This document shows positions 1 to 64,000 of a stretch of DNA of 64,000 nucleotides, piece after piece. Every line of letters begins with the position of its first letter. Position 1 is the stretch's first letter. This DNA is from Squalus acanthias. Taxonomy: Eukaryota. The notes beneath the pieces were generated by a model. That model made no database searches and was not told the origin of the DNA. It saw only the letters and a program-made list of their open reading frames with translations. Position numbers and translations under genes: made by a program. Location of the stretch: assembly GCA_030390025.1 (NCBI GenBank), contig CM059432.1, positions 15,812,001-15,876,000 of the forward strand, in the 5' to 3' direction.

Positions 1-52
1 GAAAGCTCGTTTATCACCATCATCTCAATTCCTTTTTTTCATTTTTGGGCAG

Positions 53-289
53 TCTTGTAACTGTAGTGAGATCGGTTCCGTTGGTCTTCAGTGTGATGGA
101 ACGAGTGGTCACTGCCCCTGCAAAGGAGAGTTCAGTGGAGAAAAATGCAACAAGTGTGCTATTGGCTACAGGGACCACCCTCAATGCATTGCCTGTAAGT
201 GCGATCCCAGTGGTACCAGACCTGAAAAATGTGATCTGACACAAGGAGTTTGCAGCTGTGAGGAACGCACTGGGCTTTGTCCCTGTAAG
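53..289 (+). CDS. lama1: lama1 exon (LE repeats), 237 nt, phase 0/0
   Basis: gggcag|TCT...AAG|gtacag; SCNCSEIGSVGLQCDGTSGHCPCKGEFSGEKCNKCAIGYRDHPQCIACKCDPSGTRPEKCDLTQGVCSCEERTGLCPCK. Confidence 0.95.
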
Positions 290-625
290 GTACAGCATCA
301 CTTACATAACTATAGCATCTAATGAGAATGACTAACTTTATTCTCTTTTTATCGCACCTCTCTCCACTGTTCTATTTTTCTTGCTTTCTTTAGGCCCTCT
401 TGTGTCATGTGCTTCTCTCAAGAGAGGCAGCAAATAACTTGCCTCCAGCTTCCTGATAATCTGCTATGCCGCATTTGACCCTGCCCTCCCCTGTAGGACA
501 GCTGCAGAATGAGTTGACCTCTTATTTTTATGCCTTTCCTTATGTGGTAGAGAACCTCCCTAGATGTTAAGCCGAGATAGGGAACTCACCAATTGTTGGT
601 AGGAACCTGAATGATACCACCTATT

Positions 626-1000
626 CCTTGGAATTCTCTACACCAGAGGGCTGTGGATGCTCAGTCATTGAGTATATTCAATGATGCGGAGATGCCGGTG
701 TTGGACTGGGGTGGACAAAAATGAGAAGTCGCACAACACCAGGTTATAGTCCAACAGTTTTATTTGAAATTACGAGCTTGTAATTTCAAATAAAACTGTT
801 GGACTATAACCTGGTGTTGTGCGACTTCTCATTTGAGTATATTCAAGGCTGTGATCGATAGATTTTTGGACTCTAAGGGAATCAAATGGGCATTGGGCAG
901 GAAAAGAGGTCGAAGATCAGCCATGATCTTATTGAATGGCGGAACAGGCTCGAGGGGCCGTATGGCCTACTCCTGCTCCTATTTCTTATGTTCTTATGTT
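626..1000 (+). mobile_element. CR1 LINE 3' end fragment, interrupted by a hairpin insertion
   Basis: LWNSL..RAVDAQSLSIFK coding remnant, shared CR1 3' UTR (ggctcgaggggcc...ggcctactcctgctcct) and (TTCTTATG)n tail. Confidence 0.9.
682..832. mobile_element. Fold-back (inverted) insertion of a Penelope-like terminal fragment
   Basis: 14-bp TSD TTGAGTATATTCAA at 668-681 and 833-846; near-perfect palindrome 719-834; same sequence family as 8181-8335. Confidence 0.8.
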
Positions 1001-1414
1001 AAGTGAAGCTGTGGTGGTGGCAGGGTGCATCCACTGTATTATGGAGTGGAGAGGCACAGGTTTAAAATCCCAAATCCTGCTGTGTTGTTGCTGAGGAGAG
1101 GTCTGGCTCTCATTCAGCAGATGATAGAAAATTGGAGGGAGAGTCTGTCGAGCTACTGTCATGTGCCTCAGGCTGAAGAATGGAGTCCTGGTAGAAGGTC
1201 ACCATCCCTCTTAGCGACAGAAAGTACATGAACTGGCAAGATCAGGAAATCAGTAATTTGATATGTTCAAAATATACAATTGAGGATCGTAACTTAAAAA
1301 AATCAATTCTTTTTATATTCCTTTTTGAGGGGGATTGACAGGGTAGATACTAAGAGGTTCTTTCCCCTTGCATGAACAGTCTAGAACTAGGGGCATAGTT
1401 TCAGGATAAGGAGT

Positions 1415-4400
1415 CATAAGAACATAAGAATTAGGAGCTGGAGTAGGCCATTTGGCCCCTCGAGCCTGCTCCGCCATTCAATAAGATCATGGCCGATCTT
1501 CTACCTCAACTCCACCTTCCCGCACTATCCCCATATCCCTTAATTCCCTTAGTTCCCAAAAATTTATCGACCTCTGTCTTGAATATACTCAATGACTGAG
1601 CATCCACAGCTCTCTGGGGTAGAGAATTCCAAAGATTCACCACCCTTTTAGTGAAGAAATTTCTCCTCATCTCAGTCCTAAATGGCCGACCCCTTATTCT
1701 GAGTCTGTGACCCCATGTTCTAGATTCCCCAGCCAGGGGAAACATTTTCTCAGCATTAACCCTGTCAAGCCCCTTAAGAATTTTATATGTTGCAATTAGA
1801 TCACCTCTCATTCTTTTAAACTCTAGCGAATATAGGCCTCAATCTCTCCTCATAGGGCAATCCCCTCATCCCAGGAACCAGTCTAGTGAACCTTTGTTGC
1901 ACTCCCTCTAAGGCAAGTATGTCTTCCTTAGGTAAGGAGACCAGAACTGTACATTGTACTCCAGGTGTGGCCTCACCAATGCCATGTATAATTGTAGTAA
2001 GACTTCTTTAATCTTATACTCTAATCTCTTTGTAACAAAAGCTAACATACCATTTGCTTTCCTAATTGCTTGCTGTACCTGCATGTTAACTTTTTGTGAT
2101 TCATGTACAAGGATACCCAGGTCCCTCTGAATGCAAACATTTCCCAGTCTCTCACCCTTCAAAAAGTATTCTGCTTTTTTGTTTTTCCTACCAAAGTGGA
2201 TAACTTCACACTTCCCCACATTGTATTCCATTTGCCATGTTCTTGCCCACTCAGTCAACCTGTCTATATCTCTCTGCAGCCTCTTTGCGACCTCCTCACA
2301 GCTTACTTTCCCACCTAACTTTGTATCATCAGCAAACTTGGATACGTTACACTCAGTCCCTTCATCTAATTCATTAATATAGATTGTTAATAGCTGAGGC
2401 CCAAGCACTGATCCTTGCGGTACCCTGCTATTTACAGCCTGCCAACCCGAAAAAGTCCCGTTAATTCCTACTGTCTGTTTCTGTCCATTAACCAATCCTC
2501 AATCCACGCTAATATATTACCCCCAATCCCATGAGTCCTAATTTTGTGTAATAACCTCTTGTGTGGCACCTTATCGAATGCTTTTTGAAAATCTAAATAT
2601 ACTACATCCTCTGGTTCCCCCTTATCCATCCTACCAGTTACATCTTCAAAAAACTCTAACAGATTGGTCAAACACGATTTCCCTTTCTTAAAACCATGTT
2701 GACTCTGCCTAATCATATTACAATTTTCTATGTGCCCTGTTACCACGATCCCTAATAATAGATTCTAACATTTTGCCTACTACTGATGTCAGGCTAACTG
2801 GCCTATAGTTCCCCGTTTTTTCTCTTCCTCCTTTCTTAAATAGCGAGGTTATGTTTGCTACCTTCCAATCCTTGGGGACTGTTCTAGAATCGAGGGAATT
2901 CTGGAAGATTAATACCAGTGCATCCACTATCTCTACAGCTACCTCTTTTAAAACCCTAGGATGCAGGTCGTCAGGTCCAGGGGATTTGTTGACACTTAGT
3001 CCCATTAATTTCGCCAGCACCATGTCTTTACTTATACTGATTTCTTTAAGTTCCTCATTCTCTCTAGACCCTTGGTTCCCCATTATTTCCGGAATTTTTT
3101 TGTGTCTTCTACTGTGAAGACAGATACAAAGTATTTGTTTAATGTCTCTGTCATTTCCTTATTGCCCATTATAATTTCTCCTGTCTCGGCCTCTAATGGG
3201 CCCACGTTTACTTTCACTAATCTCTTCCTATTTACATAGCCTATAGAAACGTTTACAATCTGTTTTTATGTCTCTTGCTAATTTACTCTCTTTTTTTCTC
3301 TTTCCTTATCAATTTCTTGGTCCTCCTTTGCTGAATTCTAAAATCCTCCCAATCCTTAGGCTTACTATTATTTTTGGCAACATTATAAACCTCTTCCTTT
3401 GATCTAATACTATCTTTAACTTCTCTTGTTAGGCAAAGTTGGACCACTTTTCCTTTGGGGGTTTTTGTCCCTTAAAGGATGTATATTTGTTGTAAATTAT
3501 GTATTAATTCTTTAAATTGGCCCCATCTGCTCTCTCAGGTGGACGTAAAAGATCCCATGGCACTATTTCGAAGAAGAGCAGGGGAATTATCCCCGGTGTC
3601 TTGGCCAATATTTGTCTCTCGATCAACATAACAAAAACAGATTATTTGGTCATTATCACATTGCTGTTTGTGGGAGCTTGATGTGCGCAAATTGGCTGCC
3701 GTATTTCCCACATTACAACGGTGACTACGCTCCAAAAGTACTTCATTGGCTATAAAGCGCTTTGAGACATCCGGTGGTCGTGAAAGGCGCTATATAAATA
3801 CAAGTCTTTATATCTTTCTTTCCTTCTTAAATGCTAGCCATTGCTTGTCTACCGTCATACCTTTTAATGTAGTTTTCCAATCTACCTTAGTCAACTCACC
3901 TCTCATACCTACGTAGTTTGCTTTGCTTAGATTTAAGACCTTAGTTTCAGACTTAACTAAATCACTTTCAAACTCAATATAAAATTCTACCATATTATGG
4001 TCACTCTTCCCGAACGGCCCCTTTACTATAAGGTTATTAATTAACCCTTTCTCATTGCACAATACTAGATCTAAAATAGCCTGTTCCCTAGTTGGTTCTG
4101 CAACATACTGATCTAGAAAACTATCTTATATACATTCCATGAACTCATCCTCCACATTACTATTACAAATTTGGTTTGCTCGGTCTATATGTAGATTAAA
4201 GTCCCCCATGATTACTGTATTACCCTTGTTACATGCGCCTCTAATTTCCTGATTTATACTCTGCCCTACATTACAACTACTGTTTGAGGGCCTATAAACA
4301 ACTCCGACCAATGTTTTCTGCCCCTTGCTGTTTCTTCGCTCCATCCAAACTGATTCTACTTCTTGATTTTCCAAGCCAAGATCCTTTCTCTCTACTGTCT

Positions 4401-6150
4401 TTATCCTATCCTTTATTATCAGGGCTACCCCTCCTCCTTTTCCATTTTGCCTATCTCTTTTAGAAGTTAAGTATCCTGGAATATTTAGTTCCCAACCTTG
4501 GTCACTTTGCAACCAACTCTCCGTAATGGCTATTAGATCAAACCTATTAATTTCTATCTGCGCTATTAATTCATCTATTTTGTTGCGAATGCTTCGTGCA
4601 TTCAGATATAGTGCCTTTAGCTTTGACTTTTTTCTATGTTTCCCTGATGTCACCTTAGTCACTGAAGCCTTATTACGTTTGTTACTCTTTCTGTCCTTTC
4701 CTGACCCACTCTGCTTATTTTTACCCAAAACTCTGCTCTGCTCTGGAGCCTTGACATTTCCCTTGCTGCTTTTAAATTTACTCTTTCCTGCATCCTCCAA
4801 CCCCCCTTCATTAGTTTAAAGCCCTGTCTACTGCCCTAGTTATTCAATTCGCCAGACATTGATTCCAACCCGGTTTAAGTGGAGCCCATCCCAAAGGAAC
4901 AGCTCCCTCTTTCCCAGTACTGGTGCCAGTGGCCCATGAAGCGAAACCCCTGCCTCCCACACCACTCTTTCAGCCACGCATTTAACCTTCTAATCTGCTT
5001 ATCCCTATGCCAATTGGCTCGTGGCTCAGGTAACAATCCAGAGATTGAGGTTCTGCTTTTTAATTTGGACCCTAACTCCTCAAACTCTCTCAGCAGAACC
5101 TCATTCCTAGTTCTACCTATGTTGTTGGTTCCTACGTGGACCACGACAACTGGATCCTCCCCCTCCCACTCCAAGCTCTTCTCCAGCTGCGAGGAGATGT
5201 ATTTAACCCTGGCACCGGGCATGCAACACAGCCTTCGGTACTCCCTGTCGCAGTTGCAGAGAACAGTATCTATCCCCCTGACGATGCTGTCGCCTACCAC
5301 TACCACATTCCTTTTTACTCCCCCCCCCCCCCCCCCCCCCCGCAACTTGAATGGCCTCCTGTACCACGGTGCCGTTGTCAATTTGCCCATCCTCCCTGCA
5401 GTCTTTGTTCTCATCCACACAGGTAGCAAGTACCTCATACCTGTTGGACAAGGTCAAGGGCTGAGGCTCCTCCAGCACTATATCCTGGGTCCCCGTACCT
5501 TCCTGACTCGCAGTCACACCCTCCTGTCCCTGACCATTGAATAACTCTAAAGTACTACTTAACCTAAGGGCAGTGACTGCCTCCTGGAACAAAGTGTCCA
5601 GGTAACTCTCCCCTTCCCTGATGCCCCGCAATGTCTGCAGCTCTGACTCCAGCTCAACAACTCTGAGCTGAAGTTCCTCGAGCTGCAGGCACTTACCGCA
5701 GATGTGGTTGCTCAGGATCTCGTTGGTCTCCACCGACTCCCACATGCCGCAGTTAAGACACACCACCTGCACTGCCATCTCTATCAACCTTATTATATTT
5801 ATATAATTAGTTACAGCTTTTATTCAAACGATTATTTTTAGTTTTAATTAGTTAATTTAGCCTAAGTTATTAATTCAATAAAGTTATAGTAGTTAGTACT
5901 CTCCCAGTTCTGAATTTAATCCACTTAACTAACCTTGAGAGCAAAAGAGCTGTAATACTCACCAACCAATCACTAACCTGCTGTCCTGACGTCAGTCCTT
6001 GTTTTTTTTTGTTTTTAAGTTGTCGCTCAGCTCCCTTTAAGCCGCCACCTCTGCTGCCGCTGCTCTCGCTCAGGTCCGCGCCGTGTCCTGGGCCTTCTCC
6101 GGTACTCCCTTTCTGCAGCTGCCACTCCCACTCAGGTCTGCGCTGTCGGA
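1415..6150 (-). mobile_element. Near-full-length degenerate CR1 LINE (ORF1 zinc finger/coiled coil/SGNH esterase; ORF2 APE endonuclease + RT)
   Basis: ORF1 pieces CLNC...CGKC + LEELQLRVVELESEL, VVVVGDSIVRG, VVHVGTNNIG. ORF2 pieces YLNARSI, IAITESWL, MGDFN, YLDFQKAFD, PQGSVLGP, KFADD. (TTCTTATG)n tail at about 1415-1430. Frameshifted. Sits between two parts of a + strand CR1 3' fragment (about 1328-1414 and 6153-6262). Confidence 0.95.
3519..3824 (+). mobile_element. SacSINE1-like DeuSINE, 5'-truncated, nested in the CR1
   Basis: Core ggtggacgtaaaagatcccatggcactatttcgaagaagagcagggg and tail gaaaggcgctatataaat shared with six other copies in the window. Confidence 0.85.
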
Positions 6151-6806
6151 AAATTGAGAATATTCAGAGCTGAAATAGATAGCTTTCTGGACTCTAGCGG
6201 AATCAAGGGATATGGGGATCGGGCGGGAAAGTGCAGGTGAGGTCGATGATCAGCCATGATCTCACTGTTTTGGGAGGAGATTTGCAAAGTAATGAAACTG
6301 TTAATGCAGTCCCAATACTTAAGTGCTTCATCTGAGAGTCTCTTCCTCTTTCCTGCAACCTTAATGTATGAAAATCAAGGCTCGTCGCACCATCTTCTAC
6401 TCAAACTCATTGTTTTTTGCAGGATCTCAAAATTCGTAGAATTACACAGTATGTACAGCACAGAAACAGGTCATTCGGCCCAACTGGTCTGTGCCGGCTT
6501 TTATGCTCCACATGAGTCTCCTTCCACCCCTCTTGATCTGACCCTATCAGACTAACTCTGTTACTGGTCCCTTCCTATTATAATCTACGAGCTTTTAAAA
6601 CCCAGACTTCTCTTCTGACCTTTTCAATCCTCAATGCTGTTGTTCATCTAGATTCCTTAATTTAAAAAAAAGAATGGAGTGGGAAACCAGCAGAATAATG
6701 TACCAAGCTTGCGATGTATTACGTAAAACAAGCGCCTTCCGATCATGATGTGCACTGTAATTCTGAACGTTGTTGTAAACAGTGAAAGTGTACACCCTCA
6801 TTTCAG

Positions 6807-6950
6807 GAAAGCGTCTCTGGTGTCCGCTGCAATGAATGCAAGCCCGGATCGTTTGCTCTCAGTCTCCGTAACCCAGCTGGCTGCAGCCCTTGCTACTGCT
6901 CCGGAGTCTCCAATTCCTGCTCAGAGCTCCGAGGATTGGTCAGGATTCCT
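6807..6950 (+). CDS. lama1: lama1 exon (LE repeat, start of interrupted LE), 144 nt, phase 0/0
   Basis: tttcag|GAA...CCT|gtaaga; ESVSGVRCNECKPGSFALSLRNPAGCSPCYCSGVSNSCSELRGLVRIP. Confidence 0.95.
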
Positions 6951-7256
6951 GTAAGAACAGCCTCATAACCTACAGCTAAAGATAGACAAGTGCGTCGTAC
7001 CTCTCGCGAAAGAAAGCATTTTAAAATGTATTCCTGCAGAAAATCTAAAACAGTGGGTAAAATATCGACTGTGTAAAAGTAATGGAAGTTTACAAACATT
7101 CAATGGGGACCAATTGGTGGACTGACCAAAAAAAAGTGATGGGGTCTGGGGCGATGTTCCCGGTTAGCTGCGTGGCCAGGCAGCCGTCTGAAGCTGCCAC
7201 ACAGGTCGCTTGCCGGTTTCTGAATGGAAAAACCGCGTATGCGCGGAAATTTGAAT

Positions 7257-7330
7257 GGGCCGCACAGCCTGTTAAAGGGGCCACGCAGCCCGTTAAAGGG
7301 GCCGCACAGCCTGTTAAAGGGGTGGCGCAC
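7257..7330. repeat. 21-bp minisatellite (about 3.5 copies) inside a probable small MITE (about 7148-7358)
   Basis: gggccgcacagcctgttaaag repeated with few substitutions. Confidence 0.8.
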
Positions 7331-7958
7331 ACAAAAAAAATTACAAGGAACATTGGTCTTGGGGTATCTCTTGACATATATTATTAAGTCACATAAATAT
7401 GGGAAAGGTGTGAAATAGCTACTTATAGTTGAGTCGTACAGGTGATGTTGGAAGTCATAAGAGAAAAACCAGGGAGCTGCGAAGATCATTCTTAGCAGTG
7501 AAACGTAAATGGTATTTAAATTTTTAAAACTTTTGCACGTTATATTTAAGTGCGTAAATTATTTGTATTTTTTAGCAAGAAGTTATTTGATTTTTCAAAA
7601 AGGGTTGCTTAATTTTTATCACTAAAAATAGTGTAGCTGAATAAGATGCCGACAGTTCAGATAATTAACCGTGACATTACGACTAAAATTATTTTACTTT
7701 AGTCAGTAAAGTATCATTTTAGATTGCAGTGGGGGAAAAACTGATACATCACTTGTTGTATATGCAGATGTTGCAATGGTATATGGAAAAATACACTGAA
7801 GAACACCAGGACCTGCAGTGTGAAAAAAAACTGTTAAGTAATAATACTAGTTATGCTCAACATTAGATAACATTTTTCTCTCTCTCTGTCTCTCCATATG
7901 TGTGTGTATCAACCTACACACATACACACACAAATGCATTACATCTGTATCTACATAG

Positions 7959-8138
7959 CTGACCCTGACTCCCGACCAGCTGATTATGCGTGTCGTCAGC
8001 CAAGGCAATCTGACTGGTACAACAGAGGGCGTCTTCTCTCAGCCCCCAGAGACCTTGCTAGATGCTGCACTGGTACAGAGGCACCTCCAAACAGAGTCGT
8101 ATTACTGGTCACTCCCTGCCCAGTTCACAGGCGATAAG
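7959..8138 (+). CDS. lama1: lama1 exon (L4/laminin IV-A domain), 180 nt, phase 0/0
   Basis: acatag|CTG...AAG|gtgaga; LTLTPDQLIMRVVSQGNLTGTTEGVFSQPPETLLDAALVQRHLQTESYYWSLPAQFTGDK. Confidence 0.93.
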
Positions 8139-8180
8139 GTGAGAGAAGCAGCTGAAAACACAATGTGAAGGTGAACAATG

Positions 8181-8335
8181 ATGTGGAGATGCCGGTGTTG
8201 GACTGGGGTGGACAAATGAGAGAAGTCGCACAACACCAGGTTATAGTCCAACAGTTTTATTTGAAATCACAAGCTTTCGGAGCGCTGCTCCTTCGTCAGC
8301 TGAAGTGAAGAGATGTATATCGGCACAGCATATAT
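8181..8335 (-). mobile_element. Penelope-like element terminal fragment carrying a hammerhead motif
   Basis: 12-bp TSD AGGTGAACAATG at 8169-8180 and 8336-8347; minus strand contains CTGACGAAGGAGCAGCGCTCCGAAAGCTTGTGA. Confidence 0.75.
8267..8303 (-). ncRNA. Minimal type I hammerhead ribozyme motif (stem I has a mismatch next to the core)
   Basis: UCAG-CUGACGA-A-GGAGC(AGC)GCUCC-GAAA-GCU-U-GUGA; core, stem II and palindromic stem III (AGCU) present. Confidence 0.7.
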
Positions 8336-9077
8336 AGGTGAACAATGCTTAAGTTCCTGAAGCTGACTTGCGGTGGGGGGGGGGGGGGGGGGGAAAGGCC
8401 TAGAATTAGTAAAACATTTAGCAAATAGCAGTAAGACTGTATTTGCATCCTTTAAAATTACAGCGCTTTTTTTTATTCTGGAGACAGTGCTGCAAAGTTA
8501 ACAAAGTGACCTCCGCATGCTGCTGGAGATAGGAAAAAAAAAACCACCTTGCCAAGCAGCTTCATTCCATATCTGAGGGCCGTGGCTTTGCCACCGGCAG
8601 ATGTAAATGGCTGCCGTCGCGCCCTCAGCCTGCCGTCCAGGCTAGCAGAGCAGGTTTCACATCTGTGGACCGATACGTTAAGTCCTAAATATGTCTCGTG
8701 TCAGGATGGATAAACTTGTATATTCAGGAGTCACGGGAAAGCCGTCTTCAGGAGCAACCCTGCTGAAGAGGTTTTGCTCGCGGATGTTACTGTTCATCCA
8801 GATTAATGTAAAATATAAAGTTCTTAACAGTTTTATGAGTCATTTTGTCAAACGATTCTGCCCGAAGCACAGCTGTAGTGCAAAATAACAGCTATAAAAG
8901 TAAGCCAATAGCGCAACCTACTCTTGTTTCAGTGACTAAATAGAGTTGTTGTTTTCGGATCCTCACACTCTTCCCTTGGGAAATAGTGGGAAGCGGTGGA
9001 AGGATTTGCAGGCTGATTAACAGTCTGACAGGCTGCTCCTTCCATGGCCGTAGCAATCTTCATACCAGCCGAATATT

Positions 9078-9452
9078 ATTGAAATATATAAGATTCTGAG
9101 GGGGATTGACAGGATAGATGCTTAGAGGTTGTTTCCCCTGGCTGGAGAGTCTAGAACTAGGGGTCACAGTCTCAGGATAAGGGGTCGGCCATTTAAGACT
9201 GAGATGAGGAGGAATTTCTTCACTCAGAGGGTTGTGAATCTTTGGAATTCTCTACCCCAAAGGGCTGTGGATGCTGAATCGTTGAGTATATTCAAGGCTG
9301 AGATAGATAGATATTTGGACTCTAGGGGAATCAAGGGATATGGAGATCGGGCGGGAAAGTGAGGTTGAGGTTGCAGATCAGCCATGATCTTATTGAATGG
9401 CGGAGCAGACTCGAGAGGCCGTATTGCCTACACCTGCTCCTAATTCTTATGT
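9078..9452 (+). mobile_element. CR1 3' fragment
   Basis: ORF 9129..9362 FPLAGESRTRGHSLRIRGRPFKTEMRRNFFTQRVVNLWNSLP plus CR1 3' UTR. Confidence 0.92.
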
Positions 9453-9799
9453 AGTTAGTTGGTCTGTATGCAGCCCAATGAGCGGTCCTTAAGGGGACTA
9501 CTGGGAGCCACCACGAAAAAGGTAAGTTCTTTAAAAAAAATACTTACCTGAATGTAGAGTCGTGAGGTGGAGGAGTGCTCCTCCCAGGTTCACTGCAGTG
9601 CCGAAGACCGATACCAGTACCGCACGGGACCCTCCCGATCGTCCCCGTCCCTCTCGCTCGTCCCCCTCCCTCCCGATCACCCACCTCCCCCCCCCGATAG
9701 TAACCCTCACTCCCGATCATCCACCGCCCTCCCAATCGCCTCCGCCCACCCCACCCCACCCCCACTTCTCCTGATCGCCCTTCTCTCTCGCTCGCTAGC

Positions 9800-10450
9800 A
9801 AAAATCTATCAGTCTCAGATTTTAAATGATTAATTGAGCTAGCATCTGCTGCTTTTTGTGGGAGAGAGTTCCACAGTTCTACCACCCTTTGTGTGAAGAG
9901 GTGATTCCTAACTTCTCTTCTGAATGGCCTGGCTCTGATTTTAAGGTTATCCTGGACTCCTCCACCAGCAGAAAATGTTTCTCTCTATCAATTCCTTTCA
10001 AAGTCTTAAAAACCTCAAATCAAGTCACCCCTTTATCCTCTATACTCCAGGGAATGCAAGCCTAAAATCTCTTCATAATTTAACTCTCAGAGCCCTGGTC
10101 ACGTTCTGGTGAATCTGCGATGCACTCCTTCCAAGGCCAATACAGACTTTCTACGGTGCGGTGTCCAGAACTGTACACAGTACTCCAGATGTGGTCTAAC
10201 CAGGGCTTTGTATAGCTGTAGCAAAACCTCCCCCTTTATATTCTAGCCCTCCAGATATAAAGGCCAACATTCCATTAGCCTTTTTGATTAATTTTGTACC
10301 TGGCCACTACATTTTAGCAATCCGTGTACATGGACCCTTTGGACTTTCACCATTTAAACCATCACTCAGATCAATTCTTTTTTGGTCCAAAATGGATGAC
10401 CTCACCTGCCTGCCTGCGTTGAAATCCATCTGCCACAGTTTTGCCCACCT
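9800..10450 (-). mobile_element. Older degenerate CR1 RT C-terminal fragment
   Basis: Minus-strand remnants [29 protein letters not shown] and EVIHFG. Confidence 0.8.
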
Positions 10451-10654
10451 GCATCTGCAGTGCGTCGGAATCATGTAAATGTGACCCGAGGCTCACTATC
10501 AGGTGTGCCTCGGGCCTACCTGTTCCGGCACAGGGTTCGTTCCCCGAGCCAGCCTCGCAATTTCTAGGATATTGTGTTTGTACAACGATCACTGTTAAAA
10601 CCCTGCAAACTTAAACCTCTTAGGCCTTGAGATGTTACAATCCTCTTTCTGCAG

Positions 10655-10840
10655 CTTTTGGCTTATGGAGGGAAACTGAGATATGCGGCCGCCTTTTATG
10701 CTCACGATGGCTCTGGAAACTTAAACCTGGAGCCTCAGATCCTACTGAAAGGAGGCCACAGCAGCAAAATGGTAATTTACAGGAACATCCCAACTCCTGC
10801 AAATGGACAGCAAAGCAGGCACGAGATAGACTTGACTGAG
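10655..10840 (+). CDS. lama1: lama1 exon (L4 domain), 186 nt, phase 0/0
   Basis: ctgcag|CTT...GAG|gtaagt; LLAYGGKLRYAAAFYAHDGSGNLNLEPQILLKGGHSSKMVIYRNIPTPANGQQSRHEIDLTE (AYGGKLRY is a Laminin_B motif). Confidence 0.95.
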
Positions 10841-11244
10841 GTAAGTCTGCTACCAACTTTGCCCAACTATTAGTCTTTGTTTTCTAATCTCACAGAATCA
10901 CAGAATCCCCACAGTGCAGATAGAGGCCATTTCGGCCCATCGAGCCATTGCTGATATTTTAATTCAGTAGGGGCAAATTAAGATACTTTTTGGAAAATTA
11001 GAAATAATTGAAAGCTATTTAGCCTCCGTCTACCTATCGCTCACTTTTCATATTGTAAAAATGGTATGACTGCAAGCAGTTCCATAGAACCGTAGAGGTT
11101 CACAGCACAGAAGGAGGCCATTCATTGGGGTAAAATTGGACCTGGCGGGGGCGCAAAACAGGCAGCATCGCTTCGGTTGCCTGTTATAGGCCTCGCCCGA
11201 TAGTCCGTTCCATTGACTTCAATAAAGCTGAATATCGGGCGAGT

Positions 11245-11673
11245 CAGGACATCCTAAAGCACTTTACAGCTGATGATCAAATTTTGAAGTGGAGTCACTG
11301 TTGTAGTGTAGGAAACACGGCAGCCAATTTGCACTCAGCAAGCTCCCACAAACAGCAATGTGATAATGACCCAGATAATCTGTTTTTGTTATGTTGATTG
11401 GGGGATAAATATTGGCCAGGACACCGGGGAGAACTCCCCTGCTCGTCTTCGAAATAGTGCCGTGTGATCTTTTACGTCCATCTGAGAGAGAGCAGACGGG
11501 GCCTTGGGCCTCGGTTTAACATCTCATCCGAAGGACGGCACCACCGACAGTGCAGCACTCCCTCAGCGCTGCACTGGAGTGGCAGCCTAGATTGTTGTGC
11601 TCAAGTCCCTGGAGTGGGAATTGAACCCACAACCTTCTGAATCAGAGACGAGAGAGCTGAGCCACAGCTGACA
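11245..11673 (-). mobile_element. SacSINE1-like DeuSINE
   Basis: Reverse complement of the tRNA-like head (gtcagctgtggctcag...gggttcaattcccactcc) and Deu core. Confidence 0.88.
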
Positions 11674-12468
11674 CTGAGAGGAGCAATGGTCTTTGCCTCA
11701 ACCACTCAGTACAGCAAAGCATTCCATATTTTTAACAGCCCTCTGTGTAAAGAAATTTCTCCCAACTTCCGACTCATTTAATGACAATTTTTGACTTCCT
11801 CTTGCCCTTCACACGTCCAGCTGAAGGGATACACTTCAAGCTCACCTTGTAATTGGTGCTAATTTCTGTATCACCACTTCAATTCAAACTTTTTCCACCT
11901 GATTGGCTAATATGCAAATTTTTTTCAATGAGATTGAAATTCAATTAAAACATCTTCTGCCTGACTGGCTAATATGCACATTTATTCATTGTGATTCAAA
12001 ATTTAATTGAAATTTGGCCATGTGCCAATTTCTTAGAAAGGGGAAGGTGAACCAATCGAATAGCTCAAAACACTTTTTTAAGTTTCCCATTAGCCTCTCG
12101 ACAGCAACGAGGTTAGAAAAAATATTCACAGCATAAGTGACATAAGTTACAGAACTTACTTAAAACTTAGCCACAGAATTGCCCAATTTCTGTTTTTGCA
12201 CGCTGAGGCCTAACCTCTCTGTTGGGACTAGGCCCTCAGGCTTGTGGCCCATTCTAAACAGCTGTGCGCCATTCCCAGCCTGCTATGCTTCATTTCAGGG
12301 CCACTCTGACCTGTTCCACCCACCCCAACTCCACGCATTCTTCAGCTCTCACGTCTACTTCCCAGGCCCCTCATTCCACCCTCAACAGAGTCAGCCGTGG
12401 CTCAGTGGGTAGCAGCCCTTGCCTCTGATTCACGAGGTTGTGGGTTCAAGTCCCACTCCAGAAACTTA

Positions 12469-13300
12469 GGGCTGGATTTTGTCAATGGGGACGTGATGGA
12501 GGCGGGACTCCCATTTTTTGGGTTGTAGTCCCGCCTCCATCGACCTGTGGCCAACCCACTGTATTTTCCCTTGATTGACCTTGTTAAGCCCGCCCAGCGG
12601 GCTTAGCAGGCCAATCAAGGGTCCCTTGGATACAGGTGACGTCAGCCATTGAAATTTCATCTGTCAAGAGCTTTTGACATGAAATTTCAGCGTTTGACAA
12701 CTCTGTGAAGCTGTCAAACACTGACAATATGATTTCTAACGTGAGTCCCTGTACTTAGACTCAGTTAGAAATCAATCCAGCACAGAAAGCAGAGACTGCA
12801 GCTTTTGACAGCTCCGCGGCCATTCTGCTTTCTGTGCCGTGGATGTGAGAGACTCCCGAGAACTGAAGGAAGGAAGCCTGCAGGACAAAGTTAAGGTAAG
12901 TACAAGTTCTTAAAACACTTTACACACACCAAACACACTTACCCTCTGCACTCATGCACCCATCACTCACCTGCACACCGGACATCTCGACCCCTCCAAG
13001 CCCTCCAGACCGACGGTCCGCCTCGCTAAATCGGCGTGGTTCGGACCTGTTGGGAAGCCCACACTTCAGGGCTAAAAATAGGGATTAGGCAAAAAACTGC
13101 CTATTAACTACCTGTTAACAGGCAGTTTATTGGCACTAATCCCCTTCCCACCTCGGGGAGGCGGGTCCCAGCACAGGTCGGGTACCCGCCTCCTGTGAAA
13201 CTGGCATGGGGGCGGGATGGGTTCGGGACCCTCGATTCTGCTATTTTAACCCCCCACACGCCTCCAAACCCGCCTCCACGGGTCAATGAAAATTCTGCCC
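12469..13300. mobile_element. PIF/Harbinger-type non-autonomous element (MITE)
   Basis: Ends GGGCTGGATTTT ... AAAATTCTGCCC; subterminal about 50 nt (ttttaaccccccacacgcctccaaacccgcctccacgggtcaatgaaaat) shared with 53491-54146. Confidence 0.75.
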
Positions 13301-13302
13301 TA

Positions 13303-13578
13303 TAAACATAGAAAAATAGGAGCAGGAGTAGGCCATTCGAGCCTGCTCCGCATTCAACATGATCATGGCTGATCCTGTATCTCAATACCATATTCCCGCT
13401 CTCTCCCCATACCCCTTTGTTGCCTTTTGTGTCTAGAAATCTATCTATCTCCTTCTTAAATATATTCAGTGACTTGGCCTCCACAGCCTTCTGTGGTAGC
13501 GAATTCCACAGGTTCACCACCCACTGAGTGAAGAAATTTCTCCTCATCTCAGTCCTAAATGTCTTACCCCGTATCCTG
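13303..13578 (-). mobile_element. CR1 3' fragment nested in the SINE
   Basis: LRIRGKTFRTEMRRNFFTQWVVNLWNSLPQKAVEAKSLNIFK plus tail. Confidence 0.9.
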
Positions 13579-15739
13579 AGCACAAAAATCTAAGCTGACA
13601 CTCCAGTGCAGTGCTGAGGGAGCGCTGCACGGTCAGAGGTGCCATCTTTCGGATAAGATATTAAACCGAGGCCCTGTCTGCTCTCTCAGGTGGACATAAA
13701 AGATCCCATGGCACTATTTCGAAGAAGAGCAGGGGAGGTGTCTTGGCCAATATTTATCCCTCAATCAACATAACAATAACAGATTATCAGCTGATTATCA
13801 CATTGCTGTTTGTGGGAGCTTGCTGTGTGCAATTGGCTACTGCGTTTCCTACATTATAACAGTGACTACATTTCGAAAGTACTTCATCGGCTGTAAAGCA
13901 CTTTCGGACACCCTGAGGTCGTGAAAGGCGCTATATAAATGCAAGTCTTTTTTTCAACCCATTCCAACAATTCTCCCCATTTCTCTGCTCCAAGCCCCTC
14001 TGGGAATCTTTTCAGCTTCAGGTTTGCATCTCTAAATACACTTAGACGGCATTACAGATTTGTACTCCCCGTGTAAAGCTTGGCCCATTGGAATTCAGGC
14101 ATGAAGGTCCTGAAGAGCATTTAGTGCGGGAAGTGGCTTTGAACCCGAGGGCCCACTCGCAGATTGGGGCGGAACTACAGGCTTGGTGACCATGGCTCTT
14201 GACCCACCTGCCCCTAATGCTGCCGGATCCCAGGCACACCTCCCATCAGTACTGGCAGACTTGAGGAGGCCCCCTCCAGTGTGGCCAGTTTGAGCTACAG
14301 CCATCTATTACTGCCATCCCCTCCATGTGCTGGAACAGCCAAGAACTCCTCGCCACCCGCCCTGTGAGCAAACTCGGGGGCCGATTTTTATTATAGGTAG
14401 ACATCAGGTGAATGGTTTGTGGAGCAATTGCAGTGCCCACCCAGTGGTCCTTGACAAGGGACCTGAGCCATTCTGATGGTGTGGGCGCGAAACTCGACAA
14501 CTGCTCCATGGAGCTGAGCCGGAAGTCAGAGCTTAAGTGCGGGGTGGGGGGGATGCAATCACGGGAGGGGGACATGGAGGAACCGGCAGTGGGCGTAAAC
14601 ATTTTTGCTGTGCCAGCAGGAACATTCGTGCTCCTCCTGACCCCATAGAAATCATTTTTTTAAATGGAAAAGTACCAGCCTCAATTTTAACCTAACCCGG
14701 TTTACACACCCACTGGGGGGGGGGGGGTGATTAGGTTAAAATCAGTTTTTGTGAGAGGCCTTAAGTTAAGGGCCACTGGTTAGGCCGCTCTGCACCTAAT
14801 ATCAATGGACAGAGTTTGCACAGCACATGCTCCAGCCCATTGGTAGCTGACAATTACATTGGGATCCTATGTACATCATAGTGTTAGGATTGTAAATTTT
14901 GTAACACTATTTTGCCTATTTGCCAAGGATGAATTCTTGGATACAGAGTCAAACACTTATTAAAAGTTAACTGTTACACACTCACGGCCAACATTGAAAT
15001 TACGAAGGCTGCTTTGCCACGGAAGATACACACGCGACAGTCAGTCGCGCTCAATCCTCCAGATTTCTCCCTACTTCACCTCCCAATCTCACATTCCAAT
15101 GATTTTGCTTTGTAAGCTCAGCTAAAAGGCCATTGCATCACCTTCTCCATGACCTTCATTCTTGGTTGTACCTTGGGTATTATTAGCGCAACATACCAAG
15201 AACTCAGAAAGGTTCCACAGCACGATCGACTGGTCCAAGAATGTTTTATATGACAACAGTTTACAGCCTTACAGATTTGTTGACATTCTACAAGTATTGC
15301 CTGTCCGCTGCATTTGTAGGTTGTTTAATTCTAAGATTTTAACGACAGAACTCATAAACTGAAAGCAATACAAGTGATTCTTTCCTCATCTTGTTAGCAT
15401 CATGTATCTCTGATTTGTATACTTTAATGGTGTGCCCACCTGAACTAGCCCAGAACTGGTTGAAAATGGTGGCCGGCAGATCAGGGTTGGGAACAGGGTG
15501 GTTAAATTAAGCACCGTGATTTCCAGAGCACTGCTGCCCCGTTCCCACCCATTGGCGGTAATACAAATTGGCCCCTGCGTCTCCCATCACTTGGTGCTGC
15601 CGAATTCCAAGACCCCTGCCCCATGATGTTAACCCTGAGACTCTCTCACCCCAAACGCTACCGAGTCCCAAAGCCCGCCCCTATGCTGCAACAGTTCAGA
15701 ACACTCATTTCACTTGCAGATTCCTCGTTCACACCCCAC

Positions 15740-16910
15740 ACAAGTTTCCACACAAGAGATTGGTGAGCAAAGTTAAAGCACATGGGATTGGGGGTAATGT
15801 GTTGACGTGGATTGAGAACTGGTTGGCACACAGGAAACAAAGAGTAGGAGTAAATGGGTACTTTTCAGAATGGCAGGCAGTGACCAGCGGGGTACCGCAG
15901 GGTTCGGTGCTGGGACCCCAGCTGTTTACATTATATATTAATGATTTGGACGAAGGGATTAAATGTAATATCTCCAAATTTGCGGATGACACTAAATTGG
16001 GAGGCAGTGTGAACAATGAGGAGGATGCTAGGAGGCTACAGAGTGACTTGGACAGGTTGGGTGAATGGGCAAATATATGGCAGATGAAGTACAATGTGGA
16101 TAAATGTGAGGTTATCCACTTTGGTGGTAAAAATAGAGAGGCGGACTATTACCTGAATGGTGGCAGATTAGGGAAAGGGGAGGTGCAATGAGACCTGGGC
16201 ATCATGGTACATCAGTCATTGAAGGTGGGAATGCAAGTGCAGCAGGCAGTCAAGAAAGCAAACGGAATGATGGCCTTCATAGTAAGGGGATTTGAGTACA
16301 GGAGTAGGGAGGTGATGCTGCAGTTGTACAGGGCCTTGGTGAGGCCACACCTGGAGTATTGTGCGCAGTTTTGGTCTCCTAACTTAAGGAAGGACATTCT
16401 TGCTATTGCGGGAGTGCAGCGAAGGTTCACTAGATTGATTCCTGGGATGACCGGACTGACATATCAAGAAAGATTGGGTCAACTGAACTTGTATCCTCTG
16501 GAGTTCAGAAGAATGAGGGGGGATCTTATAGAGACATTTAAAATCCTGACTGGTTTAGACAAATTAGATGCGGGCAGAATGTTCCCAATGGTAGGGAAAA
16601 CTAGAACCAGGGGTCACAGTCTAAGGATTAAGGGGAAGCCATTTAGGACTGAGCTGAGGAGGAACTTCTTCACCCAGAGAGTGGTGAATCTATGGAATTC
16701 TCTTCCACAGAAGGTTGTTGAGGCCAGTTCGCTAAATATATTCAAAAGGGAGTTAGATATAACACTCACAACTAGGGGGATCAAGGGGTATGGCGAGAAA
16801 GCAGGAATGGGGTACTGAGGTAGCATGTTCAGCCATGAACGCATTGAATGGCGGTGCAGGCTCGAAGGACCGAATGGTCTACTCCTGTACCTATTTTCTA
16901 TGTTTCTATG
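15740..16910 (+). mobile_element. 5'-truncated CR1 (RT and C-terminus)
   Basis: ORFs 15568..16191 and 16204..16818 with GVPQGSVLGP, KFADD, RPHLEYC; single in-frame stop; (TTTCTATG)n tail. Confidence 0.95.
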
Positions 16911-18504
16911 TCCTTCCAAACTCTGGGGTCACTAAACCCCACCATGTCCCCCAGTGTTGCTATATGCCAGGTACCTACCTCAAACAAAGTACAGTACATT
17001 TATCCAGTGCTTAAAAGAAGATAAGAGCTAAAAAATTAAGTGCATAGATAAAGGACCATAAATTAATAATCAATTAATTTACACTTTTCATGAAAATCTG
17101 AATGGAATTGTGGAACTTGATCTCCAAACATCCCAGAAAGCCTTGTAGTAAAAACATAATTTGACTTATTCAGTCACCATAGATGTATGACCTTGATAAT
17201 ACATTTAGCATTGCATGGGACCTCTAACTTACTGCTATTTAGAAAATAAGTTTTGTAAGTTTTAAGTTTCCATAACACTCATGAATATTCATGTTTCATT
17301 TAAGGGTAACTTATTTTGGTTGGTTTTTTTGTTGCAATTTGATGGTAATAGAATTTAGCTAAGGGTGTATAATAAAGCCTACGAAAAGATAGCACTGGAT
17401 TTTAAGGGGAGAAAGATCTCGTGTTCTCAGCTTAGAATATAGCTTAATGATATCATGATAGCAGTGGCCTATATCTGGCCTTCCAATTCGAGCTGCCAGC
17501 TTTCTACCAGCTCACTATATTCCATCAGATTGGGAGTGTTAATGTGTGGCTGATCAGTGCCTAGCCCGGTGCTTCTTGCCCTTGCCCCTGTTCTACTTGC
17601 TGAATTTTGTATTTAATGAGGCATCCTTCAGGAATTGATACATTTCATTCCCCATGTAGTTTTTTTTCCATATTTTAAAAAGAAAATTGCTTTTGCAGAA
17701 TTGGATATCTTCTGTGAAGGATAGCTTCTCTCAATTTGCTGCCTTCATTTTATTTTCTAACAAAAAACTTTCTAAAATGTATATTTTTGGTTCCAGCTAC
17801 AATTTGATAAACTACAACTTGCATGGGATCCAGTGCCCAAATACATGGTGACCATTTAAGTCAGTGGTGCAGAGAACCCCGACATATCTCGGTGGCTGCA
17901 TTCTACAGCCGTGACGTGAGACCGTTACTCCCTCTGAGAAAAAGACCGTTTAGAGCCACAGATCAATGAGCACGGAACACTTGGGCTCTTACAGTCTCCT
18001 CTCCTGTAGTTTTATCATTGGATTGAATGTTGTATTTTTTTTCTTTCTGTGGTACATTTGAGCCACCATCAAAGGTTTAAAATGTAGTAAAATTAATGGC
18101 CGCGTTATGGATTCAAGTCTATTTAATGTAAAAAAAAAAATGCGCAATACACAAATTAATTGCTGGAAGAAGAGTCTCCTTAATGTTGAAGCGTTGATCT
18201 GTGAACACTTATTTCAACACGCTAGTACAGGCCATGAGGAATGTAACTACTGGGTCTAATAAAGTCAATGGACCCAGTTTGTAAGACACTGATCATTTAA
18301 AGCATGGGTTTTAGAACTATCGCGTGATTACACTGATGTTGGTGTGAAAGTTTCACCCCCCACCCCCACCAGTATCCTTTTTGTCACATCATCTCCCTGA
18401 AGTAGGGTAAATATTTTGTGGAGATGCCGAGATTATTTGTGGTTTAACACTTTTTAAAACAGTTTGTGCAGCCCCAAACATAAGAACTCTCATCAGGTTT
18501 AATC

Positions 18505-19250
18505 GGAGCCTGTCCGGCGGCTCTGTGGCCTACACCTAGTGTGGAGCTGAGCCACTCATACCAGACATGTCCCAGGTTTGATCCTCATCTGTGTTTATCT
18601 CTGCTGTGTCAAAGGTGTGAGCAGTACAATTGGAGTCGGTATCTGTGCTCTGCGGAGAAGAAAAGTTCGCCAAGCTTTTTCCCATTCCTGATCACTCTCT
18701 TGTACCTCTGTTGGAAAATCTGATGTGTGTGTGTGTGTGTACATTTGGTCAGGACATAGGATTGCATAGGCTATACTGCACAGAAACAGGCCATGCTGGC
18801 GTTTATGCTCCACACGAGCCTCCTCCCATCTTTCTCATCTAAATCTATCAGCATAATCCTGTATTCCCTTCTCCCTCATATGCTTGTCTAGCCTCCCCTT
18901 AAATGAATCTATACTATTCGCTTCAACCACTCCCTGTGGTAGCGAGTTCCACATTCTCACCACTCTCTGGGTAAAGAAGTTTCTTCTGAATTCCCTATTG
19001 GATTTCTTGGTGACTATCTTATGTTGATGGCCTCTAGTTATGCTCTTCCCCACAAGTGGAAACATTCTCTCTGTATCCACTCTATCAAAACCTTTCATAA
19101 TTTTAAATACCTCTATTAGGTTGATGATTAGGGGTTCGCTAAAATGCCCTTTTCCCACAGCAAAATAGCCTGCTAACACTCACTCTCTAGACTCAGACAC
19201 AGAGAATAACCACTTGGGCAAGGTACTGAAGGATTGTGAAATGTTGTGCC
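18505..19250 (+). mobile_element. Old SINE-like repeat split by a minus-strand CR1 fragment (about 18755-19120)
   Basis: Degenerate similarity by eye to copies at about 34400-34710(-), 38130-38340(+), 45400-45660(-) and 61935-62285(-); CR1 ORF 18835..19179 RRNFFTQRVVRMWNSLP. Confidence 0.6.
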
Positions 19251-19843
19251 ATCACAAGTCTTAAAAAGGAAAAAGAAAGATGGTGGGCGGGGGGGGCAAC
19301 GATCCCTCTAAATGTTTATTCCCTGAGCGGGCCCGTTAAATTTGCTGCATGGTATCTCTTCCAGCGGCAGCGCTGGTGAGCGGTCTGCGCGGGACCTCGA
19401 CATTGGAGCGCGGCCACACACCTTCGGGGGGGATCATTGGGGGAGGGGGCTAATTTTCACTTTCGGCAGGGGTTGTAAAACTGGCAGAAGTAGATTGGCC
19501 GCCCCTTCAATGGAAAGGACAATCAGCCGGGGTATGCCCGCCTTCCCTCTGCCAGTTTTATGGCCCTGCTGAAAGTAAGAATTACCCCCTAACTTGTTCA
19601 AATCAACTTTTAAGATGTGTCGCGGGCAACTTTTTATAAGCGCTCCTGAATTCGACTGCAGTTGCGTACCTCAGCAGGTCAACCCTTGCTCAGCTTTGTC
19701 AAAGCAGCGATGATCAAAAGGAGAACCTGCTTCTCTTCGAGTATAAAGCTCTTCAGCGATCGGCGGGACAAGTGCTGAGCGTGGTTTGATCTCTGTCTGG
19801 TTAATGGTGTTTGAAGTGCTGTAATCGCCTTTTATTTTGACAG

Positions 19844-19971
19844 CATGAATGGAAGTATTTCAATTCAGTCTCTGACAAGCCCGTCACACATACCGACTTC
19901 ATGTCCGCACTCAGCAACGTCGAATACATCCTGATTAAAGCTTCCTACGGCAATGGGCTCCAGCAGAGCAG
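19844..19971 (+). CDS. lama1: lama1 exon (L4 domain), 128 nt, phase 0/2
   Basis: tgacag|CAT...AG|gtaagg; HEWKYFNSVSDKPVTHTDFMSALSNVEYILIKASYGNGLQQS(R). Confidence 0.95.
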
Positions 19972-20473
19972 GTAAGGAATGCAATTAGGTCGCAGCGACT
20001 GCGGTTTTTACCAAGATGATGGCTTTCAGTGTGAGGCGAAGGGAAAAAAAAGAAAGGGAAGCTGTTACTTGTGTGCTTAAAGTAGAAGCTGAAGAGTGTG
20101 CATGACTTGGTTACCATTGTTACCACTGCATCACGAGGAAATAAACCAGTTAAAAGTGAGTTTGTCATTCCGGCAGCAGGGTCAAGAGTCGTACAGAGAG
20201 GACTTACATTGGAATTGCTCGATTTGAATGAGTACTTGGCAGTCGCAGTTACCACACTGGCTGACTATCACAAAGTTTAATTGATTGTACTGTCAATATA
20301 AACCTTTTTGGTCAGTACCATTGGCCGGTTCAGTTGAGCAAAACCTTTGGCCTTAGAATGACTCTGATTGTTCATTACCAATAAATACACCGAACAGAGA
20401 TTAAAAAGAAATAAAAACAGAAAATGCTGGAAATACTCAGCAGGTCAGGCAGCTTCTGTGGAGAGAGAATCAG

Positions 20474-20510
20474 AGTTAACGTTTCAGGCCGATGGCCCTT
20501 CGTCAGAACT
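20474..20510 (-). ncRNA. Minimal type I hammerhead ribozyme (PLE-associated)
   Basis: AGUU-CUGACGA-A-GGGCC(AUC)GGCCU-GAAA-CGU-U-AACU. Confidence 0.82.
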
Positions 20511-20655
20511 GGAAAAAGCTGGAGATCGAACAGGCTTTTAAGCAAGTGCAGGGGCAGGGAGAGGGGGGAGGGGAGGAAAGAAAAAAAGGGAAGGTCTGTG
20601 ATAGGATGGAAGGCAGGAGAGATTAAGAGACATTAAGAGAGGGTGCAAGGCAAAA

Positions 20656-23600
20656 TATCCTTGTGGGAGGGTTTGCTAGTGCTGTTGGGGAGGGTTTAAA
20701 CTAGCTTGGCAGGGGGATGGGAACCTAAGTATAGAGTCAATAGGGAGGGAAGAAAAACTGGAATTGGAAAACAAAAACGTAGAAAGTAAATTGGAAGGAC
20801 AGAGGAATCAAGGGCTAGATAGTAGTCAACAAGGAGGTTTGCCTGTACTAAATGGTATATACGTCAATGCAAGGAGTATAGCTAACAAGGCAGATGAGCT
20901 GAGGGCACAGGTCGATACTTGGGACTATGATATTATAGCTATTACAGAAAGGTGGCTGAAAGAGGGGCAGGTATGGCAGCTCAACATTCCTGGTTACAGG
21001 ATTTTCAGACGGGATAGAGAGGGAGGTAAAAAGGGAGGGGGGGTCGCGGTATTGATTAAAGAAACTATTACAGCTGTGAGGAGGGATGATATGTTGGAGG
21101 GATCATCAAACGAGGCCATTTGGGTAGAATTAAAAAACAAAAAAGGGGTGATCACAGTGCTGGGAGTGTACTACAGACCCCCAAACAGTGAGAGGGAGAT
21201 AGAAGAACAAATATATCGACAAATTTCTGAGAAGTGCAAAAACTATAGGGCAGTAATAGTAGGGGATTTCAACTACCCCAATATTAACTGGGATAAAATT
21301 AGTGTGAAGGGTATAGAAGGTGCGGAATTCCTAAAATGCATCCAGGAGAACTTTTTTAGTCCGTATGTAGCAAACCCAACAAGGGAAGAGGCGGTGCTGG
21401 ACTTAGTTTTAGGGAATGAAGCTGGGCAGGGAGAAGGCGTATCAGTGGGGGAGCATTTTGGTGCTAGTGACCATAATTCTGTAAGATTTAAGGTAGTTAT
21501 GGAAAAGGACAAGGATAGACCAGGAATAAAAATTCTAAATTGGGGAAAAGCAAATTTTGCTAAGCTCAGAGGGAATTTAGCCATAGTGGACTAGAAACAG
21601 CTACTTGAAGGTAAATCAGTGTCAGAGCAGTGGGAGGCATTCAAGGAGGAGATACGGAGGGTTCAGACCAAACATGTGCCCTTAAAGAAAAAAGGTGGGA
21701 CTAACAAATCTAGAGCCCCTGGATGTCTAGAGACATACAGGGTCGGATAAAGAAAAAAGGGAGGCGTATGACAGATACCGAGGGCTGAATACTCCAGAAT
21801 CTTTAGAGGAGTACAGAAAGTGCAGGGGTGCAATTAAAAAGGATATTAGGAAAGCAAAGAGAGAGCATGAAAAATTCTTGGCAAGTAAAATCAAGGAAAA
21901 CCCAAAGATGCTTGATAAATATATTAAGAGTAATAGGATAACTAAAGAAAGGGTAGGGCCTATTAGAGATCATGAGGGTAATCTGTGTGTGGAGGCGGGA
22001 GACATCGGTAGGGTTCTTAATGAATACTTTGCGTCTGTTTTCACAAAGGAGAGGGGCGAAGCAGACATTGCTATCGGGGGGGAGGAGTGTGAAATATTAG
22101 ATGAAATAAACATAGTGAGAGAGGAAGAATTAAGGGGTTTAGCAGCTTTAAAAGTGGATAAATCCCCAGGCCCGGATGAAATGTATCCCAGGCTGTTAAG
22201 CGAAGCAAAAGAGGAAATAGCAGAGGCCCTGACCATCATTTTTCAATCCTCTCTGGCTTCAGGTGTGGTACTGGAGGACTGCTAATGTGGTAACCTTGTT
22301 TAAAAAGGGAGAAAAGGATAGACCGAGTAATTGCAGGCCAGTCAGCCTAACCATGGTGGTGGGAAAATTATTGGAAAGAATTCTGAAGGACAGGATAAAT
22401 CTTCATTTAGAAAGACACGGATTAATCAAGGATAGTCAGCGCAGATTTGTTAAGGGAAGGTCGTGTCTGACAAACTTGATTGAATTTTTTGAGGAGGTAA
22501 CAAGGAGGGTAGATGAGGGTAGTGCATTTGATGTAGTGTATGTGGACTTTAGCAAGGCTTTTGATAAGGTTCCACATGGCAGACTGGTCACGAAGTTAAA
22601 AGCCCATGGGATCCAGGGCAAAGTGTCAAGTTGGATTCAAAACTGGCTCGGAGACAGGAAGCAGAGGGTAATGGTTGATGGGTGTTTTTGTGACTGGAAG
22701 GCTGTTTCCAGTGGGGTTCTGCAGGGCTCAGTACTAGGTCCCTTGCTTTTTGTGATATATATCAACGATCTTGATTGAATATAGGGGGTATGATTAAGAA
22801 GTTTGCAGATGATACTAAAATCGGCTGTGTGGTTGATACTGAAGAAGGAAGCTGTAGACTGCAGGAAGATATCAATAAATTGGTCAGGTGGGCAGAACAG
22901 TGGCAAATGGAATTCAATCCGGAGAAGTGTGAGGTAATGCATTTGGGGAGGGCTAACAAGGAAAGGTAATACACATTAAATGGTAGGACACTGAGTAGTG
23001 TAGAGGAACAAAGGGACCTTGGAGTGCATGTCCACAGATCCCTGAAGGTAGCAGGCCAAGTAGATAAGGTGGTTAAGAAGGCATATGGAATGCTTGCCTT
23101 TATTAGCCGTGGCACAGAATACAAGAGCAGGGGGGTTATGCTTGAACTGTATAAAACACTAGTTAGTCCTCAGCTAGAGTACTGCGTGCAGTTCTGGTCA
23201 CCACATTACAGGAAAGATGTGATTGCACTAGAGAGGGTACAGAGGAGATTTACAAGGATGTTGCCAGGAGTAGAGAATCTTAGCTATGAGGAAAGACTGG
23301 ATAGGCTGGGTCTGTTTTCCTTGGAACAGAGGAGGCTGAGGGGAGACCTTATTGAGGTGTATAAAATTATGAGGGACATAGATAAATTGGATAGAAAGGA
23401 CCTCTTTCCCTTAGCAGAGGGGTCAAAAACCAGGTGACACAGATTTAAAGAAATTGGGGGAAGGTTTAGAGGGGATTTGAGGGGAAATTTCTTCATCCAG
23501 AGGGTTGTGGGGGTCTGGAACTCACTGCCTGAAAGGGTGGTAGAGGCAGGAACCCTAACCACATTTAAAAAGTACTTGGATGTGCACTTGGGATGCTCTA

Positions 23601-23722
23601 ACCTGCAGGGCTACGGACCAAGAGCTGGGAAGTGGGATTAGGCTGGATAGCTCTTTGTTGGCCGGCGCGGACACGATGGGCCAAAATGGCCTCCTTCCGT
23701 GCTGTAACTTTCTATGATTCTA
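20656..23722 (+). mobile_element. CR1 LINE, almost complete ORF2 (APE endonuclease + RT), degenerate
   Basis: YVNARSI, IIAITERWL, VGDFNYP, SDHNSV, YVDFSKAFD, KKFADD in successive ORFs; TTCTATGA tail; the Penelope arm resumes right after it. Confidence 0.95.
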
Positions 23723-26242
23723 GGAAAAGGAGATGGTAATAGGACAAGTTAAGAAACAAAAGATGGCTCTAGATGAAGTGTAAATGGCAGAATGAAAGAC
23801 AGCTGCCATGTGTGAGAGAGAAAAAAAAATGGAAAAAGAAGAATAGGGGCAGAGGTTATGGTCTGAAATTGTTGAACTCTATGTTGAGTCCAGAAGGCTG
23901 TAAAGTGCCTAATCGAAAGATGAGGTGACTGTTCCTCGAGCTTACGTTGAGCTTCATTGGAACAGTGTAAGAGGCCGAATACTGTGAGGTCAGAGTGGTA
24001 GTGGAGCGGAAAATTAAAGTGACAGGCGACCGGAAGCTCAGGCTCACCCTTACGGACTGAACGGAGGTGTTCCGCAAAGCGGTCACCCAATCTGCGTTTG
24101 GTCTCCCCAGTGTAGAGGAGACCGCATCGTGGGCAGCAAATACAGTATACTAAATTGCAAGAAGTACAAGTAAATCGCTGTTTCACCTGGAAGGAGTGTT
24201 TGGGGCCCTGGACAGTGGGAAGGGTGGAGGTAAAAGGGCATGTGTTGCATCTCCTGCGCTTGCACGGGAAGGTGCCGGGCGAAGGGAAAGGGGTGTTGGG
24301 GGTGGTAGAGGAGTGGACCATGGTGACGCGGAGGGAGCGGTCCCTTTGGAATGCTGAAAGGGGAGGTGAGGGGAAGATGTGTTTGGTGGTGGCATCACGC
24401 TGGAGGTGGCAGAAATGGCGAAGGATGATCCGTTGAATGTGGAGGCTGGTGGGGTGAAAGGTGAGGACAAGGGGAACCCTATCGTGGTTCCGGGAGAGAG
24501 GGGGAAGGGGTGAGAGCAGAAGTGCGGGTGAGTGGAGTCAAAGGAGAAGTTGTTCAATGTGAGAACAAGTTCAGCCAGGCAGAGGAGGGTAGTGGTTGAT
24601 GGGGACTAGTTGGGTCTCTGTTCAAGAAGAAGCGGAGCGCCCTCAGGCCATCCTGGTGGGGGATGGAGGTGTAGAGGGATTGGACGTCCATAGTGAAAAG
24701 GAGATGGTTGGGGCCAGGAAACTGTTAAAGTGACGGAGGGCGTCGGAAGAGTCGCGGATGTAGGTGGGAACCTGCATGGGTCCGAGCCATGCCTGCCTTT
24801 TCCTGGGATATGTGGAACATTCTTTGTTCCAGTCCTACTCAGGTCCCCTCCCTCACCTCTTTTTCCGGTACATTGATGACTGTATCGGTGCTGTTTCCTG
24901 CTCTCGCCCTGAACTAGAAAATTTCATTCACTTTGCTTCCAATTTCCACCCTTCCCTCACCTTCACATGGTCCATCTCCGACTCTTCCCTTCCCTTCCTC
25001 GACTTCTCTGTCTCCATCTCTGGGGATAGGCTATTGACAAACATTTACTACAAGCCCACTGACTCGCATGGCTACCTGGACTACACTTCCTCCCACCCCG
25101 CTTCCTGTAAGGACTCTATTCCATTCTCCCAGTTTCTCCGTCTCCGCCGCATCTGCTCTGACGATGCCACCTTCCATACCAGTGCTTCCGACATGTCTTC
25201 CTTTTTCCTCAACTGAGGATTCCCCTGTACTGTGGTTGACACGGCCCTTGACCTGTGTCCGTTTTATTTCCCGTACTTCTGCTCTCACCCCTTCCCCTCC
25301 CTCCCGGAACCACAATAGGGTTCCCCTTGTCCTCACCTTTCACCCCACCAGCCTCCACATTCAACGGATCATCCTCCTCCATTTCCGCCACCTCCAGCGT
25401 GATCCCACCACCAAACACATCTTCCCCTCACCTCCCCTTTCAGCATTCCGAAGGGAACGCTCACTCCGCGACACCCTGGTCCACTCCTCAATCACCCCTA
25501 ACAGCCCTTCCCCTTCGCCCGGCACCTTCCCGTGCAAGCGCAGGAGATGCAACACATGCCCTTTTACCTCCCCTCTCCCCACTGTCCAGGGACCCAAACA
25601 CTCCTTCCAGGTGAAACAGCGATTTACTTGTACTTCTTGCAAATTAGTATACTGTATTTGCTGCTCACGATGCGGTCTCCTCTACATTGGGGAGACAAAT
25701 GCAGATTGGGTGACCACTTTGCGGAAAACCTCCATTCAGTCCGTAAGGGTGACCCCGAGCTTCCGGTCGCCTGTCACTTTAATTCTCCGCTCCACTCCCA
25801 CTCAGACCTCACCATCCTCGGCCTCTTACATTGTTCCAATGAAGCTCAACGTAAGCTCGAGGAACAGCACCTCATCTTTCGATTAGGCACTTCACAGCCT
25901 TCTGGACTCAACATAGAGTTCAACAATTTCAGACCATAACCTCTGCCCCTATTCTTTTTTTTCTCCATTCATTTTATTTATTATATATTTTTTTTCTCTC
26001 TCCCACATGGCAGCTGCCTTTCATTCTGCCATTTACACTTCATCTAGAGACATCTTTTGTTTCTTAACTTGTCCCATTGCCATCTCCTTTTGCCTTGCAC
26101 CATCTCTTAATGTCTTTTAATCTCTCCTGCCTTTCATCCTTTCATCCTATCACAGACCTTCCCTTTTGTTCTTTCCTCCCCTCCCCCGCTTTTCCCTGCC
26201 CCTACACTTGCTTAAAAACCTGTTCGATCTCCAGCTTTTTCC

Positions 26243-26279
26243 AGTTCTGACGAAGGGTCATCGACCTGAAACGTTAACT
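26243..26279 (+). ncRNA. Minimal type I hammerhead ribozyme (PLE-associated), sense to lama1 pre-mRNA
   Basis: AGUU-CUGACGA-A-GGGUC(AUC)GACCU-GAAA-CGU-U-AACU; stem I AGUU/AACU, palindromic stem III ACGU, GUU cleavage triplet. Confidence 0.82.
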
Positions 26280-26432
26280 TTGTTTCTCTCTCCACAGAAG
26301 CTGCCTGGCCTGCTGAGTATTTCCAGCATTTTCTGTTTTTATTTCAGATTTCCAGCATCTGCAGTATTTTGCTTTTGTTTTAGAGATAAAAAGAAACTCT
26401 ACAAATGCTGGAAACCCAAAATAAGACATAAA

Positions 26433-26657
26433 GGGGGAGAAATTGGGTTGCTTTGTGCCTCCCATTAGCGCTGTTGCATGTAGCACCACGATATTCAATG
26501 GTAGCGCCCCAGGAAGGGGGGGAGAACGCTTCCAGTAGCGCCCCGCCTACTGCTTGGGTTAATTTACAGCGCAGGGGCGCTAACTTTTTCGGGGCGCTAA
26601 AAGTAGCGCCCTGGCGAAATTAGTGCCCCAAAAGGGGCGCCACCGAATTTTTCCCCC
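26433..26657. mobile_element. Harbinger-type MITE
   Basis: GGGGGAGAAATT ... AATTTTTCCCCC, 3-bp TSD AAA; AGCGCC-rich interior like 55366-56249. Confidence 0.75.
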
Positions 26658-27158
26658 AAAATGCGCAGCAAGTCGGTCAGCACCAGAACTGATTCATGTT
26701 TTGGGGTCTGACATTTCATCAGGACATCCGCACAGGAAGTCTTATTGGAACAAATATAGGGCCATGGGAACTCTCGCGGCTTTGCCCCTTGATGTCGCCG
26801 TGCAAATTCTGCAGTCCTTTTTGTGTGCTCAGTAGGCACTGGGATTAATTTTTGTAAAACATGTCCTCATTAAATCAACTTGTTATGTTACAAAATGTGG
26901 AATACATTGAAAACCATTCATGCGTAGGAGCGATTACAAAGCAGTGATCTAATGGATTCAGCGAAATTAATAATCAGGGAAAACAAAGTTCACAGACTTT
27001 TAATGGACATGCTTACGCAAGAGATGAGGTTCTGGCTTCGAAGTCACTCCCACGATCCCGTGAAGTTGGGACAGTTTTATTTCACTTTTGCTGTTTGTTC
27101 TCCCTGCTGCAACGGGTACGACAGACGGGACACCTCTCTGGAGTTGGCAAGTGACAAT

Positions 27159-27491
27159 GGGGTTGATTTTGACTTTCGGAGCGAGGGACCCGGCGGAGTG
27201 TGCTGGTCGGTCGCCCGTTCCAGCGGCGATCAGCGCCCCCCACCCCCCCCCGCCGCGATTTTGAAGCCCCAGTCTCGTTAAAATATGGCAGGTGAGCTGC
27301 AGGGGGCGCCAAACAAGCGTCACGAGGCAGCTCATTGGATTCTGGCCTCGACACCAGGCCGGGACGGCCACCAGCAAGCTAAGTTGCAGAGAGGGGGGGA
27401 AGGTCACGATCGTGGAGCGGGGGGGTGGTGGCCATATTATTTCATTAATGCTCCGTTAACGGCAGGCGATGAGCAGTGACAATCGACCCCC
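27159..27491. mobile_element. Harbinger-type MITE
   Basis: GGGGTTGATT ... AATCGACCCC(C), flanked by AAT on both sides. Confidence 0.65.
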
Positions 27492-27647
27492 AATGTGTTT
27501 AATGCTGCTTGTCATTTATTTTGAGAAATAAGCTGCGGAATATAAGTATCTACATTTTATAAAGCAATGTTTACCCGGGGATTCACATCATGCATCAAAA
27601 AGGGTTTGTCGAAAATTTGCGTTGAATGCCTGTCCTCACTTTGCCAG

Positions 27648-27768
27648 GATTTCTAATATCTCGATGGAGATTGCGATGGAGGAAGATGAAACTCATGCGG
27701 CTCGAGATCGTGCGCGTCAGATCGAGATCTGTGACTGCCCCTCTGGATACGCAGGCCTCTCGTGCCAG
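27648..27768 (+). CDS. lama1: lama1 exon (end of L4, LE resumes), 121 nt, phase 2/0
   Basis: tgccag|G ATT...CAG|gtgtgg; ISNISMEIAMEEDETHAARDRARQIEICDCPSGYAGLSCQ. Confidence 0.95.
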
Positions 27769-28332
27769 GTGTGGTGTTCAATCCGAATACTTTCATTCTT
27801 CCCAGTGAAACGCGGGCTGTACAATTCTGTTTGTTTTTCAGCCGGCAGAACTGAGTTATACTGCCGGCTCTGCAGCCATCTCTGGTCGCAAAAAAGCTGA
27901 GCGTGCACGCACGTTCACGAATGCACACAACTCTGCTCAGTAGCTTTCCATGACCCGTCAACTGTTAATGTAGCTTAAAAACAAAGTCAGCTCTTTACTA
28001 ACATCAAAAAGTTTTAAGCATTTTTTTTTTACAGTGAACGTCCTGGTAGTTTCCAAGTTCACTTTACACAGTTATGATTATACTGCAGCCGAAATGCTGC
28101 CATCCAACCTCTGCACAGAGCTGGCTGGAGCTAAGAACCATAGAAGAGTAGCATCAGATTATACGTTGAATTTAAATGATTTTTATGTTGAGTCAATTCA
28201 AAATTCTACAGTATGACTGGGTCCTGGACGAAGGAATAGAGACTTGTACATCCAAGTTTGCGGATGACACTAATTTGGAACTCTCTTCACAAAAAGTCTG
28301 TGGATGCTAGGAAAATTGGAGTTTTCGAGACT

Positions 28333-29205
28333 TTTTTTTATTCGTTCATGGGATCTGGGCAAGGCCAGCTTTTATTGCCCATCCCTAGTTGCCCTTGAGA
28401 AGGTGGTGGTGAGCCGCCTTCTTGAACTGCTGCAGTCCGTGTGGTGAAGGTACTCCCACAGTGCTGTTAGGGAGGGAGTTCCAGGATTTTGACCCAGTGA
28501 CGATGAAGGATCGGCGATATACTTCTAAGTCAGGATGGTGTGTGACTTGGAGGGGAACTTGGAGGTGGTGGTGTTCCCATGCGCCTGCTGCCCTTGTCCT
28601 TCTAGGTGGTTAAGGCCGCGGGTTTGGGAGGTGCTGCCGAAGAAGCCTTGGCAAGTTGCTGCAGTGCATCTTGTAGATGGTACACACTGCAGTCACAGTC
28701 GCCAGTGGTGGAGGGAGTGAATGTTTAAGGTGGTGGATGGGGTGCCAATCAAGTGGGCTGCTTTGTCCTGGGTGGTGTTGAGCTTCTTGAGTGTTGTTGG
28801 AGCTGCACTCATCCAGGCAAGTGGAGAGTATTCCATCACACTCCTTACTTGTGCCTTGTTGACGGTGGAAAGGCTTTGGGGAGTCAGGAGGTGAGACACT
28901 CGCTGCAGAATACCTAGCCTCTGACCTGCTCTTGTTGCCACAGAATTTATGTGGCTGGTCCAGTTAAGTTTCTGGTCAATGGTGACCCCCAGGATGTTGA
29001 TGGTGGGGGATTCGGCGATGGTAATGCCGTTGAATGTCAAGGGGAGGTGGTTAGACTCTCACTTGTTGGAGATAGTCATTGCCTGGCACTTGTGAGGCGC
29101 GAATGTTACCTGCCACTTATCAGCCCAAGCCTGAACGTCATCCAGGTCTTGTTGCATGCGGGCATGGACTGCTTCATTATCTGAGGAGTTGCGAATGATA
29201 CTGAG
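28333..29205 (-). mobile_element. LINE (second CR1/L2-group family) 3' fragment
   Basis: ILGVTIDQKLNWTSHI...KAQVRSVMEYSPLAW; A-rich tail; same family at 32395-34390 and 42474-43153. Confidence 0.88.
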
Positions 29206-30132
29206 CATCGATGGGCTTTTGTTAGGTAAGAGCACCAAGAGATATGGAGCAAAGGTGGGAAAATGCAGTTGAGGCACAAATGAGCCATGATCTAATTGGT
29301 TGATTGTTGGAGCAGGCCCGGGGGGTTGAATGGCTGACTAGATTTTCATGTAGCGGCGATGTGCTTGAGATAAACCTGACACTCCAGTCTTGGGGAGGGA
29401 TGATTTTCAACTCGCGTCCGCCCATTTCTTGTCTGAAGAATGCGGTTGGCAGCAGAAAATGTGGTGTGCAGGGGGCGGGGGCGGGGGGCGAAGGCACCTC
29501 AGCCACCCCACTGATGCCCAAGGCGCGCGCCTGATGCAACTCTCACGTGGGCCTGTAAATGTGCGAGCCGGCTGTTTAAATATTAGTGTTCTACGCCGGT
29601 TGTGTTCATAGTGTTGACCCACATGGTATTTGGGCTGTTTAATAATTGGGTAGTGACCACAACAATTATGAACCCTAGCTCTCAGGATTGTTTTTAGCCT
29701 TGGTAATTAATTGATAGACCATTTGTAAATAGACCAACAGATTTAATGCTGTTGAGAGAAGCTAATGATAACTTAAACCTAGAATAGTACTATATATTTT
29801 ATATATTTCTGACATGATTTAAAAAAAAGTTGTATCTCATTTTCTAATGTTGAAGTAATATTTAGCCTCCCAGATAAGTGGTTCGATCCGATGGGAACAT
29901 TATTAAGATATTGTCACAATTTTTTAAGATCATTTTTGTAATATATATTTTAATTGCCAGGAAGTTGGCATATTTATAATAAATTCCTTTGGCAAACAAG
30001 TGCTTGTAGCTTAGAAGAAATATCGAGCTTTTTTTAAGCTGAGAAATGTATCTGAAAGGTCCAATCCAACAGCGCAGACGCCACAAGGACTGAAAAGGAT
30101 AGAAAGAACTAAGTCAGGAAGTAGGGCTTGTG

Positions 30133-30268
30133 TTATAAACAGAAAATGCTGGTAATACTCAGCAGGCCAGGCAGCATCTGCGACGAGAGAAACAAGAGTT
30201 AACCGAGTATTTCCAGCCTTTTCTGTTTATATTTCAGATTTCCAGCATCCGCAGTATTTCTGCCTTTG
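30133..30268. mobile_element. Tiny inverted Penelope-like end fragment
   Basis: aaacagaaaatgctggtaatactc...gagttaac joined to gagtatttccagccttttctgttt; homologous to both termini of 20412-26381. Confidence 0.8.
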
Positions 30269-30270
30269 TA

Positions 30271-30624
30271 CAGGAAACTTTCATTTATCCGGCACCCAAA
30301 TATCCGGAATTCTCGCTTAACCGGCAAAAATCATCCTCCGAAAACTCCTCTCAAATAACCGCAATGTTGCCGATCCCGAGTCCGAGTCCGAGTCCGCGAA
30401 CGCCGATTTAGTCAGTAGGGCAACTTTTCAAAAGTGCCACTACTCGGCCTCCTGGCGCTGTCGGAAGTCCGAAACATTGCAGTAGCAGGAGTTGATTCTC
30501 CCGCGCTGCCTGGAGTCTCTTTGTTAAAAATAGCCTCGGTAGATATAACTCTCCGTTATCCGGTACTTTCGATAAACCGGCACCACGCCGGTCCCGTCGA
30601 TGCCGGATAAACGAAAGTTTCCTG
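30271..30624. mobile_element. Tc1/mariner-superfamily (Tigger/pogo-like) MITE, 354 bp
   Basis: 24-bp TIR CAGGAAACTTTC(A/G)TTTATCCGGCA (1 mismatch) flanked by TA on both sides; internal (CCGAGT)n. Confidence 0.88.
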
Positions 30625-31059
30625 TAGTAGGGTTTGGATATCGCCAAGTTTTGGCTTTTAACAGCCTGTTCAGTGCAGGAGGAAGGACAGATTGAAAGAG
30701 GTGAAAAGCTCCGTAGATTCGAAGCCCAGGTAAACAATCAGTTAGAGTACAAAACAGTACGATGAGCCATGATGGCTCCGTACAAATAAAACACAGCGAC
30801 AGATTCACCAATCATGGGGATAATTTTCCCCGGACCCACCAGCAGGGAACAGGCGGGATTGGTTCCGTCTTCCGTTTTAAACCACTTTCCGGTGAAGTCT
30901 GGTGGACGGTTAAACCGGGTGAGGTGTAAAACGGGCGGCCAATGACCAGTGCATCCCCTCAGTTTCCCGCTGCGCAGGTTTGGTTAAAATGACCCCCTGT
31001 TTCTTGTCCGTGATGAATCCTCTGTTTAACCTCTTCACCGTTGACCTTTTTTTTTAAAG

Positions 31060-31185
31060 GAATGTGCTCCGGGTTTTTATAGACAGAAGACAACGAATGG
31101 CCTCCGCCCCCTCGATATCGCATGTGTCTCATGCCAGTGCAACAACCACAGTAATATCTGTGACCTTGATACAGGCAAATGTCAG
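31060..31185 (+). CDS. lama1: lama1 exon (LE), 126 nt, phase 0/0
   Basis: ttaaag|GAA...CAG|gtaggt; ECAPGFYRQKTTNGLRPLDIACVSCQCNNHSNICDLDTGKCQ. Confidence 0.95.
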
Positions 31186-31769
31186 GTAGGTGCCACTTAT
31201 AGATGGATGCAATACTGGCAAAGATTTACAAGACTGTAAGCGAATCGAAGAGTACGACACTTTATATGAATGCAGTGACTAGATTGGATTCTGGAACTCA
31301 CTCGCTGTTTTCTGATACACATTTTCTTTAATTCTTGTTACCAGGGAAAAGCGCAGAATTCACCCATTTTAGGATAATTCACTAAGTACTCAAATTTAGG
31401 TATTTTGGGGATGTAGGTATGCTTTATCCTTTAAAAGGAAGTATAAATGTTGCTCAGTGGATGCACAAAATAATTTCACGTATTCTTTGTTTAGCATTTG
31501 TCTGCGTGGTGAAATGCACCTTTATTTTCCATTGCTGGTTCCCTCCCCATTTAATTTTCCCTTCCTGCATTGTTAGTAGAGTGGATGGTTGAACCTGCGT
31601 CCCACCACTATGCGGCGATACACATTAGAGCTCGAACACTCTGTGCCACCGTGCTGCTTCTGTCTTGAGGCAGTCGTTTCCTATTTTCAAGATGGGTGGC
31701 AGGAAAGGAACTGCTGTAAGTGGCAGGAGTCACTTAGCTTTATTTTTCTCCCTGCCTTTTCTGAAGATA

Positions 31770-32342
31770 GAGTCATAAAGTCATAGAGTCATAACGGCAC
31801 AGAAGGAGGCCATTTGGCCTATCGCGTCCATGCCGGCTCTCTGTAGAGCAATCCAGTCAGTCACGTTTCCCTGCTCAATATATCCGTAGCCCAGCAAGTT
31901 TATTTCCCTCAAGTGCCTATCCAGTCTCCCCTTGAAATCATTGAGTGTCTCCACTTCCGTTGGCAGCGAGTTCCCGGTCCTCACCACTCGCTGCGTAAAA
32001 AGGTTTTTCCTCACGTCCCCCCGTATCTCTTGCCCAAAACCTTAAATCTGTGTCCCCTAGTCCTTGTACAATCAACTAGTGGGAACAGCCTTTCCCCGTC
32101 TAGCCTATCCAAACCCGTCATAATCTTGTACACCTCCGTCAAATCACCCCTCAACCTCCTTTGCTCTAATGAAAAAAAATCCAACTTCTCCAACCTGTCC
32201 TTGTAGCTAAGATCCCCCATCCCCGGAACCATTCTGGTAAATCTCCTCTGCACCCTCACAAGGGCCTTCACATCCTTCCTAAAGTGTGGTGACCAGAACT
32301 GGACGCAATACTTCAGTTGTGGCCTAACCTGCGCTTTATAAA
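31770..32342 (-). mobile_element. CR1 3' fragment
   Basis: LYKAQVRPQLKYCVQFWSPHFRKDV...RRLRGDL; tandem tail atagagtc/ataaagtc. Confidence 0.88.
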
Positions 32343-32394
32343 GATGCCGAGTAACACCGAGGAATGGTCCCTTGGGGCTGAATTTTTTGCTTTT

Positions 32395-34390
32395 TAAAAA
32401 ATGTATTCGTTCCTGAGATGTGGGCGTCGTTGGCAAGGCCAGCATTTATTGCCCATCCCTAGTTGCCCTTGCAAAGGTGGTGGTGAGCCGCCTTCCTGAA
32501 CCGCTGCAGTCCATGTGGTGAAGGTACCCCCACAATGCTGTTAGGGAGGGAGTTCCAGGATTTTGACCCAGCCACAATGAAGGAATGGCGATATATTTAC
32601 AAGTCAGGATGGTGTGTGACTTGGAGGGTAACTTGGAGGTGGTGGTGTTCCCATGCACCTGCTGCCCTTGTCCTTCTAGAGGCAGAGGTCGTGGGTTTGT
32701 GAGGTGGTGTCGAAGAAGCCTTGGCGAGTTGCTGCAGTGCATCTTGTAGATGGTACACACTGTAGCCACGGTATGCCGGTGGTGGAGGGAGTGAATGTTT
32801 AAGGTGGTGGATGGGGTGCCGATCAAGCGGGCTGCTTTGTCTTGGATGGTGTCGAACTTCTTGAGTGTTGTTGGAGCTGCACTCATCCAGGCAAGTGGAG
32901 AGTATTCCATCACACTCCTTACTTGTGCCTTGTAGATGGTGGAAAGGCTTTGGGGAGACACTCGCCGCAGAATACCCAGCCTCTGACCTGCTCTTGTTGC
33001 CACAGAATTTATGTGGCTGGTCCAGTTAAGTTTCTGGTCAATGGTGACCCCCGCCCCCCCCCCCCAGGATGTTGATGATGGGGGATTCAACGATGGTAAT
33101 ACCAGTGGCAATCCCCACTTCTGACCTTATGATGGAGGGAAGGTCATTGATGAAGCATATGAAGATGGTTGGGCCTAGGATACTGCCCTGAGGAACTCCT
33201 GCAGCGATGTCCTGGGGCTGTGATGATTGGCTTCCAACAACCACACCATCTTGCTTTGTGCTAGGTATGACTCCAGCCAGTTTTCCCCCGATCCCCATTG
33301 ACTTCAGTTTTACTAGGCTCCTTGGTGCCACACTCGGTCAAATGCTGCCTTGATGTCAAGGGCAGTCACTCTCACCTCACCTCTGGAATTTTCCCATGTT
33401 TGGACCAAGGCTATAATGAGGTCTGGAGACAAGTGGTCCTGGCAGAACCCAGACTGAGCATCGATGAGCAGGTTATTGGTGAGTAAGTGGCGCTTGATAG
33501 CACTGTTGACGACACCTTCCGTCACTTTGCTGATGATTGAGAGTAGGCTGATGGGCCAGTAGTTATCCGGATTGGATTTGTCCTGCTTTTTGTGGACAGG
33601 ATATACCTGGGCAATTTTCTACATTGTCTGATAGATGCCAATGTTGTAGCTGTACTGGAACAGCTTGGCTAGAGGCGCAGCTAGTTCTGGAGCACAGGTC
33701 TTCAGCACTACAGCCGGGATGTTGTCAGAGTCCATAGTCTTTGCTGTATCCAATGCGCTCTGCCGTTTCTTGATATCACGTGGAGTGAATCGAATTGTCT
33801 GAAGACTGGCATCTGTGATGGTGGGGACCTCAGGAGGAGGCTGAGATGTATCATCCACTCGGCACTTCTGGCTGAAGATGGTTTCGAATGCTTCAGCCTT
33901 GTCTTTTGCACTCGCGTACTGGGCTCCGCCATTGTTGACGATGAGGATGTTCATGGAGCCTCCTCCTCCAGTTAGTTATTTAGTTGTCTACCATCATTCA
34001 CAACTGGATATGGCAGGACTGCAGAGCTTTAATCTGATCTGTTGGTTGTGGGATCTCTTAGCTCTGTCTATAGCATGCTGCTTCCGTTGTTTAGCATGCA
34101 TGTAGTCTGGTGTTGCAGCTTTACCTGGTTGGCACCTCAATTTCGGGTACGCCTGGTGCTGCTCCTGGCATGCTCTTCTACACTCCTCATTGAACCAGGG
34201 TTGGTCCCCTGGCTTGATGGTAATGGTAGAGTGAGGGATATGCCGGGCCATGAGGTTACAGATTGTGGTGGAATACAATTCTGCTGCTGCTGATGGCCCA
34301 CAGCGCCTCATGGATGGCCAGTTTTGAGCTGCTAGATCTGTTCTGAATCTATCCCATTTAGTGCAGTGGTAGTGCCACACAACACGGTGG
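32395..34390 (-). mobile_element. LINE (second family), ORF2 remnant of about 2 kb
   Basis: PWFNEECRRAC, ALDIKAAFDRVWH, GVPQGSILGPTIFICFINDL; frameshifted. Confidence 0.9.
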
Positions 34391-35865
34391 AATAATCCTA
34401 AGGAATGGGTCCTTGGTGCTTATTCACCCAAGCAGCCATTCTTCATTTGTGAGCTTAGACAATGAGCGTTGATAGACTATTGTGCTGTAAGGAGTGTCAA
34501 AGCCAAGCAAAATCCTACACTTACCCAACATCTAAGCGTGTGCTGTTTCCTAAGGGGCGAGATTGGGAATCCTGTCTGATTTCCACTACGCCCCAGGGAA
34601 GCCTATGCTGAGATAAACAAGTTCAGCACCTACCAGGGAATGAAGCTGGAACCTCTTATCCCATCGTTCAGTACAGTACCACAGTATAATACATGACTGA
34701 GCCATTGAGACCTCACCACCATGACTTTATTTTTATTTTATAGCTAGTAATTGAGTGGAGGTGTCACCATAACAATTCTTAACGCTAAACCACATGACAT
34801 ACCTAGTACTAAATAACACCAATTATTTTGCTGATGTAATTTGTAGATGTTCTGACATCCCAAAGAAATAACGATTTAACCAGAGTGGTTCTCATTTTCA
34901 ACTGTAGATCAATCAAAAGCAGCAAATGTTCTGTTTCTTTGTGAAACCAAGTTTAAAAGCTCTAAAATCAATTATTGCCCTCTACATATAAGGCGGCAAC
35001 CTGCCCTTCTGGGCACTTAGATTAACTATCTGCTTTGATTTAAAATATCAATATTAGTTGGAATTAGGGACCGTTTCTGATTTAATATTATGTGCATTAA
35101 GCTCCCACTTGTTAACATTGTATTGATCACTAATAAGCCCATACAATGCATGAAAGCTCTGATATAATAAGTCTCCCTTTTTAATAATGAAAAGCTCTCA
35201 AAGCATAACAATTAATTCATCCCCAAGGCTTCCAGGTGGCTCCGGGTGTAGCGAAACTCCTTTCATAGTGAAATGTTGGCCTGGAAAATAATACTTTCAT
35301 TAGGAAGCTGATCACTGTATATGTGATTAGAGCTAGCACTTGAATTAAGCTATTAGCATTAAATATTCGACAGTCGTGATCACCTTTGCTGCTGTTGTCT
35401 TTACATTCGACAAGCATTTGGCATTTGCGACGAGGAAAGAGCTTTCCTGTTCTAAAATAACTTCAGGAGTTCAGAGGTGACATCTTATTAGCTTACTCCT
35501 GTAGGTTGTTAACTGAGTAAATATCTAACGTATTGACGATGTCAAGATTTGTGATTTTTTGCAGGCACCACTTCATTTATTTAAGCTAGCTAGTTGTGAG
35601 AAAGGGAACCCTCGGTGCCTCTGTCAAATAAGCCTTTTATTTCTACTCCAAGACTGTTGTTCACAGCTTAGTTGCTTTGGAGTTATCCAGTCAGTCTCAC
35701 TGAGGCAGTAATCTTTCACAGAGGGGTGACAACCCTCTAGACATAGACTCGGTTGCCTGACACCATGCTCAGTTGATTTAAATGGGTTATTCTTACCCAC
35801 CCCCAGCGCCCCTGCTGAGTGAGGATGATCTGTTTGTGATTTTTTTTTCTACTTCTGTAAACCAG

Positions 35866-35987
35866 GGATGTCAAGACAACACAGTGGGTGATCACTGCGA
35901 ACTGTGTGCTTCAGGATACTACGGCAGAGTAAATGGATCTATCAATGACTGCTCACTTTGTGCCTGTCCCCGGTCCAATTCTGGCAG
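35866..35987 (+). CDS. lama1: lama1 exon (LE), 122 nt, phase 0/2
   Basis: aaccag|GGA...AG|gtaatg; GCQDNTVGDHCELCASGYYGRVNGSINDCSLCACPRSNSG(S). Confidence 0.95.
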
Positions 35988-36767
35988 GTAATGTATAACC
36001 ACAGGCATCTGTTGTTTTCAAAGGATTTTTTTTTTTCATAAGCGTACTTCAATTAGTGCTCCTGCGCGCAACTTCGAGATAATTTGATATGTTGGAGATA
36101 AAAAGAAAGGGCAGTGAAGCTGAAACAATATCAGAAATACCAGAAAGTCTCAACAGGCCAGTCAGCATCTCGAAGAGAAACGATGGGTGGGGCATTAAGA
36201 TTGGAGCTCTCCGTTTAATATAAGAGCAGAATCAGTGAGACTGCGCTTCTGTAGCGGAGCCTTGCTACAGCCTGTCTAATGATGCTCCACTCGGGAACAC
36301 ACTCGTGCTGAATTTACCCCATAAAGTTGGCCCTTGTTGATGTAAGCATGCCAACATCTTAAAAAAAAAAAATGGATGCAGGCTTTTTACTTTGGTAAAA
36401 TCTGAAAGTTTAAAGGGCTTCTATATAATGCACATCTATCTCTTTTTAAAAAATTAAACCCCACTTCTGTTCGAAAAGAACAAAGGCTGAATTTGTCCCG
36501 TTTTTGCAGCTCAGCAGATCGGTTGAATAATAGGCTAATTTTTTCACCTTTTTAATTCTAGTGAATGAAGATGAGGGGGCGGGGGAGCTGGTTTTGAGTG
36601 TTTGTGTAGGGGTGACATCTCAAATACTTCCGAAGATAACCTCGATTGAATTATTTCAGCTTCTCAGTGTCAGCATCAAACAGTTCCCAGGTCAGCTGTA
36701 GGACGCGTTTAATTTCTGTAATGAAAAAGATGTTGAGGCGGCAGTACCTCTTCACTCTAAATTTAAT

Positions 36768-36943
36768 GGGGGGGTCATTTTAACTTTGGGCGATAATGTA
36801 AAATGGGGGCCCTCGAATTGACCGCCCATTATACGCCCCACCCGATTGACTTCAATGAAAAGAAAAATTGGCTGTGGCGTATAAAGAGGCGGCAAAATCG
36901 ATATCGTCCATTTGACACCATTGGCCGTAGGTAAAATTACCCC
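36768..36943. mobile_element. Short Harbinger-type MITE (relatives at about 11126-11244, 19438-19589, 30816-30997, 40130-40218, 40440-40620)
   Basis: GGGGTCATTTT ... AAAATTACCCC, TSD AAT, internal dyad around ttgacttcaat. Confidence 0.65.
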
Positions 36944-37247
36944 AATGTTTTCATGCTCCTAGTGCAGAGATAATCATGCTGTACAAAGGAAGTAAACAAC
37001 TGCCCTTGTAAATATACCTTAAATAAGTACAGATGAATGTGCTTTCAATATGTTTTAGTGCGATTGTGGACTATAAATATGTCCACGATTCCAAATTTAT
37101 TTACAACCAAGCTGCTTTATTTTCGATTTTTGTCTGAATAGTTCACCAAGGGCTTCTAACTGCTGTAAATATGTGAGGTTGTGACTGATCAATTGTTTTG
37201 TCTCGGCATCTTGTTACGTCCGTTTCTTTTCCCCTTTCTGTCGCCAG

Positions 37248-37334
37248 CTTTAGCCCCACGTGTGTATTAGAAGGTGCGAATGATTTCCGCTGTAACTCCT
37301 GCCTGCCTGGCTATGAAGGACAGTACTGTGAAAG
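37248..37334 (+). CDS. lama1: lama1 exon (LE), 87 nt, phase 2/2
   Basis: cgccag|C TTT...AG|gttggt; FSPTCVLEGANDFRCNSCLPGYEGQYCE(R). Confidence 0.95.
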
Positions 37335-37756
37335 GTTGGTTTCATTACTGCACAGCACGCCATCATTGCTACTGCTTTCCCCACACGTTTTGGAGGCCTG
37401 CACAGTCTTTGGGTGGCAGGTTTATCTGTTATATAAGTCGGCACGAATCCGAATATAATATTAAGATGAAAATGTCCCGCATTAATAAGTGTGTGCCATC
37501 TCGCGCTGAAATTAATGACCAAATCTGAACCGACCCAGAACAGTTACTTTTTATGGTGTTCGTGTAAAATTTCAATCGGAATTATGGTTTACAGAGGAAC
37601 AGTTAGCATGTTTTTATTAAATAAATTCACCCTTTTTTGTCGTGCGTGCCATTCTGCTTAAGAGTTGGTTGTAAACGGAAAAATACTTGAAAATCGAAAT
37701 ACCAATATTAAACACCGATTTGTTCTTTTCCATTTCTTCCCACTTTGTGTCTCTAG

Positions 37757-37950
37757 GTGCGCTCCCGGTTACTATGGTAACCCACGGGTATCGGGTGGTA
37801 GATGCCAGCAGTGTGAATGCAACCCCAGTGGCTCCGTCCACAGTAACTGCGATTCTCTAATGGGCCATTGCGTTTGTAAATCGGGTGTAACAGGTCATCT
37901 CTGCGATCAGTGTGAACCCAAACACGTACTGGTAGAAAGCGAATGCATAT
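37757..37950 (+). CDS. lama1: lama1 exon (last LE repeats), 194 nt, phase 2/1
   Basis: ctctag|G TGC...ATA T|gtatgt; CAPGYYGNPRVSGGRCQQCECNPSGSVHSNCDSLMGHCVCKSGVTGHLCDQCEPKHVLVESECI. Confidence 0.95.
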
Positions 37951-38569
37951 GTATGTACATCTATATCTTTTTAAAAATTTCTGTTGTTTGTATAAATTCG
38001 CTTTACAAAACCTTAGAGGGATACCATAGAATGAAGCCTCACATTGACCTTATTCTCAACCATTTTTTTTAGACAAAATTTGATCACAGGCCTTTTTGAA
38101 AAAATTAATATTACCAAGTGTGGAATTTAGCTATTCGGACTGAAAAGGCCACAGTGCTGCGATGGTTAATCTCAGCCATGGAAGCAGTAGGGTTGCTGCA
38201 ATTGGCCTTCGTGCCTCTATGTTAGGGAAAGGAGGCCAGGGTTCTCACTCCTGATTCTTACTGAAAGTTTGTGTGTGTGGCTCAGATATGAAGAATGCTG
38301 ACAGTAATAGATATCCATGGAACTGTAACCCCCTGCATGACTCAATGCTTTCAGGAGCTCAAAACTTTTTTTTACTTTCTGCTTACTTGCTTCTCAATTA
38401 CTGGCTTCATTGTTGGAGCTGTCACTGTTTCCAAGGTTGCACATGGAGAGTTGGCTTCCCAGCTCCTCGCACTGCTCCAATATGGTGTGTATTTTAGCGT
38501 AAAGGAGCTGCATGCATTTATTTTGTATATATGGTCGAATTATTAATGTTGTTATTGTACCACCAATAA

Positions 38570-38779
38570 CCCCAGAGAGCTGTGGATGCTCAGCCGTTGA
38601 GTATATTCAAGACAGAGATCGATAGATTTTTGGATATTAAGGGAATCAAGGGATATGGGGATAGTGCAGGAAACTGGAGATGAGGTAGAAGATCAGCCAT
38701 GATCTTATTGAATGGCAGAGCAGGCTCGAGGGGCCAAATGGCCTACTCCTGCTCCTATTTCTTCTGTTCTTATGTTCTT
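38570..38779 (+). mobile_element. CR1 3' end fragment
   Basis: Same 3' UTR and TTCTTATG tail as 626-1000. Confidence 0.88.
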
Positions 38780-39464
38780 AATCTACCGGATGTATAGATA
38801 TATTTATAGATTTATCTATATACAATAAATCTACATATGTGAAAAGCACCTACAAATGCTAATAGGGAAACTGTAGCTACAGCCATAAGTTTCCATCCAA
38901 CTGCAGTCTGACCGTATTTCCTAGTTAGCATGGAGTAAAGTAATTTACTTTAGCGCTAAAGCTCCAATGTGGTTGCAAAGCTGCGAAGGAAACAAGATGG
39001 TATCAGTGTAGCTGGAGGTAGGTCTTGGCCCCAATAGAGGCAACGTTGACCCATGCCACCAACAACACACCCACCTCTAAAGGCAAGATAAAAACGATGC
39101 CATTGGGGATTTTGAGCGCAGTGGACTGAGTGACTGAGCCACTTGTGCCGATCCTGTGCGTGACAGCGACGATGTCTTCCTGCAGCTGGTCTGTGCAGAT
39201 GATCTCCTCCAGAGGCGAGTGCACATGTGGAGCACTGGGAGCTGCAGCCCAGTGAACTCCAGATGTAGCACGAGTCTCAGCGGAGTAACAGCTCTGCCTC
39301 CGTCATTCCCGGCCCGCAATTTTCACTCCGTTGAAGTGAACGGGAAGAAAATGATGGGATGGCAAGCGCAAAAGTGGAATTTCTGCCGCGTTAGTTGCCT
39401 CCCGTCATTGCCGCTGACCTGGAGGGAGCTTATCTCAGTCAAAAATTTTGAAGTGTTGTAAACA

Positions 39465-39890
39465 TACGAACATATGGGAAAGAAGAACAGAAGAAGACCC
39501 AACCAGCCCATTCCGACATGATGCAGCCTACACGCACCATCAACCTCTCCCACCCACAACATGCAATCTCCTGGGAGAAGCAAAAAAATAAACGCAAAAC
39601 CGTACTCCCATCTTGAAAAAAATGCTGGGATACTTCTACTTGATCCTCAAGGACCACCATTAACCAGAGCCAGACCTTCCAACTACCTTCTGTAAATGGA
39701 GACATCCTTGACTCTCAGGAACCTGTCTAGTTTCCTTTTGAGTATGTTTTGGTAATTATTCCAGAGGGCACTGACTGTTTGACTCTTTGAAAAGAAATAC
39801 ATTCTGGCATCTCACAAAACTCTCTGTTTGCTGATATGTTATACTGATGTCCCTTAGTTCTCCCATCCCTATCTAGTTCAAATAACCAAA
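39465..39890 (-). mobile_element. Ancient CR1-like 3' end with a long UTR (related fragment at about 48100-48330)
   Basis: Minus-strand RTKGHQY...MYFF remnant; shared motif gcaatctcc(t/g)gggagaagca. Confidence 0.55.
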
Positions 39891-41596
39891 CAAAAAGAAA
39901 ACATTTGCAGGGCTATGGGGAAAGAGCGGAGGAGTGCATTACATAGGACATACAGCACAGGAACACAAGAAATTACTGTGCACAGTAGTGATTTTAATGC
40001 AGGAATGTGTTTGTTCTTATGATTTGACTTTGTCTGCTCTTCTTGAATTATGTCGACCTGTGTGGAAAAATGTCCTGGCTTGTTTTAGTTTTTCAGAGTT
40101 ACTTTTAATTCAGTCAGTAATCTTATGACGTGGAAATGAAAATTGGGAGATGTGTATAGTGTGCGGCTGATCTGATAGTACTCGTTTTACACTCTCGGCC
40201 AAAGTCAAAATGACCCCCAATTAGTTTTTTTTAAAAGCTAGCTGTAGTCCGAATCTTGCCCTAAATGTTGCAAGTTTTATCACTTGTCTGCAAAGCTTGA
40301 GAGAGGGGCCAGGCTACTTTCAAAAGAGACATGGACTGTGCATTCTGTTCAGTTATGTTCATGACGGCCAGTTATTTTTGACTGGGGCCAACAGTTATTC
40401 AGCAATATTTAAGGAGCTGTAGCGATTTGAACCTTCAGCCCCCATTTTCACCTTTCCCGTTCAGCAGGAATGGGGCGGTTTCGAGTCGGGCGCCCGTTTT
40501 ACACCCCGTCCAATCTTACCCAACATTGAACTCAGTGGAGAGCGAAACCGGGCGGGCTTTAAAACGGGCGTCCATCCCGAACCCACCTGGTTTACGGCAC
40601 GTGGGTTAAGTTAAAATTGGAGTTTTTTTTGTAGTCTGTTTGGAACACCCAAGAGATATAGTTAAGGCCAGCACAGCTCCTGCAGAGGTCAGAAATACAA
40701 GGAAAAAGAAACACTGTATAAAAGTTACTTACCAAAAAAAACAACTTTGCATTCAGATTACGACCTTTTAATGTTTTCCTTATGGAGCAGTAAGTTAAAA
40801 GGATTTCTACTGTAAATATACATGTGTATTGTATTACTATTACTTATCTTTTTGTTCATTTTTGTTAACCAAATTTGCCTAATAGTTTAAGCCTAAAACA
40901 AGGTCTGATGTGACCCTCTATGACTTATTGAAGGTGGAGGGGAGGGGGAGAGGGAGAGGGTGGCTGGGGGAGGGGGAATTCCTATGTAGGATAATTCCAG
41001 GACCTAAAATTAACAGAAGGGTCATTTGTTCATTATCCCAAATACTTTGCCAAAAGATTACCTAGATATCAAGGCCGGTGAAGATACTCTCGAAGGAAGT
41101 GGGGCTCACCTATGAGAATGATCTGAAGTATGGAGGCTGAAAGATGTAGAGTACGAAAGATATGAAGGAGCCAAAATCATAATGGCTGGTTTAAAATAAA
41201 CGAGTTTACTCCTCCGTTAAAAAGAGCAGAGGAAGGAACATCATGCAAACACATTATAGTGTTGATTCCATGGTCCGGTGCTCCCAATGAGGAGCAGTGC
41301 CCGTGGGGAGTGAATCATGGATGTGCCAAATCACAGAATTATCCCTTAAATACCTAATATCACACTTGGTCATTTCTACAGTAAGACAAGGATGCAGTTT
41401 TACACTTGGAAATAATTTTTTTTTTACCTCAACCAGCAAGCTAATTGAAGCTGGAAAAATACAACTTTATTTCTCCAGCATTTTTATGATCAGGCAACAA
41501 AGCCATCACAGAAGTATGTTGTAGCTATTTTAGATTTTTGAATTTTAACATATCTTTGTTTTTGGTCTTCAACATTTGCCACCCCTTTTCCACCAG

Positions 41597-41739
41597 CTTG
41601 TGATGATGACTGCACAGGACTCCTGCTATCTGACCTCGACAACCTGGAAGCCATTTTGACGACATTTAACCTGACAGGGTTTGATCCAGCTCCCTATAAT
41701 CTTTTTACCGCCATAGAAAACAGTACAAAGCAATACAAG
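41597..41739 (+). CDS. lama1: lama1 exon (start of coiled coil, inter-chain CxxxC), 143 nt, phase 1/0
   Basis: caccag|CT TGT...AAG|gtgaga; (S)CDDDCTGLLLSDLDNLEAILTTFNLTGFDPAPYNLFTAIENSTKQYK. Confidence 0.94.
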
Positions 41740-42473
41740 GTGAGATATTTAAACACGCTTCTATGTCGGTGACTTGCATTCAGGTTGGATGAGACCTACT
41801 GTCGACACATTTAGCACAGATCAGAATGCACTAACAGAGTACTAAAGTAGAGGATTCTACCCGTTAGTGTCATATGCCAGTGTTTCCAAAGAGACTGGGT
41901 TTTAATGCAGGTTTAAATAAATGGAGTTGGATGGTAACCTAACGGCACGGCAAGATTTCTACCATTGTAAATACTGGAATGTATAATGCATAAAGAAAAT
42001 CTGGGTAAAATATTGAAAAAGATTGTAGTGTTGTCATTTCTTGTCACAAGGTATTGATACAGGTGATGATATCGTCATAATACATGTATCCACCTCATTG
42101 ACGTAACACAAAATGAAGCATTTTATGGCCATAGTGAAAGTCACAGATTGATACTGTAGCATAGCATGTTCTATACCTTGCAGACTAACCCTTAGCTGGG
42201 AGGGACTAAAAGCTGTGACACAATGTCCAAGTTCGGATGTTTAATGTAAAGAATATTCTCTGGTTTTTACATAGATGTGAAGAGCTGTCCGTTCTCATCC
42301 AAGGATGGTATTTCCACTCACTATTGAGTCCTGACTCTATTTAAGGTTGGCGAGGGTGGACAGAACCTTAATAGACCACGCAGAAAGAAATATTTGAGGG
42401 CTCCATGAAACTAAAGCTAGCAGCACAGTTTAGATGTACAGACTGGTAATCATACAGACTGTTTCTATAGGAA

Positions 42474-43153
42474 TTTTTTTTTTTATTCGTTTAATGGGAT
42501 GTGGGCATCGCTGGCAAGGCCAGCATTTATAGCCCATTCCCTAATTGCCCTTGAGAAGGTGGTGGTGAGCCGCCTTCTTGAACCGCTGCAGTCCGTGTGG
42601 TGAAGGTACTCCCACAGTGCTGTTAAGTAGGGAGTTCCAAGATTTTGACCCAGCGACGATGAAGGATCGGCGATATACTTCTAAGTCAGAATGGTGTGTG
42701 ACTTGGAGGGGAACGTGGAGGTGGCGGTATTCCCATGCACCTGCTGCCCTTGTCCTTCTAGGTGGAAGAGGTCGTGGGTTTCGGAGTTGCTGCCGAAGAA
42801 GCCTTGGCGAGTTGCTGTAGTGCATCTTATAGATGGTACACTCTGCAGCCACGGTGCGCTGGTGGTGGAGGGAGTGAATGTTTAAGGTGTTGGTTGGGTT
42901 GCCAATCAAGCAGGCTGCTTTGTCCTGGATGGTGTCGCGCTTCTTGAGTGTTGTTGGAGCTGCACTCATCCAGGCAAGTGGAGAGTATTCCATCACACTC
43001 CTTACTTGTGCCTTGTAGATGGTGGAAAGGCTTTGGGGAGTCAGGAGGTGAGACACTCGCCGCAGAATACCTAGCCTCTGACCTGCTCTTGTTGCCATAG
43101 TATTTATGTGGCATAGTATTTATGTGGCTGGTCCAGTTAAGTTTCTGGTCAAT
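42474..43153 (-). mobile_element. LINE (second family) 3' fragment
   Basis: ORF 42541..43098; internal 16-bp tandem duplication catagtatttatgtgg. Confidence 0.88.
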
Positions 43154-43400
43154 GGAATATACTTACAGCAGAATTCCTTGTTTGACATAATGCTAACAAT
43201 GAAACAGTGACAACCAACAATCTGAAACTTGCAGGCCTTTTCATGTTTCTGGAGCTAATTTATATGTAAGAACAACAATGAGGCTGCAAGTTTCTGCTGT
43301 ACTTTAGCACAGAATCACTTATGAGGTACTCAGATGACCATTTTAAGGCAGGTATCAGACTGGAAGGATTTCATGGTAGATTCAGCAATATTCAAAATCT

Positions 43401-43728
43401 CCGTCTTTCAGATGAGACGTTAAACCGAGGCCCCGTCTGCTCTCTCAGGTGGACGTAAAAGATCCCATGGCACTATTTCGAAGAAGAGCAGGGGAGTTAT
43501 CCCCGGTGTCCTGGCCAATATTTATCCCTCAACCAACATAACAAAAACAGATTATCTGGTCATTATCACATTGCTGTTTGTGGGACCTTGCTGTGCACAA
43601 ATTAGCTGCTGCATTTCCCACATTACAACAGTGACTCCACTTCAAAAGTACTTCATTGACTGTAAAGCGCTTTGAGACGTCCGGTGGTCGTGAAAGGCGC
43701 TATATAAATGCAAGTCTTTCTTTCTTTC
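43401..43728 (+). mobile_element. SacSINE1-like DeuSINE, 5'-truncated
   Basis: Deu core and gaaaggcgctatataaatgcaagtctttc tail. Confidence 0.88.
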
Positions 43729-44672
43729 ACATACAAAGCAAACTTTAATGACGAGATGCTGAATTAAATGCATGGGCGTCTTTGCAAACTGCTTAATGTC
43801 TCTTGTAAAACACTGCTTAATGAGATTTGAAACTGTTCCTTTTATAGTCTTCCCCTTGGTGACTTATTGTTTTTTCATTAATATTTCAGTGACTAGTTTA
43901 CCAGTTGCAATTACTGTAAAACATGTCATGTCAAACAAAAAAGGCTGCAGGATGACAAAAAATAGGTATTCACTCTGGGAAAACTTCCCCTCACAATGAT
44001 ATTGCAGAAGGGGCGGTAAATCCTATCACTAGATCGGACCATATGCTGTCAGTCCATAAGGGTTTCTGTGTTAACTGAAGACAGATGTTCTCTGGGAATG
44101 ACAACAGGAGCAGCAATTTCCACGTGGAATAAATTTCTCAAATGCTGAAATCGGTTAATGTGGAACAGCTGGAGCTCTTGTGTTCTCGGATGTTGAATGC
44201 AAACAGCTTGAAGAGCTCTCGGCAAGAGATTTGCTAATGTAGATTCATCGTGCTTGAACTTTCAACTTTTTACTAAAATAATTGAGCTCAACTTGACGTA
44301 ACATTTACAATTACCCAAATTGTTTTTTGCAGCAGTAGGGATTCTCCTGCCAACACATGAGGAAAATGTAAAGTAGGCATTAAATGTGTTTCCCATTTCA
44401 TTCAGTGCACCTAACTTGAAAACGCTCAGCTGCCAGTGTTTAATTAAAATGATTAGTCGCCGGTTAGAAGTGTATTATTGGACAACAGTTTGATCCATTC
44501 TTGAAACATTTGGTGGGTTATTCTTCAACGCTGCAATCCTATGGAATAGACCTCACAGAAGTCACTTAGGTCTCTGCTCCTTTTTAACCTTCTATACCGT
44601 TTCAATATAGCCAAGTTGTTCTAAAATATATGGCTGTCTGGAAATAGAACAGAGGGGAAAGTAGTACAAGCA

Positions 44673-45121
44673 TGTCAGCCGTGGCGCAGTGGTAGCATTC
44701 TCGCCTCTGAGTCAGAAGGTTGTGGGTTTAAGTCCCACTTTTTAGGGATTTGAGCACAAATATTTAGGCTGGCACTACTGAGGGAGCGCTGCACTGTCGG
44801 AGGTGCTGTCTTTCGGATGAGATGTTAAACCGAGGCCCCGTCTACTCTCTCAGGTGAACGCAAAAGATCCCATGGCACCATTTTCGGGAAGAGCCGGGGG
44901 AGTTCTCCCCAGTGTCCTGGTCAATATATATCCCTCAACCAACATCACTAAAACAGATTATCTAGTCATCTAGTGGGAGCTTGCTGTGTACAAATTGGCT
45001 GCCGCATTTCCTACATTACAACAGTGACTACACTTCAAAAGTATTTCATTGGCTGTAAAGCGCTTTGGGAGGTCTTGAGGTCATGAAAGGCGCTATACAA
45101 ATGCAAGTCTTTCGTTCTTTC
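44673..45121 (+). mobile_element. SacSINE1-like DeuSINE, full length
   Basis: tRNA-like A box (tggcgcagtgg) and B-box-like gggtttaagtccc, Deu core, tail. Confidence 0.88.
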
Positions 45122-45937
45122 ATACCTGAGCTTTACCAATGGAAATGATAGCCCACATAATCTAGCTCTAAGCAGAAGGAGCTCAGGGAGTTTGAGACCC
45201 AATGCTGCTTGTCAATCACGTCTGCATTGTAAATTTAACCTTGTGGAAATATAGTAACCAGATAAATGCTGCAATATTTTAATAATTGTTTTAAATTGTA
45301 ATAATATTATTAAAGTTTCATTTCTGAAATAGAGTTAATATTGTTTTTTCCTTTTCCAATTTTCTGCCCTGCTTTCCTGAATGCTGTGATACATTCCTCT
45401 GCATGTCAGCAGCCTCCAGTATTATGCCCAAGTATCCAACCGTCACGCGTGAACCGATACAGTGAACATTAGCAAACTAGTCAACCGCAGGGGGGGCATC
45501 CCATCCGTGATGTCAACATGTACATTTAGCAGCAGGGCTCACTGGATTGTGATCTGGAAGGAGTGTCCTGACTGATTACTCCCCTTCCTGGGGGCACCGG
45601 TTGCAGAATTCCCAACCACTGTCCTGGCTGAGATCGGCCCGCTCAGGGATCAAGGGAAATCATGTGGAACTTAACAATTATTTACACCCATTGTGTGGAA
45701 ACAAACTGAGGTGAAAATCAAACCAAGACTGAGCCGCATATTTCGTAACTGGTTTTAAAGATGTTAAGGAGCTCTTGATGTCTTGCATTTCTTGCTCTGT
45801 CTCTTGGGTTTGCATTATGCTCATTAGATAGTCAGGCTTACTAAAATAAACTGTAGAAACTAAAATCTTATTTAGTGGATATGACTCAGTGGCTTAGACT
45901 GTGCCTAAGATGGTTTTATTTATTGGTTTTCGCACAG

Positions 45938-46036
45938 ATTGCTCTGTCGCCAGAATGGGACACAAGTGCCCTCGTTGTGAAGGTAGAAGAACAGATGTCT
46001 GGTTTGGCCTCGGGGATCAGTCGCTTACAGCAGAAG
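45938..46036 (+). CDS. lama1: lama1 exon (coiled coil), 99 nt, phase 0/0
   Basis: gcacag|ATT...AAG|gtaaac; IALSPEWDTSALVVKVEEQMSGLASGISRLQQK. Sequence is divergent, but phase and position fit. Confidence 0.85.
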
Positions 46037-46554
46037 GTAAACCAAAACCAAAATAAATCCTTGTCTCATTCTCAGTTAAAGTTGGCAACATATGATTGAG
46101 CAAGTGACGTTTGGTCTCTGTTCACAGCTGGTAAAGTGCCAGGCAGTGTAGAGCAGAGTTTCTGAAACTGGGGTCCGCAAACTAAACCGCCCCTGTCACA
46201 AGTTTCATATGAAACATATTGAAATAAAAAGGTTTCTAACCGGAGACCGCTTCAATAATGATAAACTAAATATTAACACTAATAATAACCTTCCCCCACC
46301 AACCAACCAACCACCAATCTCGATAAGCACCGCCTCTCTGCACACTGATTGGTTGGAAAGCTCCAGACAGGAACAGCGATTCACCAGTTATTGGTTCTTT
46401 GACCCGTCAATCATGCGACACGCTAACATCCGGTTTGTGGAGAGGAATAGATCGAATCGGACTTTTAAAAACTAGGCTTAGGTTTTAACCAATGGAAACA
46501 ACTCTGTAATTATTGTAATAAACACACTCACACACCTGTATATAAATCATTAAT

Positions 46555-47319
46555 GGCCCAGAAATTAAACATCGATGGTTCCCGCAGGGGTAAGGATTCC
46601 CCGCGATATCGCACTCCGCGCCTACCTTTTTGTTTGGGGCCCACACGAACTTTAGTTTCAGAGCCTCTTCTTGTTGCAACCGCGCAGTGTGTGCATATCC
46701 CAGAGGCGCAATTAGTTCGTGCGAGCTCTGGGATCACGTGATTCAGTTAGAGCCAATGGCAGCACACCATCTTTCATTCATAGTTTTGACAGCAAGAGCT
46801 GTCAAAGCTATGAATACTACAAACCCCCAAAAGAACAGCTAAACCTCAATTAAATTTAAAAAAAAAGCCATCACATTAATAAAATAAGTATAGTTAAATA
46901 AATTAACCACTTTAAACAAAAAATTAAATTTTTGAAAAAATTTAAAATCTTTTTAAAAGTTATAAAAATAAACTTACCTTTCTTTAAAGTCTCTAAAAAA
47001 GATAAACCTGTTGAAATTTTTTTTAAATAACACTTAATTAACTACTTACCTTGTTAAAAGGGGGTCCTACACCTGCTTTCTTTATGTGTAAAATCTTCAC
47101 CACTTACCTGCGCGTTCAAAGCTGAAAAAAAAACTAAGTGCACTGCGTGCGCACAACCTGTAGCGCGCACGCGGTTCACTTAGGAACTGCCCCCTTTGCA
47201 ATTCACGAAGTGCCGGTTTCCCGCGCATGCGCAGTGCATGCAGGAAACCGGCAATTCGGGATCTAATACGCGAGAGTACACAGTGCGTACTCTCGCGTAT
47301 TAGGTTTAATTTTCGGGCC
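46555..47319. mobile_element. Harbinger-type MITE nested in the hAT element
   Basis: GGCCCAGAAATTAAAC ... GTTTAATTTTCGGGCC, TSD AAT. Confidence 0.78.
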
Positions 47320-47391
47320 AATATGTTTTTTAAAAATCCATAAAATGACCCCACCCCTTTTCCTGATTGGTGAGAGACCAATTGTTGGAGA

Positions 47392-47712
47392 GGGCAACAC
47401 GGTGGCATAGTGGTTAGCACTGTTGCCTCACAGCGCCAGTGACCCGGGTTTGAATCCGGCCTCGGGTGACTGTCTGTGTGGAGTTTGCACATTCTCCCCA
47501 TGTCTACGTGGGTTTCCTCCGGGTGCTCCGGTTTCCTCCCACAGTCCAAAGATGTGCGGGTTAGGTTGATTTGGCTATGATAAATTGACCCTTAGTGTTA
47601 GGGGGGGATTAAATACGTGGGGTTACGGGGATAGGGTGGGATACGTGTCGGTGCAGGCTCGATGGGCCGAAATGGCCTCTATCTGCACTGTGGGGATTCT
47701 GTGATTCTGTGA
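47392..47712 (+). mobile_element. HE1-like V-SINE (tRNA head, V domain, CR1-type tail)
   Basis: ggtggcatagtggttagcac head; gtgtggagtttgcacattctcccc...gggtttcctccgggtgctccggtttcctccc V core; (ATTCTGTG)n tail, also present as an isolated minus fragment at 10889-10945. Confidence 0.88.
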
Positions 47713-49132
47713 GCGTTGATTGGATAAAGTAGCTGTCAATCATTTACGAGTGTTATTGTCAAACATCACACCAAGGATAGGCAGACTCTGAAGCAGGCAC
47801 ATCCATCTCACTGATATCTGTAAGTAAATACCTGTTTCCTTAAAAGCATTATTAAAACACTCTTTACATGCAGCACTTTCATATTCCGAGTATTATAATT
47901 TAGATGGCGGGGTCCGTGATTACTAATCCATTTGAAAAGGGGTCCTTTAACCAAAAAAGTTTGAGAACCACTGGTTTAGAGCTCCTTATCTGGAAGCCCC
48001 AGGTATTTAACCAATTCAACTCGCTGAAAAACATAACGGGCCAGAGTAGAACCCCACAATCACTGGATATCTAAGGGCCGGCTGAGGGGAAAGATATGAA
48101 TGTATGAAACAAGACAGGAAGAGACCAATTGATCCATCAAACCCGTCACATTCTGACACAGTGCAACATCTTCCCAGCCCATCCCCTGCCAAGCAATCTC
48201 CGGGGAGAAGCAGAAACACCAGAGGGGGAAAAAACCTTCGGAAAAATAGGAAAAAGCTCTTTACAAATTCCTCCCCAATCACTGAAGACAATCAAGTGAG
48301 CCCCAGGAGACTGCGGTGACTGATATCACTAGTGGCAGCTAACCCGCTTCGATAACTCAAGAAATAGTGACAAGTTGCTCAAGGTCTCAGTGTTAATGCC
48401 TAAGAAGCCAGCAGAGAGAAGCATTTAACGAGTTGCCGACGGCTCAGTGTAATGGTTCCAGGTCTTGGCAGCAAGATCTACGACTTTCGGCTGGATTGTT
48501 TGGCAGACTGATATGACTACATTTAGAAATACTCCTACGGGAGCTGCAGCAACAGTTACTGCAATTACTTTTTGGCAGGAAAGGTATTTTGGATGGATAG
48601 GCAGAGTAACTGCTGGAATCTTTTGAGAAAAAAAACCCTCCGAACATGTGTGCTGTGATAGGGATGGCTGTGAAAAGCCTTTGAAGAAATCCGCTCGCTG
48701 TACTTGACAGGCTGCGCCTACGCTGGCTTTGCTGCAGCCTATTCCTGGCGCCACCCAGAGTTTCCTGGGTGTCATGCCCTGTATCGCTGCCCCCAATTTG
48801 TCTCGCCCTGTATGAATGGGAGGTCCACCTGGAGGTAGTTGGGTGTAGTTCCAGAAGTTGGGTGTGTGTGTGGAGGTAGACCAGTTGTCAGGTTGATGCT
48901 CAAGGACTGGCTGAGTCAGCTTGGAGGCTGGACAGTTTCTTCTTTTTTCGAGGTTTCTGTCGACGTTTCATCCATTTCATCGGATCCTGCCAGTCGTCCA
49001 GAGGACACGGGCAGACGGAGCTAAAGGGACACGAGTAACCCTTCATGGCACAGCAAGCGGTGTTCCTGAAATGAGAAATGTGAAATGAGCAGGAACAAGA
49101 TCACACTGCCTTACAGGAAGGGTCACTTCTCA

Positions 49133-49610
49133 CATAAAAACAGAAAATGCTGGAAACACTCAGCAGATCAGGCAGCATCTGTGGAGAGACAACAGAGTTA
49201 ACATTTCAGGTCGATGCCATTTCATTCTCTTCTCACAGTTCAGAACTAAAAATTGCATTCGACTGGTTATTAAAGGATCTCGAACTAGATCCGGTGGCCG
49301 ATTATTAATTCCCACACTGCATTCACTTGTAATGCCTACGTTACAACAGTGATTACATTTAAGGTGCCAGAGAGTGGTGAACCTGTGGAATTCTCTACCA
49401 CAGAAGGCAGTGGAGGCCAATTCATTAAATATATTCAAGAAGGAGTTAGATATATTTCTTAAGGCTAAAGGGATCAAGGGATATGGGGAGAAGGCAGGGA
49501 CAGGGTACTGAATTTGGATGATCAGCCATGATCTCATTAAATGGCGGAGCAGGCTCGAGGGGCCGAATGGCCTACTCCTGCTCCTATCTTCTATGCTTCT
49601 ATATAAATGC
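49133..49610. mobile_element. Degenerate Penelope-like end (about 49133-49250, minus) followed by a CR1 3' fragment (about 49365-49600, plus)
   Basis: aaaacagaaaatgctggaaacactcagcag...gagttaacatttcaggtcgatg with a broken hammerhead; then RVVNLWNSLPQKAVEANSLNIFKK. Confidence 0.8.
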
Positions 49611-49997
49611 AAGTTCTTTCTTTCTTTCCTCCTTGTTTTTTCTTTTTCTCTTCTATAGAAAGTATAATAAAAACTGGAAAGTGTATGCGTGGTGGTTTTC
49701 TACTAAGTTGGTTGGTCCCAGCTCATGTGTTCTGTACACTCTGGAATATTTCCAGTATTTGTTTGACATTACAGCCGTAATTTTCCGATTTTTTGTGCTC
49801 TGGTGAGGAGCCTCACTTACTGCGAGTACATTTGGAAATTCGGATACACGCACTGTGATCTCAGCAGAGGGGGTCCACACCAGGTGACCCCGCCAAGACG
49901 TCGATGATAGGGGATTCGGAGATGGTGCTGCTGCTGCTGAAGGTCAAGGGGAAATAGCTGAGCCAGAATGTAAAATGAGATAAATTTTCTGTGTCAG

Positions 49998-50109
49998 GTC
50001 ACTCAAGAGTTTGGTGATGGACAGGATCTGAATGAAGCTACTGGGAGAACATTAACCAGGAGTCTGGAGCTTGAAGCATTTGTAAATAAAACTTCAAAAA
50101 GTATAAAAG
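49998..50109 (+). CDS. lama1: lama1 exon (coiled coil), 112 nt, phase 0/1
   Basis: tgtcag|GTC...AAA G|gtatgt; VTQEFGDGQDLNEATGRTLTRSLELEAFVNKTSKSIK. Confidence 0.88.
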
Positions 50110-50494
50110 GTATGTACATCAGTATTTTATGGTTTTGTGATTTGATGAGAAGTAAGACTGGTTTCATGATCTGCTTTTGCTTAAAATACAATGACTGACT
50201 GGTTTTGCTGAATTTATGCAGAGATACAAGGTAAAAAGTGCCACCTGCTGTATGTTCAACTGCATAGCATCGTTGAAATTTCTTTTTAAAATAGGCAAAA
50301 ACTTTTAATAACTATTTAGAACCAGAAACAGGTCATACAGTTTTTAAAATGAGGTAATTATCTACTGTCAGAACCCTAATGCCATTTGTTCTTAAACTCT
50401 CTAAACAATACAATGAACTGAATAGTGAGCAACATAAAAATAGCATTGTGCAAAATAAATTGGATCTACTTTTTATTGTAGGCATTAAAACATA

Positions 50495-52262
50495 GGCCGC
50501 GATTTTACTTACCTCGGCGGGTCCGGAGCGGGCGATGTCGGTGGCGGGTCCCGACCCCGCTCCTGGCTCCAATCCCGCTCTGTGAAATCACTTGCCATCG
50601 ATAGGGCTTGTTAAGCCCGCCCAGCGCGTTTGCCGGCCCAATTAGAGGAAGCGGGTCTGGTGACGTCATTTCATGACGCGGCATCAGCCGGTTTCCTTAA
50701 AAAGACCATGCCCAACTTTCTTTTGACATTTGCGCTGTCAGTGTTCTACAGCATTGAGGTGCTGCAAACACTGACAATCACTGCACAGAGGTGCACAGTT
50801 GCACCCAGGTTCTCCCATGACTCCCTCCATATGCTTATGGAGGGAGTCAGAGCACGCAGGGAGGTCCTCTTCCCTTCCGATGGGCGGAAGACACCTCCCC
50901 AGGACACCAACACAGCCTGGTTGCACATTGCACAGGAGGGCACAAGCAGGGATGTCGTCAGGAGGACCTGGGTGCAGTGGCACAAACCTTTCAATGATCT
51001 CAGTAGATCACGAAACGTGAGTACAAAGTCACACTCACCTTCATCCTGCTGTGCCTCTCATCACATCCCCATCACTCTGCCTTCCTTACCCTACTCCTGC
51101 ACATCCTTACTCACACCAACTTACCTTGCACCTCCACCCATCCCTCTCTATCTACATTATCACATCCCCATTTCACTAGCCACCCCTCACACTCACCCTC
51201 ATCCCAGTCCAATCAGACCAACTAACAACACAAGGGTAGCCACTTGGGTGTTTTATCCAATGTTCATGTAATGTGCTGTCAAACATTGTAACCTTTATTT
51301 TCAACACGTTGCATTCTTGGACAGATTTGTGTGCACCTTTGGCAGTGGCTTAGTGAGTTGCAGTGCATGGTGAGACGTAATGGTACCGTAACCCCCCCCC
51401 ACCCCCCCGGGCAATGGTGGTGAGTGTGAAAGGAATGGCTTGGACAGGGATGCTTTATGGTGTTGGTGTGGGGTGGTGCCAACCAGGCGCATCATGTGGC
51501 AGCCAGGGTGTACATTGTCAAGTGAAGTAAATCTGGCCATGGTGAGGCCATCCCTGGCCTCCCGGGCAGCAATGTGGTCGGGTGCTGATGCCCTCTGTCC
51601 TGTGCAGCTTCAGGTGTTTGCGGAGAAGGTTGGTGTTGTTGTTGGTGCTGCTGGTGTGCCTGGTGCTGCTGGTGTTGGGGCTGATCGTGGTCAGATTCTG
51701 AGGACCAAGGTGAGAGAGTGTAAAGGGCACCCATGTTGATGGAGTAGATGGCAGGTGAATTAGAGATGACAGAAGCATTCTATCAATGGTGAGAGAGTTC
51801 TTCCAATGAGGTGAGAGTGGATGGAGAGTGGAAAGCCTGCAGAATCGGTGCTGGAAATGGACTGAGAAACTGCTTGTGGCTGAGGAAAGTGATGATCTGT
51901 CAGGTGGGAGCTTTTACTGTACATTTGAAGTTGTCAAGTAATCAGCTGGAGCAATGGCCACTGAACTCCCGCCTCAGGTTGACAGCCGTGGTCACCGAAC
52001 AGCGTGGTTCCCGTGGCCATGAAGTTAAAATGAAAAGGTAAGTTAAAAAAGTCTGTTGATGATCTGTCAACAAGGCAATAATGAAATTAATTAGGTCCCC
52101 CGCCGCTGCCTGTCGGGTCTGCTTAGCGCTGACAGACCCAACATTGGGAAAGGCGCGTTGCGGCGGGTTGACAGCAAGTTCCCGACCCGCTGTCAAAAAA
52201 AACCACTTTCCCGCCCGACCCACCACCGATCCTGCCCGCTGACCCCCCGGAAAATTCACCCC
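50495..52262 (+). mobile_element. Internally deleted PIF/Harbinger transposon retaining a Myb/SANT-like ORF remnant
   Basis: Ends GGCCGCGATTTT ... AAAATTCACCCC, TSD ATA. The segment APRFSHDSLHMLMEGVRARREVLFPSDGRK...AWLHIAQE...RRTWVQWHKPFNDL resembles Harbinger Myb/NAIF1-type domains. Confidence 0.8.
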
Positions 52263-53490
52263 ATAGTATTTTAAAACTCAAAATATATATATTTTTTTAA
52301 TCAATACTCTGTTCTGCACCTAGACTTCTGGAGGGTGTATTAAGATTCAAAATTGCTGACACTCCATATGGATAATGATATTTACTTGAAGGAACTTCTG
52401 ATCTATAGGAGCTTTCTGATTGTTTGTGGATGTGAGGCAAAAATTTCTGTTGAGAAACCGGCAATATGACATGTCCAATAGGTGCAGATGCGATTTCTGG
52501 TGCCGTAAGAATTTTTGACGCTATCTCGAGCACAAACTGCAGGGTTGGAGCAGCACTCGGGTTGAAGTGGTCTAGTGTTCAAGCCAGTTAAAATTTCCCA
52601 TTAACGTTGCGGGAAAACGTCCTTGACTATTGGTAAAGGTGATTTTTATTTTTTTAAATTTTCCTCCGGGCTGTGGGCCATCTCTCAGGTGAGACTGTGA
52701 ATCAGTCACCTGCCCCTACAGTGTCACTTTGAACCAGTTACCAGATGTGTGAGAATAGCCGCAGGTGATTCCCGTCTTCATTCCCGTAGCTCTGTGGAGA
52801 AGTCCCTGACCATGCCCTGTGCCTCTCCCTAATGGCACAGTCTAGATTGAGAACGGTATTGCTCGAGTGCATCTTGCTCTCTTAGCACACTGCCAAGAGG
52901 AAGACTGTTCTGTATAAATTAGATTTTTGAAATGTAGGCGCCCAAGTTTCAGAAATGTGAAGGGATTCTTTAAAAAATGTGTTAATTATGATTATGAAAA
53001 AGATGTTCACTTAGTGCGCATGCTGCTTGTACGTTTTGCGCATGTGCATGGCAGGACAAAAGATGACGAGTGCTTTCCTACCTCATTTTAATGTGGAAAT
53101 GTGGGGTTCGGGCCAGGTCAGTACAAGGGTTTGGTTTTTTTGCACACGGGAACACGGCGGTGGGTGGAGGAACACAGCGCAACATTATTTTGACTGTAAA
53201 GAGTGGGAGAAAAAGAAGAGACCCATAGGTTTTATATTAAAAAAAAATAAAGATTTTTTAGTTTGTAGTGCAAGCATAAAAATGTTGCCATTCTGGAGTT
53301 GTAGGGTTAGGTTAATGCCTGCCATTCTCTACACAGTGTTTCATCTGTGCCAGAAGACAGAAACTGATCCTTTGGGGGTGGAGAATGGTGAGGGAGGCAT
53401 GACAAAAAAGGGAAGTTCGGAAAATCTTTACAATAGCCTAAAGTTTCTGCAACCCTCCCCCAATTTCCCCCGCTCTTTCATGAAGATATT

Positions 53491-54146
53491 GGGCTGGATT
53501 TTGATACTGGGGCGGGTTGGGGTCGTGTCATCCGCTTTTCGTGTTATCCACCTGACTGCAATTGGATGTGGGAGATTGATGCAATTTTCACCTAATTGGG
53601 CAATTGAGTTCCAGCTTGTGGGAACCCATGAACCAATTAGTGTTTTCAGTCTGAAAGTCGCCTCTGATGATGTCATCATTGCTGCTGCATTGCAGGTCAG
53701 AGACTGCCTGGCCTTTGGTGTGAGAGGACCTGGATGCAAAATGAGAGAGAGAGAAAGAGAATGAATTTTTTTGCACCAGCAATGTCTCCTCCACCACTCC
53801 CAGATGCCTGCCAGCCACTCACTCACTGATAGTCAGCTCTCCAAATGTGCTCCCACCAGGTTTCACAATCGTGGTTCAGAACAGGCGTGCTTCACGTAGA
53901 ACAAGGGTTAAAATCGCAAAGGCCTTTCAAAATGGCATTATAGAGGCAATTTAGTGCTTGTTAAGGGCCTTAACAGCCTATCCCATCTCTTAAAGGCGGG
54001 ACGCAGTCGGGACCAGCAGACATGATTTAATGAAAATTGCGTGGAGGCGGGATGGAGGCGGACTTGTGCCCGCCCGCCAGTTTTTGCAATTTTAACCCCC
54101 CACACGCCTCCAAACCCGCCTCCACGGGTCAATGAAAATCCAGCCC
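53491..54146. mobile_element. Harbinger-type MITE
   Basis: Perfect 12-bp TIR GGGCTGGATTTT; flanks ATT/ACT. Confidence 0.8.
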
Positions 54147-54335
54147 ACTGACTCTTGCCAGGGTACCGAGGCATACAATGAATGATCATACTTACCTCAT
54201 CGTCGGTCCACTTTTTGTTATCTATGATTTTAATATATTAAAAGCGGTCCATCTAACACGTGCAGATGTTGACCTCCAGATGTTACATGGCAGGCATCAC
54301 TCTTTGTCAGAGGTGCAAAACCATGTTAAAACAAT

Positions 54336-55145
54336 GGGCCATAGTTTGATGCAGCAAGTATGATTCATTCATTTTATGCCTCTGTACATCGTTAGACTTG
54401 TCCTTTGCACATTTTAGGTTTATATAAAAAAAATTTGCGTGGCAAGTTGCTAAAAGCGCGAGCTGATAACAGGGCAGCGAGGAAAACCCGGCACCTGAGA
54501 TCTGAGTGAACAGGGCAAGTAACTGTGTATCTCCGTTACCAATCAGATTGAAGGATTGTGAAATTAATAGCGCAAAGACTGAGAAGGAAGTGTAAATTAG
54601 AGTGGGTGAATTCAATGTCAATTCAGGTACAGAAAGAGAAATAAAGAGGGAAAGAAAGATTGGATTACAAAAGATAGAAAAAAGAGACAAGAGAGGGAAA
54701 GTTTAAAAATATATATTTTTTTTAATTTTACATTTTCTAAAATCTCTAACAACAATTAAGACCTGAAGGAGTGAGACTCCACACTTGTAATAGTTCATTT
54801 TCAGTGCTAGAGAGGTTGGTTGGCAGTAATTAACACTTATCACGTCGTTAAAAGGTTACTTAGACTAGAATGGACAAGAGTTAACTTTTTGTGGTGAGTT
54901 TAGTTCGTATCTACTGTGCAAGTACAGCAACTTCACGCCATTCAATGCATTTCAACAGTGAGGCAGACAACAAGATGCTGTTTTCGCGAAGCTAATGCCG
55001 GAGCGGCGCAACTCGGAGAGCAACTTTTGGATTTCCGCGTTTAACCGTGCCGTCTGCCCCTCGCCCGAACTTGCTGTAACATTTGTGCATAAATAACGGC
55101 GAGCGCCATTATCCTCACTATTATTTTGACAGAAAATAATGGCCC
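54336..55145. mobile_element. Harbinger-type MITE (older)
   Basis: GGGCCATAGTTT ... AAATAATGGCCC; flanks AAT/AGT. Confidence 0.55.
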
Positions 55146-55365
55146 AGTAGTTACTTCCGAGCTGTATGTTCACCTCCAGCCTGTAACTGACAAGCATATT
55201 CTAAGCTGTAAAATTCCCTGGCAAAACAACATCTAAACTCTGATTGGCCTCTCTTGTGTTTCTTATCTTTTTCCAGCCTTAAATGGGACAAGCCTTCTTA
55301 AATATAATTAAACCGTAGCAGCAGAATGAGACGTTGTGCATAAATCTTGAGTTGTTATAAAACAG

Positions 55366-56249
55366 TGGGGGAAAAATTCAGTCGCGCCCCGTTTGGGGCG
55401 CAAATATCGTCCGGGCGCAAAAATTAGCGCCTGGCGCTAATTATCGCCACTGACTGGAAACTTCACTTTTAACGCCCCGGGAGGTGAGTGGAGCGCTAAA
55501 TCAGGCGCTGCACACCTGTCTTAAGGCGCAAAGGCCGAGGAGTGAGGCGCTAACTCAGAGCGCTGGCGAAGCTCATGTAATGTCAGTCAGCAATGGAAAA
55601 CACACACAATGGCACGGGCCAGTTCTTAAAGGGGATGGTTAATCTTGCTTTCCATCCACATCCTACTCATTGCAGCCTTGAATCTCGGCCTGGAGAGACT
55701 TGCACATCAAATGTGCTGGAAAGAACAATTGAGAGTACCAGGCAAAGAGCTCAGAGTGCAGCCCCCACAGTCTCTGCTAAATCAATACAAGGAATGGCAA
55801 ATCAAAATGAACCTGCAAAGTGCTGCTCAGTACCCAAAACTCCTTCACACAACGTTGAATCTCTCCAGAAGTCTCTCCCTCTCTCTCTCAGAATGCGTAG
55901 TTCAAAAATGGCACCAACAATAAAAGGCAGGAAGCGGTCACCTTTAAATAGCGCTCCCCCTTTCCCTTCATGACTGCAGAACGCTCCCCTCAACCTGTCG
56001 TTGCTAGCGTCAGGCGGTAAGGCAGGGGGCGCCACTCAATATCCGCTCCGGGGCGTTGCACACTCGAGTGACGTCATGATCTGCCGGCGCAGGAGATTGT
56101 GGCGGTAGTGTTTAGCGCCGCCGCAAAATGTCTAGTTAATTTTGCGAGCGGCGCAAACATCGCCGCGCCTGGGGCGCTAGATGCTTTGCGCCCCATTAGC
56201 GCCCTCTTAAGGCGCTAACGGGAGGCGCAACCAACTGAATTTTTCCCCC
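55366..56249. mobile_element. Harbinger-type MITE, apparently young
   Basis: Perfect 16-bp TIR GGGGGAAAAATTCAGT, perfect TSD AGT, many GGCGC/GCGCC subterminal repeats, CpG-rich. Confidence 0.88.
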
Positions 56250-56486
56250 AGTATATCATCCCATGTACTGTGAGCAATGCCATGGGAGATCCAGTAGTAA
56301 AACATAACACCTAGGGCTGTATTTTTGCGATCCCGACGGGTGCGTACGGGGTGCGCCCGCGCCCGTAGGGACCGCGCAAGTTCCGGGTTTTGTTCAGTTG
56401 ATGGATTGTCACTGACCGCTTGATCTGCTGCAACTTTCTTTCCTTTACATTATCTGAACTAACTTGTGCTGATTGTTTGCTCTTAG

Positions 56487-56649
56487 CTCTTGTGGACGTT
56501 GCGAATCACCTGAATGAGACTCTGGGCGCTGACCTGGATCTTTCGGACAGCAACCTGCAGCAGCTCCAGCACGAGATCGCGAATATGCTGGAAATCATGC
56601 GGAAGAGAGTGTTTAGTCAATCAAAAGGAATTTCAGTAACTGAACTAAA
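56487..56649 (+). CDS. lama1: lama1 exon (coiled coil), 163 nt, phase 1/2
   Basis: tcttag|CT CTT...AA|gtgagt; (A)LVDVANHLNETLGADLDLSDSNLQQLQHEIANMLEIMRKRVFSQSKGISVTEL(K). Confidence 0.92.
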
Positions 56650-57601
56650 GTGAGTGCTTGTGAGTGCTTGAGCGAAGAGCATGGACTGTTGCTTTTGCTC
56701 AAGACTGCTGTCTCCACATAGCTGCAAAATATTAAAACATTCAGGGGAAGAAATTAGTCGTTTGCGCCTGATTTGTGGTCGAAAAATTAGAGTTGGGGAA
56801 CAGATCTCGGGCGCCTAAGCTCCCTTCAGTGCACTGGCTGCCATGATCGACAGCTGGTGACTCCCAAGTGTTCGGGCGCCTGCCTAAAACGAGCGGTAGG
56901 CTCCTTTTAAATGTACTTCTCGGGAGCCCAGTGCCTGTTTTAGAACTCCGCTGCCAGATTCAGTATAAAGTGGGCAGAATACGCGTCACACATGCATTCC
57001 GAGGGTTTTCCGGGTCGACAGCAGCTTAACCAGCAGTTCTTAAAGGGACCACTGGAGGCCGCCGACGGGAAGGTTAAGTAAAATTTTATTTAGTTACGTT
57101 AATGTGGATTAAGTTAACGCAAGTGTGCCGTTCCCGGCTGCGCAACAATACCGCTGGCCGATGTCGGCCCGAGTTCGCCCCCTCCCATTTGTCTCTTTCT
57201 CACCCCCCCCCCCCCCACTTTGCGGGCTGACTATGATTTTTCCAAGACCCTGACCGACAAGCTGCGTCAGGACACCCCATTGTTCTCCGGAGCCGCCGGT
57301 TTTATGTAGATGAGGCCCAATTTGGAGTGAGCCTCGGGCCAACGTCTTCGGGCGTGCGTTCCTGCTGAACAGCGGTTTCCAGCACAGAACCAGTTTCTCA
57401 GCCTCTTTGTTTATGTCCATTTCTAAAAACCGTTTGTTGATTTGAAGTTAGGTGGTGACAAATTTTCTGTTGACTAGTTCATTCAAAAGAATCCAGTGCA
57501 AATCTCTGCACTACTTCATCGACAAGATTGAGTAATTTGTCAACTGTGCTGAAAACTGGTCTGTAACCGAAGTGATTCAATAGGAAACGCGTGTCTTTGA
57601 G

Positions 57602-58006
57602 GTGTCCGCCTTGGCTCAGTTGGGAGCACTCTCACCTCTGTGTCAGAAGCTCATGAGTTTGAGCCCCACTCCAGAGACTCGAGCACATTATCTAGGCCGA
57701 CACTTCAGTGCAGTACTGGAGAAGTGCTGCACTGCTGGAGGTGCAGTGGTTCGGAGGAGACATTAAACAGTGGACGAGAAAGATCCTATGTCACTATTTG
57801 AAGAAAAGCAGAGGAGGTGCCCTGGTCAATATTTATCCCTCAGCCAACATCACTGGGGAAAAGAAATTATCTGTTTTCTCATTGCTGTTTATGGGATCTT
57901 GCTGTTCACCACTTTGCTGCCATGTTTCCCTATATTACAACAGTGATGACACTTTCTTGTCCTGGGGCCATGAAAGGTGCTACATAAACACAAGTCTTTT
58001 TTTTTT
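57602..58006 (+). mobile_element. Degenerate SacSINE1-like DeuSINE
   Basis: ttggctcagttgggagcactctcacctctg head; aagatcctatgtcactatttgaagaaaagcag core. Confidence 0.8.
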
Positions 58007-58629
58007 ACATGGTAGTAACAAAGGAAGGAAACCAAATATCATTTTCTTTGTGACAGACGTGAGTTGTTTCACCAGGTATTTGTCAACTAGATTTAACATA
58101 ATCAGCAAAAATATCAACTGAGTCAATGAAGGCTGTTAAACTCATCATGTAGATTGGCCTGGCAATGTGAGGGGAGATCCTTAAGAGTTTTCTTATATCC
58201 GTCTGAGGAAAAAATACATGCCAACCATCGGATAGCGTTTTGGGAGCGTGATCAGCATATCAACATGAACCAACCCCCTCTCCCCTAACACCATTCCTAC
58301 TACTAATGGAAGGGATTCAGGCCACTGCAGACTGTAGGCAGGAGTTCATGCAAGAACCAGAATTCCCACCTGCATTACGCAATGCCCGGAATCATTTCCA
58401 TTAGCAATGGGAGCAGCATATCTGGGGCGGACAGGGCTGGGAAAGTATGTGTGACATATGATATAGGTGGGCTCCACTGTGTTTGCCCTGTTTGAATGCT
58501 GGTCACCATGGAGCCTGCCTCTACCATGATAATGACCCCAGGACTGAAAGATGAGCCATGGTCAGTGAGGCATCTCCTTCGTGGGTGGAGGTCCACCAGA
58601 GATGCGTGATGCTCAGAAGGGTCTCTGTC

Positions 58630-58940
58630 TCTGAGGGGCAGCACGTAAATAAGGAAAAATAAGCCAAGGATGGTACCTTGGGGCACTTCAGAGTTGTCTA
58701 TGCAGGGGCGAGAAGAGAAGCCATTTCTGGGATGAGCTGGCTAAGTCAAGTCGGAGCAGAGCAATGAGAGGACAGCGCCCCCCCTCCTCCCAGGTAGATC
58801 AAGGAGAAATACTGGAGCAGAATGGAGTGGTCAAGTGTGTTGAATGCCTCAGAGAAGTTGATGAGGTCAAGGAAGGGATAATGCACCATGGTTGCAGTCA
58901 CAGAAGATGTCATTGTTGATTTTGACCAGGGCAGGCTCGT
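58630..58940 (-). mobile_element. L2-like LINE RT relic
   Basis: Minus-strand remnants ALVKINNDIFCDC and PQGTILGLFFLIYVLPL. Confidence 0.6.
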
Positions 58941-59116
58941 TGTTGCGTACTGGATTGAAGGTATTACAAAAATGGCTTTTGGGAGCGACGCGTGCAGGAC
59001 TGGGTGGCATTGATAAGTGGCATCTTCAGGTAATACTGTACTTGCAAATCTAAGGACAGTTGCATGTAAATCCCGATATTTATCTTGTCACACCTTTCTT
59101 TCATGAATGGAATCAG

Positions 59117-59327
59117 AGCTGCAGAAGGCCTGTTGATGCGGGTGCAGAAGGAGTTTCAGAAACCTCGGAAGGAACTGGAGGACTTGAAAAGCCGGGTCGT
59201 AGATATGTTGGTGCAACACAGCAGCAAGTTGCGCGAAGCCCAGGACCTAGTGAATGAAGCGCGCACAAACACCAATGAAACAAGCAGGCTTCTCCACAGC
59301 ATCTCGAGCAGCCTGGTAGAGCTCAAG
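59117..59327 (+). CDS. lama1: lama1 exon (coiled coil), 211 nt, phase 2/0
   Basis: aatcag|A GCT...AAG|gtaaaa; AAEGLLMRVQKEFQKPRKELEDLKSRVVDMLVQHSSKLREAQDLVNEARTNTNETSRLLHSISSSLVELK. Confidence 0.92.
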
Positions 59328-60928
59328 GTAAAAGGAAAATATACAAGGCACACTTTACTCCAGTAACGGAGGCCCACAGAGCCTATAATTACTATTGATT
59401 CTGGTCACTGGCATCCAAATGGAACAGAGCACAAGGAAGGCATTTAATTGTGTTTTTTTTTCTTTTAGAAATGAGTCATTCAGACAACCCCTGAACTATA
59501 GATACATTTTACGCCACACTGGTAGAGTTGTTAAACCAACATGATGCGAAGGTGACTGGTTACCTTGAATTTGATAAACGTGTGCCCATCACCCTTCCAC
59601 ATTGTTTCAAGGCAAGAGAGAGATACCGATAATGAACTAGTTTATAATTTCCCACAGTCGTTATGCGCTCAAACCAGCTGATTAACTGGTTGTAGTCTCT
59701 TATTAATTGGATGGATCTATGCCCCCATCAGTGAGTGTATGCGTGTCCTGATAAGGTTCCGTAAACGAGATTATTAGCAAAATTAAAATTTGCACGGAGT
59801 TGGCGGTAGCCTTGTGACATGGGTTATAATTAGTTGGCAGGTAGGAGTCAGAGAGTAAGGATAAAGGGAATGCACTCTGATTGGCAGGATATAATAAGTG
59901 GTGTTCCCCAGGGATCTGTGCTGGAGCCTCAGCCTTTTCACCATACATATCGATGACTGATGAAGGAATAGAGAATAGAGTACGACTTGTAAATTTTACA
60001 AATTCATGCTCCCAGCAAAGAAATTCACGCAAGGGGAGTGAGCTCGTATCAGGAATTCAGGGACAGAGGTCAGCCAATATGAATGAAAAACACCTCAGAA
60101 AAGTTCCTGTTATGTGACACCCTGCTTAGTAGTGTGATTTTGTACAATCTAACCTGTACTGCAAATTAGATTTTAGGTTACAATGGTCACTTGAAATTAG
60201 TTTCCGATAGCCCTGTTGAAATGCAACTGACTTGTCAGCAAGAAAGAGTCCTTTTTAAAAAAAAACAATTAAGTAATGACTTCGCTGGTCGTAGAGTCGA
60301 AAATTGTCATCGTACATTGAAGTCTGCATACATCGTCACCCTGCACAGTTACTTACGCTTTTACCTCTTAGCTTTTACTACTCTGAGGCCCTGAGCTCCG
60401 GTCCTCTTGAATTCAAGATCAAGATATTTCAACAAGTTTTGCAAGGAGTCTTCAGGACTTGATTCTTTAATGTTGAGCCGAATACATTTCTTAGACGTGA
60501 TCTGTCAGTGATGAAAATTGCTCAAAAATTCATTTGATTCCTGAAAATTCTTGGAACACCTGAGAGTTCATGTCGTGAGATCAAAATCTTGAACCACCAG
60601 AAGATCTTAGTTCAAAGGGTGAATACCTGTAGACTCTGCTCCTGGTGCAGGAACAGGATTGCAAAGAGTGGGCATGGAGATCTGCATTCCCGATTCATGC
60701 ACTGATTCACAGTGCTCCCACTTTTCCGGTCATTTCCAGGAGTGGAGTCGCTGAAAAATGACTCCCAATATCCATGTTAAAAAATGCAAATTCACTTTGC
60801 AACTAGTAGTGTTCTTCATACAGAGTTTTAAAAGCACCTATGAGTTTTTTTTGTTGAAAAAGACCATTGTCAGTCACAATGATTTGTTCAATGTTTTGCT
60901 GACTGATGTCAAACACAATTGTACGCAG

Positions 60929-61045
60929 GAAAAACAACAGACAATCAGGAAAATCAGGGGGCTGACGGTAACCCTGATCCAAGATGGAAGAGATATGGTC
61001 GACCATGCAGCAAATCTGGCGGAAGATGTCGTGAACAGCACAGCT
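60929..61045 (+). CDS. lama1: lama1 exon (coiled coil), 117 nt, phase 0/0
   Basis: acgcag|GAA...GCT|gtaagt; EKQQTIRKIRGLTVTLIQDGRDMVDHAANLAEDVVNSTA. Confidence 0.9.
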
Positions 61046-61269
61046 GTAAGTTTCATTGCATCTGTCCACTTTTGTTCCCATACCCATGCCACCCTCCATC
61101 GCTGGCTAAGACTGGTGACTTGCTCCTCGTCTTCTACCACTGCGACTGTATAGCAAGTCACCAGGTGGTGCATAAGTGTGGTCTACGGAGATCTGCCGTG
61201 GAGATCAGGAGCAATTCTGCAGCCGACGGCATTAAGTTATGTCAACATACCGTAAAACTAATGGTACAT

Positions 61270-61680
61270 CTTGGGCCGATACTCTCTGGAGTTTAGAAGA
61301 ATGAGAGGTGATCTCATTGAAACATATAAGATTCTGAGGGGGGTTAACAGGGTAGACGCTGAGAGATTGTTTCCCCTGGCTGGAGAGTCTAGAACTAGGG
61401 GGCATAGTCGCAGGATAAGGGGTCGGCCATTTAAGACTGAGATGAGGAGGAATTACTTCCCCCAGGGGGTTGTGAATCTTTGGAATTCTCTGCCCCAGAT
61501 GCTCAGTCGTTAAGTATATTCAAGGCTGAGATGGATAGATTTTTGGACTTTAGGGGAATCAAGGGATATGGGGATCGGGCGGGAAAGTGGAGTTGAGGTC
61601 GAAGATCAGCCATGATCTTATTAAATGGCGGAGCAGGCTCGAGGGGCCGAATGGCCTACTCCTGCTCCTAATTCTTATGT
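61270..61680 (+). mobile_element. CR1 3' fragment
   Basis: YSLEFRRMRGDLIETYKIL...VVNLWNSLP plus 3' UTR. Confidence 0.92.
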
Positions 61681-62385
61681 AAATTCCACATTAATCAAGT
61701 TAGTATTTAACCTGCAAGAAATTTGGATTTTGATTGATTTTATTCTATGTAGACTAGTAAGGATGAGAGACTTAGTGCCTGTTATTTGATAGAGTGACAT
61801 CAGATTGGGTTGAACAAAATTCTAACTTAGCTGAAATAGCTACATTTCAAATTGCCTTGGATTTGTGCAAATCATTACCAACAAACTATTTACCCGTGTT
61901 CCTCCCTCGTTTTCTACCTTCTTTCCATAAGGCTCGGGTATGGTTCCACAGACACTGGCAGACTTTGCCCTCGTGGCCATTCTTTATGTGAACCTAGACA
62001 GTGGCATGTGTGACCGAGATAGCGAGTGTCAGTATTCATCAGAGGGAGGGGAATCACAGCTGAGTGCAGTCCCGTCCCAGCCGATATCCACAACTGTGCA
62101 CTTTTCAGTGAGAGTCACAGGACCGCAATCTCCCCCCTTAGCTGGGAGCATTGAGTCCAGTTGTAGTGCCACTATCATACTGGTTGAGATTAGCTAACTG
62201 TATAGGTTAGGGATCGACCTATGTGGTACTTCCTTGGTCTATGGCACTAAGCTGTTTCCAGTGGATTTACCCACTGAGCTTTCAGGGAGCCAGCAGAGAT
62301 CTGTGTTGTGAAATGCAGTTGGATTGTATTTCGTGCCATGCTCAGGCCTAAGAAGCAACGACCTTTGTGTGTTTTCAGTACTTGC

Positions 62386-62822
62386 TGTCAGCCGTGGCTC
62401 AGTGGGCAGCACCCTCTCCCCTGAGTCCGAAGGTTGTGGGTTCAAGTCCCACTCCAGAGATTTCAGCACAAAAATTTGATTTGAGGGAGTGCTGCACTGT
62501 CGGAGGTGCCGTCTTTCAGATGAGACGTTAAACCAAGGCCCCGTCTGCTCTCCCAGGTGGACGTAAAAGATCCCATGGCACTATTTCGAAGAAGAGCAGG
62601 GAAGTTATCCCCGGTGTCCTGGCCAATATTTCTCCTTGAATCAACATCACTTAAAAAAAAACCAGATTATCTGGTCATTATCACATTGCTGTTTGTGGGA
62701 CCTTGCTGTGCGCAAATTGGCTGCCACGTTTCCTACATTACAACAGTGACTACACTTCAAAAAGTACTTCATTGGCTGTAAAGTGTTTTGGGACATCCGG
62801 TGGTTGTGAAAGGTGCTATATA
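62386..62822 (+). mobile_element. SacSINE1-like DeuSINE
   Basis: gtcagccgtggctcagtggg head, B box gggttcaagtccc, Deu core, tail. Confidence 0.88.
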
Positions 62823-62959
62823 AGAGTATATGGAAATATGCCCTCTGTCGTAACAGAACTCCAATTGCAGGCCATTGTGACCACCCGTGTGGCATTCTGT
62901 ATTGATAGTTTTCTTTTTCTTTTTGTTAAAATTGTTACTCTTGGTATCTGTGACTACAG

Positions 62960-63123
62960 TTTCTGGAGCAATACAGTGATCAGCTGGATTTGTGGAATGC
63001 TAAGATGAGGATGCACATTGACAAGCTGGTGATGGAAATGACACAAAAGAGTGTGCTCAGCCTTGTCTACAGGGCCGAGGACCATGCGGAGGAACTCAAT
63101 AAGCTTGCTAATCTGCTAAACAG
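62960..63123 (+). CDS. lama1: lama1 exon (coiled coil), 164 nt, phase 0/2
   Basis: ctacag|TTT...AG|gtcagt; FLEQYSDQLDLWNAKMRMHIDKLVMEMTQKSVLSLVYRAEDHAEELNKLANLLN. Confidence 0.93.
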
Positions 63124-63545
63124 GTCAGTCTCTGTAAATGTGTCCTCTGCAGTAACAGAACTCCACTTGGCGGCCATCGTGACCACCTGCACGGCATTCT
63201 GTGTTGATAATTCGATGTATTGCATCGTCGTCAAGAAAATGCGGTCAGATTGGCAACATTTTGAAGCGTCATTTTGTTTCAGTCAAGAAACTGTTGTAAA
63301 TAAGGGTTTTTTTAAATATAGCGTTCTGGAGCTTTTTCAATCCTCAGAGCCCTGGTGTTGTAACAATGCAGATTCAAAACCCACAGCCATCACTGGATTC
63401 CTTGGGCCTAACCAATCAAATACATTGATTACATGCAAATCTTTAGATCAAAGCGCATCCCTTTCTAAATTTTTACAACTTTATACATGTATATTCTTAG
63501 TCATTGAAACAAAAGGTGCTAAACAAGTTTTCTTTCAGATCTTCT

Positions 63546-64000
63546 GGCCTGAATTTTAATACTTTGGCGGGTTGGGAGCGGGGGGGCTCGGGAGCAGGGG
63601 GGGCTCGGGAGCGGGGGGGGGGGGTCTCGGATGCGCTTGGGAGAACGGGTTTCCCCGCAGGCCCTGCCGAATTTAACGGCAGGGCCTGATTTGCATTTGA
63701 AACCTTTGCTTCCCGCCCGCAGCCAGCCAGATGGAGAGGCTGCTGCCAGCGGGCGGGTAGGCCTGTGGCACTAGGCCGCAGAGACAAGGGAGAAAGGGAT
63801 TGCGTGGCGGTCGGGGGATCATCACGTGGGGGCCAGAGTAGCATCGGGGGGGGCCAGGGACTGATCGGGGGGGTCGGAGGAGCATTGGGGGGGGGGGAGC
63901 CATGGGCGCATCGGGGGGCTGGGGGCTGTTCCGGGGGGGCCAGAGGCTCATCAAGTGGGGGCCGGAGGAGTATCCGGGGGGGGTGGGGGGCGGCCAGAGG
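63546..64000. mobile_element. Probable left part of another Harbinger-type element, very G-rich, running off the window
   Basis: Starts GGCCTGAATTTT like other TIRs; right end not visible. Confidence 0.5.

Follow-up and report, generated by a model that had tools for sequence, protein, structure and literature searches.

Two copies of a 37-nt hammerhead-like motif were found on opposite strands of the window (the whole stretch of DNA analyzed in this study, 64 kb in length), one in each arm of an inverted Penelope-like element (PLE). At the coordinates and on the strands given by the initial annotation, the motifs differ at exactly 2/37 positions (26258 T against 20495 C, and 26264 A against 20489 G). 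The two positions are partners in stem II, where a U-A pair stands in one motif and a C-G pair in the other. The locus raises the question of whether this paired change speaks for a real RNA structure and for separate source copies of the two arms, as was proposed initially. The motifs and their carrier almost certainly belong to an already known kind, the minimal hammerheads of an old, broken PLE, and nothing in the swap demonstrates a separate parent copy for each arm.

Architecture of the insertion

The features of the locus are listed in Table 1. The arms are true inverted repeats, with 59 substitutions in 1,050 aligned columns (5.6%), which agrees with the earlier description of an inverted element. 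However, the interval 20474-26279 is not a simple one, as the left arm is split by a 3-kb LINE, which we take to be of the CR1 type. In the protein alignment, ~8-9 codons are missing between the inverted mid-RT piece and the right arm. Loose ends of family sequences in three DNA-type runs cluster at 26343-26344 and 26376-26378, ~33-35 nt apart.

Table 1. Features of the inverted element and its hammerhead motifs (positions within the window).
Feature	Position	Strand	Remarks
Left target-site duplication copy, 15-16 bp	20396..20411	+	Matches 26382-26396 with one indel; its last 4 nt are shared with the arm end
Left (inverted) arm, outer piece: 3' UTR / pseudo-LTR, no tail	20409..20655	-	13 substitutions/247 columns vs 26088-26344
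Minimal hammerhead, stem II C-G variant	20474..20510	-	33.1 bits; cut between 20478 and 20477, predicted from hammerhead numbering
Later LINE insertion: APE endonuclease and RT; 3 stops, 3 frameshifts	20656..23721	+	7-8 bp duplication-like repeat
Left arm, inner piece: RT thumb end, Zn-finger linker, GIY-YIG endonuclease, 3' UTR start; 2 frameshifts	23722..24528	-	46 substitutions/803 columns vs 25270-26093
Inverted mid-RT piece, homolog residues ~321-404, present once; 2 frameshifts, 1 stop	24529..24769	-	tblastn
Head-to-head junction: 5-nt overlap (microhomology)	24765..24769	.	Putative overlap, read from the protein alignment
Right arm coding: RT C-terminal half (YIDD), CX4CxxC linker, GIY-YIG with CxxC between GIY and YIG; 1 stop, 2 frameshifts	24765..25939	+	
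Right arm 3' UTR / pseudo-LTR	25940..26345	+	
Minimal hammerhead with the U-A stem II pair of the family majority	26243..26279	+	Model score 32.5 bits; predicted cut after 26275
Tail of ~35 nt, right arm only	26346..26381	+	
Right target-site duplication copy	26382..26396	+	

Homologs of the element protein numbered 95 at E<=1e-20, and the best named ones were from sharks and rays, with an identity of 65-72%. As in EN+ PLEs, a PLE-type RT is followed by a C-terminal GIY-YIG domain with a CxxC between GIY and YIG, where the domain match (E 0.00096) lies below the Pfam cut-off. The insertion likewise has the inverted 5'-truncated copy, the one-sided tail, and the target duplication of EN+ PLE insertions. 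The CX4CxxC linker between RT and endonuclease, present in both arms, is characteristic of Neptune and is also a Nematis feature. At a related locus (L032), the RT piece is 54% identical and the motif is letter for letter that of the Acropora digitifera Neptune (Fig. S3 of PMC4209133), and only Neptune and Poseidon PLEs have been found in vertebrates (2026 preprint). On these sequence features, the insertion is a single decayed, 5'-truncated, and presumably dead-on-arrival PLE, probably of the Neptune type, whose family is very abundant in a cartilaginous-fish-type genome. A non-LTR retrozyme was considered and rejected, as it needs tandem non-coding units on the same strand, while the copies here are inverted and flank coding fragments.

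Structure of the two motifs

Across the 64-kb window, a minimal-hammerhead descriptor identified only these two sites, whereas 100 dinucleotide shuffles of the same window gave 0.01 on average and 1 at most. Both copies contain the core CUGANGA ... GAAA and an N-U-H triplet, which is GUU. Helix II has 5 bp and helix I has 4 bp, within the class limits of 4-8 bp and ~4-5 bp, respectively. An ACGU palindrome (15.1-16.1) without a loop III is present in both arms, and the right-arm motif is located ~300 nt past the ORF stop at 25937-25939, inside the pLTR. Both motifs carry an extra A (at 26254 and 20499, respectively) between positions 9 and 10.1. The pair closing helix II, for which the class has a strongly conserved though variable consensus of G10.1-C11.1, is G·U in both arms.

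Fold predictions gave pair probabilities of 0.98-1.0 for stem II in both motifs and 0.23-0.55 for helix I. An alternative register of stem II, in which the extra A pairs with U and one G is bulged, was rejected, as the 5-bp register has a probability of at least 0.98 and the relatives leave the A unpaired. In the predicted lowest-energy fold, the core pairs with the CGUUA stretch and the hammerhead fold is not adopted; the folding z-scores, 1.18 and 0.13 over 76 nt, and -1.29 and -2.02 over 37 nt, were uninformative. A double hammerhead formed in cis between the two arms is ruled out by the opposite orientation of the motifs. The arm-arm duplex across the motif was predicted at -63 kcal/mol, compared to -8.5 and -12.7 for double-hammerhead folds.

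The descriptor and a model built only from the 11 motifs of related elements both recovered the two motifs, which were top-ranked by the latter, with the next match at 14.8 bits. In contrast, the Rfam hammerhead families gave no match in the window at the gathering threshold, and none of the 15 weak Rfam matches in 26100-26420 was a hammerhead. This absence would be expected if the Rfam models require helix III. An exact-pattern scan of metagenome contigs for the family motif, with a pattern that demanded G at 10.1, also gave no match.

The motif in related elements and within the family

Among the related loci, all 11 distinct motifs had the same fold with altered stems, and 11/11 carried the extra A and lacked loop III. 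The placement of the motif in the pLTR matched in eight of the 37 related loci with at least 1,300 nt downstream. The initial assignment to a PLE whose hammerheads are of the minimal type I, with helix III palindromic, was hence supported by the class, the motifs of the relatives, and the model ranking. The extra A, which the initial annotation regarded as non-canonical, is instead a conserved hallmark of PLE hammerheads (Cervera and De la Peña, 2014; PMC4209133).

The same remark on the G·U closure was not supported either, although a G-C closure is the norm and was found in 11/11 motifs of the relatives. Of the published motifs, 8/56 close with G·U and 3/56 with A-U (PMC4209133, counted by eye). 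In the family studied here, helix II is closed by G·U or A-U, with A at 43-62% of the depth and C at 11.1 below 5% in 4/4 runs, and this closing pair is a better family-level signal than the stem II swap. The predicted RNA structure is real at the family level. Pair counts on the alignment A2 give no independent proof of it, because the descriptor itself required pairing.

Divergence of the arms and their source lineage

The decay of the element amounts to ~3% per arm. Two rare alleles are common to both arms: G at 26226 (C in 94-95% of the family depth) and A at 26299 (T in 96-99%). In addition, the arms differ at 2/15 family-variable sites, compared to 6.4 expected for a random family copy. 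As the shared alleles occur in no more than ~6% of the family and the differences at variable sites are few, both arms derive from one source lineage, of which two sister templates may have been used. The earlier suggestion that they derive from different source copies is therefore not supported. Depth sums across runs were not taken as copy numbers, and the 3,053 family contigs of run X9, which is only guessed to be RNA, are uninformative on this locus.

Decay alone suffices for the divergence of the arms, given that the younger LINE has itself decayed by ~2.6% (3 stops in 2,910 coding sites; 95% CI 0.5-7.7%). Lesions amount to 3.8 per kb in the PLE vs 2.0 in the LINE. The arms differ at the family polymorphism 26308 G/A, where A makes up 28-57% of the depth and a difference by decay has a chance of ~0.34. 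Arm differences at CpG sites are 2.2-fold above those at other sites (8/70 vs 51/980, p 0.05), and pN/pS between the arms (0.64-0.78) leans below 1, while not being different from 1 (p 0.13-0.29). The weak CpG excess and the pN/pS would fit some arm difference that was present at birth.

Origin of the stem II swap

Under independent decay at 5.6% divergence, a two-sided swap that preserves the pair has a chance of 1.1% per arm pair, and of 0.15% if no other change occurs in the 37 nt. The swap is nevertheless weak evidence, since it was selected post hoc in a single pair of decayed copies, while the family comprises tens of thousands of contigs. The initial claim that the covariation supports an RNA structure holds insofar as the structure is real in the family, but a single swap with a chance of 1.1% adds little to it. 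In the family-depth listing, where variants were scored at a limit of 5%, T26258C was below 5% in 4/4 runs and A26264G in 3/4, and in run X10 one A>G position with at least 5% could be 26264. As the lineage of the arms makes up no more than ~4-6% of the family depth, even a variant frequent among its members would not exceed 5%. A third family copy in the window (~49133-49250, minus strand) has A at the position of 26264 and G at that of 26258, and is too decayed to inform.

The change from U-A to C-G most probably took place in the left arm, during insertion or afterwards, and is not a common family allele. It would consist of two transitions, either independent or with one templated on the other. 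The best explanation as a whole, including this origin, is favored with moderate confidence. Alternatively, the arms may have been copied from two sister templates within one (possibly dimeric) integration complex. These would be slightly different RNAs or tandem units, both belonging to the same rare sub-lineage, and the C-G pair would have evolved via U·G in an active source and been inherited. The low chance probability of the swap, the difference at 26308, the CpG excess, and the pN/pS below 1 all point in this direction, although none of these hints is significant. The PLE protein, a predicted dimer, is able to cleave as well as extend the two strands (PMC11167929), and the right cDNA would have kept its template occupied over the part from which the left arm was made. 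Against this, the shared alleles at 26226 and 26299 and the 2/15 differences leave only very close sisters, which would differ from each other at few sites. The whole 5.6% can be explained by the LINE clock, and the C variant is below 5% in 4/4 runs. Inheritance from sister templates is hence possible but rather unlikely.

A later gene conversion, by which the arms were homogenized with each other or a stem II tract was taken from an unrelated C-G copy, is conceivable given the inverted arms and the very large supply of donors (76,633 family contigs in run X1), and no further arm difference occurs over 26219-26279. It is improbable all the same, as the differences are spread along both arms with no visible tract, and the stretch of 73 nt that separates the shared rare alleles contains changes private to one arm (26258, 26264, 26280, and 26283). 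An error of assembly or consensus, with differences introduced from the reads of another copy or by polishing, might be suspected in a high-copy repeat within an inverted structure, the more so as the comparison with reads covered the right arm. However, 0.93 of the sampled left-flank words were found in run X1, and both arms have private decay and intact target duplications, which makes such an error very improbable. If the reads of another copy were the cause, a family member with the variant would exist all the same.

Proposed insertion and function

The junctions of the insertion look like twin priming; PMC3649969 does no more than cite that mechanism. In the proposed course of events, the GIY-YIG nuclease of the element would have cut both target strands, and the two customary start sites would each have primed one cDNA, one with the tail and one without. 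The left cDNA may have been extended over ~1,070 nt, switched to the template at a point shortly upstream of where the right cDNA had ended, and copied ~240 nt more before the cDNA ends were joined via the 5-nt overlap. The middle piece of the left arm could alternatively stem from a deletion after insertion instead of a template jump. It is doubtful, if conceivable, that the locus records two templates, with the cDNAs of one dimeric PLE complex made on two sister RNAs and the left one switching to the right template ahead of the stalled right cDNA.

In the active parent, the motif was probably a weak self-cleaving RNA, assisted by a dimer or by protein and cutting after GUU, and the ACGU palindrome would form helix III between two sense copies. 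At this locus, a sense pair within one transcript is impossible, as the motifs lie on opposite strands, and a read-through transcript would hide the motif within the arm-arm duplex.

As it stands, the locus is one more decayed example of a class described in 2014. It has two modest but useful by-products, namely a very large PLE family of cartilaginous fish in whose hammerhead G·U or A-U takes the place of G-C at the end of helix II, and an insertion with junctions that resemble twin priming. Such families could test the formation of inverted arms and the selection on hammerheads, for which genome-wide data are needed and not one swap. If the two-template reading were general, arm differences in tens of thousands of shark fold-back copies would make the origin of inverted pLTRs testable. 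They would also show that a hammerhead lineage lost G10.1-C11.1 yet stayed under pairing selection.

Comparison with known systems

The closest likeness is to the minimal hammerheads of PLE pLTRs (PMC4209133). These share the CUGANGA core, the one extra nucleotide between 9 and 10.1, the GAAA, the palindromic 15.2-16.2 without loop III, the short helix I, the U-rich 5' flank, and the location in the 3' repeat. Pairs of motifs on opposite strands and the GUU triplet (15/56 examples, by eye) are also found there, and the published minimal hammerheads cleave poorly. In contrast to the usual G-C closure of that set, the family here has G·U or A-U, and no cartilaginous fish is included in its Table S1 or Fig. 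S3. PMC544870 holds nothing on G·U closure.

As described by Craig et al. (2021; PMC8557442) and Arkhipova et al. (2013; PMC3846280), EN+ PLE units share the head-to-head arms, the one-sided tail of 30-40 bp, and the target duplication, and those of the Neptune/Nematis type also have the same order of RT, CX2-5CxxC linker, and GIY-YIG. Unlike those units, the copy here lacks a full ORF and a direct 5' pLTR, an inverted mid-RT piece is fused to its left arm, and a LINE splits that arm.

The hammerheads in the satellite pDo500 of Dolichopoda (PMC2837043) and in non-LTR retrozymes (bioRxiv 10.64898/2026.07.22.740005) are of the same type I, dimer-type kind and also lie in repeats, and compensatory stem changes between genomic copies have been reported (19 in 13/198 sequences of pDo500). 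However, both are tandem on the same strand, so that cis dimers are possible, whereas the motifs here are inverted within a coding PLE fragment. The Anolis Poseidon PAc (Frangieh et al., 2024; PMC11167929) likewise has two preferred 3' ends that set the tail, with a hammerhead just upstream. PAc differs in belonging to the Poseidon clade, without the Zn linker, and its hammerhead, which is dispensable for insertion, cleaves in vitro with the assistance of protein, while cleavage by the motifs here is a prediction.

Anatomy of the insertion

Judged by its sequence, the span is a single Penelope-like element (PLE) insertion with a later LINE, presumably a CR1. Of 216 candidates, 95 were homologs of the reverse transcriptase (RT) piece at E<=1e-20, and the best named ones were from Chiloscyllium, Hypanus, Mobula, and Amblyraja (65-72% identity), which makes a cartilaginous fish the probable host. 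When aligned to the homolog P0002, the inverted piece corresponded to residues ~321-404 and the right arm began at ~413, with a junction overlap of 5 nt. The head-to-head junction looks like the outcome of twin priming, to which a left-arm deletion after insertion is an alternative.

Features of the insertion and of related loci
Feature	Coordinates	Strand	Remarks
Target duplication, left	20396-20411		
Left arm, no tail	24528 down to 20409	-	LINE inside
LINE	20656-23721	+	APE and RT domains; 7-8 bp duplication-like repeat
Inverted middle RT piece	24529-24769	-	
Right arm	24765-26381	+	RT C-terminal half, CX4CxxC linker, GIY-YIG, 3' UTR, motif, ~35-nt tail
Target duplication, right	26382-26396		
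Hammerhead motif, right arm	26243-26279	+	37 nt
Hammerhead motif, left arm	20474-20510	-	37 nt
L002 (metagenome contig), inverted hammerhead-bearing repeats	1005-1133 with 3536-3663		
L032 (metagenome contig), inverted hammerhead-bearing repeats	1986-2579 with 3770-4360		
L004 (metagenome contig), direct hammerhead-bearing repeats	910-1110 with 3976-4176		

The Zn-finger linker is a mark of Neptune or Nematis, not of Penelope or Poseidon, in the available text of Craig 2021 (PMC8557442), and it marks the window element as a putative member of the former two types. As in the window, PLE insertions described in the accessible parts of that paper and of Arkhipova 2013 (PMC3846280) have a 5'-truncated copy next to them in inverted orientation, and a tail of 30-40 bp on one side only. 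Family contig ends in three DNA-type runs clustered at 26343-26344 and 26376-26378, matching two arm ends and two reverse-transcription start points in the available portion of Frangieh 2024 (PMC11167929). Strand-switching contigs between 26343-26344 and 26376-26382 recurred in these runs. The right flank at 26382-26433 (-) is an old reverse-oriented copy of the element's own tail (47 aligned columns), and the element therefore inserted at an older family end. In the family majority, 26281-26300 (+) contains a pyrimidine tract and CAG followed by an ATG at 26298-26300 (AAG in both arms), which could serve as a 3' splice site and as the start codon for the ORF of the following unit; a second pyrimidine tract with CAG ends at 26347. 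Across the window, both strands carry many more LINE 3' fragments (for example, 9073-9457, 16192-16924, and 43401-43729) as well as a short interspersed repeat family.

Identity of the hammerhead motifs

Direct comparison bore out the initial annotation on the positions and strands of both motifs and on the paired swap in stem II. The motifs have two differences, T at 26258 against C at 20495 and A at 26264 against G at 20489, which are partners in stem II, giving U-A in the right arm and C-G in the left. A pattern search with up to two mismatches returned six window matches, two of them exact, against 1.23 expected, and a structural descriptor found only these two window sites, against 0.01 per shuffle (100 shuffles).

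Other remnants were also observed. The sequence at 8269-8303 (-) is the decayed, hammerhead-type end of another family; it has the core and extra A of the first, with a different 5-bp stem II closed by G-C, an AGCU palindrome, and a broken helix I (E 0.22). In a third, older copy of the PLE family at ~49133-49250 (-), stem II is broken and a 15-nt insertion interrupts the catalytic core. The 136-bp fold-back mini copy at 30134-30269 has a tail on the right arm only, and its left arm starts ~3 nt before the predicted cut site.

The minimal hammerhead class of PLE repeats was defined by Cervera & De la Peña 2014 (PMC4209133), and the window motif, by its sequence, belongs to this known class, whose definition in the available text it fits as had been proposed. 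Among the 56 rows of Fig. S3 of that paper, counted by eye in the copy available, the extra nucleotide was present in 54, a G·U helix II closure in eight, an A-U closure in three, and the GUU triplet in 15. The extra A after CUGACGA, earlier called non-canonical, is therefore canonical, while the same label for the G-U closing pair held only insofar as this is a minority form. Cartilaginous fish were absent from the lists in the available part of that paper.

Related loci were fetched as an independent test (best 80 of 446 confirmed; 43-62% identity). In 12 of these 80 loci the descriptor identified 15 motifs, of which 11 are distinct, whereas 20 shuffles of the full set gave none; eight of the 37 loci with at least 1,300 nt downstream carried a motif 600-1,600 nt past the RT match. 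The extra A, a G-C closure, and the absence of loop III are common to all 11 distinct motifs; 76 of 77 cells were paired and six of seven pairs change on both sides, partly by construction. In the hammerhead model search proposed earlier, a covariance model built from these 11 motifs alone placed both window motifs at the top, with 33.1 and 32.5 bits against 14.8 for the following hit. Rfam yielded no match at gathering score in the 64-kb window, and none of its 15 weak matches around the right motif was a hammerhead. Among the same 80 loci, head-to-head motif pairs were also found in L002 and L032, and a direct pair in L004. The L002 arms are one base apart in the stem II/loop region, and the L032 motif is identical to the Acropora Neptune motif in Fig. 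S3 as available (PMC4209133).

Family-wide variation

Contigs of four runs, X1 and X9 (organism A; X1 may be from the window's own sample, X9 is perhaps RNA), X6 (organism B), and X10 (organism D), were aligned to 26180-26440 at 80% likeness, with 76,633 contigs placed from X1, 3,053 from X9, and 82,766 and 96,443 from the other two runs, and differences listed from 5%. By depth-weighted, reference-biased shares that carry no linkage information, the motif varied at N7 (C>T 21-27%), loop II, CpG sites, and 10.1 (G>A 43-62%), and weakly at 17 and 1.1. T26258C was below 5% in all four runs, the listed rows accounting for every T>C place tallied; A26264G was below 5% in three of four, one A>G place in X10 lying outside the rows listed.

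The G>A change at 10.1 converts the G·U closure to A-U, with C at 11.1 below 5% in all four runs. This change is one-sided and pair-keeping, and it argues for constraint more strongly than the stem II swap does. A real RNA structure was supported at the family level; the swap itself carries less weight. The usual G10.1-C11.1 pair (26255/26267) has been lost in the family; in three organisms the depth is split roughly equally between G·U and A-U. As C11.1-G12 is a CpG, we infer a route from G-C via G·U to A-U.

Origin of the stem II swap

The initial annotation had taken the swap as a hint that the arms derive from different source copies. However, at 26226 both arms have G, where 94-95% of the family depth is C, and at 26299 both have A, where 96-99% is T. 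Of the 15 sites with a variant share of at least 10% in X1, 2 differ between the arms, whereas a random copy would be expected to differ at 6.4 (p 0.002 assuming site independence, which does not hold); the arms therefore belong to one rare lineage. Their 59 differences in 1,050 columns can be explained by decay. The LINE, which is younger than the arms, has three stops in 2,910 sites, or ~2.6% (CI 0.5-7.7%), and each arm must be at least as old. The three coding indels between the arms are all private, and the arm-arm pN/pS, from 13 synonymous and 26 non-synonymous changes, was 0.64-0.78 and did not differ significantly from 1.

Several points count against decay. Were the arms decaying independently, a double change that keeps the pair would arise with a probability of 1.1%. 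The arms also differ at 26308, a polymorphic site (chance ~0.34), and the CpG excess among arm differences is only 2.2-fold. Moreover, the 5% limit would hide any variant that occurs solely in the rare lineage of the arms. Given the family size, about 1 in 100 two-armed copies of such age should show a swap by chance, and this pair was chosen because it shows one. With both sides weighed, the swap is probably a private change; its origin from sister templates is less likely, from conversion quite improbable, and from error more improbable still. The observation of the swap is real, the object ordinary, and the inference drawn from it over-read.

Predicted activity and comparison with known systems

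In an active parent, the predicted cut after GUU (after 26275) would require pairing between the ACGU palindromes of two sense copies, or else assistance from the protein that the element encodes. In the available text of PMC4209133, published minimal motifs show no activity as monomers and little as dimers, and the Anolis motif required protein for cleavage and was dispensable for insertion in vitro in that of PMC11167929. The predicted stem II hairpin is strengthened from -4.1 to -6.2 kcal/mol by the C-G variant. In the predicted lowest-energy monomer folds, CGUUA is the pairing partner of the core; these folds have -9.1 and -11.2 kcal/mol, compared with -5.9 and -8.0 when the hammerhead is formed. 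The window copies lie on opposite strands and therefore yield no cis dimer; in a read-through transcript the two arms would be expected to pair with each other (-63 kcal/mol across the motif).

No description of a shark PLE hammerhead was found in the literature searched, with subscription papers and Repbase outside its scope; one match on Penelope, shark, and hammerhead ribozyme was dropped, as "shark" in the text available denoted only a ribozyme shape. A 2026 preprint (10.64898/2026.07.22.740005), as available, screened one chondrichthyan genome for hammerhead retrozymes, and its supplements may list the PLE family. The shark PLE hammerhead pair is a known kind of object, and compensatory stem changes between genomic hammerhead copies were reported earlier in the accessible part of PMC2837043.
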